From: Dehalococcoidia bacterium
Lineage (GTDB): Bacteria; Chloroflexota; Dehalococcoidia; Lucifugimonadales; UBA3495
DNA length: 64,000 nucleotides
Reading direction: 5' to 3'
Assembly (NCBI GenBank): GCA_965221385.1
Contig: OZ244885.1
Location: 1,088,643-1,152,642 of the forward strand
The notes beneath the pieces are model-generated. The model was not told the DNA's origin and did not search any database. It saw only the letters and a list, made by a program, of their open reading frames with translations. The translations under genes and the position numbers were made by a program. Positions 1-64,000 of this stretch are shown piece by piece (position 1 is the stretch's first letter; the number at the start of each line of letters is the position of its first letter).

Positions 1-2143
1 GCTGGTCTTCGGTAGCGGCTGGTTCTTCAGAGCCGTTGACCGCTGGTTCGACGGACTCCACCGAATCAATGGGGATGACTTGGGCCGCCTCCGGCGCAGC
101 TTCCACCGCCTGCCAATCTTCGTCCACCAGCAGTTCCTCGGCGGCGGATTCGGCGTCGCGGGCCTGGGCGAAGACCTGCTCGACGGTTTCCGCTTCGTCC
201 TCGGCGTCGCCGTTGACGATCTTCCGGGCCAAGGCCAGCATCAGGTCGTCGCCATCATCGCCGTAGGCGGCCAGCCCGTCCTCGGGGAGTTCGCCCTCCA
301 CCGCCAGCGACGATTGCAGCTTCTTGGCGACCAGCTTTAGGGCATCGGCCTGGAGGGTGTTCCGGTAGGCCATGAACACCACCTGAACCGGCCTTGTTTG
401 CCCGATGCGCCAGGAGCGGCGCGACGCCTGCCGCATGGTGTACACCGAGTAGTCGGTTTCGTACCAGCAGATCGTGGGGAAATCGATCAGGTCCAGGCCC
501 GTCTGTACCAGCCGGGGATGGCAGATGAGGACATCGACGCCCTCCTTGACCCTATCGGCCACCCAGGACTCTCGGCGTTCCGGCGCCACGACGTCGGCCT
601 TCATCACGGCCACCTTGAAGCCGTGGCGGGTCAGGATTTCGTCCATGCGGCCGGTGATGTCACGGGTTCCGGTGTGGGTGACGTACACCAGGACCCGGCG
701 TCCAGCCAGCCGCTCGGCGGCCACCAGGTCAACCAGGGCCTTCTCCTTGGGGTAGAGCTTGTCCTCGGTCAGGGGCGGAACCTGAACCAACAGGTCGCCG
801 TCGTGGGGGTCGAAGACCGACTCGCCGCGAGTGCAGCCGTCGGGGTAGGCTAAGAGCGACTGGAGGTAAGCCGCCAGCAGCCGCTTGGAACCCCGGCTCA
901 GCGCGTCGGCCAGGGCCTCCCGCAGCACGGTGAACAGCCGGTCGTAGGCGCCGCGCTGGGAGTAGCCGGAAGTGTCCACTTCCGAGTCCATGCCCGACAG
1001 CAGGATTCGCTCGGAGTAGTCGGTCAGTCCTGATGCCACGTCGGACAGCCTGAGGAAGATGGAGTTGCCTATTAGGTGGAACAGGGCAGACGGCGCCAAG
1101 CCAGGCCGTTCCCTGACCACCTTCCGGTACTTGCGCCGTCGGCTGTTGCGCCCGTCCTCCACCGGGTCGTCGTCGTCCCGGCCGACGGTCTGCTCCAAGA
1201 ACCCGTAGCGTTGAACCCAGCGGCCTTCCTCGGACCGACCGAACTCGGACCGAATCTCTGGCGAGAAGCGATAGAGCAGGTGGAAGAGGGTCGAGGAATA
1301 GCCCCCCATCAGGGTTCCAGAAAGGCTCAGCGATTTGCCGCAGGCGTCGGCGAGGACTCCGGCGGCGATGCCCTGGGCGGAGCCGCGAGCCTTGTACTCG
1401 TGAACCTCGTCGCCCACCAGCAGGTCGAAGAAGCCCCGCATCCGGTTCTTCACGTAGTCGGCCAGCGGGTATCGGCGCGGGCCGGAACCATCGGCCTGCC
1501 AGAGCGGACTCTTGCACCGGAAACAGTTGCGCTTGCGGCGGTTCAACTCGGCGTCGGCCAGAGGAACACCGTCCCGGTCCACCAGTTGAGCGTGGCAGGA
1601 TGGACAGCAGGGAATCTGGAATGGTTCCCCCGTTGTTTCGTCGCGTACCAGCCGACCGCTGGCGACGGCCCAGCGTTCCACCAACGAAGCCTTCCACCGG
1701 TAGGACAGCTTGGCCCGCTCGCGGGACATGATTGCAAACAGCGGGCCGGTCCCGGCGTAGCGTCGCAGCCGTTCCAGGTCAGTGATGGACGACACTATGG
1801 CGGCGTGGGCGACGGGGATGGTCTCCTCGACCTCGCGCTTCCACTTGCGGGTCAGGTGGGGCGGGCAGAGGACCAGTACCCGCCGGAATCCGGCGGCATG
1901 GGCGGCGGCGGTGGCGATGAAGGTCTTGCCTGTGCCCATCTCGCCAACGACCGTGGTTCCCAGGTTGGACTGGAGCGACAGGGCCGCGCCGCGAATGGCG
2001 TCGGCCTGGGCGCCCAGGGGCTGGCGCAGGAGTTGCGGTAGCGAATGGCCGTTTTCCGAGGGCCGGTAGAGAGGCGGGTAGGATTCCACCACGCGCTTGG
2101 CGATGGCGTCCTTGTACGTGTCGATGAACTCTCCCAGGTTCAT
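1..2143 (-). CDS. SNF2-family helicase, N-terminal ~714 codons (3' end beyond the left edge); paralog of 35939..38230
   Basis: Absent from the ORF track because there is no stop in the window. The reverse complement of 2123..2143 reads ATGAACCTGGGAGAGTTCATC = MNLGEFI, the same start as the 35939 protein. ORFs 729..1697 and 1076..2041 are its shadow frames. Confidence 0.85.
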   Translation of the reverse strand, partial: MNLGEFIDTYKDAIAKRVVESYPPLYRPSENGHSLPQLLRQPLGAQADAIRGAALSLQSNLGTTVVGEMGTGKTFIATAAAHAAGFRRVLVLCPPHLTRKWKREVEETIPVAHAAIVSSITDLERLRRYAGTGPLFAIMSRERAKLSYRWKASLVERWAVASGRLVRDETTGEPFQIPCCPSCHAQLVDRDGVPLADAELNRRKRNCFRCKSPLWQADGSGPRRYPLADYVKNRMRGFFDLLVGDEVHEYKARGSAQGIAAGVLADACGKSLSLSGTLMGGYSSTLFHLLYRFSPEIRSEFGRSEEGRWVQRYGFLEQTVGRDDDDPVEDGRNSRRRKYRKVVRERPGLAPSALFHLIGNSIFLRLSDVASGLTDYSERILLSGMDSEVDTSGYSQRGAYDRLFTVLREALADALSRGSKRLLAAYLQSLLAYPDGCTRGESVFDPHDGDLLVQVPPLTEDKLYPKEKALVDLVAAERLAGRRVLVYVTHTGTRDITGRMDEILTRHGFKVAVMKADVVAPERRESWVADRVKEGVDVLICHPRLVQTGLDLIDFPTICWYETDYSVYTMRQASRRSWRIGQTRPVQVVFMAYRNTLQADALKLVAKKLQSSLAVEGELPEDGLAAYGDDGDDLMLALARKIVNGDAEDEAETVEQVFAQARDAESAAEELLVDEDWQAVEAAPEAAQVIPIDSVESVEPAVNGSEEPAATEDQ

Positions 2144-2270
2144 GGGGTATTCTCCTTTCAGTGAGGTTGGGGTGTGAAACGGAGCGAGGCCCCGCCGCTC
2201 CTGTAGATAAGGAAGCGGACGGGGCCTCGTGATGCGGCCGGCTGGCAGCCGTCGATGTGGTCGCGTTTTG

Positions 2271-2810
2271 TTACGCGGTGATGTCGGCGAGGGCTCCGGT
2301 GTCCAGGTCGAGAGCGACCACGGTCGTGGACAGCCGCTCGCGATAGACCTCCTTATCCTCGGTTTCCTCAGCCAGGACCATTTCCTTGCTGGTGCGGCCC
2401 TTGACCAGGACGCGCTGGCCGTCGGACTCCAGGACCAGGTTGTCCAGGAATCCCGCCGCCACCAGCATGGCCAGGTGGCCCCGGCGGAGCGGCATCAACG
2501 GACGGGTTCGGGAGTTGGCCACCGGCCAGAGCGCGTCGGTAATCTCCCGACTGACCCACAGGCCGGAGCGTCGGGCCTCGGTAGCCGCCGCCACAGGATC
2601 CACCGAGCGGGTGGCGAAGAGGATGTCGCCTACTGGACTCGTCGGCGGACGGTAAATGGGGTAGGTCTGGCTCGCCAAAGGCTCCGGCCCGACCTCGGCC
2701 CACGTCAGCAACTGCGCCTCGGCGGCCGGATCCGGTGTGGGTTCCGACTTCCGGCAGCCCAGCAGCGCCACCTGGTCGAAGACCTCTTTCTCGGGTGCAA
2801 GGAATGTCAA
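2271..2810 (-). pseudogene. C-terminal remnant of the NPPY-type DNA methyltransferase (intact paralog 34782..35816); catalytic N-terminal half missing
   Basis: The 179-aa ORF aligns to residues ~170-344 of the 34782 protein (EVFDQV..LLTWAEVGPEPLA..TGALADITA). Homology stops at ~2810 where the low-GC cassette begins. No DPCCGGG or NPPY motif is left. Confidence 0.75.
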
Positions 2811-2903
2811 TATCCCATTGTAGAATCAAATGTGGGCAGTGTATGCTTGTAGTGGTATTGTCGAATTCCCCACAAATAAATCTGTGCATCCGAGGATACC
2901 AAC

Positions 2904-3143
2904 ATGGTTTGCGGCCACGAATCAACGATCTCCGAATTCCTAAGAGTCGATGAAGATACCTTGATCGGTAAGCTGACGAATGCTGTTGCTACTACCGGGG
3001 TAGGCAGTCAATGGACTGCCCAAATTGAAGCGTGGCAGGTACAAATACGGCACCTCAAGGAACAACTGGATTCACCTCAATTCGTTGATTGGCACATAAT
3101 TCTTGAGTACGAAATTCCACGAGATCCCGTAGACCGGACGTAA
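2904..3143 (+). pseudogene. Detached N-terminal piece of the DUF2075 protein (carries the EYEIPR part of a PD-(D/E)XK-like motif)
   Basis: Ends ...HIILEYEIPRDPVDRT*. The next frame is open from 3107 and reads ..RSRRPDVILLNATTVIVIEFK, so the nuclease-like motif E..D..ExK is split by a 1-nt frame change near 3119..3135. Confidence 0.55.
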
Positions 3144-3148
3144 TACTC

Positions 3149-4939
3149 TTGAATGCCACCACAGTGATTGTTATTGAGTTCAAGATTGGTTCACGGATTT
3201 TCGACTCTGCCTCCTGTTGGCAGGCCGCTTCCTATGCCCGTGATTTGCAAGACTTTCACGCGGAGTCCTATGGTCGACAAATAGTTCCAATTCTGTGTGC
3301 CACCGAAGCCTCTAGTGGGTTAACTGACACTAGGGACATGCAGGGCAACGACCAAGTCGTAGCAAGGCTTATCAAGACAAATGCAGCTTCCTTGGGACAC
3401 TACTTGGGTACGCTTCAATATAGTGATTCAAGGCACCTTGATGACACAATTGACCCAAGAAGATGGTTAGAGTCTCCATATCGGCCGACGCCTTCAATTG
3501 TAGAAGCTGCAACCCTTCTCTACGATAGGAATGAGGTTCGCGAGCTGTCTCATAGACATGCCCATAACCTTGATCAGACGACAGAAGTTATTCTACGTTC
3601 CATAGAGAGTGCCCGAGAATTCGGTCGCCGCACGATATGCTTTGTGACTGGCATTCCGGGGGCTGGCAAGACATTAGCGGGACTAAACATTGTCCATGAC
3701 CCACAATTGAAGAATCACGAGAATACTCCTGCCGGCGTGTTTCTTTCTGGGAATGGTCCTCTCGTCAAAATAATCCAAGAAGCTATAGTTAAGGATCAGA
3801 TAAGCAAAGGACGGACGAAAACGGACTGCAGACACGAGGTGCGCACTTTCATTCAGAACGTACATGGGTTCCTGCGATATTATTTGGAAGATCGGCCAGA
3901 CCAGGCACCGCATGAAAATGTGGTGGTATTTGACGAGGCTCAAAGGGCCTGGGATAGCACGCAAATGAACCGCAAGCGTGGCATTCGTGCCTCTGAGGCA
4001 GCTCTCTTGCTGGAAGTAATGGAGCGTCTGCCCAATTGGTCGGCGGTTGTAGCGTTGGTGGGAGGAGGGCAAGAAATCTACCTGGGCGAGGCAGGCCTAG
4101 AAGAGTGGGGACGAGCTCTGCAATGCCGCCCAGTTCCTTGGCAAGTAGTAGCCTCCCCAGAAGTTTTGATTGGTGGCGAAAGTGTGGCAGGACATACGCT
4201 GTTTGAGGGCAGCATACCAGGGAATTTATCCTTCATCAATCAACCATTGGCTCATCTAGAGGTCGTAGTCAGGAACCACCGAGCACAGCGGTGGACAGAG
4301 TGGGTCAATGATCTCTTGTCTTTCAGATTGGACAGTGCCCGTTCTCTTTTCCCTGAATCGATTGATTTCCCCTGTTACGTGACTCACGATTTATCGGCGG
4401 CTCGCGAGTGGCTAAAGTTGCATCACCAACTATCTCCCGAAGATCGGATTGGTCTGGTCGCCAGTTCTATGGACCGGCGATTGAGGGCAGAAGGTATCGA
4501 ACGTTCCACTGGCTTTCTCTCACGATATCCTTTCGAAAAATGGTTTTTGGAGCCAAGCAATGACGTAAGGTCTAGTTATGCCTTGGAAGTGGCAGCGTCG
4601 GAGTTTGAATGCCAGGGCTTGGAACTAGATTGGGTTGGTATCTGCTGGGGTCTCGACCTGACACCAGCACCTGACGGGCATTCTTGGGAGCCTCGGAAGT
4701 TTCGTGGAGCCCGTTGGCTGAACGTGCGGCAAGAATCAGAGCGAGCATTTGCGCTTAACAGGTACCGCGTCCTGTTGACGCGAGCCCGCAAGGGACTTGT
4801 CATCTTCGTGCCTCTTGGCGATCCCGAAGACTCCACTCGTGAACCTGCGCGGTACAAACGCGTTTACGATGCGTTGCGACGTGCTGGCGTACCTGAACTA
4901 CCCAAGGATAGTCTCCGGGAACAAGTACTTGGTGACTAA
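3149..4939 (+). CDS. DUF2075 / Schlafen-like ATPase-helicase domain protein
   Basis: Walker A FVTGIPGAGKT, Walker B VVVFDEAQRAW, C-terminal NRYRVLLTRARKGLVIFV. TTG start in the track. Region visibly AT-richer than its flanks. Confidence 0.85.
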   Translation: MNATTVIVIEFKIGSRIFDSASCWQAASYARDLQDFHAESYGRQIVPILCATEASSGLTDTRDMQGNDQVVARLIKTNAASLGHYLGTLQYSDSRHLDDTIDPRRWLESPYRPTPSIVEAATLLYDRNEVRELSHRHAHNLDQTTEVILRSIESAREFGRRTICFVTGIPGAGKTLAGLNIVHDPQLKNHENTPAGVFLSGNGPLVKIIQEAIVKDQISKGRTKTDCRHEVRTFIQNVHGFLRYYLEDRPDQAPHENVVVFDEAQRAWDSTQMNRKRGIRASEAALLLEVMERLPNWSAVVALVGGGQEIYLGEAGLEEWGRALQCRPVPWQVVASPEVLIGGESVAGHTLFEGSIPGNLSFINQPLAHLEVVVRNHRAQRWTEWVNDLLSFRLDSARSLFPESIDFPCYVTHDLSAAREWLKLHHQLSPEDRIGLVASSMDRRLRAEGIERSTGFLSRYPFEKWFLEPSNDVRSSYALEVAASEFECQGLELDWVGICWGLDLTPAPDGHSWEPRKFRGARWLNVRQESERAFALNRYRVLLTRARKGLVIFVPLGDPEDSTREPARYKRVYDALRRAGVPELPKDSLREQVLGD

Positions 4940-5679
4940 ACATTCGATAAGTGAATAAACGCGTCGCCGGGATTGCAGGCGGTCAGGAAGGGGCAGCGTT
5001 GGCACCGCCAGTCGGAGGCGTCGAAGTCTCGCTCCGGCAGGACGGCTGGGTCAGGCCCGTAGAGTTCGAGGTGGTTGGCTAGTTCGCTTAGCCGCTCAGT
5101 GGCATCCCGCCAGGCCCGGTCCAGCCGCTGCGCCGGTATGACCTCGTAGTCCCAGGCCCGGCTACCCGTGTCCAGCGTGGCGATCACCGCGTCGCGCATC
5201 TCGCCAAACACTCCCAGAGTGTAGGCGGCGGCCTGCCAGACCGACTCCGCATGGCTGCGCTCGGCGCCCAGAACCTGCCACCGCTTGAACGCCTCAGGCC
5301 CACGGGTTTTGACCTCGATCACGGCCTCGCCGCCAAACAGAGGCGGGGTTCCCGTTGCGTCGGGGTGGCCGGTGACCGTCAGGTTGGGCGCGAGTTCCAG
5401 CGACACCTGTAGGGGATGAGCGGCGTCGGCGGGAACGATGTCCCAGCCCGCACGTTGCATGGCCCGCAGGACCACCGGCTCCAGGGCGTTGCCCGCTTCC
5501 ATGATGGTCAGGGATTCGTCGCTGACGGGGTTGGTGATTTCCTGTCCGGTGGCGGTGTACCAGAGGGCCCGGCGGCAGTGGCCCAGCGCCGAGGCGCGGA
5601 CTTCCAGGTTGCCGTCCTTGTCGATCCAGGCGGCGGGGCGTGAGTAGGCGTCAGTCCTGATTTCCATGGTCGTGGTCAT
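4936..5679 (-). CDS. Cas4/RecB-like PD-(D/E)XK nuclease with Cys cluster, C-terminally truncated relative to paralog 31421..32479
   Basis: MTTTMEIRTDAYSRP.. start with GGAG upstream; Cys pattern GHC...WRCQRCPFLTAC. Homology to the B copy ends at 4961, after CNPGDA; the track ORF 4936..5997 over-extends the N-terminus. Confidence 0.8.
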   Translation of the reverse strand: MTTTMEIRTDAYSRPAAWIDKDGNLEVRASALGHCRRALWYTATGQEITNPVSDESLTIMEAGNALEPVVLRAMQRAGWDIVPADAAHPLQVSLELAPNLTVTGHPDATGTPPLFGGEAVIEVKTRGPEAFKRWQVLGAERSHAESVWQAAAYTLGVFGEMRDAVIATLDTGSRAWDYEVIPAQRLDRAWRDATERLSELANHLELYGPDPAVLPERDFDASDWRCQRCPFLTACNPGDAFIHLSNV

Positions 5680-5780
5680 TTCGTTTCTCCTCGCGTTGGA
5701 TTGGTTGATTGGTGAACGAAAAGCGGGGCAGTCCCCGCGTGGGAGACTGCCCCGTATGGCCAGAGTCCTGGTCAAGGTCG

Positions 5781-6116
5781 CTAGGTTGTCGTGGTCTTCA
5801 CCACCATGCTCGATGCCTGTAGATGGGGAATCGCCGGGGCGTAGCGGTGGAAGAACCGGGCGATTTCGATGGCCTGTTCCCGCTCCCATTCCTCGGCCAA
5901 CCCCAGCAGAACCCTTACGATGGGTTCCTCGCAGTCCTCCTCGGCGAAGGTGGCGTTCATCAGCGTGTCCCGGACTTCCTGGGGCAGTTTCGCCCACCGC
6001 TCTTCGCCGAGCATCAGTCCGCCGTGGCTGGGCGTGAACACCCGCCAGATTCCCTCGCCCAGTTCCTCAATGTGATCGGTCCAACCCCAAGGTGTGTGGA
6101 TGGTGTTTTCGTTCAT
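5781..6116 (-). CDS. Hypothetical protein (paralog of 30985..31320)
   Basis: The 111-aa ORF is conserved in both arms (M.ENTIHTPWGWTDHIEEL..). Confidence 0.7.
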   Translation of the reverse strand: MNENTIHTPWGWTDHIEELGEGIWRVFTPSHGGLMLGEERWAKLPQEVRDTLMNATFAEEDCEEPIVRVLLGLAEEWEREQAIEIARFFHRYAPAIPHLQASSMVVKTTTT

Positions 6117-6133
6117 ATAGGTGCCCTCCTTGT

Positions 6134-6946
6134 TTAGTAGTCGTTGGTTCCGCCGCTTTTGGCTGCCTCAACCTTCCTGGCCGCCGCGTCCACTAGAGGC
6201 TTGAGCGCGGCGCCGGTGAGGTCGTCCAGGTCCTTGCCCGTCTGCTTCCTCACGGCGGCCCGCACTTGCCCCTCATCGAAGCCCTGCGCCGCGCCCAGCT
6301 CGATAAGCTTGGAGCGCAACTGCTGGAGGTAGCCATCGTCCGGTTCCGTCGCCGCCTGACGTGGCTGATTGTTGGCAGTCCGGGCGTTGTTGCCCCGCGA
6401 CTTGGGCAGGCCATTGGCAGACCCGGGTTGGTCGGCGTAGAGGCCATTGCCGAAGCGTTGGCCGAAGGTTCGCAGGGCCCGCTTCAGGCCGTCGGTAACC
6501 GCGCCCTTGGCCGCCGTCTCGTGGCCCTCCGGCGTGTCCTCAGCGACGATGTGGAAGCCCAGGTCGGTTCGAGCCGGGGCGCCGTTGGCGCTGACCCGGA
6601 CCGGCGCGGAGTAGGCGAAGGAGACCTTCACCTCACCATTCTTGCCGTTAACGCTCTCGATCCGGCGCAAGGAAACATCGCCGGCCAGTTCGTACCCCCA
6701 GCCGCCGAAGCCGAAGATTGCGTTGGCCTGGTCGATGACGGTGTGGCCTTCCAGGTAGTCGTAGCTGCGCCCGCCCCGGCCCTTGCGCTGGGAGACCAAC
6801 GCTGGGTCCAGAGGCTGCCTCAACTCGCTGACCACCGAGGGAGGCAGCCCGTCCCAGAGGAGGTCGTGGCCGAGGTTGGGGGCATGGCCGTTGCCATTGG
6901 AATAAGCCCCGTTAGGATGGTGTCCGTTGCCGTTGTGCGTTGACAT
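6134..6946 (-). CDS. Rad52/Rad22-family single-strand annealing protein
   Basis: LRQPLDPALVSQRKGRGGRSYDYLEGHTVIDQANAIFGFGGWGYEL matches the Rad52 N-terminal core as I know it; paralog 30151..30966. Confidence 0.8.
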   Translation of the reverse strand: MSTHNGNGHHPNGAYSNGNGHAPNLGHDLLWDGLPPSVVSELRQPLDPALVSQRKGRGGRSYDYLEGHTVIDQANAIFGFGGWGYELAGDVSLRRIESVNGKNGEVKVSFAYSAPVRVSANGAPARTDLGFHIVAEDTPEGHETAAKGAVTDGLKRALRTFGQRFGNGLYADQPGSANGLPKSRGNNARTANNQPRQAATEPDDGYLQQLRSKLIELGAAQGFDEGQVRAAVRKQTGKDLDDLTGAALKPLVDAAARKVEAAKSGGTNDY

Positions 6947-7105
6947 GTTTCTTCTCCTTCGAGTTTGAGAATGGTGATTACGTTGGCGGCTTTCGTTGAG
7001 GAAAGCCGTATGCGAGGCCCGTAGGCCCCGTCATGGGCGACGCTTTGGGCAAAGCGAAGGCCCGCCGGCAGGGGCGGGCCAATAGGGACAAGCTGGTGAA
7101 GGGGT

Positions 7106-8176
7106 TTACCGGACGGAACGGGCGGCCTGGACCAGCATCCCTCGGAAGAGACGCTGGCCATAGGGCCGGGTGGCAAGCTCGGCCACATCGCAGACGCCAT
7201 CGGGCAGGCGAACCACGGCGGCCCGGTTGTCCAAGATGTCTTTGAGAATCCTGGCCGCCTTGCTGCCCGCTTCGTCGTTGTCGAAGGCTAGGAAGACGCG
7301 CGGACAGCCCCGCGGCGATTCCGCCACTCGATCCAATCCCTGTGTTCCCAGCGCGGCGCAGGCTGGGTATCCCCAGACCGCCAGCGTCAGGTAGTCGAAG
7401 ACTCCCTCGGTCAGGACAACCCAGGGCGGCGCCGGACCGAGCCGTCCCAATCCCAGCACAGGTTTGGGACCGGGCAGAGCCTGGAACCGCGGCTTGGCGT
7501 CGTGCGCGACGGCCCGGCCCACCATCCAGTGCGCCATGCCGGGGGCCAAGTTGGGAACCACCACCATGCCGGCCAACCGTTCGGCGCCACCCTCGGTGAA
7601 CAAGCCTGAGTACCGTTGGCGGTCGCAGTCGAAGCCTTGCGCTTGCAGATGCTCCCGCAGTCCATGACCAGTCGCGTAGCCCAGTCCCAACCCACGGGCG
7701 GCGTCGGCCCCGATGCCACGGGACGCCAGGTAGTGCTGCGCCTCTCGGCTGGCGGCCAACTGCCCAGCATAGAACCGTGCGGCAGCCGTCAGCAGGGCCG
7801 GGACCCGGACCGGAACGGTGGCAGAAGCCGGTTGCCTCCTCTCTACCGGACCTCCGGTTGGGATTACGGCCAGACTGTCGCCATCCAATCGCCGAATGGC
7901 TTCGGGCAGGCTTACCCGCTCCGTGCGCCTCACGAAGTCCAGCACGTCGCCGCCAGTCCCACATCCGAAGCAGTAAAACCGTTGGCTGTCGCCGTACACC
8001 GTGAAGCTGCCCTCGGCTTCGTCATGGAACGGGCAGACGCCCTGGCGAACCCGGCCCTTGCCATGCAAAACCACGCCGGCTGCCTCGACCACTTCACTCA
8101 GAGGATGTCTAGCCTTGAGCGCCGGGATGTCCACCCGGTCCGTTGTCGCTGTTGCTGTTGCCATGTTGTTACTCAC
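7106..8176 (-). CDS. DNA primase, CHC2 zinc finger plus Toprim
   Basis: CPFHDEAEGSF..YCFGCGTGGD (zf-CHC2); VVLTEGVFDYL..AFDNDEAG (Toprim). Confidence 0.85.
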   Translation of the reverse strand: MSNNMATATATTDRVDIPALKARHPLSEVVEAAGVVLHGKGRVRQGVCPFHDEAEGSFTVYGDSQRFYCFGCGTGGDVLDFVRRTERVSLPEAIRRLDGDSLAVIPTGGPVERRQPASATVPVRVPALLTAAARFYAGQLAASREAQHYLASRGIGADAARGLGLGYATGHGLREHLQAQGFDCDRQRYSGLFTEGGAERLAGMVVVPNLAPGMAHWMVGRAVAHDAKPRFQALPGPKPVLGLGRLGPAPPWVVLTEGVFDYLTLAVWGYPACAALGTQGLDRVAESPRGCPRVFLAFDNDEAGSKAARILKDILDNRAAVVRLPDGVCDVAELATRPYGQRLFRGMLVQAARSVR

Positions 8177-8636
8177 CTCCTTGTGCTTGACTTGCCAATG
8201 GATTCAAACCACGCAGGCTGCGGCGGGAAACTACCTTGCCGACTGGCCAGAGCATCCCCAGGGCCGCTACCACTTCAAGCGTGTCGGAGCCTTCCCGCGC
8301 CACCAACGCCGCCGCCCGCGCCAGTCCCTGCCGGTACACCAGCAGGCTTGAGTCCGACCAGCGTCTGCGTACCAGCTCCGCCCACTCGGTGTAGAGCCAC
8401 CGGGCTTCGGACTCGTAAGCGGCGCCGGTTGCAGCATTGCCCAGAACGGCCAACGCGCCGTCGAGATCACCAGCCTGCCTTAGCCGCCGGGCTTCGTGGA
8501 TGCTACGGGCAACGCTGTTGGCCGCCGGGACTGCATACTCGCCCAGCAGTGCCGCCAGTAGCCGGTCAACCAGTTCCTCCAGCGTGGGCCGGTCAGCCAT
8601 AGGCGTCGTGGTGTTGTCCAATGTCGCCGTTGTCAT
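8169..8636 (-). CDS. Hypothetical protein (paralog of 28456..28929)
   Basis: MTTATLDNT..RPTLEELVDRLLAALLG conserved in both arms; GGAGG upstream; 8-nt overlap with the primase start. Confidence 0.7.
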   Translation of the reverse strand: MTTATLDNTTTPMADRPTLEELVDRLLAALLGEYAVPAANSVARSIHEARRLRQAGDLDGALAVLGNAATGAAYESEARWLYTEWAELVRRRWSDSSLLVYRQGLARAAALVAREGSDTLEVVAALGMLWPVGKVVSRRSLRGLNPLASQAQGGE

Positions 8637-9282
8637 TCATCACCTCCTGATTCGTTGAGATTGGTTTAACCGAAGACGCACTCCGCCCCGGGTGGAATGC
8701 CAAGTGGGGAGCGGCGTTGGGGGAGAAACGCAGGCGCAGCCCGGTCCAGGAGCTGTTCAAAGACCTGGCGGACTGCGCAAAGGGGAAGGGCCGCGAGCCA
8801 GCGTCGTCCGGCTGGCCGCAGGCATGGGAGAGCGGCCGGGCGGTGATGGCGCACCAGCCATACGGGGAAAGACGTGGCGAAGCGAGTCTGCCGCTCCGGG
8901 ATTGAGTCCAGAGGGTTAGAGTGTCCTGTTCCTGTTCTGCGTCTCCTGCTGAACAGCGATGGTCAACTGCCTCGCATCGAATCGGTCGCCGGAGGAGCAA
9001 CGCTAGACCCCGGTTCCGCATCGCGCAGCGGGCGGGCGCTTACCCCTGATGGTCCGGCGCCGGGAGAGCAGGGCTCGATCCCAAGCGCACGGTTCGGGTC
9101 GGGGATGGACCCTCCAGTTTTCTGGGCTGGAAACACTGGAAAAAGCCAGACAACGCATTCAATTATTCACGTCCGCCTCGGCCTTGAGAACCCCAAAACC
9201 CGAACTCCCAGACCCTCTTTGGCAAATCGTTCGCTGCTAACCGTCAGGAACGGAATGGTCGTTCCGATTCTCCCGCCATCAG
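8637..9282 (-). other. Conserved ORF-free leader upstream of the element A replication module (structured RNA or origin candidate)
   Basis: No ORF is shared with the homologous region 27656..28455. Blocks of nucleotide similarity remain. Hairpin 9114..9139 corresponds to 27846..27869 with one compensatory pair change. Confidence 0.4.
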
Positions 9283-10155
9283 CTAGTTTCGCCACAGGCC
9301 GTAGGTGAGAAACCGCCGGAGTTTCAGCATCTTGCGGTCCCTGATCACTTCGTCGAGGGCCTCACTTCGGCGCCGGACCTCCTGGCGCCGGTCACCCCAG
9401 TCCCAAGGATAAGTTGCCGGGGGCAGGGTGAGCTCGTGCTTCCCTATCAGCTCAATCTCCAGCTCCAACCACCGCTCCCTGGCGTTCAGGCGGTCAAGGG
9501 AGTTCATGCAATGGCCAACGGCGTCCCGAGCTTCACGCCAAGCGACGATGACCTCCGTGGCCGCGCTGCCGTACACCAGCTCCTCGCCCGGTTCAGGCTC
9601 CGCCGTAACCAGGTCGTCGTAGTCCCGCCGGAGCCGCTCGGTCATCGGCTTCCGGGGCGCGGACTGTGGGACCGACGTCGGTTTCGCTGAGTCTCGGTCC
9701 ACCGCTTCCAATGGCGCCAGCCGTTTCGCCAACTCAGCCAGCGCTTCGGCTTGCCGTTCTTCCGCCGCCCGCGCCTCCTTCCTCAACGTCTCCAATTCCT
9801 CCCGAAACTGCCGCTCCAACTCCGCCAGCCCATCCTCCAGCTCACCCAGCCGATGCCTCAGGGCCGACGCCGCCGACCCGCCACCCTCCAATAGGCGCCT
9901 TTCCAACGCCCCAGCCAGCGTGGGCGTCAGCCGGCGGGACTCCTCGTACCGCGTCAATGTCCGGGGGTTAACTCCCAGGACATCCGCCGTCCGGGTCTTG
10001 CCATGCTCTTCAATCAGATCAGACAGCAGGGCTGTCAGCCGCATTTCCCGCAGGCTGTCGAGGCTGCGCGTGGCATCAGGGTACTGGTCGGCCTCCTCAA
10101 CCTCACTGCCCTCCTCGTTGGACAACTGTCGGATTTCAAAGCTGTCACTGTCCAA
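9283..10155 (-). CDS. HTH/coiled-coil regulator-like protein (diverged paralog of 26711..27655)
   Basis: Shared blocks: ..RLTALL.., TADVLGVNPRTLTRY (HTH-like), a long heptad-like ELE/RQ region, and C-terminal HELTLPP...W. TTG start in the track, so the start is uncertain. Confidence 0.65.
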   Translation of the reverse strand: MDSDSFEIRQLSNEEGSEVEEADQYPDATRSLDSLREMRLTALLSDLIEEHGKTRTADVLGVNPRTLTRYEESRRLTPTLAGALERRLLEGGGSAASALRHRLGELEDGLAELERQFREELETLRKEARAAEERQAEALAELAKRLAPLEAVDRDSAKPTSVPQSAPRKPMTERLRRDYDDLVTAEPEPGEELVYGSAATEVIVAWREARDAVGHCMNSLDRLNARERWLELEIELIGKHELTLPPATYPWDWGDRRQEVRRRSEALDEVIRDRKMLKLRRFLTYGLWRN

Positions 10156-10211
10156 TTCATGCCTCCCATGCCGTTGGACAACTGTCCGATTTCAAAGCTG
10201 GCGCTGTCCAA
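10116..10211. promoter_or_regulatory. Two 40-bp direct repeats (10116..10155, 10172..10211) built from TTGGACA/TGTCCAA inverted half-sites; third partial site 10303..10317
   Basis: CGTTGGACAACTGTC(C)GGATTTCAAAGCTG.C.CTGTCCAA occurs twice with a 56-bp period, overlapping the 5' end of and lying upstream of gene 9283..10155. Confidence 0.5.
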
Positions 10212-10545
10212 CGGGGCTGGAATATGTCCGACACAACGGACGCCTTCCGCCAACGTCCGATAGGGGCTGATTTCCCTTGATTTCAGGTTCAGACGGACAG
10301 CATTGGACAACTGTCCATGAAGTCCAAATCCCTGTACACGGGTATGACGCCATTTCGGCCCCCGCCGATCCCATGCCCTATAAGGGATGACGCCGGCGTC
10401 ACCCCTTATAGGGCATTCCGCCGGGCCTGCCCCTTGGTCAGACTTGCATCTCGAACATCTGGTCTTTAATCGGCCATCGGGAGGCAAACATGTTCTGGGG
10501 CTTTCATTTCAGACCCGGCGCGGGGCGGCGGCTGGCCACGCCAGC

Positions 10546-10606
10546 CCATTTCATTCATGTAGGCCCTTTCGAGGGATTACGCTCGACGGCTTACCAGGGC
10601 AAACTG
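10546..10606 (-). promoter_or_regulatory. Copy of the ~60-bp conserved motif (see 13778..13848 and 26361..26417), upstream of the small ORF/recombinase genes
   Basis: The reverse complement reads CAGTTTGCCCTGGTAAGCCGTCGAGCGTAATCCCTCGAAAGGGCCTACATGAATGAAATGG and aligns to 13789..13848. Confidence 0.5.
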
Positions 10607-10650
10607 AGAAAAGTACCCCAAACCATCAGAACACGGGAGGTGATCAATTC

Positions 10651-10836
10651 GTGAGTACAAATCCTCGGCTGACCCAGGAACAGGAAGAGATTCAGTTGAG
10701 CGGGCTACGGATACTGGCCCGTATCGTCGCTCGCCATTACCTGTCTAACCCGGAACTCTATCCCGTGCCGGAAGGCAACGGTGGCCCCGACAATTCCAGC
10801 GGCATGGAGAACTCGAAGGAGGAAGATCCTCCATGA
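10651..10836 (+). CDS. Small hypothetical protein preceding the recombinase (analog of 13480..13725)
   Basis: GTG start 9 nt after GGGAGG. ..LRILARIVARHYL.. resembles ..LRRIFTLLAKHI.. in the element B counterpart at the same relative position. Confidence 0.4.
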   Translation: MSTNPRLTQEQEEIQLSGLRILARIVARHYLSNPELYPVPEGNGGPDNSSGMENSKEEDPP

Positions 10837-11011
10837 CCTGAAGCTACTCTATGGGCAGGGACCGGCTGCCCGCCCTGATCCACCCCCAGACCCACTTGAT
10901 GGACGGCGCCTGCCGTCCATCCTTCAACCAGCGATTGACGAAATTCCTTGGATCGGAGATGATAAGAGTAAGACTCGTTAGCATTGCATAAGGCAAAAAG
11001 AGAGAGCCGCC

Positions 11012-11239
11012 ATGCCCGTCAAGCCCAGGAACACCGTGACCATCACCTTCTCGCTGTCCTCAGACCAGGCGGAGGAGCTGAAAGAGGTGGCGTGGGAGGA
11101 GCAGCGCTCGGTCAGCGAACTGCTCCGCGAGGCCTTCCGGCTATACTTGGAAGAAAGGGAATGGCGGATTCGAGAACGAATGGCCCGGCGCCGGCGCCGG
11201 CGGCCCAAGCCAATTGAAGAGGAGGACATCCATGAGTGA
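11012..11239 (+). CDS. Ribbon-helix-helix (CopG/Arc-like) DNA-binding protein
   Basis: N-terminal beta strand TVTITFSL, then two helices (DQAEELKEVAWEEQRSVSELLREAFRLYL) and a basic tail; overlaps the recombinase start. Confidence 0.7.
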   Translation: MPVKPRNTVTITFSLSSDQAEELKEVAWEEQRSVSELLREAFRLYLEEREWRIRERMARRRRRRPKPIEEEDIHE

Positions 11240-11654
11240 AATCACGCAATTGACCCCCGTAGCCCTCTACGCCCGTGTCTCCAGCGACCGCCAGGACGTG
11301 GACCTGTCGGTGTCCGCCCAATTGAGAGCCCTCCGAGACTATGCCGAGAGGAACGGTTACGCCATCGCCCGCGAGTACGTGGACGAGGCCGAGAGCGGGC
11401 GCGTCGCTGACCGGCCCCAGTTCCGCACGATGCTGGAGGAAGCAGGGAAAGCCGACGCTCCCTTCAAGGAGATCTTAGTTTGGAAGTTCTCTCGCTTCAC
11501 CCGCAAGCGGGAACACGCCGTGGCCTTCAAGTCAATGCTCCGGCGCAAGGGTGTCCGCGTGGTGTCCATCACCGAGCACGCCGACGACTCTCCCACCGGC
11601 AAACTGATGGAGGCCATCATTGAGTCTGTGGACGAATTTTACTCAGAAAATCTG
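11232..11654 (+). pseudogene. Element A large serine recombinase, N-terminal resolvase-domain fragment (continues at 52776)
   Basis: VALYARVSSDRQD catalytic-Ser motif; ends ..IIESVDEFYSENL and then reads into foreign sequence (IPEAQST..*). The continuation AQEVVRGMREAASRGF is found at 52779. Confidence 0.85.
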
Positions 11655-13233
11655 ATACCGGAGGCGCAATCGACGCCAAATCTCCCGTTGGTATCGACAG
11701 AGAGAACGTGAGATTGTTTTCCCGGTCGATGGTCACCTCTTCCAGAAGAATCCGCAGCAACTCTCGCCTCTGATCCTGGGTCAGCTCGTCCAGCCCGTCG
11801 CCCATCCGTCCCGCCCACTCCAGCACCCGCTCCGCCAGCGCCACCTGCCCTGCTTGGGCCGACTCCCTGGCCTTGCAGTCGTCCAGCCTCCTCCGGGCCG
11901 TCTCCAACCTCTCGGTGATGAACTTCCGCTGGTGGTCCAGCTGAGCCTCGCTGATTTTTCCCGACACGAACAGCCGGATGGCCCGGTCCTCCTCCAGCTG
12001 CACCTTCTCCAACTCTCGCTCTGCCCTGACCAACTCCTCGCTCGTTCCGTCCTCTTCCTGCTCCCCCAAAGCCTCAATGCCAGCCACAATCAGGTCGGGC
12101 TTGGCCAACACCCCCTTGACCTGCTCCCAGACCCTCTCCTCCAGCCGCTCCGCCCGGATCATGGTGTGCTCCCGGCATCCGGTCTGGAAGTGCTGCACCC
12201 CGTAGCATTTGTAATAGCGGCGCGGCACTTCCAAGTCGTACTTGTAAACCTTGTCGCCGTGCTTGACAGTCCGCTTCCTCGTTGCCATGCAGCCCATGAG
12301 CATCCCGCACTCGGTGCAGCGCACCAAGTGTTGCAGCAGGTAGAAGATCTTGGTGTTGCGTCCGGAATAGGTCTTGCGCTTGGTCCGCATTTCCTGGCAC
12401 CGGTCCCAAGTCTCCGCGTCGATGATGGCCGGAAAGGGGATGCCGATCCAGTTCCGGGGGTCCTGCTCATAGACCTTGATGCCGTCCTCGGTGGAGACGT
12501 AGCGAGCCCGCCCGTACCACCAGGTGCCCTTGTATGCCTCGTTGGTCAGGATGCGGTGAATCTGGCCATCCCACCAGCGCTTTCCGTCCCGACCCATAGG
12601 AACCCCCTCGGCGGCGAGCCGTTGCCCGATCACCCTTGCTCCCAACCCTTCTTCAACGCACCAGCGATACATTCGGCGCACCACTTCGGCCTCTTCCTCG
12701 ACGATCTCCGGCCTCATGTCGTCGCCGACGCGGTAGCCGTAGGGAACGTTGGAGACCGGGATGCGTCCGGCTTTGGCGGCGCCCCGCTTGCCCATGGACG
12801 CCCGTTCCCGGAAGTTGTCCAGCTCGATCTTCCCGATCGCGGCCATGAGACCAAAGGTCTTCATGTCGATGGAGTCCATGACGGCCCGCAGGCTGATGTG
12901 GCTGGCCTCAATGACCTCCATCAGGGCGGCGGCGGGGTACATCCCCCGGCTGAGGCGGTCCGACTTCCAGCAGACGATGACGTCGAATTTGCCCTGCTTG
13001 GCGTCGTTGAGCATCTTCTGGAACTGGTTGCGCTTCTTGGACCAGCCCTGTCCAACCTCTTGGTAGCGGGCGACGATGGTCAGATCATTACGCTCGCAGT
13101 AGGCTTCCATGTCACTGGTCTGTTCGGCGATGGAGGTCTTGTCCTCGGCGTCCTGGCTCTTGTCGGAGACGCGGGCGTAGATGGCGGCGCGGTTGCCCTC
13201 GGACTTCTGCTTCTTCACTTTGGTTCCTGGCAT
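11617..13233 (-). CDS. Large serine recombinase (integrase) of element B
   Basis: AAIYARVSDKSQD resolvase motif, a recombinase domain, a zinc-ribbon-like CTECG..C..C segment and a coiled coil. The last ~12 codons (11617..11654) lie in element A sequence. Confidence 0.9.
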   Translation of the reverse strand: MPGTKVKKQKSEGNRAAIYARVSDKSQDAEDKTSIAEQTSDMEAYCERNDLTIVARYQEVGQGWSKKRNQFQKMLNDAKQGKFDVIVCWKSDRLSRGMYPAAALMEVIEASHISLRAVMDSIDMKTFGLMAAIGKIELDNFRERASMGKRGAAKAGRIPVSNVPYGYRVGDDMRPEIVEEEAEVVRRMYRWCVEEGLGARVIGQRLAAEGVPMGRDGKRWWDGQIHRILTNEAYKGTWWYGRARYVSTEDGIKVYEQDPRNWIGIPFPAIIDAETWDRCQEMRTKRKTYSGRNTKIFYLLQHLVRCTECGMLMGCMATRKRTVKHGDKVYKYDLEVPRRYYKCYGVQHFQTGCREHTMIRAERLEERVWEQVKGVLAKPDLIVAGIEALGEQEEDGTSEELVRAERELEKVQLEEDRAIRLFVSGKISEAQLDHQRKFITERLETARRRLDDCKARESAQAGQVALAERVLEWAGRMGDGLDELTQDQRRELLRILLEEVTIDRENNLTFSLSIPTGDLASIAPPVSDFLSKIRPQTQ

Positions 13234-13479
13234 ACTCGTTCACCTCCACTCGGTTCTAAACCTGGTATCTATCGGCTGAAAACAGAACAGACCCGCCCTC
13301 TGCCGAAAGCGGGTCTGCGAGTAGTACAATACTGCCGCAACACCTGGTTCGTGCAGGTGAGGCCACGGCCCGGGGCGTTGACGCGCCGCCGGGCCAACCT
13401 GTTGAGGGCATGATACATATCGGGGGCGCCGTAGTCAAAGCCCCGGCGCTCACTCGTAAGCCGGCTAGGTCGTAGCCGG

Positions 13480-13725
13480 TCAGGACTTCTCTTCATCTCC
13501 GCTGTCTTCCCTACAGGACATAGCGTTCACCTCCTCGCTGCTTAGGCGTCGCTCAACGTCGGCGATAGGCTCATCCCAATCGATGTGCTTGGCCAGCAGG
13601 GTGAAGATTCGACGCAGGCGGTCCTGGGCGTCGGGTGCAGGATTGAAGCGGACTTCTACCACTTCAAATTCGGGAAGCTCCCGGCGGTTGGTTTTGGGTT
13701 TCCTGTTCTTTCCGGTTTGTAGCAA
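13480..13725 (-). CDS. Small hypothetical protein upstream of the element B recombinase
   Basis: TTG start 6 nt after GGAGGAG; in frame with track ORF 13480..13911; positional analog of 10651..10836. Confidence 0.35.
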   Translation of the reverse strand: MLQTGKNRKPKTNRRELPEFEVVEVRFNPAPDAQDRLRRIFTLLAKHIDWDEPIADVERRLSSEEVNAMSCREDSGDEEKS

Positions 13726-13777
13726 TGGCGTCTCCTCCGGGATTGAGCGTAACCGGGAATGCGATGTTGAAACGCGC

Positions 13778-13848
13778 GTTCTACAACCAGTTTGGACTGG
13801 TAGGGGATCGGGGGTAATCCCCTGAAGGGGGTTACATGAATGCAATGG
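13778..13848 (+). promoter_or_regulatory. Conserved motif, left copy in element B (GTTCTACAACCAGTTTGG ... GTAATCCCCTGAAGGGGGTTAC hairpin ... ACATGAATGCAATGG)
   Basis: Direct repeat of 26361..26417 and inverted homolog of 10546..10606; contains imperfect hairpin 13814..13835. Confidence 0.5.
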
Positions 13849-13967
13849 TCCGACTTGACCTGGCGCCGGGTGAGAGGGGAGAAGGGCAATAGGCGAAGAG
13901 GCCAGCGCCATGCCCTATAGGAGGGAGCGACGCCAGCCTTGTAGTTGGTAACTCGTAACGCGCCGGC

Positions 13968-14234
13968 TCAACGCCGGCGGGCGTTCCGGGCGGTGGGGAG
14001 CAGGTGTCCCAGGCCCATGCCATCGGCCAGGTCCTGTAGGGCCAGCAGGTGCTCGGCGTTGGGTTGGACGCCACGTTTGCGCCACCGCCACAGGTTGATG
14101 GGGTTGATGCCCAACCGCCGGGACAGGTCCGCCCAGCTCAGGCCCGAGGCTGCCTGAAATTCCTCCAGACCCTGGGCGAAGTCGCCGGTCAGCCGGTAGT
14201 CCGCCCGCCGGTCTTTCACACGTTTGCGCGACAT
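13968..14234 (-). CDS. Small HTH DNA-binding protein
   Basis: ..ASGLSWADLSRRLGINPINLWRWRKRG.. helix-turn-helix pattern. Confidence 0.65.
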   Translation of the reverse strand: MSRKRVKDRRADYRLTGDFAQGLEEFQAASGLSWADLSRRLGINPINLWRWRKRGVQPNAEHLLALQDLADGMGLGHLLPTARNARRR

Positions 14235-14623
14235 GGCTTCATCCCTCCGCCCAGGGTGTCAAGGAAGTCCTCGCCCATGAGGATCTGCAGGCCGCCGGGT
14301 ATCCAGGCCGCCAGTTCCACCAGGGAGTGGTAGGCTCCGCCGCATGGCTCCGCGCCAGTTTTCCAGCGCATCACCTGCTTGGGTTCCACCCCCACGGCGT
14401 CGGCGAATCCCTCCCAAGTCAGGCCGCTGGCCTGCTTCAGGCGGGTCAACCGCTTGGAGAAGTCCACGGGCAGCTCACCACTGCCCTGGGGAGCCGGTCG
14501 GCCGTCAATCAGGGGAACGCCGGGGTTGACGGGCAGCCTGGGTTCACTATTCCTGCCGCTCGTGGTCTTGCTCTGGGTGTTGCAGGGTGAATAACTCATG
14601 GAAGTCCTCCATTTCCAGGGCAT
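14216..14623 (-). CDS. Small HTH DNA-binding protein (paralog of 13968..14234)
   Basis: ..ASGLTWEGFADAVGVEPKQVMRWKTG..; alternative ATG at 14599. Confidence 0.6.
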   Translation of the reverse strand: MPWKWRTSMSYSPCNTQSKTTSGRNSEPRLPVNPGVPLIDGRPAPQGSGELPVDFSKRLTRLKQASGLTWEGFADAVGVEPKQVMRWKTGAEPCGGAYHSLVELAAWIPGGLQILMGEDFLDTLGGGMKPCRANV

Positions 14624-14840
14624 TCAGCATCCGGCGTCGCACCCGCCCCGAGGGAGCCGCGCCGTGGTTGATCAGGTAGGACAGGTAGGTGGGTGTGATG
14701 CCCACCTGCCCGGCCAGCCAGTTCTGGGAACGGCCCAGCAGGGCCAGGCGGTTCCAGAGGGCGTGGGAGTTGAGCCGGATGCTGGGTCGTTTCACGGGTG
14801 TGGCAGTCCTGTGGTAGATTAAGCGTTGCATATTCGGCAT
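14547..14840 (-). CDS. XRE-type HTH protein
   Basis: ..LLGRSQNWLAGQVGITPTYLSYLINHG.. Confidence 0.65.
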   Translation of the reverse strand: MPNMQRLIYHRTATPVKRPSIRLNSHALWNRLALLGRSQNWLAGQVGITPTYLSYLINHGAAPSGRVRRRMLNALEMEDFHELFTLQHPEQDHERQE

Positions 14841-14935
14841 TGTAAGCAGTGGCGTTTTGCGTTGTCAAGAACATCTGTGCTAGTATGGCAGCCGCAATCC
14901 ATACGCAATTCCAATCACAAGGAGAAAATCACGCC

Positions 14936-15304
14936 ATGGCCAAGGACCGAGGCTACCAATGGACGGAATTAGGCGCTCGCATCAAGGAGGCCAGGCTCCA
15001 GACCGGTCTCACCCAGAAAGAGCTGAGCCATCTGATGGGGGTCAGCCCCCATGCCGTGTGGTCCTGGGAGTCTGGAAAGATGCGTCCCACCCCGGAACGC
15101 CTGCTGGAACTGGCCCAGCACTGCCAGACCAGCACTGACCGGCTGCTGGGCCGGGAGTTCCTGGAGGAGGAGATCATGAAGGAAATGGACATCTCCTTCC
15201 GCCGGGCCATTGAGGGCCTCCCCGTGGAGGACCTGGAATCGATACGGAACTTCATCCAGTTCGTGCGCACGGAACGAACGCGCAAGAATCGGGCGGGCCT
15301 ATGA
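14936..15304 (+). CDS. XRE-family repressor (ImmR-like)
   Basis: ATG 11 nt after AAGGAG; ARLQTGLTQKELSHLMGVSPHAVWSWESG; ATGA overlap with the downstream ImmA-like gene. Confidence 0.8.
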   Translation: MAKDRGYQWTELGARIKEARLQTGLTQKELSHLMGVSPHAVWSWESGKMRPTPERLLELAQHCQTSTDRLLGREFLEEEIMKEMDISFRRAIEGLPVEDLESIRNFIQFVRTERTRKNRAGL

Positions 15305-15744
15305 CAGCCGGGTATATGAGCCGCGCCATGCGCAAGGGCGCGGAGCTGCGGCGGAAACTGAGGTGGCGAGGAGAGGTGGATGCTGAGCACGTGGCGCACA
15401 TCCTGGGCCTGACGGTAATCTCCTGGCCGATGCAGGTGCAGGAGGAGTTGCAGGTGGACGGTTATGTGGCCGTGGCCGAGCGGCTGGACTCCCGTTGGCG
15501 GCGTTGGGTAATCGCCCATGCCATCGGACACCGGCTGATGCACCCGGGCAATCACATGTTGATGCGGGCCAACACCTGGCTGGGCCACCAGGTCGAGCGG
15601 GAGGCCGAGGACTTCGCGGCGGGCCTGCTGATGGACGCCGACGAAGCCCTGGCCGAGGGACTGACCCGGGCCTGGGAGATCGCCGAGTACTTCGGCGTTC
15701 CCGAGGAGGTGGTGAGGCTTCAGCCCGCCATGCGGCTGGAATAG
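15301..15744 (+). CDS. ImmA/IrrE-family metallopeptidase-like protein with HAIGH in place of HExxH
   Basis: Translationally coupled to the XRE repressor; WVIAHAIGHRLMH at 15505..15543 occupies the place of the zinc-binding motif. Confidence 0.7.
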   Translation: MTAGYMSRAMRKGAELRRKLRWRGEVDAEHVAHILGLTVISWPMQVQEELQVDGYVAVAERLDSRWRRWVIAHAIGHRLMHPGNHMLMRANTWLGHQVEREAEDFAAGLLMDADEALAEGLTRAWEIAEYFGVPEEVVRLQPAMRLE

Positions 15745-15788
15745 TCGGCTATTCGACATCCTTCCTTTGTCCCCTTTCATCATCCGGG

Positions 15789-17432
15789 TCAACCCTCCGT
15801 CAGAAACTGGCGCAGTTCCCAACTGCCCGGCCCATGCCAGGCGGCGCCCATCGGCCCTTCCTTTTCCAAATCCTTACGGCAGGCGACCCACAGGGGAATC
15901 TTCACCCGGTTTCGGGCCATCTCCCGTTGCGCCAGCCGGTGGAAGTGTCCGGCGGCCAGTTCGTCTTCGAAAGCCACCAGTACCAGCGGGACCATGCCGT
16001 GGTCGTCCAACGGTCGGTTGGTTGAGTAGTAGCGGAGGTACGGCGCGAGCCGGGCTGACATGGTGGCCGGCCTGATGGCCCGGCGCTCCCATTCCAAGAA
16101 GAAGGAACGGACTGTGTTGCCGTTCCTGAGGGTTCCGAAGGCGTCGGGATGGATGGAGCGCAGGCGGCCCTGTTGCCGGTAGTGGCGCGACGCCCGGTGG
16201 GGCGGGTCCAACTGCTCGACGCTCCAGCCCAAGCCCTTGGACTGCCTGACAAGGGCCGCGACGAACTCGTGGACGGCGGCGGTGTGCTCCACGTTGCGCA
16301 GCAACTGTCGAGTCCTTCTGCCGGAGAAGTTCCGCCAGGACTCCGGCATCTGTGAATCAGCATCCTCCGCGCTCCACCGATGCTTCGCCATTCCAACGGC
16401 CGCCCGGTCCCGCCGGGCCAGGTGTGACAAGCCCCGGTCGGTCAGGGCCAGCCGTCGGCCCTGGATGGAGACGACCCGGTACAGCCCGGCGTCGGACAGG
16501 ATTCCCAAGAGTTGGTACATACGGGAGCGGGACACGCCCAGCAGCTCCCGCAATTCCTTGGCGGTGACGCCGGGCCAGTCGGCGATCAGGTCCAAGGCCC
16601 GCTTCGCGGTGGGCGCAATCAGCGGCGGGAGCAGCCAGTCCAGCGCGGGGTGATCCGACGGCGGCAGGTCCCGGGGGAGCGCCACCCGCGCCGGTGGCGA
16701 CTCCGTAGGCAACTCTCCTCCACCGGCCAACAGAGCCAGGATGCGGTTCATGGCCAGAGGCGCGGGCGTTGACGGCATACGCCAAATCCGATCCTGGGGT
16801 CCGGCCCAAGCCGCGTACCGCTCCAGGGCCAAGAACGTCGGGGTGAATCCGCCCGCCAGAATCCGGCGGGCGTGGCGGAGCCTGGTTTCGTCGGAGGCCA
16901 GCAGCAGCAGAGCATCGGGAAGCGGCCCCGCTTTCAGCTTGGTCAGCCGCTTGGCGAAGGCGGTCCGGTCCGTGAAGGCTCCCTGCCGTATGATGCCGAT
17001 GCTCCTCCCGTCGGCCAGCCTCATGGCGGCGTCCAGGGATCCGGACCGGTACCAGCGCCACCCGCCCAGGCCTTGCTCGGCGGCGGTGATCGCCGCCGCC
17101 ACCCGGTAGATGACCGCCACCCCGTCCAGCCGCTCCAGCAGGATGCGGCGCCACTGCTCCGACACGGGCCTGCCCTGAAGTAGCTGATGCAAGGCCATCC
17201 TGTCCAGTTGCGCCAGGGCGTTCACCCCGTCGGCGGTGAGGCAGTAGCGGCGGGTGGGTGAAACCAGGGGCGAGGCGTGGGATATGGAGACTGCCAAGCC
17301 GCCCCGTTCCAGGTCGGCCATGGCGTCGTAAACCGCGACCTTGGAGCGGCCGGAGACCGTGGCGGCCTCCAGCCGGTCCAGGAGGGGCACGTGCGACAAC
17401 AACCGCAGCATCTCCCCTACTACTGTTCTCAT
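15789..17432 (-). CDS. Replication-relaxation family protein, two tandem modules (candidate relaxase)
   Basis: NVEHTAAVHEFVAAL .. IHPDAFGTL .. FFLEWERR pattern as I recall it for the Replic_Relax family; wHTH segments; ATGA overlap with the coupling protein gene. Confidence 0.65.
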   Translation of the reverse strand: MRTVVGEMLRLLSHVPLLDRLEAATVSGRSKVAVYDAMADLERGGLAVSISHASPLVSPTRRYCLTADGVNALAQLDRMALHQLLQGRPVSEQWRRILLERLDGVAVIYRVAAAITAAEQGLGGWRWYRSGSLDAAMRLADGRSIGIIRQGAFTDRTAFAKRLTKLKAGPLPDALLLLASDETRLRHARRILAGGFTPTFLALERYAAWAGPQDRIWRMPSTPAPLAMNRILALLAGGGELPTESPPARVALPRDLPPSDHPALDWLLPPLIAPTAKRALDLIADWPGVTAKELRELLGVSRSRMYQLLGILSDAGLYRVVSIQGRRLALTDRGLSHLARRDRAAVGMAKHRWSAEDADSQMPESWRNFSGRRTRQLLRNVEHTAAVHEFVAALVRQSKGLGWSVEQLDPPHRASRHYRQQGRLRSIHPDAFGTLRNGNTVRSFFLEWERRAIRPATMSARLAPYLRYYSTNRPLDDHGMVPLVLVAFEDELAAGHFHRLAQREMARNRVKIPLWVACRKDLEKEGPMGAAWHGPGSWELRQFLTEG

Positions 17433-20089
17433 TCTTCCACCTCCCTGCCGTCATCCTCCCAGTCGTATTCCATCACCTGATTCTCTTCTTTGTTCTCCTC
17501 ATCCCGTTCTACACTTTCCGCCCCAGCCGGATTCGCCATGGGCGGCTGGAAGTGCTTGCTGCGCGCCTGGCCGCTCCGGGAGTTCTTGGGCGGTTCCTCT
17601 GGGGTTTCCGCCGGTGGTTGGGACTGCTCGCCCTGCTCCATGGCCGCCAGGCCCGCTTGAAAATCGCCCACCGCGTCGCGCCCTCCGGTCTGCGCCGCCT
17701 CGATCTCCTCCAACGAGGTGAGGTAGTCCGCCTCCAGCGCCTGAATGCGGGCCGCCACCGCCGGGTCTCCCGGCTCCGGCGGGCGCACCTGCATGGAGAA
17801 GGCGTCCATCCGCTGGATTCCCACCGTGGCGCGGACGTAGCACTGGTGCACATCCAAGGACACGATGTCCTCCTCGGTTACCCGGTCCCGGCCCAGTTCG
17901 TACACCAACTGCCGGGCGTCGTTGCCCGCCACTTGGAACACCGCGAGGCACCCAACGTTGGCGAGGATGGTATCGCGCATGGTCAGGGACAGGTCGTTCA
18001 GCTTGCCCAGGCTCTGGGTGGCCAGAACGAAGCTGGCCCCATACTTGCCAAGCTCGCTGAGCATTGATTCGTAATCGACGCCGGGCAGGGCCTGCATCTC
18101 GTCCACCACCACCAGGACGCCCCGGCGCCGCTCCAAAGGCAGTTTCTCCTGCTCCCTGACCACCGAGTCCACCAGGTTCAGCAGGGAGGAACCCACCAGG
18201 GCCGACACGTCCCGGCCCACCGCTCCCTGGGCGGTGGATACGAAGAGGATGTCTCCGTTGAAAATGGTGTCCCGCAGGTCGATGGTGGAGCGGGACTGGC
18301 CCAGGATGGCCCGCGCCTTCTTGGAGGATGCGTAGTAGGTCAGGCGGGTCTGCACTGGGGCCAGGGCCGCGCTCTGGATGTCGCCCCGCCAGTTGCCGAA
18401 GTCCCTGGCCCACCATTCCAGCAGGAACTTGTCCGACACCTTGGCCAGAACGTCCCTCCGGAACTTCTCGTTGGCCAAGAGGGGCAGCCCGTCCAGGATG
18501 GTGTACTGCCTGTCGGCCTCCACCTTCTCGTTGGCCTCGTGCATGGTCTTGACCGTCTGCTCTAGGATGGACTGCATCCGGGGACCCCACTGTTCCCAGA
18601 GGCCCTTGGCCACCCGAACCACCGAGTCGGCGGTGCGGTCCCTGTCGGGAAAGGCCCTGGTGTCCAGCAGGTTGATACCGGGGAAGCCCCGGTCATCGGC
18701 CAAGTCGATGAGCTTCACCCTTTCGGCCAGGGATTCGGGAACCCGTTCCAGCAGTTCCTTCACCAGGTCGGCGTGGGGATCGACGACAACTATTGCGTCG
18801 CCGTCCCGGCCGGCGGCTTTCTCCCTCAGCTTGTGGCCGATGATGTGTCCCATGAGGGTGGACTTGCCCATGCGGGTGCGGGCCACGTAGAAGTGATGGC
18901 GGCGCAGCAGGTCGTCGGGGAAGTGGATTTCCCTAGGCCGCCCCGTGGTGGTCTCGCCCACGTGGGCGCCGCCCTTTACGCCCTTTGCCGAGGGCAGCAG
19001 CATTCGGGATCCAGCCCGGCTCACCAGGGGCGTTTCGTCCTTCGCCCCCGGCGGATGCCACAGGGTGGCGGCCTCCCTCACACCCAGGACGCTGCGCTTT
19101 CCGAAGAGTCCGGGGCCTCTGGGTTCGAGGTGAGTTGACGGAAGCACGGGGCGGATCCGGCTGACCCTGAAACGCGCTCCGGCGGGGTGGTCGTAATGCT
19201 TGTAGGCGGCGGCCACCTGCTCCAGCAGCTCCTTGGCACGCTCCGGCCCGGCGTCTTCGGGCAGGATGGCAGTCACCTGCACCTCCCCGTCGAAGGCGAT
19301 GCGGGAGACCTTCTCTTGGATGATCAGCGGGTCGTAGACCCGGTTGCGGGCCTTCTTCCACCGCCACCAGGCCCAGCCGGCGAAGGTCAGGGCCGCCGCC
19401 ATCCCGATGCCCAAGAGTACCGCCTTCCAGGTCTCGCCACGCTGCCACCACAGGTAGCCCTGGAGGGCTGGCAGGGCCAGCACTCCCAGAGCGGCCAGGT
19501 GTCCCACATCGGTGCGGGTGGCCTGGGCCTGGGCGTAATGGGGCGAGGCGTTGGGGTCGGGCTGCTTCTTGCGTTCCAGCATCTGCTGGTGACTCTGCGA
19601 CCAGTCGGGTCCCATGGAGCGCAGCTTCAGACGGCTCACCACCCGCTCGCCGTGATTGCAGTTGGACATGGCGCCCAGCAGGGCGATCAGGGGGTCGGAG
19701 CCGGGGGCCAGCAGGTCGTCGTCCCTGAAGGAACGGAGCGGCACGTACTCCGGTCCGGAAGCCCGCAGGGTCATTCCCCAAGCTTGCTCGCCTTCGCGGA
19801 GACGCAGGGGGTCCTCGGCATCCGGTATCTCCCGGATCATGGCCTGGGGGTAGCGGGCGGAAATTTGCCCACGCACCACCTGGTCTTTCAGGCAGCGGGC
19901 CAGCAGGGTGACGCCGTCCTCGTCCCCGGCCAGTTCCAGAGAGAAGGGTTCGGGGACGGCTATGGACTGCAGTGTGTTCTCGACACCCAAAAGAGTTCGG
20001 TCACCATTGCGGGGCGGCGTGATGGCCAACAGGACCGGGGGCTTCTTCTCGTCCCGTCCCAGCAGGTTGTTCAACAAGTTCCTTTTCAT
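17429..20089 (-). CDS. Type IV coupling protein (TraD/VirD4-like ATPase)
   Basis: Two TM helices (LAALGVLALPAL.., LLGIGMAAALTFAGWAWW), Walker A ARTRMGKST, Walker B VLVVVDEMQ. Confidence 0.8.
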   Translation of the reverse strand: MKRNLLNNLLGRDEKKPPVLLAITPPRNGDRTLLGVENTLQSIAVPEPFSLELAGDEDGVTLLARCLKDQVVRGQISARYPQAMIREIPDAEDPLRLREGEQAWGMTLRASGPEYVPLRSFRDDDLLAPGSDPLIALLGAMSNCNHGERVVSRLKLRSMGPDWSQSHQQMLERKKQPDPNASPHYAQAQATRTDVGHLAALGVLALPALQGYLWWQRGETWKAVLLGIGMAAALTFAGWAWWRWKKARNRVYDPLIIQEKVSRIAFDGEVQVTAILPEDAGPERAKELLEQVAAAYKHYDHPAGARFRVSRIRPVLPSTHLEPRGPGLFGKRSVLGVREAATLWHPPGAKDETPLVSRAGSRMLLPSAKGVKGGAHVGETTTGRPREIHFPDDLLRRHHFYVARTRMGKSTLMGHIIGHKLREKAAGRDGDAIVVVDPHADLVKELLERVPESLAERVKLIDLADDRGFPGINLLDTRAFPDRDRTADSVVRVAKGLWEQWGPRMQSILEQTVKTMHEANEKVEADRQYTILDGLPLLANEKFRRDVLAKVSDKFLLEWWARDFGNWRGDIQSAALAPVQTRLTYYASSKKARAILGQSRSTIDLRDTIFNGDILFVSTAQGAVGRDVSALVGSSLLNLVDSVVREQEKLPLERRRGVLVVVDEMQALPGVDYESMLSELGKYGASFVLATQSLGKLNDLSLTMRDTILANVGCLAVFQVAGNDARQLVYELGRDRVTEEDIVSLDVHQCYVRATVGIQRMDAFSMQVRPPEPGDPAVAARIQALEADYLTSLEEIEAAQTGGRDAVGDFQAGLAAMEQGEQSQPPAETPEEPPKNSRSGQARSKHFQPPMANPAGAESVERDEENKEENQVMEYDWEDDGREVEE

Positions 20090-20139
20090 ATCGTTATCCT
20101 CCCTTCTTCTATGGGTCTATTGGTTGCCGTTTCCAGCTT

Positions 20140-22335
20140 CTATTGGTTCTGGGTTCCAGGACGCCACTCGATGACCTCGGTCTCCTCCTGGGTGGCCTCG
20201 ATGCGGACGGGAAATCGGTTGCCCTGGGCCAGCAGTAGCCCGTCGCCGCGAGGACAGGACAGCAGCCAGCGTTGCAACTCCTCCGGCAGGTCGAAGGCGT
20301 CACCCACTGTGCTTATGGCCGCCGCGTCCTGCTGCAAAAGCAGCTTGAACGCAGCGTTCTGGAGCAACGCCCGTCCACTGTGGCCGGTGATGACGTTGGA
20401 GGCGTCCTCCGAGAGCAGGTCCTGCACGTCCTGGGTGATGAACTGCAACCCCAGCTTGTGCTTGCGGGCGCGCTTGGCCATGCTCACCATGAAGGCCGCG
20501 CCCTCCGGGTGCTGCATGATCGACCACACCTCGTCCACCACCAGCAGGCGCGGCTTGGGATTCTGGGCCGCCGCCGCCCAAACCGTCTCGGTGCAGACCA
20601 TGGCGGCGGCGGGGCGCAGGTCCGGTTCCAAGAGGTGCAGGTCGAAGACAGTCACCAACGCCTCGCGTTTGAGCAGGTCGTCGCCCTCGTCGGAGAGCAG
20701 GTGGCGCAGGCTGCCGGTGGCGAAGGGACGCAACAGGCGGGACAGGCCCGCGTCCTCCCCCTCCAGGTGGGCGTAGAAGTCGCGAAAGCCGGCGCCCGGA
20801 CGGGGCGCGGAGTAGTAGCCGGCCAGGGCGTGGTCCAGGTCTGACCGGCGCTCCGCGCTGAGCCTTTCCCCCACCATGACCTCAATGAGCCGCCGCAGGC
20901 TGCCGATGCGTTGGAGCATCTCCTCGGTGTCGCCCCGGTCGATGACGAAGGGATTGAGGCCCTGCCCTGGCACGCCGGGCGAAAGCACACGGCCTCCGGC
21001 GGCGCGGGCCATGTCCGCGTACTCACCCTCCGGGTCGATTACGTACACCACCACTCCCCGGCAGACGTTGCGGAGGGCGCCCAGCTTGGTGGCGAAGGAC
21101 TTGCCCGAACCGGAACGGGCGAGGACTGCGGTGTTGGCGTTGAGGTGCGTTCCGTCCCAGGGGTCGTACACCACCGGCGCCCCGGCCCGCAGGTCGATGC
21201 CCATCAGGGTTCCACTGCGGGTGTCCAGGTCCGGCGGCGAGAAGGGAAAGAGTCTCGCCAACGAAGAGGTGTCCAGCGTCCGCCAGGCGTTCACCGCGTT
21301 CAGGTTGAGGGGCAGGGTGGAAAGCAATCCCTCGCGTTGCCGGAAGGCCAGGGCGTCCAGCTCTCCCAAAGTCGCGCCGAAGTGCGCCCTCGCCCGCTGG
21401 GTCAATTCCTTGAGGGCGGCTTGGTCGTTGGTGTGCAGGGTGATTGAAAGGGAGGCGTGGAACAGCCGCTCCCGTCCCCGCTGCACCGCGTCCCGCAGAC
21501 GGGTAACGTCTTCCAGAGCGATCTCGGCTTCGGGAGACATGGACCGGCCCCGCTTGAGGGACAGAGACTGCGCCGACTCGAACCTGACCTTCTGCCATTC
21601 CAGGGTGCGGGCCGCCTGCTCCGGCGGAATCGGCCCCAGGTGCAGGGCCAGGTCCATCGGCGTTCCCACCGCCATCAGGCCCTGGAGGAAGCCCGGCGCC
21701 AAGGCGCGGGGCCACTTCACGAGGTGCAATGAGCGGGTGTAGCGGTCGCCGGTTCGCACGTGAAGGCGGTTGAGTTCCACGGTCAGGGGGTCGTCCTCGT
21801 CCCTTTCGGCGGGAGAGCCGCCCAGAAGCGCGGCCAGCAGCAGCATCCGAAGTTGGCGGCCCTCCATGGGGTGGACGCCCAGTCCGGCGCAGGCCAGCAG
21901 GCCCCGCAGTTCGTCCCGGCGGCCGTATTCGCAGACGGCGTAGAACCGCCGGTCCAAGATGCCCTCCCGGTTCTCCAGCCTTTCCAGCAGCCCGGCCAAT
22001 GAACCCGCCGCCGCCATCGCCTGCGGGGGCAGGTCGTCGGGTTGGGAATCTGACAAGACTTCGCGAAGATTCGCCAGCCGGGGCGAGTGCTGCCTGACCA
22101 GCAGTTGCAGCGGGAAGTCCAGGGCGTTCAGGGAACCGGCGAAGGCTCCCAGCTTGGGTTCGTCCAACTCCAGGCCCATGACCTCGCAAACCGCTAGCTT
22201 CACCCCGTCCAGCCGCACCGGTCCGTCCTCCTCCAGATGCGACAGCATGAAGAAGTGAGACAGGGGCGGCGGCGGCTTGGGAGTTGCGTCCTCGGCTTCG
22301 CCGTGTTTCGTGAATCGTTCCAATGGGGTTCTCAT
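20140..22335 (-). CDS. VirB4/TraE-like conjugative transfer ATPase
   Basis: Walker A ARSGSGKSF, VYVIDPEGEY, Walker B LLVVDEVWS; size and operon position. Confidence 0.8.
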   Translation of the reverse strand: MRTPLERFTKHGEAEDATPKPPPPLSHFFMLSHLEEDGPVRLDGVKLAVCEVMGLELDEPKLGAFAGSLNALDFPLQLLVRQHSPRLANLREVLSDSQPDDLPPQAMAAAGSLAGLLERLENREGILDRRFYAVCEYGRRDELRGLLACAGLGVHPMEGRQLRMLLLAALLGGSPAERDEDDPLTVELNRLHVRTGDRYTRSLHLVKWPRALAPGFLQGLMAVGTPMDLALHLGPIPPEQAARTLEWQKVRFESAQSLSLKRGRSMSPEAEIALEDVTRLRDAVQRGRERLFHASLSITLHTNDQAALKELTQRARAHFGATLGELDALAFRQREGLLSTLPLNLNAVNAWRTLDTSSLARLFPFSPPDLDTRSGTLMGIDLRAGAPVVYDPWDGTHLNANTAVLARSGSGKSFATKLGALRNVCRGVVVYVIDPEGEYADMARAAGGRVLSPGVPGQGLNPFVIDRGDTEEMLQRIGSLRRLIEVMVGERLSAERRSDLDHALAGYYSAPRPGAGFRDFYAHLEGEDAGLSRLLRPFATGSLRHLLSDEGDDLLKREALVTVFDLHLLEPDLRPAAAMVCTETVWAAAAQNPKPRLLVVDEVWSIMQHPEGAAFMVSMAKRARKHKLGLQFITQDVQDLLSEDASNVITGHSGRALLQNAAFKLLLQQDAAAISTVGDAFDLPEELQRWLLSCPRGDGLLLAQGNRFPVRIEATQEETEVIEWRPGTQNQ

Positions 22336-22374
22336 GTATGTTTCCTCCTTCCTTCTCGAATGATTTTGTGTCTG

Positions 22375-22704
22375 CTACGGGATTGGGAAATCGACCAGAC
22401 CGGAGCGGAGCAGGGCGGCGATTCCCTTGGCCGAAAGGGTCAGGACCAGGCCGACGACTGCCAACGCCACCGCGCTCTTGGCGCGGCCGCCGCCTCGCTC
22501 GTCGGTTCCGTCTGCCATCAGCAGGAACCCTGCCCAGACGATGGCGAAGAGACACAGGCCGGCACCGGCGTAGGCAAACGTGGTCAATGCCGCGTCGAAG
22601 GCGTCCAGCATGGCCTGCTCCTCCAGCGTCGGGCTGTAGAGCATGGTTCCCGCGCTGCTGCGCAGGATCGTCAAGATGGCGTCCATCACCAGGGCCACCC
22701 CCAA
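22375..22704 (-). CDS. Small two-TM membrane protein (TrbC/VirB2 pilin-like)
   Basis: Two hydrophobic helices separated by a charged loop; alternative start MDAILT at 22686 overlapping the upstream stop. Confidence 0.55.
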   Translation of the reverse strand: MGVALVMDAILTILRSSAGTMLYSPTLEEQAMLDAFDAALTTFAYAGAGLCLFAIVWAGFLLMADGTDERGGGRAKSAVALAVVGLVLTLSAKGIAALLRSGLVDFPIP

Positions 22705-24281
22705 CCCATCCGGTCGAACCAGCCCCGGGTTTCCTCATCGTCGATTCGGGACTGCCTGCCGTGGTCCGGCGTGGGAGTGGGCGCTGGTTTCTGCAGGGCT
22801 TGGTAGTTGTCGTCACTGCCCATGCTGACCGCCATCTGGAGAACTTCGGACCGGCTGCGGCTCAACGGCTGGCGGGATACGGTCTTCGCCTCCACCCTCG
22901 CCGGGTGATGGACGCTGAGCGTCACCGTCTGTTGGGAGTAGTCGCCCAGCCCGCAGTAGAGATAAACAGTTCGGGTCTTGGTCTGGGTCCACGCCCGCTT
23001 GTAGGTCAGGCGCGTCACCGGCGGGATGGGAACGCTCAATTGGGCGCTGGGATAGGCGGTCAGGGTGATGGGGTAGATTGCCCTGCCGCTGGGGATGCTC
23101 ATCCGGAACCGGGCGCTGCCGTTGGGGACGAAACTGGCGCCCACGCTTCGCATTGATGTCCAGACGACCACCTGGCCGCTGATGCTCGTCACCTGGCCGG
23201 TCAACGCGGCCCGCTCGGTGACGTTGCGATGGCCGGTGACCATGGCCACCTCTTCGGTATGGACGATGCTGCTCACGCACTGGGAGGCGATCACCCCCGA
23301 CAGGCTGCCCGGCGTCCATTCCAGCGATGCCAGCTCCAGGTCGCACAGTTCGCCCCTAACCGAGGGCAGCGGATGGGGGATTTGTTCTCCCTTGAGGGTG
23401 AGCGCCCCGGCCTGACCCAGGCCGTCCTCCCAGTCGAAGGTCAGGGACGGCTTGGGGCCGTGGAGCGGCATGGCGTAGGCGATGCTCTCGCCCTGGGCCA
23501 GCCGCGCCGACGCAAAGAAACGAGGAGTCTTGCCGGTCGCCCCTCCAAATGCCCGCGCCCGCAGTTCAATGCCGGTGGCCGCCCGCAGGGAAACCGTCGC
23601 GGTATTCCCTGACACCGCCAGCCGCTCGACGTATATGCGTCGGCCCGGCACGTGGGGCGGCGGCGGCACGTAGATTTCAGGGGATGTCCAGCGTCCGTCT
23701 TCAGGGCTGTCCGCCAATGCGGACTGCGGCGCGGCGACGGGGAGGGCGGCGGCGACCACCGCCAGGGCCGCCACCGCGAACAGGGTTCGCCGGATGTTCC
23801 GTCCCTTCGCCACCTTCCGCCACCGGCGCCGCCACAGCCAGGCGTGGGGACGGAAGGTACGCCGGCCCCGCTTCCGTTGACGGACCTGCCTGGCAAAGGA
23901 CTTGGCCGCCCGCTTCGCCAGTAGCCGGAGCGGATCGCCGCCCGAACCCACCGGCGCCGGGGCCTCGCTCTTCACCACCTGGGCTGGAGGCCCGGCGTAG
24001 AACCGCGCCCCCAGCCTGTGCTTCAGCAGGTCGGCGGCCACCAACGGCAGGCCCCGACCTCCGACCCGGCCCACGGTCATGGCCAGGCCAACCACGCCAA
24101 ACGCGATGGCGATGCCCAACTTCAGTGCCATGGGGCCGAAGGGAAAGTAGTGGTACACCCCGTAGCCCAGGGCGCACACCGCCACCATCGCCACGATCTT
24201 CGGGAAGCTCAACCCCAGCAGCACCTTGTCCTCGGCCTGCACGTGGGTTGGAACTTCGTGCTCTCTCATCATGCTTATCAC
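22686..24281 (-). CDS. PrgI/VirB3-like N-terminal membrane domain fused to a large extracytoplasmic domain
   Basis: N-terminus ..EDKVLLGLSFPKIVAMVAVCALGYGVY.. followed by a second TM and ~400 non-hydrophobic residues. Confidence 0.55.
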   Translation of the reverse strand: MISMMREHEVPTHVQAEDKVLLGLSFPKIVAMVAVCALGYGVYHYFPFGPMALKLGIAIAFGVVGLAMTVGRVGGRGLPLVAADLLKHRLGARFYAGPPAQVVKSEAPAPVGSGGDPLRLLAKRAAKSFARQVRQRKRGRRTFRPHAWLWRRRWRKVAKGRNIRRTLFAVAALAVVAAALPVAAPQSALADSPEDGRWTSPEIYVPPPPHVPGRRIYVERLAVSGNTATVSLRAATGIELRARAFGGATGKTPRFFASARLAQGESIAYAMPLHGPKPSLTFDWEDGLGQAGALTLKGEQIPHPLPSVRGELCDLELASLEWTPGSLSGVIASQCVSSIVHTEEVAMVTGHRNVTERAALTGQVTSISGQVVVWTSMRSVGASFVPNGSARFRMSIPSGRAIYPITLTAYPSAQLSVPIPPVTRLTYKRAWTQTKTRTVYLYCGLGDYSQQTVTLSVHHPARVEAKTVSRQPLSRSRSEVLQMAVSMGSDDNYQALQKPAPTPTPDHGRQSRIDDEETRGWFDRMGWGWPW

Positions 24282-24284
24282 CTC

Positions 24285-24608
24285 CTAGTTGCCGGACCCG
24301 GCGCCGGTGTTGCCGCTTCCGGAGCCACCGCTGCCGGAATTGCTGGTGGGATTGGGGAGGGTGGGGTCAACGGGGTTGCCCACCACGGCGTTCATCACCA
24401 GTTCCACCACGCCGTAGGCCACCATCGCCAGTACGATGCCTGCCAGGGCGGTCATCATGGCCGTCTTGCCCCGCTCCATCTGGTTGGGGGCGCCACTGGC
24501 GGTCAGGTACATGAAGGCTCCGTAGATGAAGTAGCCCACGCCGACGATGCCGACGATGCCCAACAGGATTCCCACGATGTTCGATATGGTCTGCGTCAGA
24601 TCAGCCAT
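24285..24608 (-). CDS. Pilin-like two-TM protein with Gly/Ser-rich tail
   Basis: ATG after AAGGAG; IVGILLGIVGIVGVGYFIYGAF .. AMMTALAGIVLAMVAYGVV; the track ORF extends to 24683. Confidence 0.6.
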   Translation of the reverse strand: MADLTQTISNIVGILLGIVGIVGVGYFIYGAFMYLTASGAPNQMERGKTAMMTALAGIVLAMVAYGVVELVMNAVVGNPVDPTLPNPTSNSGSGGSGSGNTGAGSGN

Positions 24609-24698
24609 TGATTCGTCTCCTTGCTTTTGGTTTTTCTCTGTTTCACTGGATTGTGGTTCATGCTTACCGGCGCATTTCTTCACCTCCCAAGGCTGCTT

Positions 24699-25706
24699 TT
24701 ATTCGCCGCTGCTTCTCGGCGCCGGGCCGGAACTCCCGGTTGCGCCACCGCCGCCGCTGCCTCCCGCGACGCCGGAATTGGCGGCGGAACTCATGGCGCT
24801 GCTTGCCAGACCCGCTGCTCCGGCCACCGCCGCCCCTGCAATTCCCGCCGCTCCCGCAGCCGCAGCCGCTCCACCGCCGCCACCGCCACCCAGCATCCCG
24901 ACGGCGCGGGCTGACCGGGCGATGGAGCCGGGCAGGGTCATGCCGAAGTAGAGGGTGTGCAGCCAGGCATCGAAGGTTCCCCGCTGCCCCAGCATCGACG
25001 GGATGCGTCCCGCCAAGTACACGAAGGCGATGGAAAGCAGCAGCTTCCACACCATGTCGCCGGCCGGCTCGAAGGCGGCGATGTGGGCGAACTCGCCTAG
25101 GAAGCCGAAACCAAGGGCCAACGCCACGAGCTGCACGGCCTGCTGGAAGACGGTGGTGAGGAAGGTGCGGAGCCAGTGGCGGCCCCAACTGGCGGTATGG
25201 GGAAGCATCCACAGGCCGAGGGCGATGGGCGCCAACGCCAGCAAGATGTCGATGAGGGCCAGGCGCAGGACCATCTGCACCAGCAGGTATAGGACGAAAA
25301 AGCCGAAGACCAGGTACAGCAATGCCACCAGAATGCCCAGGCCGGTATTGGCCGAGGCCATGGCGGTGAGTAGAGAGTCCAGCGGAGCGCGGGCCAGGTC
25401 GCCGGGGCTGACGCTCAGTTCGGAAGCGACGAATCCCGACACGGCGTCGGCGATGTCGATGATCAGGGCGCACCACCAGAGCGAGGACGCGGCGGCGGTG
25501 AGACCCAGGACCAGGCGGGGAACCAGTTCCCGCCACCCGGATTGGGCGCGGCCCAGATGCTCCTCAATGATGAGGGACAGGCCCATCCAGCCGATGATGA
25601 CGGCGAGGGCCGCTGACGTTACGGCCCAGACTGCGATCCATGCCTGGCGAACCAGCTCGTGGTCGTAGGTGAGGTTCGGAGGGGTTCCGGTGAGGATGTC
25701 TCCCAT
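24699..25706 (-). CDS. Polytopic membrane protein (VirB6/TrbL-like role inferred) with Gly/Ala-rich tail
   Basis: MGDILTG.. start; at least 6 hydrophobic segments. The upstream 211 codons of track ORF 24699..26339 overlap gene 25712..26326 in another frame and are rejected. Confidence 0.6.
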   Translation of the reverse strand: MGDILTGTPPNLTYDHELVRQAWIAVWAVTSAALAVIIGWMGLSLIIEEHLGRAQSGWRELVPRLVLGLTAAASSLWWCALIIDIADAVSGFVASELSVSPGDLARAPLDSLLTAMASANTGLGILVALLYLVFGFFVLYLLVQMVLRLALIDILLALAPIALGLWMLPHTASWGRHWLRTFLTTVFQQAVQLVALALGFGFLGEFAHIAAFEPAGDMVWKLLLSIAFVYLAGRIPSMLGQRGTFDAWLHTLYFGMTLPGSIARSARAVGMLGGGGGGGAAAAAGAAGIAGAAVAGAAGLASSAMSSAANSGVAGGSGGGGATGSSGPAPRSSGE

Positions 25707-25711
25707 GTGGG

Positions 25712-26326
25712 CTACCCTCCCCGGCAGTTGGCGGCGTCCTGGCCGCCGGAGATGCGGGTAATCACGCCGCACAACGCTCCGTGGACTCCCTCCACCACCC
25801 ATCGGGAGGCTGCACGGCCCCAACGGTCGGGCTGCAATGCGCCCAGCACCCGGTCCCAGAGGCCGGTGGGCTGGTGCACGGGAATCACGGCGTAGAAGTC
25901 GTGGGGTTCGCCGCCCGCCACGGAAGCCAGCATCACCAGCAGGTAAACCCGCTCCGGGTCCAGGTCCGGCTGGTCGTTCAGTGCCGGATACTCGAAGGTG
26001 TACTCCCAGCCGTGGCTGAGGCGTTTCTCGCCGCCAACGACGCGGTACATGGCGGTGAGCCAGTTCCCGGTGTCGGCGTCGCGGATGCCGTAGGTCAGGG
26101 TGTCGAGCTGATGGGAGAACACCGGCCGGGCGATGAAGTCGCCGTCCTTGCGCCGCTCCACCAAGCTCAGGTGGTCGTTGACTAACTCCAGGTCGTTGAC
26201 CGTTCCCTGGGCCAACGCCGCGCCGACCGGAATAGCCAACAGCGTCGCCACCAGCAGGGCGGCGGACACGACCAATGGCGTTCGGCGCCGTGGGCCGCGT
26301 TCCCGAAACTCGAAGGGCCGGAGCAT
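25712..26326 (-). CDS. Secreted/lipid-anchored hypothetical protein, first gene of the T4SS operon
   Basis: Signal-peptide-like RRRTPLVVSAALLVATLLAIPVGAALAQG. Confidence 0.6.
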   Translation of the reverse strand: MLRPFEFRERGPRRRTPLVVSAALLVATLLAIPVGAALAQGTVNDLELVNDHLSLVERRKDGDFIARPVFSHQLDTLTYGIRDADTGNWLTAMYRVVGGEKRLSHGWEYTFEYPALNDQPDLDPERVYLLVMLASVAGGEPHDFYAVIPVHQPTGLWDRVLGALQPDRWGRAASRWVVEGVHGALCGVITRISGGQDAANCRGG

Positions 26327-26360
26327 GGCTGCCTCCCATCGGGCCGATATACGCCCGAAT

Positions 26361-26442
26361 GTTCTACAACCAGTCTGGCCTCTGGACCGCCCGCCCGTAA
26401 TGCCTTGAAAGGGGGGGATCGCACGCCCCCCCTTTCAAGGCA
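26361..26442 (+). promoter_or_regulatory. Conserved motif, right copy in element B, ending in a perfect 17-bp stem (26401..26417 / 26426..26442)
   Basis: GTTCTACAACCAGTCTGG..GTAATGCCTTGAAAGGGGG aligns with 13778..13830; TGCCTTGAAAGGGGGGG-atcgcacg-CCCCCCCTTTCAAGGCA. Confidence 0.5.
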
Positions 26443-26605
26443 TGGGATTTTCCCGCCCCGGCGTGGTGTGATTGAGGTGTACAGGAATTGGGACTTCCAG
26501 GACATTGAGGTACGGCAGGGATTCCGTAGCTGAATTGGGGTGTTTCAGGCCCATTTCGGCTAGTTTCAGTAAACACTTGCTGTCCAATGCGAAATCCCAC
26601 CCTGA

Positions 26606-26689
26606 TGTACATCGGCCCCGTTTGGCCTGTACATCGGCGCGGGCCGAAAATCGAAGCCCCGTGTACATCGGCCCTATTGGATGTGTACA
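26606..26689. promoter_or_regulatory. Four TGTACA palindromes (three as TGTACATCGGC[CG]) upstream of the regulator gene
   Basis: Sites at 26606..26617, 26628..26639, 26662..26673 and 26684..26689. Confidence 0.5.
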
Positions 26690-26710
26690 AGGATTCAGGA
26701 GGGGGAGAAC

Positions 26711-27655
26711 ATGAGTGAGACTGAGAGGCATGAGGTGGTGGAAGCCCGCGGCATGGACGAGGTGGCCGTCCTCGGTCATGAGGACAAGACCGACGGGGAC
26801 GCCACCACGGGAAGGCCGGGCCTGGCCCCGGAGATTGGGCAGGTGGTGGAGGACGTGTACGAGCTGCGGCTGACGGCCTTGCTGCGTCAGCTGGTCCAGT
26901 CGCGGGGCTATGGCGGCGCCGGTCGCGCCCTGGGCCTGGACCGCCGGACCATCGCGGCCAGCGTCCAGCAAGGACTATCCCAGCGGGTGCGAGACCAACT
27001 GGAGTGGGCGCTGGTGGACAAGGACGCCGGGGCCAGGGACGCGCTGGAGGTTCGGGTGAACGAACTGGCGCAGCAGATGGCTGGGCAGTCGGAGCAGATT
27101 GCCGGGCTGGAGAGCGAGCTTCGGGAGGCGGTGAAGACCCTGGAACGGACCCACGCCAGGGAGTTGCAGGCTCTGGAACGACGCTGGGAGCGAAGACTAA
27201 CCCGGTTGCAAGAGGAGATTGACCGGATCAGGTCCCGGCCTGCGCCGGAAGCGGCGGCGGTGGCTCTCGGAGCCGGCCAATCCGCACCCGTCCGTCCGCG
27301 CCGCCGTTACCCCGACCTGGTTGCCAGGGAAGAAGCCGAGGGAGACGCGGAGGCCTTGGGCCACGCCTGGCCGTTGGTTCAGGAATGGCGGGAATTGTGG
27401 CGGGATCATCCGGCGCGAGGCCGGGGTTTCAGGTGGGTGTCCACCAGGACCCGCATCCTGGAACTGGAGGTCGCCATGCTTGAGGAACACGGGCTGACCC
27501 TGCCGCCGGAGAAGGAGCCGCTGCGGGGCCTGGACCGGGGCGACCAGCTCAACTGGCGGGTGAAGGCTTTGGCCGAGTTCCGCCGGCGCCGGTTCTGGCT
27601 GGGAATCCTGCCCGGATTGTGGAACACGTTGACCCTGAAACGGTGGCGAGAGTAG
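26711..27655 (+). CDS. HTH/coiled-coil regulator-like protein of element B
   Basis: ATG after GGAGGGGGAG (track ORF starts at 26681); paralog of 9283..10155. Confidence 0.65.
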   Translation: MSETERHEVVEARGMDEVAVLGHEDKTDGDATTGRPGLAPEIGQVVEDVYELRLTALLRQLVQSRGYGGAGRALGLDRRTIAASVQQGLSQRVRDQLEWALVDKDAGARDALEVRVNELAQQMAGQSEQIAGLESELREAVKTLERTHARELQALERRWERRLTRLQEEIDRIRSRPAPEAAAVALGAGQSAPVRPRRRYPDLVAREEAEGDAEALGHAWPLVQEWRELWRDHPARGRGFRWVSTRTRILELEVAMLEEHGLTLPPEKEPLRGLDRGDQLNWRVKALAEFRRRRFWLGILPGLWNTLTLKRWRE

Positions 27656-28455
27656 CCATGGCCGACCTCGCACACGGGCCTCAGGTGATCGGCGCCGGGC
27701 CGTTGGCGGATTGTGTCGGATTGTTGTCGTATTCCTGTCGATTTGTTGACGGATAAGTGTATACACTTTGGACAAATGCTCCTAAAACTGCTTGCACAGG
27801 CCTGATCTGGCCCTGATACTTGATGGTGATGTTTGGCTTTACCTAAGGTTTCCTCTGCCATAGAAACCTGGGGGCGTGATCCCTGTGCGCCCGGACCCGC
27901 TTCGAGAGGATCGAGCTTTCTCTTCCCGGAGCGACCGCGAGGGAATTGCTGCCAACGTGGAGTGACGTTTCCTTCACGCGCAGCCGGTGATTCAGTCCAG
28001 CGGAGCATGGTATTGGCTTCGCAAAGGCGACGAACAGCCTGGCGACCAGACGGGGCCGGCAGGCAACTCCAGGAGGTAACAACCGGAAACACCACGGCAC
28101 CCCGTAGCTCCCGTTCCAACTTGGTGTGAATCAGCCAAGCGGACCTGACCCCTGGCGTTGCCTTGCATACCGCGCAGGAAACGCCCATCCAGGTTCGACC
28201 GGTCCTTCGCGTCTGCGTGTAAGACAGATACCAACGAAGGCAGCCCGGTCGTAGCCATAGTTTCAACGCGGCCACTGGCGACCTAACCGCCCGCCGGCCG
28301 CGTTTCTTCCCCATGCCCGTCGCCCGGTAGCTCTGTCTAGCCACCGGCGCGGCGGCGCTTGTCTTTCCGCTCCCCACTTGGCATCCCACCGGGGGCGGAG
28401 TGCGTCTTTGGCTATCCCAATCCAATCCCAATCTCAACGAATCAGGAGGTGATGA
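27656..28455 (+). other. Conserved ORF-free leader upstream of the element B replication module (structured RNA or origin candidate)
   Basis: Homologous in blocks to 8637..9282; the only long ORF (27406..28437, minus) has no counterpart in the other arm; hairpin 27846..27869. Confidence 0.4.
27755..27768. promoter_or_regulatory. Perfect 14-bp palindrome AAGTGTATACACTT next to a TTGACG hexamer
   Basis: Read directly; lies at the start of the leader, 100 nt after the regulator stop. Confidence 0.35.
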
Positions 28456-28929
28456 ATGACAACGGCGACATTGGACAACACCGCGACGACTATGGCGGTT
28501 CGGCCCACGCTGGAGGAGTTAGTTGACCGGCTGCTGGCGGCGTTGCTCGGCGCTGAGGCTACCCACGACGCTGCGGGGCGCCGCGTTGCCCGGACCATCC
28601 ACGAAGCTCGGAAGCTAAGGCAGGCTGGTGATCTCGACGGGGCGTTGGCCGTGCTGGTCAATGCTGACGCCGGCGCCGCTTACGAGTCCGAGGCCCAGTG
28701 GCTCTACACCGAGTGGACGGGTCTGTTACGACGGAGGTTCCCTGACATGGACGTGCTGGTGTACCGGCAGGGCCTGGCGCGGGCCGCGGCTCTGGTGGAC
28801 CGGCAAGACGGCGAGACACTCGAAGTGGTAGCGGCCCTGGGGATGCGCTGGCCAGTTGGCACGGTGGTTTCCCGCCGCAGCCTTCGGGGATTGAAACCAA
28901 TGGCAAGTCAAGTGCAAGGAGGTGAGTGA
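28456..28929 (+). CDS. Hypothetical protein (paralog of 8169..8636)
   Basis: Conserved between arms; GGAGG upstream. Confidence 0.7.
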   Translation: MTTATLDNTATTMAVRPTLEELVDRLLAALLGAEATHDAAGRRVARTIHEARKLRQAGDLDGALAVLVNADAGAAYESEAQWLYTEWTGLLRRRFPDMDVLVYRQGLARAAALVDRQDGETLEVVAALGMRWPVGTVVSRRSLRGLKPMASQVQGGE

Positions 28930-29992
28930 CAACATGGCAACAGCAACAGCGACCACGGACCGGGTGGACATCCCGGCGCTCAAGGCTCGCCATCCTCTGG
29001 CCGAAGTAGTCGAGGCTGCCGGAGTTGTTCTTCACGGCAATGGCCGGGTTCGCCAGGGCGTCTGCCCGTTCCACGACGAAGCCGAGGGCAGCTTCACGGT
29101 GTACGGCGACAGCCAACGCTTCTACTGCTTCGGGTGTGGCTCCGGCGGCGACGTGCTGGATTTCATCCGGCGCACGGAGCGGCTCACCCTGCCGGAAGCA
29201 ATTCGGCGGCTCGCAGGGGATAGTCCCGTCGTCATACCAACGGTAAGTCCGGTAGGAGGCAAGCAACTGGCTCCCGCCACCGCTGCGGCGCGGGACCCGG
29301 CCCTGTTGACGGCGGCAATGCAGTTTTACGCTGGGCAGTTGGCGGTAACACGCGAGGCGCGGGACTACCTGGCGTCTCGCGGCATCAGCGCCTACGCAGC
29401 CCGGCGTTTGGGACTGGGCTACGCGACTGGTCATGGACTGCGGGAGCATCTGCGAGCACAGGGCTTCGACTGCGACCGCCAACGCGACTCCGGCTTGTTC
29501 ACCGATGGCGGCGCGGAGCGGTTCGCTGGCATGGTGGTGGTTCCCGACTTGGCCCAGGGCCTGGTTCGCTGGATGGTGGGCCGCGCAATCGCGCCTGACG
29601 CCAAGCCTCGGTTTCAGGCTCTGCCCGGTCCCAAGCCCGTGCTGGGACTGGGGCGTCTCGGTCCGGCGCCGCCCTGGGTGGTCCTGACCGAGGGAGTCTT
29701 CGACTACCTGACGCTGGCGGACTGGGGCCACCCAGCCTGCGCCGCGTTGGGAACCCAGGGATTGGAGCGGGTGGCGGAGTCGTTGCGGGGTTGTTCACAG
29801 GTGTTCGTCGCCTTCGACAACGACGAAGCGGGGAACTTGGCGACCAAGGCTCTCAAGGACATCAAGGGGAACATGGCCGCCGTGGTGCGCCTGCCCGATG
29901 GCGTCTGCGATGTGGCCAAGCTTGCCACTCGGCACCATGGTCAGGCGATCTTCCAAAGACTGATGGTTCAGGCCGCCCGTTCCGTCCGGTAA
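28922..29992 (+). CDS. DNA primase, CHC2 zinc finger plus Toprim
   Basis: CPFHDEAEGSF..YCFGCGSGGD; LTEGVFDYL..AFDNDEAG. Confidence 0.85.
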   Translation: MSDNMATATATTDRVDIPALKARHPLAEVVEAAGVVLHGNGRVRQGVCPFHDEAEGSFTVYGDSQRFYCFGCGSGGDVLDFIRRTERLTLPEAIRRLAGDSPVVIPTVSPVGGKQLAPATAAARDPALLTAAMQFYAGQLAVTREARDYLASRGISAYAARRLGLGYATGHGLREHLRAQGFDCDRQRDSGLFTDGGAERFAGMVVVPDLAQGLVRWMVGRAIAPDAKPRFQALPGPKPVLGLGRLGPAPPWVVLTEGVFDYLTLADWGHPACAALGTQGLERVAESLRGCSQVFVAFDNDEAGNLATKALKDIKGNMAAVVRLPDGVCDVAKLATRHHGQAIFQRLMVQAARSVR

Positions 29993-30150
29993 CCCCGTCC
30001 ACATCCTTTCCCTACTGGCCCCGCCCCAGCCGGCGGGCCTTCGCTTTTCCCAAAGCGTTTCCCACGACGGGGCCAGTTTGCCCCGCATTCGGCTCTCCTG
30101 AACGGAAGCCGCGACGTAATCACCAATCTCACATCTACGGGAGAAGAATC

Positions 30151-30966
30151 ATGTCAACGCACAACGGAAACGGACACGCCCCCAACGGGGCCTATTCCGA
30201 CGGCAACGGCCACTCGGCCAGCCTGGGCCACGACTTCCTCTGGGACGGCCTCTCGCCCACGGTGGTCAAAGAGTTGAGGCAGCCTCTGGACCCGGCGCTG
30301 GTTTCCCAGCGCAAGGGCCGGGGCGGGCGCAGCTACGACTACCTGGAGGGCCACACCGTCATCGACCAGGCCAACGCCATCTTCGGGTTCGGCGGCTGGG
30401 GCTACGAACTGGCCGGCGAGGTCAGTCTCCGGCGCATCGAGAGCGTCAACGCCAAGACAGGGGAGGTCAAGGTCTCCTTCGCCTACTCCGCTCCGGTGCG
30501 GGTCAGCGTCAATGGCGCTCCGGCTCGGACCGACCTGGGCTTCCACGTCGTAGCCGAGGACACGCCGGAGGGCCACGAGACGGCCGCCAAGGGCGCGGTT
30601 ACCGACGGCCTGAAGCGGGCCTTGCGAACCTTCGGCCAACGCTTCGGCAACGGCCTGTACGCTGACCAGCCTGTAGGAAACGCCAAAGCCAAAGTGCAAT
30701 CGGCTAAACCCGCCGGTAGGGAAGGAAATCCCGACGGTCAGCAATCTCGGGAACCTAAAGACGACGGCTACCTCCAGCAGCTCCGCTCCAAGCTCATCGA
30801 GCTGGGCGCGGCGCAGGGTTTCGACGAGGCGCAGGTTCGGGCCGCCGTCAAGAAGCAGACGGGGCACGACCTGGACGAACTCACCGGCGCCGCCCTCAAG
30901 CCCCTGGTGGACGCCGCCGCTCGCAAGGTTGAGGCGGCCAAGAACGGCGGAGCCAACGACAACTAG
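30151..30966 (+). CDS. Rad52/Rad22-family single-strand annealing protein
   Basis: MSTHNGNGH.. start matches the A paralog; the N-terminal 120 codons of track ORF 29791..30966 are rejected. Confidence 0.8.
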   Translation: MSTHNGNGHAPNGAYSDGNGHSASLGHDFLWDGLSPTVVKELRQPLDPALVSQRKGRGGRSYDYLEGHTVIDQANAIFGFGGWGYELAGEVSLRRIESVNAKTGEVKVSFAYSAPVRVSVNGAPARTDLGFHVVAEDTPEGHETAAKGAVTDGLKRALRTFGQRFGNGLYADQPVGNAKAKVQSAKPAGREGNPDGQQSREPKDDGYLQQLRSKLIELGAAQGFDEAQVRAAVKKQTGHDLDELTGAALKPLVDAAARKVEAAKNGGANDN

Positions 30967-30984
30967 ACAAAGGAGGAAACCCGC

Positions 30985-31320
30985 ATGTACGAAAACACCA
31001 TCCACACCCCATGGGGCTGGACCGATCACATCGAGGAACTTGCCGAGGGAATCTGGCGGGTGTTCACGCCCAGCCACGGCGGGTTGAAGCTCAGCGAAGA
31101 GCGGTGGGCCGAACTGCCCCCGGAGGTCCGCGACACGCTGATGAACGCCAGATTCGCCGAGGAGGACTGCGAGGAACCCATCGTCAGGGTCCTGCTGGGC
31201 CTGGCCGAAGAGTGGGAGCGGGAACACGCCATCACAATCGCCCGCTACTTCCACCGCTACGCCCCGGCGCTGCCCCATCTACAGGAATCCAGCAAGGGGG
31301 TGAACACCACGAAAATCTAG
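30985..31320 (+). CDS. Hypothetical protein
   Basis: AGGAGG upstream; conserved in both arms. Confidence 0.7.
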   Translation: MYENTIHTPWGWTDHIEELAEGIWRVFTPSHGGLKLSEERWAELPPEVRDTLMNARFAEEDCEEPIVRVLLGLAEEWEREHAITIARYFHRYAPALPHLQESSKGVNTTKI

Positions 31321-31420
31321 CGAACATGACCAGGACCCTGGCAACACGGGGCAGTCTCCCACGCGGAGGCTGCCCCGCTTTTCGTTCACCAGCACACCAA
31401 CCAACACGAGGAGAACCAAA

Positions 31421-32479
31421 ATGACCATGACCATGGAAATCAGGACCGACGCCTACTCCCGCCCCGCCGCGAGTTTCGACTCCTACGGCAACCTGGAGGT
31501 CCGCGCCTCGGCGCTGGGCCACTGCCGCCGGGCCCTCTGGTACACCGCGACCGAACACCCAATCACCAACCCCGTCAGCGACGAATCCCTGACCATCATG
31601 GAAGCGGGCAACGCCCTGGAACCCGTAGTCCTGCGGGCCATGCAACGTGCGGGCTGGGACATCGTTCCCGCCGACGCCGCTCATCCCCTACAGGTGTCGC
31701 TGGAACTCGCGCCCAACCTGACCATCACCGGCCACCCCGACGCCACCGGTACGCTGCCCCTGTTTGGCGGCGAGGCAGTTATCGAGGTCAAGACCCGAGG
31801 GCCAGAGGCGTTCAAGCGGTGGCAGACGCTGGGCGCCGAGCGTAGCCACCCGGAGTCGGTCTGGCAGGCCGCCGCCTACACCCTGGGCGTCTTCGGCGAG
31901 ATGCGGGACGCCGTGATCGCCACGTTGGACACGGGTAGCCGGGCCTGGGACTACGAGGTCATACCGGCGCAGCGGCTGGACCGGGCCTGGCGGGATGCCA
32001 CTGAGCGGATGGGAGAACTGGCCGATCACCTCGAACTCTACGGGCCTGACCCAGCCGTCCTGCCGGAGCGTGACTTCGGCGCCAGCGACTGGCGGTGCAA
32101 GCGGTGTCCCTTCCTCAACGTTTGCAATCCCGGCGACGCCTCCATAGAACCGGAACCTGTGGAGACAACCACAGACACACCGGCGCCGGTCAGCGACGAG
32201 GACGCTCGTGAAGCCCTGCGGGAATACGAGGAGTTGCAGGACACCATCCGCGAATTCGAGGACGAGAAGCGGTGGGTAACTGACACCCTACGGGCCTGGC
32301 TGAGCCAGCAGGGTGCGGACAAGGCCAAGCTGGAGGGCAGGGAAAAGTCCCGAACCATCGGCATGGTCAAGACCACCCGCTACTCGGTGGACTACAAGCG
32401 GCTGAACGCCCTGCTTGATCCGCAGGACCGGACCGAGATCGTCACTGAGAGGGTCTCCGAGTACCTGCGCGTCAGCTAG
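31421..32479 (+). CDS. Cas4/RecB-like PD-(D/E)XK nuclease, full length with a ~110-aa C-terminal extension
   Basis: Cys pattern GHC..WRCKRCPFLNVC; the extension is absent from the A copy. Confidence 0.8.
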   Translation: MTMTMEIRTDAYSRPAASFDSYGNLEVRASALGHCRRALWYTATEHPITNPVSDESLTIMEAGNALEPVVLRAMQRAGWDIVPADAAHPLQVSLELAPNLTITGHPDATGTLPLFGGEAVIEVKTRGPEAFKRWQTLGAERSHPESVWQAAAYTLGVFGEMRDAVIATLDTGSRAWDYEVIPAQRLDRAWRDATERMGELADHLELYGPDPAVLPERDFGASDWRCKRCPFLNVCNPGDASIEPEPVETTTDTPAPVSDEDAREALREYEELQDTIREFEDEKRWVTDTLRAWLSQQGADKAKLEGREKSRTIGMVKTTRYSVDYKRLNALLDPQDRTEIVTERVSEYLRVS

Positions 32480-32593
32480 ACCTTCACTCCAACGACGCTC
32501 CAACTCACGGAACGCACCACGGGGTCGCTCACCCCTATAGGGAACGGCCCCGCTCCGATTCCCAAATCACCATCGATTCTTGGAGGAACCAAC

Positions 32594-32968
32594 ATGGCCA
32601 AGAGCATCAATCGCGTGGAACTGCTGGGCCGCCTCGGAGCGGACCCCGAGATGCGCTACACCCAGGCCGGCATGGCCGTCACCCACCTGCGCCTGGCCAC
32701 CGAGCGCATCCGGCGCAACGGCGAGTCCGCGACCGACTGGCACAGCGTGGTCTGCTGGGACAAGCTGGCCGAGGCTGTCAACCAGTACGTCAGCAAGGGC
32801 CAGCGGCTGTACGTGTCCGGTCGGCTGGCGCAGAACTCCTGGGAGGGCGACGACGGCCAGCGCCGCTACCGCGCCGAGATTCACGCCCAGGAGGTGGTGT
32901 TCCTGGATTCGCCTCGCACTGGCGACAGCAACACGGCAGCTCAATCCGAGGACGCCTCACCCTTCTAA
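32594..32968 (+). CDS. ssb: Single-stranded DNA-binding protein
   Basis: INRVELLGRLGADPEMRYT..W..V.CW..LAE; OB-fold pattern and acidic ..EDASPF tail. Confidence 0.85.
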   Translation: MAKSINRVELLGRLGADPEMRYTQAGMAVTHLRLATERIRRNGESATDWHSVVCWDKLAEAVNQYVSKGQRLYVSGRLAQNSWEGDDGQRRYRAEIHAQEVVFLDSPRTGDSNTAAQSEDASPF

Positions 32969-33100
32969 CCGGAAATCCCACAACCTCACAACCGAATAAC
33001 GATGCCCGCCACCATCGGGCGCAACACGGGGCCGCTTCCCATCTATCGGGAGGCGGCCCCGCTCTCGTTTGCCACAAACCCCGTAAGAAGGAGAAGACTC

Positions 33101-33628
33101 ATGCCCGCCAAACGCAAGAACGCCAAACCCGAACCATCTCCCGAAGCCGAGGCTGTCCTGGAAGCCCTCCGCTCCAACCTAACTCTGCTGGGCGAGCTGG
33201 CCTCCCGCTACCAAGTCAATCTCCAGCCGGAACGCCCGGCGGACTGCCCGTCCATCAGCTGCCCCGCCGACGTCTTCACCCTGCTGGGAGCGGAGATGTC
33301 GGAGCTGGCCCAGGAACAGCTGCGCGTCCTGTTGCTGGACACCCGCAACCGCGTCGTCGGCCAGCGCGTCATCTACCAGGGCAACGTCCAGTCCTCCGTG
33401 GTCCGGCCCGCCGAAGTCCTGCGCCCCGCCGTCGTCGATTTCGTTCCCAGCATCATAGTCGTCCACAACCACCCCTCCGGCGACCCGACGCCCAGCCCTG
33501 AGGACATCGCCATAACCCGCGACCTGGCGGACGCCGCCAAGCTGCTGGGCATCGACCTGCTGGACCACGTGGTCATCGGCAACAACAGCCGGTTCGCCAG
33601 CCTCAAGGAACGGGGCGTCATCTCCTGA
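33101..33628 (+). CDS. radC: RadC-like JAB/MPN domain protein
   Basis: IIVVHNHPSGDPTPSPEDIAITRDL; ATG after AGGAG (track ORF starts at 33002). Confidence 0.8.
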   Translation: MPAKRKNAKPEPSPEAEAVLEALRSNLTLLGELASRYQVNLQPERPADCPSISCPADVFTLLGAEMSELAQEQLRVLLLDTRNRVVGQRVIYQGNVQSSVVRPAEVLRPAVVDFVPSIIVVHNHPSGDPTPSPEDIAITRDLADAAKLLGIDLLDHVVIGNNSRFASLKERGVIS

Positions 33629-33725
33629 GCGACCCTGACCGGACAGCCTGGGGCCGTCCGGCATCACGTGGGGCAACAGTCCCGCGCCATTGATTTCCAA
33701 TCCAAATCCAATAAGGAGAGAACCA

Positions 33726-34373
33726 ATGCTCGCGACCCTCAATCCCGACATCCCGAACACCGACGCCGGGCCGGAGCTGTACACCATCAGCGCAGGCGGC
33801 TTCTCGGCCACCGCCGACGCCTTCGCTCGCGACGCGAACAACGAGACGCTGTGGTTCCTGTCGATGGTCGGATCCCAGACGGCGCTCAAGGCGATCTGGG
33901 CCTCGCTGCTGAAGCAGCCGCCAGAGACCGCGCACCTCATCAAGGGCGCCGACGGCATGGCCCTATCGGGCGGCTACCAGCGGTGCGTCATCCCCTACGA
34001 TACCATCGGCACCTGGACCACCAAGCTGTCCCGCCTGCCCGCGTCCGGCGGGTGGCACGCGCTGGTGTACACCCGAATGGCCGAGTTCGCCTTCGAGCGT
34101 GACGCCTTCCTGCTGCTGGCTCCCGACGAGGACGCCGCGCCGTCGCTGTACCACCGCTTCCTCGACCGGCGCAGCCCGTTGCCCCTGCACCACACCTGGG
34201 CGGACTGGCTCTGGCGGAAGGGCCTGCGCGACGGAACCATCACGCCATTGCAATCGGCGGGAATTACCGCCTACCGCTGCCAGCCCAACGCCGAGTGGCT
34301 CCGCGAGGACATCTCCCAGGCGGTGGCGGCGGGACGGCTGACCATTACCGACGGAGAAGATAAGGAGGTGTAA
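33726..34373 (+). CDS. Hypothetical protein
   Basis: ATG after AAGGAG; coding-like composition; no motif recognised. Confidence 0.55.
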   Translation: MLATLNPDIPNTDAGPELYTISAGGFSATADAFARDANNETLWFLSMVGSQTALKAIWASLLKQPPETAHLIKGADGMALSGGYQRCVIPYDTIGTWTTKLSRLPASGGWHALVYTRMAEFAFERDAFLLLAPDEDAAPSLYHRFLDRRSPLPLHHTWADWLWRKGLRDGTITPLQSAGITAYRCQPNAEWLREDISQAVAAGRLTITDGEDKEV

Positions 34374-34377
34374 CACG

Positions 34378-34785
34378 ATGGACAGGACTCTCAATCCGGC
34401 CAAGCGGCGCAACAAGCGGCGCGGCCAGCGCAACAGCGAGGCGTGGCGGCGGTTCTCCCTGGACGGCGAAACCTGCCGCTTCTGCCCGCATGACGAAACC
34501 CACCACCTGATGTCCTCCGGCCAGCCCCACTTCTACCAACCGGCGACTCAGGACGAGATCGACGACGCTTGCCAGAAGCTGTATCGCCACGACCTGCCCG
34601 ACGGCGGCTCCGTCCTGGTCAAGCGGGTGACCGTCGCCAAGTCCGCCGAGCTGATCACCCTCTTCTGCTCCGCCTGCGCCGAGGCCATGGGAACGGGGCA
34701 GGTCATGTGCTACCACCGCACGTTGGCCGTCGTCGAGGTCGTCGGCGTCAACTGCAACAACCACCAGAAAGGAGACTTGCCATGA
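34378..34785 (+). CDS. Hypothetical Cys/His-containing protein
   Basis: CRFCPHDETHH .. CSAC..; tightly packed between neighbouring genes. Confidence 0.55.
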   Translation: MDRTLNPAKRRNKRRGQRNSEAWRRFSLDGETCRFCPHDETHHLMSSGQPHFYQPATQDEIDDACQKLYRHDLPDGGSVLVKRVTVAKSAELITLFCSACAEAMGTGQVMCYHRTLAVVEVVGVNCNNHQKGDLP

Positions 34786-35816
34786 GACTCGCCGCGCAAG
34801 CTAAGGGCGGCTACTACCCCACGCCGGACCGGGTGGTGGACCTGCTGGCCGACCTGATCGACGCTCCCTACGCCCACAACCGGCGCAACGAAACCCTGCG
34901 GGTCCTCGACCCCTGCTGCGGGGGCGGCGACGCCCTGGCCAGACTGGTGGGGAACCTGGCCGGACGCAACACCGTTCCCATCGAGACATACGGCGTGGAG
35001 CTGCACCGGGACCGGGCCGAGGTCGCCCAGGAACTCCTCGACCACACCCTGGCGGTGGACCTGTTCCAGACCTCCATCGCCAACGGCGCCTTCGGGCTGC
35101 TGTACCTGAATCCTCCCTACGACTGGGACAAGGAGGACAGGCGGGTGGAACACGCCTTCCTCACCCACTGCACCAGGTATCTCAGCGACGGCGGCGTCCT
35201 GGTGTTCATCGTCCCCCGGCCTCGGCTCGCGGTGTCGGCCAGGTACCTGTCGTCCCACTACGGGCGGCTGCGGTGCTGGGCCTTCCCGGACCCGGAGCGG
35301 GAGGTCTTTGACCAGGTGGTTCTGCTGGGCAGCCGTAAGTCCAAACCCACGCCCGACGCTCCTGCCGAGGCGCAGTTGCTGACGTGGGCCGAGGTGGGGC
35401 CGGAGCCGCTGGCCCGCCAGACCTACCCCATGTACCGGCCGCCTACGACGCCGGCAGGGGACATCCTCTTCGCCACCCGCTCGGTGGATCCGGTGGCGGC
35501 GGCTGAGGAGGCCCGGCGCTCCGGCCTGTGGGTGAGCCGGGAGATCACCGACGCCCTCTGGCCGGTGGCCAACGCCCGAACCCGTCCGTTGATGCCCCTG
35601 CGCCGGGGCCACCTGGCCATGCTTGTGGCGGCCGGATTCCTGGACAACCTGGTGCTGGAGTCCGACGGCCAGCGGGTGCTTGTCAAGGGCCGCACCAGCA
35701 AGGAGATGGTTCTGGCCGAGGAGACCGAGGACAAGGAGGTCTATCGCGAGCGGCTCACGACCACCGTGGTCGCCCTTAACCTGGACACCGGCGCCCTGGC
35801 CGACATCACCGCGTAA
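34782..35816 (+). CDS. SAM-dependent DNA methyltransferase (NPPY type), of the kind paired with SNF2 helicases on conjugative elements
   Basis: GGYYPTP, VLDPCCGGGDAL (motif I), LLYLNPPYDWD (motif IV); ATGA-type overlap with the upstream gene. Confidence 0.8.
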   Translation: MRLAAQAKGGYYPTPDRVVDLLADLIDAPYAHNRRNETLRVLDPCCGGGDALARLVGNLAGRNTVPIETYGVELHRDRAEVAQELLDHTLAVDLFQTSIANGAFGLLYLNPPYDWDKEDRRVEHAFLTHCTRYLSDGGVLVFIVPRPRLAVSARYLSSHYGRLRCWAFPDPEREVFDQVVLLGSRKSKPTPDAPAEAQLLTWAEVGPEPLARQTYPMYRPPTTPAGDILFATRSVDPVAAAEEARRSGLWVSREITDALWPVANARTRPLMPLRRGHLAMLVAAGFLDNLVLESDGQRVLVKGRTSKEMVLAEETEDKEVYRERLTTTVVALNLDTGALADITA

Positions 35817-35938
35817 ATCAACCACATCGACGGCTGACAGTCAGCCGCATCACGAGGCCCCGCTCGCTTCCTTCTCTATGGGAGCGGCGGGGCCTCGCTT
35901 TGTTTCAAACCCCAACCCAACGACAAGGAGAATACCCC

Positions 35939-38230
35939 ATGAACCTGGGAGAGTTCATCGACACTTACAGGGACGCCATCGCCAAGCGGGTGGTGGAGTC
36001 GTATCCGCCTCTCTACCAGCCCTCTGACAACGGCCACGCCCTGCCCAAGCTGCTGCGCCAACCCCTGGGCGCCCAGGCCGACGCCATTCGCGGCGCCGCT
36101 CTGTCGCTCCAATCCAACCTGGGAACCACCGTGGTAGGCGAGATGGGCACGGGCAAGACCTTCATCGCCACCGCCGCCGCCTATGCCGCCGGATTCCGGC
36201 GCGTCCTGGTCCTCTGCCCTCCGCACCTGACCCGCAAGTGGAAGCGCGAGGTCGAGGAGACCATCCCCGTTGCCCACGCCGCCATCGTGTCGTCCATCAC
36301 CGACCTGGAACGGCTGCGACGCTACGCCGGAACCGGCCCACTGTTCGCCATCATGTCGAGGGAGCGGGCCAAGCTGTCCTATCGCTGGAAGCCCTCGGTG
36401 GTGGAACGCTGGGCCGTCTCCGGCGGCCGGCTGGTGCGGGACGAAACAACGGGCGAGCCGTTCAGGATTCCCTGCTGTCCCTCCTGCCATGCCCAGTTGG
36501 TGGACCGCGACGGCGTTCCCCTGGCCGACGCCGAGCTGAGCCGCCGCAAGCGCAACTGCTTCCGGTGCAAGAGTCCGCTCTGGCAGGCCGACGGCGCCGG
36601 ACCCCGCCGTTACCCCCTCGCCGACTACGTGAAGAACCGGATGCGTGGCTTCTTCGACCTGCTGGTCGGCGACGAGGTGCACGAGTACAAGGCTCGTGGC
36701 TCGGCGCAGGGCATCGCCGCCGGAGTCCTGGCCGACGCCTGCGGCAAGTCGCTGAGCCTCAGCGGGACTCTGATGGGAGGCTACTCTTCGACCCTGTTCC
36801 ACCTGCTCTACCGGTTCTCCCCGGAGATTCGGTCCGAGTTCGGCCGGTCTGAGGAAGGACGCTGGGTTCAACGCTACGGCTTCTTGGAGCAGACGGTCGG
36901 GCGCGACGACGAAGACCCGGTGGAGGACGGGCGCAACAGCCGGCGCCGCAAGTACCGCAAGGTGGTGCGGGAGCGACCGGGCCTGGCTCCATCCCCCCTC
37001 TTCCACCTCATCGGCAACTCCATCTTCCTGCGCCTCTCCGACGTGGCATCAGGCCTGCCCGACTACTCGGAGCGAATCCTGCTGTCGGGCATGGACTCCG
37101 AGGCGGACACCACCGGCTACTCCCAGCGCGGCGCCTACGACCGGCTGTTCACCGTGCTGCGGGAAGCCCTGGCCGATGCGCTTTCCAAAGGTTCCAAGCG
37201 GCTGCTGGCCGCCTACCTCCAGTCGCTGCTGGCCTACCCCGACGGCTGCACTCGCGGCGAGTCGGTCTTCGACCCCCGGAACGGCGACCTGCTGGTGCAG
37301 GTTCCGCCGCTGTCCGAGGACAAGCTCTACCCCAAGGAGAAGGCCCTGGTTGACCTGGTGGCCGCCGAGCGGATGGCCGGTCGCCGAGTCCTGGTGTACG
37401 TTACTCACACCGGAACCCGTGACATCACCGGCCGCATGGACGAAATCCTGACCCGGCATGGGTTCAAGGTGGCCGTGATGAAGGCCGACGCCGTGGCGCC
37501 GGAGCGACGGGAATCCTGGGTAGCCGACAAGGTCAAGGCGGGCGTCGACGTGCTCATCTGCCATCCCCGGCTGGTGCAGACGGGCCTGGACCTAATCGAC
37601 TTCCCGACGATCTGCTGGTACGAAACCGACTACTCGGTGTACACCATGCGGCAGGCGTCCCGCCGCTCCTGGCGCATAGGGCAGACCCGTCCGGTGCAGG
37701 TGGTCTTCATGGCCTACCGGAACACGCTTCAGGCTGACGCCCTGAAGCTGGTCGCCAAGAAGCTGCAATCCTCGCTGGCGGTGGAGGGCGAACTCCCCGA
37801 AGATGGGCTGGCTGCCTACGGCGATGATGGCGACGACCTGATGCTGGCCCTGGCCCGCAAGATCGTCAACGGCGACGCGGAGGACGAAGCGGAAACCGTC
37901 GAGCAGGTCTTCGCCCAAGCCCGCGACGCCGAGACTGCCGCCGAGGAACTGCTGGTGGACGACCAATGGCAGGCGGTGGAAGCTGCGCCGGGGGCGGTGG
38001 AGGTAATCGACAAGGGAGCGATGAAGCCGGTCGAACCGGCGGTCAACGGCCCTGGCGAACCGGACGTTCCGGAAGACCAGCAGTCCCTGTTCTCCTGGGC
38101 GGAATTCCTGGCAGAAGACCCCTCGCCAGTCAGGAAGCGGGGCCGCAAGCCGGAGCCAGCCGTAGCCTCCCTGTTCCAGTGGGCGCTGGAGCAGGAAAGG
38201 GAGGCCGAGCCGGTGGGAGCCGGCCGGTAG
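35939..38230 (+). CDS. SNF2-family helicase
   Basis: GEMGTGKT, DEVHEYK, and the helicase C block ..CHPRLVQTGLDL..QASRRSWRIGQ. Confidence 0.85.
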   Translation: MNLGEFIDTYRDAIAKRVVESYPPLYQPSDNGHALPKLLRQPLGAQADAIRGAALSLQSNLGTTVVGEMGTGKTFIATAAAYAAGFRRVLVLCPPHLTRKWKREVEETIPVAHAAIVSSITDLERLRRYAGTGPLFAIMSRERAKLSYRWKPSVVERWAVSGGRLVRDETTGEPFRIPCCPSCHAQLVDRDGVPLADAELSRRKRNCFRCKSPLWQADGAGPRRYPLADYVKNRMRGFFDLLVGDEVHEYKARGSAQGIAAGVLADACGKSLSLSGTLMGGYSSTLFHLLYRFSPEIRSEFGRSEEGRWVQRYGFLEQTVGRDDEDPVEDGRNSRRRKYRKVVRERPGLAPSPLFHLIGNSIFLRLSDVASGLPDYSERILLSGMDSEADTTGYSQRGAYDRLFTVLREALADALSKGSKRLLAAYLQSLLAYPDGCTRGESVFDPRNGDLLVQVPPLSEDKLYPKEKALVDLVAAERMAGRRVLVYVTHTGTRDITGRMDEILTRHGFKVAVMKADAVAPERRESWVADKVKAGVDVLICHPRLVQTGLDLIDFPTICWYETDYSVYTMRQASRRSWRIGQTRPVQVVFMAYRNTLQADALKLVAKKLQSSLAVEGELPEDGLAAYGDDGDDLMLALARKIVNGDAEDEAETVEQVFAQARDAETAAEELLVDDQWQAVEAAPGAVEVIDKGAMKPVEPAVNGPGEPDVPEDQQSLFSWAEFLAEDPSPVRKRGRKPEPAVASLFQWALEQEREAEPVGAGR

Positions 38231-38245
38231 CCTGGAACGCCCAAC

Positions 38246-38278
38246 GGGATGCCACCGCACGCGCTGCGGTGGCATCCC
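38246..38278. terminator. Perfect 14-bp stem-loop between convergent genes, followed by a T-run at 38303..38308
   Basis: GGGATGCCACCGCA-cgcgc-TGCGGTGGCATCCC. Confidence 0.5.
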
Positions 38279-38339
38279 ATGTCGGGCCATGTATGGCGGC
38301 TTTTTTGCGTTTTGGGTTCATCGCCACGGGATCAGTCTA

Positions 38340-41300
38340 CTAGACACCTACCGGGACGAATACATCAGGATGGTTTTGTACTTGTTCGGCAAATGGTTTG
38401 TCGTACCGGATGGTTATGACCCGGAATCCAAGGTCTTGCAATTCTGCACGGACCTTGGAGTCCGTCAATTGTTGCCCAGGTTCATCGTGATGTGGACCGT
38501 CCAAGAACACGCAAATGCCGGGGCGTCCCTCGCGTTCGTAGTAGAAGTCGGGCTGCACATGCAAATCCGAAGCAGGGCGGTTTTGAGCGTTGTCTGGCAG
38601 GCGGATGTGTCCCTTGTAGAGGAAATCGAGAAAGTCCATCTCCAACGTAGAATCCGCGAGTCCAGCCAACCACTCGTGCTGTTCTATATAGGTGCGCTTT
38701 CCTAGTTGGCGCACAGTTGTAGACGACGAAAGTAGGTCAAGATAGCTGCGAATGCTGTGGCGGTCCAGATGTCGGTGTTCCAACTGGTTGGAGTAGGAGA
38801 GCAGACACTCGTAGCAAGCGGCAGCGCAGTCCTTGTCCGCAGTTGAATCCTCGGACTGTTCCTCAAAATGGCACAGTTGCAGAGCTTGGAGGGCAACCTT
38901 CGCAATCGCGCCTGGCTCATTTGTCAGTTGCTCCCAAACACCGATGCCACCCTCCGCCGCCTCCCAGAGTAGCAGGCGGCGAAATTCACCCTCGCCTATG
39001 AGCTCAGCTTCAATTTCCTGCTCCTCCACTTGGTAGGCAAACTGGATTGCCCGCTTTAGTGCGTGAAGCAAGGAAATCTGAGAGCTCTCCGACATAATAT
39101 CTCGGAGTGGCTTGAGGAGAAGGATGTTTCTGAAATCTTGCACATACGGCTTGACGCCGGTCAGTGGGCCTACAATTGCAGGATCGCTCTCAGTTTCATC
39201 AGGCTCATCGCGAACTCCCCATCGCCCAGTTTGCCTGTCGATAGTAAATCCAGAGCGCTCACTCCTCCTCCAGCCGTGATTGATTCGCCAAACCCGTGCT
39301 CCGGGCGCGATCACCGCTTCCAAAATTTCCTCGCCATCTTTAGAGCGAACAATTGCACGTTGGGCGCTGGTGCTAGAAAAATTGAAGTGCGTGGTCACGT
39401 CGTAGCCGCTTCGAACGCGCTCCTCTTCTTCTGACGAGATTCTGTCCGTGGCGCGGGCGCGCATCGTTGGCTGGGGGAGTAACCGTTGGGGGAAGCCGGA
39501 CGTCGAACCATCCAGCTTGGTTTCGCAGTGAATGCAAAGCTCAACGTTGACATCTTCCCCGTCGTGAGCGTACCCACAAACATTGCAAAGCTTGGCGCTG
39601 GTAAGCACTCCCTCAATGCCGGCCGGAGGGATCAATGCTTCACGTATCCGGTGCTTGCGTCCCTCGTGGTACACCTGATTGCCCGGCCCAAATTCAGTGA
39701 GGCCCAGAAAGCGGGGGCGGTCAATGATTTGAGCGTTCTGTTCAACGGTTACTGTGGTTCTGACGGGCAGTCTTGGGAAGTTGTACCCAGGAAGAAATCC
39801 CTCGCCGGCAAGGTAGCGATACGGATAGAAGTCAGACTCCTCATACCGGTTTGTTCGATTGAGCAGCAACCCAATCTCGCGTCGGGCCTCCGCCTCCCGC
39901 CTCTCGGCTTCTTCCCGATCCTTCCTACTAGCGTGGGGATCATCAACTACGCGGTGGGCTGCGTCGCGCAAGGCGAGGGTGGAACGGTATAACTCACGCC
40001 AACGATCAAAAGCCCTGTCTAGGGCTTCGGGCGCCGACCTCAACGTATCCTGAATCCAATCATCCGAAAACCACTTTGCCTCCCGGATGTCCTCGGTTCT
40101 CTTGATGATCTGTTGGGCGCGGTCCACGGCTTCAATTATCCGCATCTCGCTGTTCGATCCCCGCAAGGCCTCGGCATTTTCTGGCTGGATGGGGAAATCA
40201 CTTTCATTCAGATCAAGAATTTCGGCCATTCCACTGCCCAAGCGTAGTCCGGTTGTGGCAAGCCAGGTGGAGTACAAGTGGGCTTTGACCAATTCCTGAT
40301 TTTGGAGGTCCATTCGCGCCGGGGTGACTGCGCCGGCAATCATCTCGTTTCGGCGTCCGAAGTAGTATTGGTCATGGGCATTACCGTGTGCAGCGTAGGC
40401 AACGATTAGGGCAGGACGCCCCCCTCGACCAGCACGGCCACTGCGCTGGGCATAGTTGGCGGGAGTGGGCGGGACATTGCGAAGGTGTACTGTGTCCAAG
40501 TCCCGAATGTCCACGCCCAATTCCATCGTTGGTGAACAGAACAGGGCTGATAGTTCGCCTCGCCTGAAATTGTCTTCGCGCGCTAAGCGAGTTTCTGAGA
40601 CGACCTGCCCAGTATGCTCGGCTGCAAGCATTCCACGCAATTGGCGCGCTTGATGCTTGTACAGATGGACGAAGTAGTCGTTTGCCTCACCGGCGCCAGC
40701 TATTTCTCGCTTTAGGTGCAAGGACCGCGACCTTATCGGATCAGGGGGCGCAGGACGGCCGTCGCCGGCGGTCCAAACCATACTTGCTGCCAGTAACCTT
40801 ACCCCTCGGACCTCCCCGCCGCTATCAGATACGGTAGAGAGTAGATGTCCACGTAACGCAGCTACAATGCCGATTACGATGTCTTCAGCCTCTTGCGGGG
40901 AAATGCTTCTCTCCAAATTCCAAGCATGGGCTGAGCGCAGATAGCGCGCTACGTTGGAACGCGCTCCCAATCTAAGCACACCTCGTTGCCTGCCTTCGGT
41001 TCGAGTCGTCTGTACACCCGGCAGCAGCGCGATGCCTTGCGCCCGCAGGCGATCACCGTCATCGAATCGCCACGGGTCCCGTAACCACTGACTTGCCCGG
41101 TCGCGCAGACTTCGGGTCGAACTCTCGCTGAGGGATTCTGCTTCAATAGCAAGATTCATCCTCAGATGGTCGAGGAACGCGCGGATCACCCCAGTTCGCG
41201 TCTCTGGGGTGGCGTCGCCGATAGTAGGTAGTTCCTGCCACAGCGATTCGTCCGCGGTCAGTTTTTCGAGCCCGGCGTATTCGATTCGGAGTAGACCCGT

Positions 41301-43430
41301 CTGCTCCAAGTTAGGTTGCGTGATTCTCCAACCTCGGCTCAAGTCCTCCAAGGTTCTGTAGGCCAGAACGTCAATGATAGTTCGACGCCCAGTGTCATAG
41401 CCAGGGCCGCTTGCTACCGGCTCTTTCAGAAAGTCACCGGGCCGCAGTTGCAACGCATCGAAGACTTCCTGCCCCATCTGGTCGAACGTGAGGTGATGAT
41501 TTCTGCTCAGCGCCTCGACGATACCGGACCTGAGCAATGCCACCTGTACAAAGTCGTTCAGGTGACCGGCTTGCAGGGAGGCATCCTGCCGGTTGTCGGT
41601 AAAGCTGAGGGACTTCGTTTCCTCAGATGGTAGGCCCTGTTCAGCCATGCCCGAAACCGCCGCGTTCACCGCGATGGTAGTTGCTGTGGACCGCCCGGTT
41701 TGACTGAGCGAGGACAGTTTACGAAAGTCGTTCTGACGGGAATCATATACAGCACGACAGCGAAGGCATATTAGGAACGGTCTGGGCTGATACCATCCCG
41801 TCACACTGTTATCGGACCCGTCGTTTAGCCCTCCGCCAGGGGACGCGCTGTACTGGATGGGACGGAAGCGGGCATAGCCTGCCTTGATCGCCAGACCGGA
41901 ACGACGCTCGTTGAACCAGTGCTCCGGCAATTCGGTATCGTCGCCATTCCATAGGTCTTCTTCCTCAAGGGCAAAAAACCCGTCCTCTCCTTCGATGTCC
42001 TCGGTGGCTATTCCCACCATGGGTGAGCGAGGCACGAGGGACTCAAACCCTTCCCGTTCGGTCCGCGCAACCAAGTAATACTCCTGTCCGCACTCACGGC
42101 AGAAGGCCAGGGGGAATAGCAGTCGGTTTCCGTCGGCCCGATACTGGCCGTCCATCCTGAATTCCCTGGAACCAGCGTCCTCCAGGGTTGCGTAGACGCT
42201 GCTGCCTGATGAGAACCACTGGTGCAACCGGAAAGCCAACAATGGCTGACCGTCTTCGCCCTTGGCCTCATTACCGGCCTCCAATATTGCCCGCAACTGC
42301 TCCTCGCACTGTCCTACGGGAAGGCTGGTCTCGTCGGCCAGGCGCTGGGATATTGCGTCGAAGGTTTCCGGTGGACGGCGAACGAGCCTTCCGTCCTCTT
42401 CTTTCAGCCCGAAGGCTTCTTCCGTCCATGCCGTTAGTGGATGCTGGCGGACGGCATCTGCTTCCGGTGTCGGCGCCGGAGCCTCTACTGCCGCTCGCAA
42501 CGACGCGGCATCTGTGGGCGTTGGAACCCCAGCGACGCGCCGTAGCGTTTCGTCCACCACGTTGGCGGCGGGAACGTTCAGCCCGAAGAACTTGGACGCT
42601 AGTCCCGCCGCCGCTTCGTTGCGTTCTTGCCGGGATCCGCCGGTTACGATAGTGGCGCTTGTGGCGATGGCCTGGAGGTCTCTTCCGGCGCTTTCCTGCA
42701 AACGCCGAGTTAACATGGCTACATCGGCGCCCTGCCGTCCCCGATAGAAGTGCAATTCATCCATCACCAACGTTTGAAGGCCTTGAGTGGCGGTGGCAAG
42801 CAGTGGCCGTTCGGCGGGGCGAAGTAGCATGTACTCCGCCATGACATAGTTGGTCAGCAGAATATGTGGCGGGTCTTCCTTTATGCGCTCCCGTTCCTCA
42901 GCACGGTCCTGGCCAGTGTAGCGGTCAAAACGGACGGGAGAATCGGGATAGTTCTCCTCTTGGAAAGCTCGCAACGCATCCAATTGGCTGTTGATCAGGG
43001 CGTTCATCGGGTAGATAAGCAGCGCGCGGACAGAATGAGTCTCCGGAGAATTCCGGATGATGGCATCATAGATGGGCGCCAGGTAGGTGAGGCTCTTGCC
43101 GGAACCGGTCCCGGTGGTGACGACGTAGGATTCGCCCCGCAAACCTATTTCGATGGCCTCTCGCTGGTGGCGGAAGAGACGCAGGCCCTCGCCAAAATAG
43201 CGCGCGGTCTCCGACGCGATTACCCCGTCGGCCGCCAGCTCCCCCATGGTTCGATCCCGCTCAAAGGCTGGATTCAGCTGGAGAACCGCATCAGGCCAGA
43301 GTTCCCCCTCGTCCAGCATTTTTTGGACGTAATTGTCGATTCGCTGGTCCAGAACTTGGACAAAGCTCTTCACGTAGTCCCGGTATTCCGAAACTACCGT
43401 TTCCCTCAGCTTAAAGACATCCAGTGTCAT
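38340..43430 (-). CDS. DEAD/DEAH helicase fused to a DUF1998 (MrfA-type Zn-binding) domain and a C-terminal Vsr/DUF559-like endonuclease fold; DrmA+DrmB-like
   Basis: TTGTGSGKS, VMDELH, SATI; CNVCGY..CIHC and CAAACYECLLSYSNQ; C-terminal PDFYY..ICVFLDGPHHD..R..L..GFRV. ATG at 43430, 8 nt after the MTase stop. Confidence 0.8.
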   Translation of the reverse strand: MTLDVFKLRETVVSEYRDYVKSFVQVLDQRIDNYVQKMLDEGELWPDAVLQLNPAFERDRTMGELAADGVIASETARYFGEGLRLFRHQREAIEIGLRGESYVVTTGTGSGKSLTYLAPIYDAIIRNSPETHSVRALLIYPMNALINSQLDALRAFQEENYPDSPVRFDRYTGQDRAEERERIKEDPPHILLTNYVMAEYMLLRPAERPLLATATQGLQTLVMDELHFYRGRQGADVAMLTRRLQESAGRDLQAIATSATIVTGGSRQERNEAAAGLASKFFGLNVPAANVVDETLRRVAGVPTPTDAASLRAAVEAPAPTPEADAVRQHPLTAWTEEAFGLKEEDGRLVRRPPETFDAISQRLADETSLPVGQCEEQLRAILEAGNEAKGEDGQPLLAFRLHQWFSSGSSVYATLEDAGSREFRMDGQYRADGNRLLFPLAFCRECGQEYYLVARTEREGFESLVPRSPMVGIATEDIEGEDGFFALEEEDLWNGDDTELPEHWFNERRSGLAIKAGYARFRPIQYSASPGGGLNDGSDNSVTGWYQPRPFLICLRCRAVYDSRQNDFRKLSSLSQTGRSTATTIAVNAAVSGMAEQGLPSEETKSLSFTDNRQDASLQAGHLNDFVQVALLRSGIVEALSRNHHLTFDQMGQEVFDALQLRPGDFLKEPVASGPGYDTGRRTIIDVLAYRTLEDLSRGWRITQPNLEQTGLLRIEYAGLEKLTADESLWQELPTIGDATPETRTGVIRAFLDHLRMNLAIEAESLSESSTRSLRDRASQWLRDPWRFDDGDRLRAQGIALLPGVQTTRTEGRQRGVLRLGARSNVARYLRSAHAWNLERSISPQEAEDIVIGIVAALRGHLLSTVSDSGGEVRGVRLLAASMVWTAGDGRPAPPDPIRSRSLHLKREIAGAGEANDYFVHLYKHQARQLRGMLAAEHTGQVVSETRLAREDNFRRGELSALFCSPTMELGVDIRDLDTVHLRNVPPTPANYAQRSGRAGRGGRPALIVAYAAHGNAHDQYYFGRRNEMIAGAVTPARMDLQNQELVKAHLYSTWLATTGLRLGSGMAEILDLNESDFPIQPENAEALRGSNSEMRIIEAVDRAQQIIKRTEDIREAKWFSDDWIQDTLRSAPEALDRAFDRWRELYRSTLALRDAAHRVVDDPHASRKDREEAERREAEARREIGLLLNRTNRYEESDFYPYRYLAGEGFLPGYNFPRLPVRTTVTVEQNAQIIDRPRFLGLTEFGPGNQVYHEGRKHRIREALIPPAGIEGVLTSAKLCNVCGYAHDGEDVNVELCIHCETKLDGSTSGFPQRLLPQPTMRARATDRISSEEEERVRSGYDVTTHFNFSSTSAQRAIVRSKDGEEILEAVIAPGARVWRINHGWRRSERSGFTIDRQTGRWGVRDEPDETESDPAIVGPLTGVKPYVQDFRNILLLKPLRDIMSESSQISLLHALKRAIQFAYQVEEQEIEAELIGEGEFRRLLLWEAAEGGIGVWEQLTNEPGAIAKVALQALQLCHFEEQSEDSTADKDCAAACYECLLSYSNQLEHRHLDRHSIRSYLDLLSSSTTVRQLGKRTYIEQHEWLAGLADSTLEMDFLDFLYKGHIRLPDNAQNRPASDLHVQPDFYYEREGRPGICVFLDGPHHDEPGQQLTDSKVRAELQDLGFRVITIRYDKPFAEQVQNHPDVFVPVGV

Positions 43431-44309
43431 AGCTGCCTCTACTCGGTAAGGTCTGGGGCTTGACCTTGCGCCAGTTGGTCGTAGGCTTTCAGGACGTAGC
43501 GTTGGGTCCGGTACTCGCCGAACTCCCGCATCTCGTTGCGCTTGAGGCCTGGGAAAGATCGGGACGGCTCCGGCGCGTCGAGGATCCACTCCAAGTCGGG
43601 CCGATCCAATTGGTACATGTGGGCGTAGATGGCGTCCAACTCGCACTTCAGCCGGTGGCGCCGCTCCTCATCCCAAGGGAAGGGTGGGCCGTCGTAGCCA
43701 AGGTCCCGGGCGAAGGGTTCCAGGTCGTGGGCTGTGTAGGTCAGTTCCAGCACCCGTGGCACCACCATCTCCACCCAAGCAACGCCGGGCGAACCCTCCT
43801 CCAAGTACACCTCTGGCGGCAGCACCGGCAGCTGCTTCAAGATGAAGAAGTTCAGATTGACGCCCCCGACAGACAACCGAGCAGCCCAATCAAGCGGCAG
43901 ACTGTTCAAGTTTGCCAACACCAAGCATGAAGCGGTTGATTGCCAGTTTTCGTAGGCGAGAACTGGCGCACTATTGCCTACACCGCCGGTTGGCAGGTTT
44001 TCTGTCACCACAGTCCGCTCATTGGTTGCGTTAGTGATGCCCCGGATAGCCTGAAGCCAACTGGATGATTCCAGACGGATCAATGGCGCTTTGTTGCTCA
44101 CGGCGACTCCAGGTATTGCCATGCAGATTGCGGTTCGTTCGTTGGTTGGGCTTGCGATGTCCCTGAATACAATGACCCAACCGAAATGGTAGTGCCAGAA
44201 TCGCTGAGGCCCACGCTTGCTATCATTGCGGAAATTCCCGTTCGCTCGTTGGTCGGGTTGGTGATTTTCCTGAGAGCGAGCTGCGAGCCAATGCCGCGAG
44301 GGTACGTAG

Positions 44310-44417
<108 letters not shown>

Positions 44418-44913
44418 TAGGATGGTATCGCCGGTGTTTTCTGATTTGTCAAGTCTTTCAGCGACCTCTTTTTCCGGGACCCAGTAACGCGGCATGATCA
44501 CGGTGTAAGGGTCAGCCTTTTCCTCGTCGGTCAGCTCGCGGGCGTTGCCGCCCAGCAGGGCTTTCTCGTCCACGCCATCAAAGGTGGCAAAGCGGTGGTC
44601 GTACTGGTGGAACAGCTTGGCCTCATATAGTGGCAGGTAACGTTCCACATCCTCCCCTTCTCCTCGCACGAACACGTTGCTCTGTAGCCCAAATCCGGCC
44701 TCCTCAAAGCTCCCTCCAGGAGCGGAAGATGCTGGAGTCGTTGGACATGTCGAACATTCTCTGGAATCTGACGCCCCAGGGGTTGCTGACTGAGGGAGAG
44801 TCTTTCCTTCTAGCCGGTAGCCCTGAGCTTCCAGTTCTGTCCGAGTTCGAAACAGACCGGATGCGCTTGACATGTGAAACATCGACTGAAACCGTACGCT
44901 CCAAGGATTCCTG

Positions 44914-44922
44914 CCCCCCCCC
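44914..44922 (-). repeat. G9 homopolymer (C9 on the plus strand) within the methyltransferase gene
   Basis: Counted directly; lies at the switch between track ORFs 44704..47916 and 44223..45074. Confidence 0.95.
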
Positions 44923-47879
44923 GGCACCTTGGCTGTCGCGGACGAAAACGCCGGCTCGCTGGTACATTTTGGCGGCGACTTCCATGTCCCGCCGAGTGCG
45001 GAATGTGGGGCTGGTTCGGGTATTGGGGTTGAACAGGGCAAAGTCTTGAGGCGCCAGGTTGTACCTACGGGCATCGTCCTGTAGTTGTTGAGATTGCGTA
45101 AGGTAGAAGGCGAACTCCGCCTGTGGGCTGGGTCGGCCCGTTCCGGTCATGGTGAGCAGGCAGAACTTTATCCTGCTGTCGATACCGGCAAAGACCTTCT
45201 CTCGATTTTCGAAGTCAAAGAGGCTGACCAGGGAGCGGCGGTTCACCAGGTCACCGAAAAATACCTTGGTTGTATCGTCTGTGGCTATCCCTGAAGGCAC
45301 GATGATGCCGGCGCGGCCCGATGGGTGGCAGATTATCCGCGCCGTTTCCGAGAATATGGAGTAGGTATTGACATCGCCGCGTCCGGCCAAAGGAAACCGA
45401 TTGCTGTTGCGAACAAAGCGGCTGACCGACTCTGAATCGTGAACGGCGTCATCAAATGCCTTGGCCAATGCAGGATTGGTGTTGGGCAACCTGTTGATCA
45501 ATCTGCTGCGGGCGGCCTTGTTGGGGGCGTTAGCGATTTCAGGGTCTCGTGTGGCAAAGAACTCCTTCTCCTGGAGCTTGATCCGCTCCCAGGGCGGGTT
45601 GCCCAGCACCACGTCGAAGCCGCCGGCCTCCATTACGTCGGGAAACTCTAGAGGCCAGTGGAAGAATCGTTGCCGTTCCGACGCCCCCATAGCGGCCCCC
45701 ACCAACTTCGCGTTCGCGCTATGGTCCTGTAGGGCATTCCGGACGTTCTGGGTGGTAGGAACCATGTCTACCCCGTCCGAACCTGCCGGCTTAAGCGGAG
45801 CGAAGAAGCCGTAGGTCCACAGGTCGCAGGCCGTCTTGATCTCCCACCATCGGGTGCCCTGCCCACGCAGTTGTTTGTACAGGTCCTCCTTGGCTTTCAC
45901 CTCTGACGGGCTGCGTTCCTCCAACTGGCCGAAGGCTGCGAAGTCCTCGCCCAATTTCGCCGAGGACGATGGAAGTATCTCCAGATTCATGCTCTGCTGT
46001 CCCGTCAACTCCCGCCGGTTGCGATTACGGTAGTCAGTTGCCGCTCTGTTGTCATCGCCGGTAACGGTCCTGTAGGCCCCGTCCGGGATGCCCTCTTCCA
46101 AAACCGTAAAGTCACTGACGCCCACCAGACTATCGCCGCACTTGATGCGATGGTCCAGGAAGCTGAGGGGCAGGCCGGCGGCGTGGCTCTCCAGCCACAA
46201 TGCCACCTTGCACAGGTCCACCGCCAAAGGATTCTTGTCCACGGCATAGATGCAGTTGCGGACCACCTCTCGCAGGGCGGCGCGGTAGTCTGAGGGTGAC
46301 GGCTCGTCCTCACCAGTACGAACCTTCGCCAGCTCCCGTGCGATGCGGCGGGCGGCCGCCAGCAGGAAATGGCCGGAACCCGAAGCTGGATCGCAGACCC
46401 GCAGGCTCAGCAACGCCGCCGCCTTATCCTCCGGCGTAGTGGCCTCATTCAATCGCTCTTCCATCACGGGCGCCAGGGCGCTTTCGACCAGTTCCCGAAC
46501 CAGTTCCGGTGGCGTGTAGTAGGAACCCGTTTCCTTCCGTTCGGTGCCGGCGGCCAGCCTGAAGTGCGCAGGCTCACCAAGGTCATCTCCCAAATCCACA
46601 ACCGGGCGGTAGTCCAGGAGGCTCTCATAAACGGAGCCGAACTCCTCAACGTCCAAATGCGCGTAGTTGACCCGGCGGCGGATGCCCTTGTCACGGAAGG
46701 TAGATAGATGAAGCAGGGTTAGCAGCAGGGACTTGTTGGGGCAGAAAGCCTTCTCGATGTCCTTGCAGGCGCTCGATCCAAACAATTCCCCGTTTAGCGG
46801 AGACATACCCAGGTGGGTCGCGGCTTGTTCATCGCGGAACATGCGGAATGTCTGGGCGAGCCTTTCCCAGAGGTCGCCATGGTTGTCGTCGGCGAAGTTG
46901 CCTTCGGCACGGTCTCGAAGGCTGGAGACGCTGTAGTATCGGTCATATATTGCCTGCGCCTCCAGAGAGGCGCCAGAAGACAACAGCCTGCGCTCCTCGG
47001 TAACCATGAGGAAGAGCATCCGGTACACGAAATTGAGAAGCTGCCTGAAGTACCCTGCTTCTGTGAGCCGGCCGGCGCGGATGGCTTCTCGCAAGGTGTC
47101 GTTGCGAGGATGTCCAACCAATGCCGACCCCAGCTCAGCGAGCGCCAGCTCCACGCCGTGGCGCAAATTCTCCCGCACCCTTCCGCCTTCCTCGATGCCT
47201 TGGGTGTAGTATTGCTCCAACAGGCACTCATGGGGTTCAACGCCGTCGCCAGGAAATCGGCTGGCGTGAAGCAGTCGGTAGAGCACCACGAAATCCCCGT
47301 AGGCATTGCTCTCCAGCATCGAACGGAGATCGAACTCCAAGTAGGTCGGCCTGGACAGGCGAGCGCTATCGCGTAGGAGCCGTAGTTTGGCTCCATTGGA
47401 CACCAGGCCCCAAAGGGTCTCCGAGCGGTTCAGGTAATCCTGAACCAAGGCGTGGGGCGTTCGACGGCTGGCGGTTCCGCGCCGATCCAGGTCCTCTCTG
47501 ATGCCGACGATGTGCAACGGTGGCGCATTCTCGGAGTCATGGATACGGTGAGAAATTGGGAACAACGTACCCCCGACGTCGGCCGAGGCTCTTTGGTATT
47601 CCACATTCGTGAATCCCAACAGCTCCATGAACCCGGTCATCCAGTCTCGCCGGGTTAGCGTCGTTTCGCTCTCCCTGGAATTCTCCAAGCGGGCATCGAA
47701 GGCGACCCAATACTTGCGGGCCGCGTCAAAGGCCTTCCCCGTTTCGTCGGGGAGACGGGAGCCAGGAGGCAGATTGAAGTCCTCAACCGCCTGACCCGCG
47801 ACTCTCCCTTCCTCTGACGCTAGTCGCTCCAGCAAGTCTGGGGGAAACAATCCGCCTTCGATATTGATGGTCGTGTAGC

Positions 47880-50711
47880 TCATGGAGATGCTCCAGCTGG
47901 CGTCAAAACGTAGCACCCAATGATGTCCGGCGGCAGGTGAGGTTCTACCTTAACCTTGGATCCCCTAACGGTTCGCCGCAATCGAGCGTGGGCGCCTTCA
48001 AGGGCCGCAACACGCTCAGCGATAATGCCATTGGCCCAGTCGCCATCCAGCATTCCCAAGGCCCATTCGACGTGCTCGTGACGCTCTGCCTGGGAGATGT
48101 TGGCCACGGGTTCAGCATCGCTGAGAAGCCGGAGGGCTTCATCCTGCAAAGGGGAAAGCCAACGTAACCCATCATCGCCTCGCTGAAATGCAGCCGCGAC
48201 GACTTCCTCGGCGAACTGTTGGCTCTCCGCTTCTATCAGGTATCGCAAACGCAATATAAGCACCGCCGTGCGTCGTTCTACCGCACGGGTGACAATGGCT
48301 CCAGAACGGGAGAAGAGCTGGTCGTTACCTTCAAGGGAACGTGAAAGCACTGATTCTGCCGTGGTTGCGACAATGGGGTGATTGCGCCCCAACAGAGTTA
48401 CTCCCGGCGGGGGTACGCCCTTGAAGGACACCTGCATCGGGAAGGACAACCGCTGGTCTCGCGCAATAATACGGGTCTGCAAATCGCCTGGCGCCAAGGT
48501 GAACACCCCGTCAGTCTTGGTGTCGCGGAGACCTCCGTTGAATCGCTGCACGGCGTTTGCCATGAACCGATACACGTCATCGGCGCTGCCCAACACTGGA
48601 TCCATCTCGGCAAGCTCGCCAGCAACCTCGTCGGGCTGGATTCCGCTTTGGGCGAAATAGGCCCGGGATTTTCCGTCCTTGTCGGCCATTTCCTCCCACG
48701 CCTCATGCAGGCGACTAACTGATGGATCCTCCAGGGCGAGACCGATTTGCTGCCCCTGGCTCGGCCGTCTCAGCAGCACACTGTCCACCAGAGCGTTAAC
48801 TACCTGCTCCGATTCTACAGGCACGGGCACGGAAATGCCGAGGCTTTGGCGGATGGTCTGAGCCTTTCGTAGTAGGACATCAAGGACAACCAAATCGATC
48901 TGGTTGTCCGCTCCGTATAGGAGCACGGTCTTGATTGTGGGCTTGCTCTGGCCAAAGCGATCAACCCTGCCTTCGCGCTGCTCCAGACGATTTGGGTTCC
49001 AGGGAAGATCATAGTGAACCACGGCGTCGTAGTGGTCCTGTAGGTTTACGCCCTCGCTCAGACAATCCGTAGCCACCAGGACTCTCACCGGCTGTTTTGC
49101 CAACTCCAAGACGATTTCCTTGCGTTGCTCGCTGTCGCCTGCATTACCGGTTACTGCCTTGACCGTGAGGCCCCCGTGACTGCTTTCCAATGACTGCTGA
49201 ATGTGCTCTGCTACGTAGTGGGCGGTCTGAATGAAGCGGCAGTACACTATGGGCCTGTATCCCTCGCCCAGAAGTTCGGATACAATCTTGGCGGTTTCTC
49301 GGACTTTGGCGTCCTTGCCAGGTTTGGCCAGGTCATCGGCGCGTTTCAGGAAATCGTCCAATCTCCGAATTTCGCGGGGCCCAAGAGAGCCGCTGTGGTC
49401 GTCCTCGTGGGTCGCTGGAACATAATCGGTGGCCTGTTCCTCATCGACGGAATCCATTAGTTGCTGGCCAAATGAATCGTCAGGCGCGAATCCGTTCTGT
49501 CGTCCGGACGTGGGCGGTTTGCGGTTCTGTAGCGCGGCCCGGGCGGCCCAGGGGCTGGACAAGACACAACGTAGGATCGACAGAGCCGCCCAGTAACGGA
49601 CTCTCTGGCGTTGGTCCTGCACGCCTGAACCGGAAACCTGCTCCCGGCAATAGGACAGTATGTCTTCGTACAGCCTGTGATAATCCGCCGACATCCTATA
49701 GCTCCGTTCGACAGCCTCCCTTTGGGGGAACGGCGTGTCAACTCCCAGCCAGCGTTCCAGGTCAATCCTCCTCCGCTGAATGAAATGAGGCAGCAACTTT
49801 TGGCGGGGAACCTCCGTACCGTCGGGCGGATCGAAGCTGGTATCGATGATACCGAGGAGGGACCTGAAGCTCTCCTCAATTCCGCTATGGGGAGTAGCGG
49901 TGGTAAGGATCAGGTGCCTGTTCGAGTCCTGCGCCAAATCCCGCAGCAGCGCATACCGTTGGTGTTGAGACCCTCCCCGGTCACCCCTCGGTCGTGCGGC
50001 GGTGTGGGCTTCATCCATAACAATAAGGTCTGGCGCATTATCCAAGAATCGCTGACGATTTCGGTCCGATTTTACGAAATCTATGCTTACTACGAGGTGG
50101 CGGTAGTGCTGATAGAGAGACACGTCTCCGCGAGGTAAGGCTCGCTCCAACCTCGCGATTCTGGAAGACTGGACAACAGCCGCTTGGATGTTGAATTTCG
50201 TGCGTAGCTCCTCCTCCCACTGCTCGCAGAGGTGTGGAGCGCACAGAACACCAACCCGACGCACAACTCCTCGGTCCAACAGCTCTCGCGCAATCATCCC
50301 AGCCTCAATGGTTTTCCCGATGCCAACGTCATCCGCGATCAGTAGGCGAACGGGATCGAGGCGAAGCGCCATGATTAGAGGAACAAACTGGTATGGGCGT
50401 GGAACAACGGAAAGCCGCCCCATCGACCGGAAAGGGCCGGCGCCGCTCCTCAGTCCGAGCCGCACCGCATCCCGAAGCAGAAGCGCCCCGGTAAAGTCTC
50501 CAGCCGAATTCGGGTCAGGTTGCTGGTACTCCGAATGCTTTAAGGCCGTCGGTTCCAGGGGCAGATAGACCCCTATGGCATCCTCGTCGGAGCCGTCAAT
50601 GGGTCGCAGTCTGGCCACGTTTGGTTCATCAGGCGGCAAAACCACCCAGTCCCGGCCGCGCGCGCGGACCAACTGCCCTGGCGTCCACTTGCTCTCCTGC
50701 CGTGAAGCCAC
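47880..50711 (-). CDS. drmD: SNF2-family helicase, DrmD-like
   Basis: LIADDVGIGKTIEAG, VMDEAHT, TATPHSG, helicase C ..LATDCLSEGVNLQ..REGRVDRFGQ; ATGA overlap with the MTase start. Confidence 0.8.
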   Translation of the reverse strand: MASRQESKWTPGQLVRARGRDWVVLPPDEPNVARLRPIDGSDEDAIGVYLPLEPTALKHSEYQQPDPNSAGDFTGALLLRDAVRLGLRSGAGPFRSMGRLSVVPRPYQFVPLIMALRLDPVRLLIADDVGIGKTIEAGMIARELLDRGVVRRVGVLCAPHLCEQWEEELRTKFNIQAAVVQSSRIARLERALPRGDVSLYQHYRHLVVSIDFVKSDRNRQRFLDNAPDLIVMDEAHTAARPRGDRGGSQHQRYALLRDLAQDSNRHLILTTATPHSGIEESFRSLLGIIDTSFDPPDGTEVPRQKLLPHFIQRRRIDLERWLGVDTPFPQREAVERSYRMSADYHRLYEDILSYCREQVSGSGVQDQRQRVRYWAALSILRCVLSSPWAARAALQNRKPPTSGRQNGFAPDDSFGQQLMDSVDEEQATDYVPATHEDDHSGSLGPREIRRLDDFLKRADDLAKPGKDAKVRETAKIVSELLGEGYRPIVYCRFIQTAHYVAEHIQQSLESSHGGLTVKAVTGNAGDSEQRKEIVLELAKQPVRVLVATDCLSEGVNLQDHYDAVVHYDLPWNPNRLEQREGRVDRFGQSKPTIKTVLLYGADNQIDLVVLDVLLRKAQTIRQSLGISVPVPVESEQVVNALVDSVLLRRPSQGQQIGLALEDPSVSRLHEAWEEMADKDGKSRAYFAQSGIQPDEVAGELAEMDPVLGSADDVYRFMANAVQRFNGGLRDTKTDGVFTLAPGDLQTRIIARDQRLSFPMQVSFKGVPPPGVTLLGRNHPIVATTAESVLSRSLEGNDQLFSRSGAIVTRAVERRTAVLILRLRYLIEAESQQFAEEVVAAAFQRGDDGLRWLSPLQDEALRLLSDAEPVANISQAERHEHVEWALGMLDGDWANGIIAERVAALEGAHARLRRTVRGSKVKVEPHLPPDIIGCYVLTPAGASP

Positions 50712-50819
50712 GCGATTACCTACCTATTTTCCAAGTCTTTGTGCCATCGTTTGACATCATCAAATTATTACCTTAATATTGCAACACGCTTCACTAACCC
50801 AGCGACGGAACCTGCCGTG

Positions 50820-51656
50820 ATGACCACCGACACCAAGCCCAAGCAAACATTGGTAGGGATCGAACTCATCCGATTGCTTACCTCCGAGGGCGACCGTATC
50901 TTCACCATCGAACGGGCTCGCGAGTTGGCGCCCCGTGTCGGGCTGAGAGATTCCTATCTTCGGGAGGCATTGTACCACCTTCGCCAGAACGGATGGATAG
51001 TCTCCCTACGACGGGGACTGTATGCCCTTTGCCCGACGATTCCAGGCGTGCCGGCTGCGCACGAGTACGAAATCGCCACGTTTCTGGTGACGCCTGCAGC
51101 CATCTCCCATTGGTCAGCCTTGAGCTATCACGGCCTCACCGAGCAGCCGCCTAGGACTGTCTTCGTATCGACCACCACGCAGGCTTCCGTTCCCCGGTCC
51201 AGGCGAAACGATGCGGACCGCCTTGACCAGGGCTATGAAGTCCTGGGTACAGCATACCAATTCATTCAACTCAAGCCGGAACGCTACTTTGGGGCTGAAA
51301 AGGTTTGGCTCAACGACGCCCGGGTGAGGATTACCGACCTGGAACGCACACTGCTGGACGCGCTATCCATGCCCCAACACTGCGGCGGATTTGCCGAGGC
51401 CCTCCACGCCTTTCGTTCAGTGACGGACAGGTTGGACATCGACCGGATCGTGGGTTATGCCCTCCAGCTCGATGGAGCTACCGCCAAGCGTCTCGGCTGG
51501 GTTTTGGAGCAAGACGGGATAGATTCACCGCAACTGGATGTCCTCGCCGACTTCCCAGTCAGGGGATACACGCGGCTCGACCCAACCGGGCCCAGAAAAG
51601 GGAAGTGCGGCGGGCGGTGGATGATTCAGGAGAACCTGCCCGGAATGCTTGCATGA
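50820..51656 (+). CDS. abiEi: AbiEi-family antitoxin/transcriptional regulator
   Basis: ..LRRGLYAL.. ISHWSALSYHGLTEQ .. DLERTLLDAL pattern. Confidence 0.75.
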   Translation: MTTDTKPKQTLVGIELIRLLTSEGDRIFTIERARELAPRVGLRDSYLREALYHLRQNGWIVSLRRGLYALCPTIPGVPAAHEYEIATFLVTPAAISHWSALSYHGLTEQPPRTVFVSTTTQASVPRSRRNDADRLDQGYEVLGTAYQFIQLKPERYFGAEKVWLNDARVRITDLERTLLDALSMPQHCGGFAEALHAFRSVTDRLDIDRIVGYALQLDGATAKRLGWVLEQDGIDSPQLDVLADFPVRGYTRLDPTGPRKGKCGGRWMIQENLPGMLA

Positions 51657-52531
51657 TGAGACCACTACACACCCGTCTTCAAGAAGCCCGCCAACGCCTG
51701 GGCCTACCATGGGAAGTCCTGGAGCGTGACTACCTGCTGTCGTGGGTCTTGGCAGGGATAGCGCGAACGCCGGCCCTCCGCGACTCTCTGGCATTCAAAG
51801 GCGGCACGGCCCTCAAGAAGTGCTACTTCAGGGACTATCGCTTTTCCGAAGATTTGGACTTCACGGGACTGGACAGCGCCCCTACTGGGGAGGCGATGGA
51901 AGGGGCCATGAAAGAAGCCATCGAGAGTGCGTTGGAGTTGCTAGAGGAATATGCCCCCATCGTTCTGGAATGCCAAAGGTACTCGGAGCGGGAGCCGCAC
52001 CCAGGCGGTCAAGAGGCTTTCGTCATACGCGCTCAGATGCCGTGGCAGAACCAGCCCCAGACCCGAATCATGGTGGAGGTAACGCTTGACGAGAAGGTTT
52101 TCTGGCCGATGGAAAGACGGCAAGTCGTCCACGAATACGGCGAGCCTCTGGAGGCTGAGGTCCTGATCTACTCGCTGGAAGAGGTGGTGGCCGAGAAGCT
52201 GCGGGCAATCCTCCAGCACGCGGATACACTGGAACGGCGGGGCTGGAGCCGTTCCAGGGCACGGGACTACTACGACCTTTGGCGTGTGTTGGGAACTCAC
52301 CGACAACGGTTGGATCTGACCGAGTTCGACGCCAATCTGCGGGACAAATGCGCTCTCAGGAATGTGGCATTCACCGGGCCGGCTGATTTTTTCGCTCCTC
52401 GAATGATGGGCTATGTCCGCGAAACGTGGCGACAGTCGTTAGGCCCACTGGTCCCAAACCTGCCTGCCTTCGATGCGGTTATTGAAGACCTACGCCCGCA
52501 AGTTTCGGGACTCATGGCGGGCGACGACTAG
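51653..52531 (+). CDS. abiEii: AbiEii/AbiGii-family nucleotidyltransferase toxin
   Basis: LAFKGGTALKKCYFRDYRFSEDLDFT; ATGA overlap with abiEi. Confidence 0.8.
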   Translation: MMRPLHTRLQEARQRLGLPWEVLERDYLLSWVLAGIARTPALRDSLAFKGGTALKKCYFRDYRFSEDLDFTGLDSAPTGEAMEGAMKEAIESALELLEEYAPIVLECQRYSEREPHPGGQEAFVIRAQMPWQNQPQTRIMVEVTLDEKVFWPMERRQVVHEYGEPLEAEVLIYSLEEVVAEKLRAILQHADTLERRGWSRSRARDYYDLWRVLGTHRQRLDLTEFDANLRDKCALRNVAFTGPADFFAPRMMGYVRETWRQSLGPLVPNLPAFDAVIEDLRPQVSGLMAGDD

Positions 52532-52775
52532 GGGCAAATCGGAGGCCGCTACCCCTAGGTTGACCGTCCGGTGGCACCGATGGGTTGCGTCCCACCAATG
52601 GCAGGTGGTTGAAAGTGGTGGAAACGGGATGCAGCAGGAATCCGGACTGCCCCACAGGTGGTGCGGGGATGCTGACTGCGCTGGACGCGCCCGATTGCTG
52701 CCTCACGTCAATCCGCTTCCAACCCCGCTACCCAGGAATACCGCAGCTTTTGGTGGTGATTGACTGACCAATAAC

Positions 52776-54002
52776 TTGGCGCAAGAGGTCGTTAGGGGCA
52801 TGAGGGAAGCGGCCTCCCGTGGCTTCTGGATGACCACCAACGCCCCCTACGGCTACCAACGGGTTTACGTCCAGGACGGCGCCAAGAAGCGACCCCGTTT
52901 GGCCCTGAATCCCCCGCACGACGCCGTGGTCCGCCGCATCTTCGATCTCACCCTCCAGGGCAAGACTTCCCTGGACATCCTGAAGACCCTCAACGGCGAG
53001 GGCATCCCCTCGCCCATGGGAAAGCAGTGGCGCAAGACCACCGTTCACAAGGTGTTGGGCAACGAAGCCTACACGGGAACACTGGTCTGGGGCGAAAACG
53101 CCAAGGACAACGCCCCGCCGGTGCGGGTGGAGAACGCCTTTCCCGCCATCGTGACGAAGGGAGAGTTCGCCCGGGTCCGCAGCCTCTTGGAGTCCCGCGC
53201 CCCCAAGGTAACCCACCCTCGGCGGGCCGCCAGTCCCTACCTGCTGAGCGGGCTGGCAAAGTGTGAGACCTGCGGCAAGGCCCTGACTGCCGCCGAAGCC
53301 AAGAGCGGCAAGTACACCTACTACGTCTGCCAATCCATGCTCAAGCTGGGCAAGGATGCCTGCAACTGTCCCCGGCTGAATGCCAAAGACTTCGAACAGC
53401 TCATCATCTCCACCCTTCGGGAACACATCCTCACCGAGTCCAACATACGAGATTTGGTCAAGATGTTGGATGAGGAGATGGACGGCGTGGCCAGGGATCA
53501 AAGGGACCGGCTGGAGACGGTGGAGGCGGAACTGGCCGAGGTTCGGCGGAAGATGGACCGCATCTGGTATTTTGTAGAGAACACCAAACTGGACATGGCC
53601 GACGCCTCGGAGCGCATCCTAGAACACCGCCACCGGCGGGAGCATCTGGAAGCGGCCGCCGAGGAAGCCAGGGCCGTCCTGGCGGAACGGAGGCAGTTGC
53701 TGGACAGCGCCGACGTGATCGCCGCCTTCGCCACCGAGATGGGGGAGTTCCTGCGCACCAGCGAGATCACCGAGACGCGGGCCTTCATCCGGTCATTCGT
53801 GAAGGAGGTGACAGTGGTTGCCGGCAAAGCCACCATCATCTACACAATCCCCACCCCCAAGGACAGCCCCATCAGGGGAGCGGACATGGCGGAAGTGGCT
53901 TTGAATGGAGGTTTTCGCAGTACAATACATGATGGTGGGCCGTGTGGGGGTCGAACCCACGACACCCGGATTAAAAGTCCGGTGCTCTGCCGACTGAGCT
54001 AA
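52776..54002 (+). pseudogene. Element A large serine recombinase, C-terminal fragment (continuation of 11232..11654)
   Basis: Starts (L)AQEVVRGMREAASRGFW..; recombinase domain, zinc-ribbon-like CETCG..C..C and a coiled coil. The last ~23 codons are translation through the antisense of tRNA-Lys, so the true end is uncertain. Confidence 0.85.
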
Positions 54003-54008
54003 CGGCCC
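53933..54008 (-). tRNA. tRNA-Lys(UUU): tRNA-Lys (anticodon UUU), encoded CCA
   Basis: Hand-folded cloverleaf: acceptor GGGCCGU/ACGGCCC, D arm GCUC/GAGC, anticodon stem CCGGA/UCCGG with loop CUUUUAA, T arm GUGGG-UUCGACC-CCCAC. Confidence 0.9.
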
Positions 54009-54102
54009 TATTCAACATCAACCTACATTGTAGCATACGACCAATCTCCCACTACCTTGAACATTCGCCGAACCGGCCTACCCGGGTTAGATACCATGGT
54101 CG

Positions 54103-54402
54103 TCAGCCAGACTGTAGCAGGTTGGGACGGATCCGAGTGTTCCAGTTGTCCTCTTCTCCAGCATTTCGCAACTGTTCTACCAGCTCCGCCGTTTCCTGCC
54201 CCACCGATTGGCGCAGTTCTTGAACCGACCGGCTACCGGCCAGCACAACCACCGCCGACCGCAGCTTCATCACATACTCAGCTACTTCATAGGCCGCTCG
54301 GTCTGATGCGGAACGAGACTGGAGGGCTTCCAGTTTCTCCAGCCATTCCAACCCCCTTTCAGCGTCTTCAAACCTGTCGTCAAGCGCATTGGTAGTCGTC
54401 AA
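54103..54402 (-). CDS. Hypothetical helical protein
   Basis: 99-aa ORF with coding-like composition. Confidence 0.45.
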   Translation of the reverse strand: MTTTNALDDRFEDAERGLEWLEKLEALQSRSASDRAAYEVAEYVMKLRSAVVVLAGSRSVQELRQSVGQETAELVEQLRNAGEEDNWNTRIRPNLLQSG

Positions 54403-54808
54403 CTCGATTCCTCCCGTTTCGGATTCACCGGGTATTTCATGGCTTCAATTGCGGGATCGCCGCCATGTCCAACCCCGTCCATCATGCATCATCCAGTTCG
54501 ATGTAAGAATAGGCTCCATTCTACACCCTTTGAGTATGGATTTCCGTCTTCGCCAGCACCCGACTACCTGCGAACCCAGTTACGAATTCCTGCCCCCATA
54601 CCACTTTGAGCTCAATCTAACTTGCGTGGGGGAGCGGCCGCCCTTCGGCAACATGCAGGCCGGATGGGCGTGTCACTTTGCGGGCAACTGTACTTGGCAT
54701 CCGGGGCGTTGCGATTGCCCTTTCCGACTGTGGATAGTACCATCTGGCCAGGACAAACCATCGACCCTGGCAGTTTTTTCGACCAACTGCTGACGGAAGT
54801 GTTGCGCA

Positions 54809-55981
54809 ATGACCGCCAACCTGCTTCTTCCCGACAATCGCCCGACCCGCGACCAGATAATTGCCCGCGCTGCCGGACTCGTCCCGACATTGAAGGAACG
54901 CGCCGCCTACACCGAAGAGATTCGCCGAGTGCCCGCGGAAACTGTAGCCGCCCTGCTGGAAGCGGATTTGCACTTGATCGGCGTCCCGGTGCAGTTCGGC
55001 GGGTTGGACGTTGATTATGGCCTGGGTCACGAGGTTGGTATGGAACTGGCCCGCGGCTGCGTCTCCACCTCCTGGTGTTACTCCCTTTGGGTTGCCCATT
55101 CCTGGTTGGTGGGGTATTGGCCCATGGAGGCACAGATGGAGGTCTTTGGGGATGGACCCAATGCCCTCTGTTCCAGTTCCCTCAGTCCTGGCAAATCCAC
55201 CTGCACACCCGTCAAGGGAGGGTATCGCCTGTCGGGCCGTTGGGAGTTTTCGAGCGGTTGCGATTCTGCCTCTTGGGTTATGCTCGGCGTGTCCGGCATC
55301 GGCAGTCGCAACTGGGTTCTGGCGCCAAGGGAAGACTTCGAAATTATCGACACCTGGCACGTTTCCGGACTCCGGGGCAGCGGCAGCAAGGACATCGCGG
55401 TAGAAGATGCCTTTATTCCCTTCCATCGAGTGCTGGATGTTGCCGCCGCCGGTGATACCGACTTCAGCGGCTGGGAGCAGCACGGCCAGGGCCGGTATCG
55501 AGTGCCGATTCCGGTTCTGCTGGGGTGGGATCTGGTGGCGCCCATGATCGGATTGGCTCGGGGGATGATCGACGAGTTCGTGGCGAAACTGACCGGCACC
55601 ACCGGACCGGGTCGCACGGCCGACTCCGCCGCCATTCATTTGCGCCTTTCCCAGGCCGCCGCCGAGGTGGACGCTGCCCAGGTTCTCATGGAGCGGGATG
55701 TGGAAAAAATTCTTAAGAAGGGCGAAGCCGGTGAACCCTTCAGCGTCTTGGAGCGGGCCAGGTACCGGCGGGATAAGGCCTTCTGCACTCAATTGGGACT
55801 CCGGGCTGCCAATGGACTGTTCGACCTTAGCGGCGGCCACGCCCTGTTCGATTCGGAACCCATGCAGAGGTTCCACCGGGATGCTCAGGCGGTGGCCCAC
55901 CGGGACGGTTTGATAATGGACCTGGGAGGCCAGTCCTTCGGCCGGGTTATGTTGGGGCTGGAACCCGATGGCTCCATCTGA
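54809..55981 (+). CDS. Acyl-CoA dehydrogenase-fold flavin-dependent monooxygenase/dehydrogenase
   Basis: ..GGYRLSGRWEFSSG.. and ..TWHVSGLRGSGS.. blocks typical of the ACAD-like two-component oxygenase family. Confidence 0.7.
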   Translation: MTANLLLPDNRPTRDQIIARAAGLVPTLKERAAYTEEIRRVPAETVAALLEADLHLIGVPVQFGGLDVDYGLGHEVGMELARGCVSTSWCYSLWVAHSWLVGYWPMEAQMEVFGDGPNALCSSSLSPGKSTCTPVKGGYRLSGRWEFSSGCDSASWVMLGVSGIGSRNWVLAPREDFEIIDTWHVSGLRGSGSKDIAVEDAFIPFHRVLDVAAAGDTDFSGWEQHGQGRYRVPIPVLLGWDLVAPMIGLARGMIDEFVAKLTGTTGPGRTADSAAIHLRLSQAAAEVDAAQVLMERDVEKILKKGEAGEPFSVLERARYRRDKAFCTQLGLRAANGLFDLSGGHALFDSEPMQRFHRDAQAVAHRDGLIMDLGGQSFGRVMLGLEPDGSI

Positions 55982-56029
55982 CCGTTGTTTTCGGGCAAGC
56001 GGCCCGAGGAGCGGGGGAACCGCTAGCAG

Positions 56030-56878
56030 TTGCCGAGCAAGCCAGCGCCCCGGGCCTTCCCTTGCCGGGTGATCATGTTCTTTGAACCTTCCTATATTGT
56101 ATGTCTGACCAGTCGGGTTCAGGGGCAGCTGGTTAGGCAGCTCACTGTTTCTCTGCGCGGGGCGTTGCACCGTATTCTGCTTTCCCTGAGGGACCTGGCT
56201 CCTATAATAGTGGTGATAGCCTTCTTCGAGGTGGTGGTATTCGACGACCCCTTTCCCAACTTCTGGGGGGTAATGGTTGGCCTGCTCTGCGTGGTGGGGG
56301 GATTGGCCCTGTTCATGCAGGGACTGGAGTATGGCCTGTTTCCCCTGGGCGAGAGCCTGGCCCATGCCTTCGCGACCAAGCGCAGCCTGGTTGCTCTGCT
56401 GTCCTTCGCCTTCTTCCTGGGTTTCGGAGCCACCATAGCCGAGCCCGCCCTGATCGCCATTGCCGATGAGGCGGCCCAGGTGGCCGCCCAGGGATCGGCC
56501 ATAGCAGATACCCTCCAGGCGCGCTCCCGTTACGCCTTCAACCTGCGGCTGGTGGTGGCCGTGTCCGTTGGCATTGCGGTGATGATTGGCGTGTTGCGCA
56601 TCCTCAAGGGCTGGCCCATTCACCGGCTCATCATCGCCGGATACCTGATGGTAACGCTGATGACCCTCTTCGCCCCGCCGGAAATTGTGGGCATCGCCTA
56701 CGATTCCGGCGGCGTAACCACCAGCACCATGACGGTGCCCCTGGTCACCGCCCTGGGGGTGGGTCTGGCGTCCAGCATCAAGGGGCGCAACCCCTTGGTG
56801 GACGGCTTCGGGTTGATTGCCTTCGCCAGCCTGACACCCATGATCTTCGTCATGGCCTACGGTATGGTGGCAGCATGA
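56030..56878 (+). CDS. DUF1538 membrane protein
   Basis: ..LFPLGESLA.., [28 protein letters not shown]; start uncertain (alternative MFFEPS at 56075). Confidence 0.7.
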
Positions 56879-57666
56879 ACGGCGGCTTTCTTCCCACCAT
56901 GGGGACGACCCTGGCATCAACGCTGCTGGACGTGGTTCCAATCGTGGCGACCCTGGCTTTCTTCCAGGTGGTGGTGCTGCGACGCCGGTTGCCCCATGCC
57001 CGCCGCATGGTGGTCGGTTTTGCCTTTGTGCTGGTGGGGCTGGCCCTTTTCCTGATTGGGTTGGAACAGGCCCTCTTCCCCATCGGTGAGACCATGGCCC
57101 GCCGACTAACCGCGCCGGAAATGCTGGGAACCCTGGGGGTGGAAGGGCAGATAGACTGGCGCAACTACCTACTGGTCTATGCCTTTGCCGCTGCCATCGG
57201 GTTTGCTACCACCATTGCCGAACCTGCCTTGATTGCCGTGGCGGTCAAGGCGGAGGACGTGTCTGGGGGAGCCATCAAGGCCTGGGGCCTTCGCATTGCC
57301 GTCGCCGTTGGGGTGGCCCTGGGGGTGGCGTTGGGCTGTTTCCGCATCGTCACCGGCACGCCCCTGCCCTGGTACATCATCGCCTCCTACGTTGTCGTCA
57401 TAATCCTCACCTTCCAAACCAGCAAGACCATTATTCCCCTGGCCTACGACAGCGGCGGCGTTACTACCTCCACCGTTACGGTGCCAGTTGCTGCGGCTTT
57501 GGGCCTGGGTTTGGCATCCAGCATCCCGGGGCGCAGTCCGCTTATCGATGGGTTCGGACTTATTGCCTTCGCCAGCGTTTTCCCCATAATGACCGTCCTG
57601 GGGTACACCATCGCCGCAAACCACGTTTCCCGATGGAGAAGGCGCGCCCAACCCAGGGGAGAATAG
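56875..57666 (+). CDS. DUF1538 membrane protein (second copy)
   Basis: [37 protein letters not shown]. Confidence 0.75.
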
Positions 57667-57776
57667 ACCGAGTTGGCGCCTGTAGTACCAGCCGCGCGTT
57701 TTTCGCCGGGAGGGTACGACGCCGGAAGGATACGACGCCGCGAAGGTACGGCGCCGAAAGGATACGAGAAATGCGA

Positions 57777-58121
57777 ATGAAACTGATAGTAGCCCTGGTC
57801 AGCGAAGACAGGACTGAGGCGGTCATCGATGCGGGCCGGAGCGGTGGCGCCACCGGGGTGACGATAGTTACCAGCGTCCGCGGCGAGGGAAGAGACCCGG
57901 CCCGGACATTCCTGGGGTTGCAGGTGGAGGCCCGGCGCGACCTGGTGATGTTCCTGGTTGCCGATACCCGAGCCCGCCATATACTGGAAAGAATCCGGGA
58001 CCTGGGAAATTTTGACAATGAAAGGGGGGCGGGCATTGCCTTCCAGTTGGACGTGGAGGATGCGGTGGGGCTGGTGTCTCAACTGGACCTGATCCGGGAA
58101 GAGGTGGAAGGAGAGATATGA
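57777..58121 (+). CDS. P-II-like signal transduction protein
   Basis: MKLIVALV..GATGVTI..RG.G.. pattern; alternative ATG at 57771. Confidence 0.65.
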   Translation: MKLIVALVSEDRTEAVIDAGRSGGATGVTIVTSVRGEGRDPARTFLGLQVEARRDLVMFLVADTRARHILERIRDLGNFDNERGAGIAFQLDVEDAVGLVSQLDLIREEVEGEI

Positions 58122-58522
58122 GCGAGTACCGACTTATGAGGGTTGAAGATGTTATGTCCACCAACTTGCATGTAATCAAGGGCCTGGACACGGTAAAGGA
58201 TGCAGTCTTGATAATGCGCCAGCAGGGCGTTAACTCGCTGGTGGTGGAGCGTCGTGATGGCAACGATGAAGCAGGCCTGCTGCTGTTGTCGGACATTGCC
58301 ACCCAGGTTCTCGCCCAGAATCGCGCGCCCGAACGGGTGAATGTGTACGAGGTGATGACCAAGCCAGCCCTCACCCTTCCACCCGGCATGTCGGTACGGA
58401 ATGCGCTGGCATTGCTGACCCGCCTGGAACTTTCCCGCGCCCTGGTGGTTGACGCCGACCGCAACCCCGTCGGCCTGGTTACTCTCCGCGACCTGGCGCT
58501 GGGGGAAGACCCGGAAGACTGA
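58118..58522 (+). CDS. CBS domain pair protein
   Basis: Two CBS-like repeats (VEDVMSTNLHVI.. and VYEVMTKPALTL..GLVTLRDL). Confidence 0.75.
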   Translation: MSEYRLMRVEDVMSTNLHVIKGLDTVKDAVLIMRQQGVNSLVVERRDGNDEAGLLLLSDIATQVLAQNRAPERVNVYEVMTKPALTLPPGMSVRNALALLTRLELSRALVVDADRNPVGLVTLRDLALGEDPED

Positions 58523-58818
58523 AGGGTATGGCCTTACCCAACGGTCGGGGGAAGATCCTTACAAGATAGCTTCCAGATCGGTCCAGAATTACGGAAGCGT
58601 GGGTATTGGCCCTAACCCAGACGCTAACGCGCCCTAGCCCTCTTCGTCTTCGGGGCTTCAATTCTTGACAGCGCAATCGTAACAAAACGATAATGCCATT
58701 GATTGCCAATCGGACTGCCCTCTGACTTGGAGAGTATTCCGGTTGAATTAGGAAAGGGACCGCTCGCCAGCCGCCAATGGGCTGGCCAGTCAGCCTTTCT
58801 CACGGAGGTTGAACTACG

Positions 58819-60210
58819 TTGGCTAACCAAGATATTGAACTCATGGCCCACCTGATGCGCCGCGCCGGCTTCGGAGCCACCCGCGACGAACTGGAAGCGC
58901 GGGTTGCCAGGGGCTACGAGGCCACGGTGGAGGAACTGCTGAATCCTGAATCGTCGGAAGGGCCGGATCGGCTGGACTTCCTGCGTTACCAACCCGGCTT
59001 TTGGAAGCCCCCCACGTCGGCGGGCATGGGCGGCGCCGTTTGGCTGAACGACATGGTCAACACCCAGCGGGTGTTGCAGGAAAAGTTGGTCCTGTTCTGG
59101 CATCACGTCTTTGCCACGGGTTACTCCAAGATCGACCACTATCACGAAGTCTTCAAGCAGATTGACATGTTCCGCGAAATGGGCATGGGCAACTACCGGG
59201 ATCTGCTGGTGGCCCTGGCCAGGGATCCGGCCATGATCTATTGGCTGGACAACTGCGACAACCATTCCTACGCCGTCAACGAGAACTGGGGCCGCGAACT
59301 GCTGGAACTCTTCAGCATGGGTGTGGGCAACTACACCGAAGACGACGTGCGCGAGTGTTCCCGGGCTTTCACCGGCTGGACCATCACTCCCATGATTCCC
59401 CGGCAGGCCTACGGCCGTTTCGACTGGGAGTTTGAGTACCAGGAGGAAGACCACGACGACGAGGAAAAGACCTTCCTGGGACACACCGGCAACTTCAACG
59501 GCGAGGAAATCATCGACATAGTGTGCGCCCATCCAGCCACCGCCCGGTTCGTTGCCCGCCACCTGTACAATTTCTTCGTGGCCGACGAACCCCAGGTGCC
59601 CTCATGGTCGGTGACGCCTCCAAACGATCCTGAGGCGATCGAACTGCTGGCCCAGACCTTCATCGACGCCGGTTACGAGATGGTTCCAGTCCTGCGGGTT
59701 CTGTTCAACTCCGATTTCTTTAAGAACGCCCGTTTCTCCAAGATCAAGAGTCCCGTCGAGGTGGTGGTGGGTACCCTGCGCATGGTGGGAGACTATGAGT
59801 TTCCTGCCCCGGGCATCGGCATCCTCACCAAGGAGTCGGCCTACATGGGCCAGGAGTTGATGAATCCGCCCAGCGTGGAGGGGTGGCACACCGGATCCGA
59901 GTGGATCAACAGCGGCTCCCTGATGAAGCGCATCAATTTCTCCGCCGAGATGGTGGCCAAGACGGAACGCCCCGGAATACGCGGCATTATCAACCGCCTG
60001 CGAACACAGGGAGACCTGACGCCCGGACAATTGATTGACGGGTGTCTGGACCTGATGGGACCGTTGGCAGTGCAGGAGGAGAACCGCCAGGAACTGATCA
60101 ACCACGTGGCCGAGTCGGGCAATCTGGCCTGGAGCGATGCCAATGCTGAAGACCGGGTGGCCGAGGCCCTGCAACTGGTAGTCTCCCTGCGGGAGTACCA
60201 GTACGCCTAG
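58819..60210 (+). CDS. DUF1800 domain protein
   Basis: HLMRRAGFGAT .. LFWHHVFAT .. NENWGRELLELFSMG. Confidence 0.7.
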   Translation: MANQDIELMAHLMRRAGFGATRDELEARVARGYEATVEELLNPESSEGPDRLDFLRYQPGFWKPPTSAGMGGAVWLNDMVNTQRVLQEKLVLFWHHVFATGYSKIDHYHEVFKQIDMFREMGMGNYRDLLVALARDPAMIYWLDNCDNHSYAVNENWGRELLELFSMGVGNYTEDDVRECSRAFTGWTITPMIPRQAYGRFDWEFEYQEEDHDDEEKTFLGHTGNFNGEEIIDIVCAHPATARFVARHLYNFFVADEPQVPSWSVTPPNDPEAIELLAQTFIDAGYEMVPVLRVLFNSDFFKNARFSKIKSPVEVVVGTLRMVGDYEFPAPGIGILTKESAYMGQELMNPPSVEGWHTGSEWINSGSLMKRINFSAEMVAKTERPGIRGIINRLRTQGDLTPGQLIDGCLDLMGPLAVQEENRQELINHVAESGNLAWSDANAEDRVAEALQLVVSLREYQYA

Positions 60211-60382
60211 CGGCCCGACCACCGCCGCCCCGGCTGTCCCTGAATGCCGGGGCACTTCCCCAGGAAAATGAATGTAAACCGGCACGCCGGAGGGAAGTCC
60301 GCTGGCGGCACAGTCCCTTGACCAAAGTATGAGGGGATGATGAGCCACCGGAGGTCAACCGGCGAGGCAGGAGGACGAAACA

Positions 60383-61432
60383 ATGGTAACTCAATTGGTG
60401 GCCGGTCGAGTCTATGACTACGCCCGGGTGGTGGGACGGGGCGCCGTAAGCGGCGCCGGGTTCAACATTCCGTTGGCCATGTGCCTGGCCGGCGACGACA
60501 AAGTATATGTGGTGGACCGGGGAGCCGAGTACATACCTGGGGCAGCCTGGAACCGCAATGTCCACGGCGCCCGAATCGGCGTCTTCTACATCGGCCCCGA
60601 GAATGAAGACGAAGAATGGCGGTTCGAGTTCGGCAAGTACGGCGATGGCGATGGGGAATTCATCTGGCCGGCCGGTGTCGCCCTGGACTCCAGGGGCAAC
60701 GCCTACATTACCGACGAATGGCTCAACCGGGTGAACGTATTCGATCCGGAAGGCAAGTTCATCACCCATTGGGGCAGCGAGGGCAGCGACCCCGGCCAGC
60801 TTTTGGGTCCCAACCGCATCCGCATCGACGCCGATGACACGGTGTACGTGACCGATGGCCGAAATCACCGGGTTCAGAAGTTCGGCTTGGACGGAACCTA
60901 CATTTCCGGGTTTGGCGAATTTGGCGACGGCCCGGGCCAGTTCAACAGCCCCTGGGGTATCACCCTGGACGGGGACGGCCACCTGTACGTCGCCGACACC
61001 AAGAACAATCGCGTTCAGAAATTGACCACCGATGGCCATTTCGTGGCTCAGTTCGGGGCTCAGGGCAATGGGCGCGGCCAACTCAACCGACCGGCGGACG
61101 TGGCGGTGGACCCGGAGGGGGATGTTTACGTCGCCGACTGGGGCAACAGCCGGGTGCAGGCATTTGCCCCGGACGGGAAGTTCCTCACCAGCTTTGTGGG
61201 AGACGCCCAGGAGTATTCCAAGTGGGCCAAGCCGGTACTGACGGCGAGTCCCCAGGCAGTAAGGCGGCGCCGCGAGGTTAAGGACCTGTCCATCGAGTGG
61301 CGGCTGGCCATGCCCGCGGCGGTGGAGTATGACGCCGCCCATCATCGGGTAATGATTGCCGACACCCAGCGCAACCGGATCCAGATCTACAGCAAGCTGC
61401 AGGACTACGCCCCCATCGCGCGCAACCTGTAG
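60383..61432 (+). CDS. NHL-repeat beta-propeller protein
   Basis: Repeated ..G.F..P.G[IV]A.D..G..YV.D..N.R[VI]Q.F.. units. Confidence 0.8.
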   Translation: MVTQLVAGRVYDYARVVGRGAVSGAGFNIPLAMCLAGDDKVYVVDRGAEYIPGAAWNRNVHGARIGVFYIGPENEDEEWRFEFGKYGDGDGEFIWPAGVALDSRGNAYITDEWLNRVNVFDPEGKFITHWGSEGSDPGQLLGPNRIRIDADDTVYVTDGRNHRVQKFGLDGTYISGFGEFGDGPGQFNSPWGITLDGDGHLYVADTKNNRVQKLTTDGHFVAQFGAQGNGRGQLNRPADVAVDPEGDVYVADWGNSRVQAFAPDGKFLTSFVGDAQEYSKWAKPVLTASPQAVRRRREVKDLSIEWRLAMPAAVEYDAAHHRVMIADTQRNRIQIYSKLQDYAPIARNL

Positions 61433-61538
61433 TCCCAGTTCTTGAAGGCAGCGCAGGCTTGGGGCCGGGGCAACCCGGCCCTGCTGGTTTTCCGAATCTG
61501 ACCAAGCGGTTTCCAATCCCAAAGGCGGAGGGCCCAGC

Positions 61539-61883
61539 GTGGACTTGCCCATAATCATGCCAGAAGACGAGGCCAGGTATATACGGCTGGCTTATGACAA
61601 CCCAAACATGCTGTGTTCCGAGGCGCCCCCGGAGATTCTGCGGGACTCCTCCTTCTCCGGCGAGGAACCGACTCCCTTCATACTGAACTTCTTCTCCACT
61701 GGCTACAACCAGTGGCACCTCAAGGCCCGGGGCTTCCGGCTGGACTTTGACCCGGAGCGAGTAACCCGTGGGGCCATAGTACTGTGGCACCGGGCCTGCG
61801 ACCTCTACACCTGCATGGAATACGACCGCCCTCACGAAGACTGGGAGAAGGAGTTCTTCTCCGACGAGGGGCTGTACGATTGA
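61539..61883 (+). CDS. Hypothetical protein
   Basis: 114-aa ORF, non-ATG start in the track. Confidence 0.4.
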   Translation: MDLPIIMPEDEARYIRLAYDNPNMLCSEAPPEILRDSSFSGEEPTPFILNFFSTGYNQWHLKARGFRLDFDPERVTRGAIVLWHRACDLYTCMEYDRPHEDWEKEFFSDEGLYD

Positions 61884-62071
61884 TGCACTGTCCAGCCAGC
61901 AATTGAGATAGTCCTGCCGCCCCGAACAAGAATCCAAGCCTGCGGGGTTACCTGGCGTTGGTTGAGAAGGGCCGGCGTTCCGTTTCGCTATAGCATTTCC
62001 CCCTTCCAACCATTAATATACGGCCATGACCAAAGAGGCTTACCCCAATTCCTGAACAGGAGGGAAGAATC

Positions 62072-63058
62072 ATGGCCGGAAACTACACCATTTCCATAGG
62101 CACCGTGGGGGGCGGGCTTTCTTGCAGCCCCGACGGGGGCGAGTCCTGGAACCGGATCCGCAACCCTATTCCCTCGGAATGCAACGTCCGCGCGCTGACC
62201 GTCTATCCCGACAATCCCCATCGGCTCATCGCCGGTACCGACGTGGGCATTTATCGCAGCGATGATAACGGCATGACCTGGTTCGACCTGGAGGCCCCCG
62301 TTGGCGACCTGCAAGTATGGTCGGTGACCGTGGACCCTCAAGATTCGAAGACCATCTTCGCCGGCACCCGTCCCGACGCCTTCCGTTCCCGGGATGGCGG
62401 CAAGAGCTGGGAGCAACTGTCCCTGGGAGTCACCCTTCCCTGTCCCGTGGGGATTCCCCGCACCACCAACATGATCGTTGACCCCCGCGACCACCGCACG
62501 GTTTGGGCCGGAATCGAGGTGGACGGCATCTACAAGAGCCTGGACGGCGGCGATAACTGGATTCACCTGCCGGACCTGGGGCCTGACCCCTTCCACGGTG
62601 ACATCCACGGCATGACCCTGCGCATCACGGACCGGGGAACGTCGGTTCACGCCACCACGCCCTTTGGCATATCCACCAGCAACGATGAGGGCGAAAGCTG
62701 GGAACTGCACGAGTTCCCCCGGTTCCACGAGGCCGATATGCGCTCCTACTGCCGGGGCATGGCCATCAAACCCGATGATCCCCAGGTGATGTTCGTGGGC
62801 AACGGCGACTCCATCCCTGGAGTTACGGGCGCCATCCAGCGCACCACCGACGGCGGAGCCACCTGGCAGGTCGCGAACCTTCCCCAAGAACCCAATTCCG
62901 TGGTTTACTGGTTCGGCGTCCACCCAGAGGTTAAAGACGTGGTGGTCGGGGCCAGCCTCTACGGCTACGTCTATGTCAGCGAGGACGGCGGCCAGAGCTG
63001 GGAGAAGCTGCAGAAGGAGTTCGGCGAAATCCGCTCCGTGGCATTGACGCCCAACTAA
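62072..63058 (+). CDS. BNR/Asp-box repeat (sialidase/Ycf48-like beta-propeller) protein
   Basis: Seven S/T-x-D-x-G-x-[ST]-W boxes (SPDGGESW, SDDNGMTW, SRDGGKSW, SLDGGDNW, SNDEGESW, TTDGGATW, SEDGGQSW). Confidence 0.8.
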   Translation: MAGNYTISIGTVGGGLSCSPDGGESWNRIRNPIPSECNVRALTVYPDNPHRLIAGTDVGIYRSDDNGMTWFDLEAPVGDLQVWSVTVDPQDSKTIFAGTRPDAFRSRDGGKSWEQLSLGVTLPCPVGIPRTTNMIVDPRDHRTVWAGIEVDGIYKSLDGGDNWIHLPDLGPDPFHGDIHGMTLRITDRGTSVHATTPFGISTSNDEGESWELHEFPRFHEADMRSYCRGMAIKPDDPQVMFVGNGDSIPGVTGAIQRTTDGGATWQVANLPQEPNSVVYWFGVHPEVKDVVVGASLYGYVYVSEDGGQSWEKLQKEFGEIRSVALTPN

Positions 63059-63114
63059 TGGTTAGTCAATCCAGCCATGCGAGGGCTGAATGGCAAGAGT
63101 GGTTGCCTGGTAGG

Positions 63115-63142
63115 GTAGGGGCGCACGGCTGTGCGCCCCTAC
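63115..63142 (+). terminator. 12-bp perfect GC-rich stem-loop downstream of 62072..63058 (no U-tract)
   Basis: GTAGGGGCGCAC-ggct-GTGCGCCCCTAC. Confidence 0.3.
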
Positions 63143-63268
63143 GGTCAACAACTACCTTTCTCCGTCACTCTTCCCTAAATTCTGCATGACGTTAAAGAGT
63201 TAACCGGGTACTAATCCCGGACAACACGAATTTCCATGTCGAGGGACAGCCAAGGTATCCAAACCACC

Positions 63269-63312
63269 GGGGCAAGGTGTTTCCAGGGGAAACACCTTGC
63301 CCCCAATCTTTT
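63269..63312 (+). terminator. 16-bp perfect stem-loop followed by CAATCTTTTC
   Basis: GGGGCAAGGTGTTTCC-agg-GGAAACACCTTGCCCC. Confidence 0.4.
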
Positions 63313-63552
63313 CGAGTCCCCTACAAACTGGGAACCCCCTGATATGTTGGCCTGGCACAGCGCCAGTTGACTGCCCCTGAGAAAGCGCTCATCCCAGTCG
63401 GCCGTATTGCCTCCCTGACATTCCCTCCTTGACATTGGAGGAGGCCATTCCTAAAATCCGGTAGTCCAACGAAATATCGGCCGGTTATACCACAGGCGAA
63501 GTCCACACCGGGGCGCTGGCGCTGGCGCCATTTACACGGGGAGGGATCAGGA

Positions 63553-64000
63553 ATGTCCTCGGAGACGTTTTCCGCCGGGTTCAGTCGCATAGTGAAACCC
63601 CAGGCCAACCTGGAAAAGATTTCCGGTGGCCATATTTTTACCGAGGGTCCCGTCTGGAACGGAAAGGATAACTTCCTGGTCTGGACCGACATCATCGACA
63701 ACAAGATATGGAAGTGGGTTCCCGGGCAGGGCGTGAGCATCATCATGCACCCTTCGGGCAAGGCCGATGGCATGACCTACGACCACCAGGGCCGCCTGTT
63801 GGTGGCCGGTTGGAGCAACCGCACGGTTTGGCGCTGGGAGCACGACGGTTCAACCACGGTGCTGGCCTCCCACATCGACGGCAAGAAACTGAATACCCCC
63901 AACGACATCATCATGAAGTCCGACGGGGTGGTCTATTTCACCGACCCTTCCAACGGCATCCGCAACGTGGGCATGGAGGGTGAGGACGTCCAGAAGTACG
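63553..64000 (+). CDS. SMP-30/gluconolactonase/LRE-family protein, N-terminal part (runs off the right edge)
   Basis: Own translation: MSSETFSAGFSRIVKPQANLEKISGGHIFTEGPVWNGKDNFLVWTDIIDNKIWKW..ADGMTYDHQGRLLVAG..NTPNDII..DGVVYFTDP. Not in the track because no stop lies in the window. Confidence 0.75.
   Translation, partial: MSSETFSAGFSRIVKPQANLEKISGGHIFTEGPVWNGKDNFLVWTDIIDNKIWKWVPGQGVSIIMHPSGKADGMTYDHQGRLLVAGWSNRTVWRWEHDGSTTVLASHIDGKKLNTPNDIIMKSDGVVYFTDPSNGIRNVGMEGEDVQKY

Follow-up and report, generated by a model that had tools for sequence, protein, structure and literature searches.

A G9 homopolymer in the gene for a PglX/DrmMI-like defence methyltransferase of an uncultured Dehalococcoidia bacterium is, to judge from its comparison with related loci, probably the hypermutable element of a conserved frame-switch module. 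The module consists of a poly-G tract that follows closely on the catalytic domain and falls in a surface loop, of X1, which holds the next conserved, beta-rich block in one reading frame, and of X2, a diverged copy of that block that lies 122 or 125 nt further downstream and hence in the -1 frame. Slipped-strand mispairing, which we infer to occur in vivo and to be reversible, would alter the length of the tract, and this length modulo 3 would pick one of three products: a protein read through into the target-recognition region at the C-terminus; a short one that terminates directly behind an in-frame X copy, with the catalytic domain and without the target-recognition part; or a truncated protein with a junk tail. 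The read-through product would be subject to a second switch, an (AGCC)n repeat that may vary independently of the G-run and toggle between full-length and defined truncated forms. The methylase is the source of DNA recognition in PglX, Type IIG and Type III systems. Because it probably has this role here as well, changes in tract length would likely turn methylation ON and OFF stochastically, and with it, probably, the whole module of SNF2-type helicase, methyltransferase (MTase) and DruE-like helicase. More tentatively, the two switches may form a two-tier system that is family-wide and extends across phyla, in which each tract is paired with a frame-offset duplicate under purifying selection and with a conserved stop, and in which length selects among isoforms (the catalytic core, the core plus the middle part, or the full protein with its target-recognition domain) rather than setting a simple ON/OFF state. 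The short isoform may have a function of its own.

The window we analysed is a 64-kb stretch of DNA (64,000 nt; GC content 62.6%), and the features of the methylase locus described here all lie on its minus strand. The G9 run (C9 on the plus strand), the proposed slipped-strand switch at site 1, occupies positions 44914-44922. Direct reading places it in the minus-strand context ..GGTGCC GGGGGGGGG CAGGAATCCTTGG.., with CAAGGTGCC as the 5' flank of GGGGGGGGG. No other homopolymer in the window is as long; the runners-up are two 7-mers at 26411 and 26426, and these three are the only homopolymers of at least seven bases, a strong depletion. Dinucleotide-preserving shuffles yield 4.7 G9/C9 runs per 64 kb, and chance rarity was dropped as an argument on that ground. 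A G9 is not improbable by composition, and the case for it therefore rests on its position and on its conservation in comparison with other loci.

Inside an open-reading frame (ORF), a perfect homopolymer of at least about seven bases is a slip-prone tract, and in the gene of the window a change in the length of this one alters both frame and product. Frame A (ORF 47916/47883-44704) crosses the run as ..SQGAGGGQESLERT.., and frame B (ORF 45074-44223), one base downstream, reads GGGRNPWSVRFQSMFHMSS... A preliminary description of this DNA had named the run as the exact switch of frame in the gene, and both the direct reading and the ORF frames bear this out: the run is the point of frame change between the 1059-codon N-terminal ORF and the next ORF. 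It had also predicted that G8 or G11 would join the frames and that G8 with the loss of one AGCC unit would give about 1480 codons. Removal of one G and one AGCC unit does yield a single ORF, 47883-43439, with 1479 codons and no internal stop, and 100% of the length of this ORF aligns with intact homologues (1400-1426 aa; 52-65% identity). A third claim, that frame A no longer matches the methylase after the run, is correct for 43 codons and fails thereafter, where frame A enters an in-frame copy of the conserved block (X2) and stops at 44706-44704. The G9 product thus comprises 990 N-terminal residues, a 43-residue linker and X2, 1059 aa in total, and is identical to a database protein (P0001). 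By computation, G10 gives a 36-codon junk tail, and G8 or G11 places translation in frame B, with read-through via X1.

The N-terminal part (44923-47883, frame A) encodes an N-terminal domain and a complete gamma-class N6-adenine MTase catalytic domain according to Pfam (Eco57I, PF07669; N6_Mtase, PF02384) and PADLOC, and it carries the catalytic motifs DPASGSGHF (motif I) and NPPW (motif IV). The middle part (44418-44705, frame B), which reads EEAGFGLQSNVFVRGEG..LPLYEAKLFHQYDHRF..PRYWVPEKEVAERLDK.., aligns to intact homologues. Every coding block of the gene is intact and stop-free in its own frame. The best PADLOC matches are to DrmMI (E=5.8e-80) and to Type IIG profiles; the PglX profile gives a weak sequence match (E = 2.9e-10), and a PDB sequence search with one family member (P0002) returned no match. 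An AlphaFold2 model of an intact homologue (P0011; mean pLDDT 79) predicts a PglX-like fold composed of an N-terminal domain, a gamma-class MTase and a C-terminal target-recognition domain. In Foldseek, this model matches the BrxX/PglX structures 9ewz_C, 8c45_A and 8q56_A best (E 5e-14 to 5e-13, TM ~0.4), followed by CamA, MmeI, M.BseCI, DrdV and LlaBIII. Site 1 falls in a modelled loop between helix 743-756 and the strands of the X block, and the repeat at site 2 with the out-of-frame block after it (Ya, described below) forms a disordered linker (pLDDT 25-33); both sites would therefore tolerate insertions. The predicted short products keep the whole catalytic domain and lack the C-terminal target-recognition region.

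On either side of the methylase gene is a gene for a helicase. The upstream partner (47880-50711) encodes an SNF2-type helicase of 943 aa that is DpdE/DrmD-like (Pfam Helicase_C and ResIII; PADLOC DpdE 3e-186, DrmD 2e-92), and the downstream partner (38340-43430) encodes a DruE-like DEAD helicase of 1696 aa with MZB (DUF1998) (Pfam DEAD, Helicase_C and MZB; PADLOC DruE 1e-96). AbiEi/AbiEii and a tRNA lie beyond the two helicase genes. The SNF2 neighbour is also present at related loci L081-L083, and the DruE-like neighbour at L081 and L083; the gene order at L081-L083 matches that of the window. A DrmMI-type methylase adjoins a DrmD-like SNF2 helicase here, as in class 1 DISARM, though DpdE outscores DrmD, and the DEAD, Helicase_C and MZB/DUF1998 domains here are carried by one 1696-aa DruE-like protein. 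No PLD-nuclease DrmC occurs among the 10 flanking ORFs scanned, and none of the BREX core genes PglZ, BrxC and BrxL lies beside the methylase gene in the ORFs scanned. The module of SNF2 helicase, MTase and DruE-like helicase appears, by its gene content, to be DISARM-like and not canonical.

The G-run is accompanied by diverged tandem copies of the conserved block NPWGVRFQ...LEGN, which are repeated with a period of 122 or 125 nt and are frame-offset; intact homologues of 1400-1426 aa carry a single X block. In the window, X1 (NPWSVRFQSMFHMSSASGLFRTRTELEAQGYRLEG; 44805-44909) lies in frame B, +1 relative to the N-terminal part, and is in frame only at G8 or G11. Read out of frame at G9, it becomes the 43-codon linker QESLERTVSVDVSHV..SPSVS (44785-44913), and such an out-of-frame linker is also present inside the intact full-length proteins P0008 and P0249. 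X2 with its TGA stop (44706-44704) spans 44704-44784 and is in frame at G9; the block proper, 26 residues long, lies at 44784-44707 in frame A, 125 nt downstream of X1. The G9 product ends ..SWREL*, without the target-recognition part. A database protein that is 65% identical overall (P0085) likewise ends in a 26-residue stretch closing with ..WREL*, and the next ORF on its contig starts MRGEGDAIERYLPLYE, as in the window. This shared ending and shared start of the next ORF indicate that the variant in the window also occurs outside this genome. The terminal X copy could, as a hypothesis, cap the truncated protein, but an AlphaFold2 model of the G9 product, in which the linker and X2 (residues 978-1059) have pLDDT values of 24-41, lends no support to it as a folded cap.

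X1 appears to be more than an out-of-frame spacer. Its own frame appears to be translated and constrained because variation at the third codon position dominates in that frame. Among eight relatives, the variable columns of X1 divide 14/10/30 over codon positions 1/2/3 of its own frame (chi-square p = 0.002) and the pairwise differences 151/107/365, counts that are not corrected for the tree and to which recombination with single-copy alleles could contribute. The variable columns of X2 show a comparable distribution (19/14/32). Each of the eight relatives closes its X1-frame ORF at one shared place, ..GN.xVRETxGE*, with a stop that overlaps the NPWGV codons of X2, and three database proteins (P0030, P0035 and P0125) are exactly the short form that closes at this stop. 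A -1 ribosomal slip from X1 to X2 was set aside: sequences of module-bearing relatives were inspected, and no canonical slippery heptamer was found at the X1 stop.

The loci of relatives comprise 80 from a scan of one genome per species and six from exact-protein look-ups, and they come from apparently mostly uncultured MAGs of many phyla. Eight loci besides that of the window, among them Dehalococcoidia, Longimicrobiales and Rhodothermales MAGs, carry G8-G14 at the homologous codon position, and their states are three full-length, three short and two dead. The sequence records of the eight are OY730414, OZ244824, CAZSNF01, CBDETH01, ERZ25069191, ERZ23495064, ERZ25072854 and ERZ28653960. The full-length state is found with G8 (L081; 1441 aa), G10 (L009, Longimicrobiales) and G12 (L085, a TARA scaffold; 1465 aa), and the short state with G11 (L082; 1036 aa), G12 (L015, Rhodothermales) and G14 (L083). 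The two dead loci are L025, where G10 leads into the junk frame, and L022 (Dehalococcoidia; G12), where a point mutation in the read-through frame creates an early stop. The window adds G9, with X2 followed by a stop. The run and the X duplication go together: among 75 scorable loci, both are present in 8 and neither in 65, with a doubtful second X alone in one and an unrelated A8 alone in another (Fisher p = 4.7e-9).

Close relatives differ in both tract length and frame state. One 90%-identity protein cluster holds a short and a full form, P0030 (1036 aa, from L082) and P0249 (1465 aa, from L085), and another holds P0041 (991 aa, G12) and P0125 (1037 aa, G14); L022 (G12) and L083 (G14) are 91% identical at the nucleotide level. 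The difference is one among these relatives and not within the species of the window: the databases searched hold no relative of the window gene at 90% identity or above, and the 90% cluster of P0001 has one member. A scan of JGI metagenomes gave no match to a pattern of G>=8 plus X1 and none to the window-specific flank. The module is also mosaic, since L084 shares its N-terminus with the cluster of P0041 and P0125 yet has no G-run and a single X.

An error in the consensus or assembly could in principle produce the frame break in the window. Homopolymers of at least nine bases are the commonest site of indel errors, and the window lies on a 2.9-Mb contig that may be a long-read assembly. The true tract would then be G8 (or G11), the N-terminal and middle parts would form one ORF, and there would be no switching. 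We consider this unlikely. The end of the G9 frame is non-random: translation there passes through another copy of the block, in frame, and terminates at the point where P0085 does, and P0085, with the same ending, has no long G-run. Relatives on SPAdes- or scaffold-style contigs carry G11-G12 in differing frames. The contig names of L015, L082 and L085 are of this style, which suggests that these are short-read assemblies, and other module loci include long-contig assemblies; long G-runs are thus not confined to one style of assembly. Moreover, a one-base correction would leave the break at the AGCC repeat and a 33-aa junk insert in place.

Site 2 repeats the design of site 1, and this lends weight to the view that G9 belongs to a programmed system. 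Even at G8, the gene is still interrupted at a tetranucleotide repeat, (AGCC)27 / (GGCT)27 (44310-44417; 27.0 copies with 100% match by TRF), the only long perfect simple-sequence repeat (SSR) in the window. An SSR is found at this position of the gene in 44/47 homologous loci, with unit lengths of 1, 2, 4, 5, 7, 8 or 11, never 3, 6 or 9, and up to 49 copies. The part upstream of it is in frame with the C-terminal part in 14 loci, +1 in 16 and +2 in 17. Directly after the repeat lies Ya (44098-44277 with its tail to the stop, frame A; consensus ALRKITNPTNERTGI.AMIP.VGLSDSGTTI.V), a copy in the +1 frame of the next block (Yb and Yc; the ALRKITNPTNERTGISAMIASVGLSDSGTTISV block) and an alternative C-terminus that a stop closes about 58 codons later. 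Ya is conserved in its own frame in 36 loci, with pairwise differences of 9423/5313/12788 by codon position, and this bias also holds in loci in the full-length state (828/447/1073). The C-terminal part (43439-44293), in the third frame, holds a linker, Yb (44179-44060), Yc (44059-43946), a TaqI_C/PglX-like target-recognition domain and the C-terminal region, with a stop at 43439. Only one composite Y unit is confidently modelled, and the tandem Y copies therefore look redundant.

These blocks and their frames bear on whether the gene is simply a decaying pseudogene, in which ordinary inactivating frameshifts happened to hit simple-sequence tracts. There are three frame disruptions in one gene (the G-run module, an extra T at 44706-44708 and the AGCC repeat), the X1 of the window is the most diverged copy, with 56-64% amino acid identity to other X1 copies, and L022 has acquired its stop by point mutation. 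Decay is nonetheless quite unlikely as an account of the locus. The N-terminal part, X1, X2, the middle part, Ya, Yb/Yc and the C-terminus are each stop-free in their own frames, and the blocks align to intact proteins at the identities given above over their full length. Several phyla share the architecture, its alternative frames are under purifying selection, and the repeats at site 2 are never of triplet units. The preference of the preliminary description for contingency-type switching over random decay is upheld, with amendments, by the G8-G14 tracts of the eight relatives, their differing states, the short and full forms within one 90% cluster and the intact blocks of the window gene. 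The amendments themselves concern the G-run with its X1/X2 module, the in-frame X2 ending, the X2 route taken in relatives and an insert of about 33 aa.

The window carries a variant of the module. In 8/8 relatives, the read-through route is X2, not X1, and X2 runs on directly into the remainder of the gene. The window has an additional T behind X2 (CTT TGA, 44709-44704), which ends the X2 frame and shifts the rest of the gene into the X1 frame, and the conserved X1-frame stop is absent. The roles of X1 and X2 are thus swapped with the logic unchanged: one frame is short, one is read-through and one is junk. The predicted G8 product would contain X1, an insert of about 33 aa from X2 read out of frame, and then the middle part from EEAGFGLQSNVFVRGEG..LPLYEAKLFHQYDHRF onwards. 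No database protein follows the full path of the window type (X1, junk, rest); the protein search gave fragment ORFs only. The lack of an observed counterpart of this product is the main weakness of the claim that G8 is the ON state.

Alternatively, the extra T could mark a site of recoding. The junction (GGAGGgagCTTTGA; 44704-44717) has the elements of a prfB-like +1 frameshift site, with an SD-like element, a 3-nt spacer and CUU UGA. A programmed +1 ribosomal frameshift at GGAGG-gag-CUU-UGA would carry translation from the N-terminal part, the linker and X2 into the middle part without a change in the DNA. The pattern GGAGGnnnCTTTGA was chosen post hoc and matches once in the window, exactly at the junction of X2 with the rest of the gene, versus 0.03 matches expected from shuffles. 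The SD-like element lies ~3 nt upstream of the CUU UGA; a slip there would give ..SWRELEEAGFGLQSNVFV.., colinear with homologues, and would restore the ORF as ..RELEEAGFGLQSNVF... P0085 ends ..WREL* too. We nevertheless regard recoding as very unlikely. X2 is contiguous with the rest of the gene, and such a site is absent, in 8/8 module-bearing relatives; the likeness to P0085 is at the protein level only; and the codons W-R-E by themselves make up the SD-like string. A protein made by such a slip would still terminate after the AGCC repeat.

That the locus is a split gene, whose two or three polypeptides (N-terminal part plus X; X plus middle part plus Y; Y plus target-recognition domain) assemble via the duplicated boundary blocks while the repeats are incidental, would fit duplicated boundary segments typical of gene fission, called ORFs that start inside X2 and Yb (P0153, P0155 and window ORF 44122-43439) and the two thirds of loci that are unfused at site 2, but it is highly improbable given fused ORFs of 1400-1465 aa in the same 90% clusters as split ones, a frame relation between the parts that varies among loci, and exclusively non-triplet SSRs at the junction, which point to selection for frame change.

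If the G9 run is part of a frame-switch module, the implications reach beyond this genome. From a few host-adapted pathogens, phase-variable methylases are textbook knowledge. The same principle would here operate in a DISARM/BREX-like module across uncultured Chloroflexota, Gemmatimonadota, Rhodothermota, Proteobacteria and others, and stochastic switching of defence and of epigenetic state would be a widespread trait among environmental and symbiotic bacteria. Of the family members examined, about two thirds consist of two or three separate ORFs, and gene callers and pseudogene filters would systematically misread such loci as broken genes. The lengths of homopolymers and SSRs at sites 1 and 2 in MAGs would be biological signal, not assembly noise. 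The family would also lend itself, as a natural experiment, to asking whether the truncated isoforms of defence methylases are functional in their own right.

The closest parallel is pglX of Streptomyces coelicolor, in which, according to PMC4365076 (citing Sumby & Smith 2003), contraction of a G8 tract to G7 inactivates Pgl, with switching at 1e-2 to 1e-4. Both genes come from high-GC bacteria and encode a large PglX-type N6-adenine methyltransferase that belongs to a phage-defence system, with a G-tract inside the coding sequence, and the AlphaFold2 model of the window family matches the BrxX/PglX structures (9ewz, 8c45, 8q56) best. Unlike pglX and BREX, its partners are an SNF2 helicase and a DruE-like helicase with MZB, and the window gene has two SSRs within it. 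To our knowledge, frame-offset duplicated blocks after the tract have not been reported for pglX. Class 1 DISARM (DrmD, DrmMI, DrmA, DrmB, DrmC) is similar in that an SNF2 helicase, a DrmMI-like methylase and a DUF1998/MZB helicase adjoin one another. It differs in that helicase and DUF1998 are fused in the window in one DruE-like protein and in that the SNF2 protein of the window is closer to DpdE than to DrmD.

A mid-gene poly-G tract is also known from a Type IIG enzyme, Cj0031 of Campylobacter jejuni, whose gene in the OFF state is split and annotated as two ORFs (PMC4889913); in this species the modal poly-G length is 9, and poly-G switching rates are available (PMC3401435). Cj0031 resembles the gene of the window in having a mid-gene poly-G in a fused, very large methylase-containing enzyme. 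In contrast to the window gene, it is a single-protein restriction-modification enzyme with simple ON/OFF switching, for which no duplicated alternative-frame block is described, and its host is an AT-rich pathogen, whereas the host here belongs to an uncultured high-GC lineage represented by a MAG.

Tracts that alter the end of a protein without abolishing it offer a further comparison. Adamczyk-Poplawska et al. reportedly described, in 2011, a poly-G in the hsdS of Neisseria (NgoAV) that leads to a truncated but functional specificity subunit. In the C-terminal phase variation of Helicobacter canadensis, repeats late in the ORF change the C-terminal sequence and the protein is not abolished (PMC2823697). 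Unlike in these cases as described, the alternative C-terminus here duplicates the block that natively follows, is maintained by selection in a different frame and runs to a conserved stop. At site 2, the (AGCC)27 repeat fits the pattern of the tetra- and pentanucleotide repeats of phasevarion mod genes, the Type III methyltransferase genes in which non-triplet SSRs switch methylation and restriction (PMC6902483, PMC7383803). The window gene differs from these in its enzyme class, in the position of its repeat, about 1150 codons into the ORF and not near the 5' end, and in belonging to a family that many phyla of uncultured bacteria share. Phase variation by poly-G tracts in PglX or Type IIG methylases is already known in kind. 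New are the enzyme and system context, the presence of two SSRs in one gene, the spread across phyla and the conserved frame-offset duplicates.

The tetranucleotide repeat that interrupts the defence methyltransferase gene, (AGCC)27 at 44310..44417 in the window, occupies a site that was compared with its homologue in the methylase loci of other genomes (L001-L085). Across the family, this site is hypervariable. A simple-sequence repeat is present in 44 of 47 loci. Its unit length is 1, 2, 4, 5, 7, 8 or 11, with no case of 3, 6 or 9; the largest copy number is 49 (245 nt), and one locus, L002, carries a C29 homopolymer. Each of the three frame states at the site is represented by about one third of the loci. 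Protein lengths are similarly mixed: members of ~1140, 1160-1180 and 1400-1410 aa occur together in the 90%-identity clusters of P0014, P0020, P0034, P0056, P0063 and P0077, though some of the short ones may be contig-end fragments. Given such mixtures within single clusters, many methylase gene lineages appear to switch at this site.

Beyond the repeat, the block R.I..(A/P)T(N/D)ERT... occurs three times in diverged form (Ya, Yb and Yc; 44277..43946). In the window, Ya sits in the +1 frame and Yb and Yc are in frame, and in L008 the copies occupy all three frames. Conservation of Ya in its own frame is seen in 36 loci. In a homologue, a single composite Y unit is all that AlphaFold2 models confidently.

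Just past the G-run, a point difference separates L022 (6318..6326) from L083, GATAAT vs GACAAT. The change places TAA in the read-through frame and leaves intact the X1 frame (VDNPW), which closes the short product. In the L022 genome, the short isoform is the only reachable one. A further relative, L084 (ENA ERZ25067264, a 4.8-Mb contig), shares at least 90% identity with the P0041/P0125 lineage in the methylase N-terminus, yet it lacks the G-run and carries just one X block. Upstream of it is a Transposase_mut gene, and the helicase on the downstream side is in pieces. This locus is evidence for modular recombination together with local decay.

In the window, the SNF2 helicase gene has as its immediate neighbour an AbiEi antitoxin/AbiEii toxin pair (50739..52531, plus strand). 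A tRNA gene (53936..54008, minus strand) follows ~1.4 kb beyond the pair. AbiEii is likewise a neighbour in L082 and L083, and the defence island is therefore syntenic across genomes. The only other G/C runs of 7 in the window fall inside a perfect 16-bp inverted repeat, GCCTTGAAAGGGGGGG-atcgcac-CCCCCCCTTTCAAGGC (26402..26440), which may form a hairpin of the terminator or REP type.

The sequence GGAGGgagCTTTGA (44704..44717, minus strand) was not found in relatives. It occurs once in the window, against 0.03 expected, at the exact point where a +1 shift would connect X2, the copy through which relatives read, with the remainder of the gene, and it resembles the +1 programmed frameshift site of prfB.
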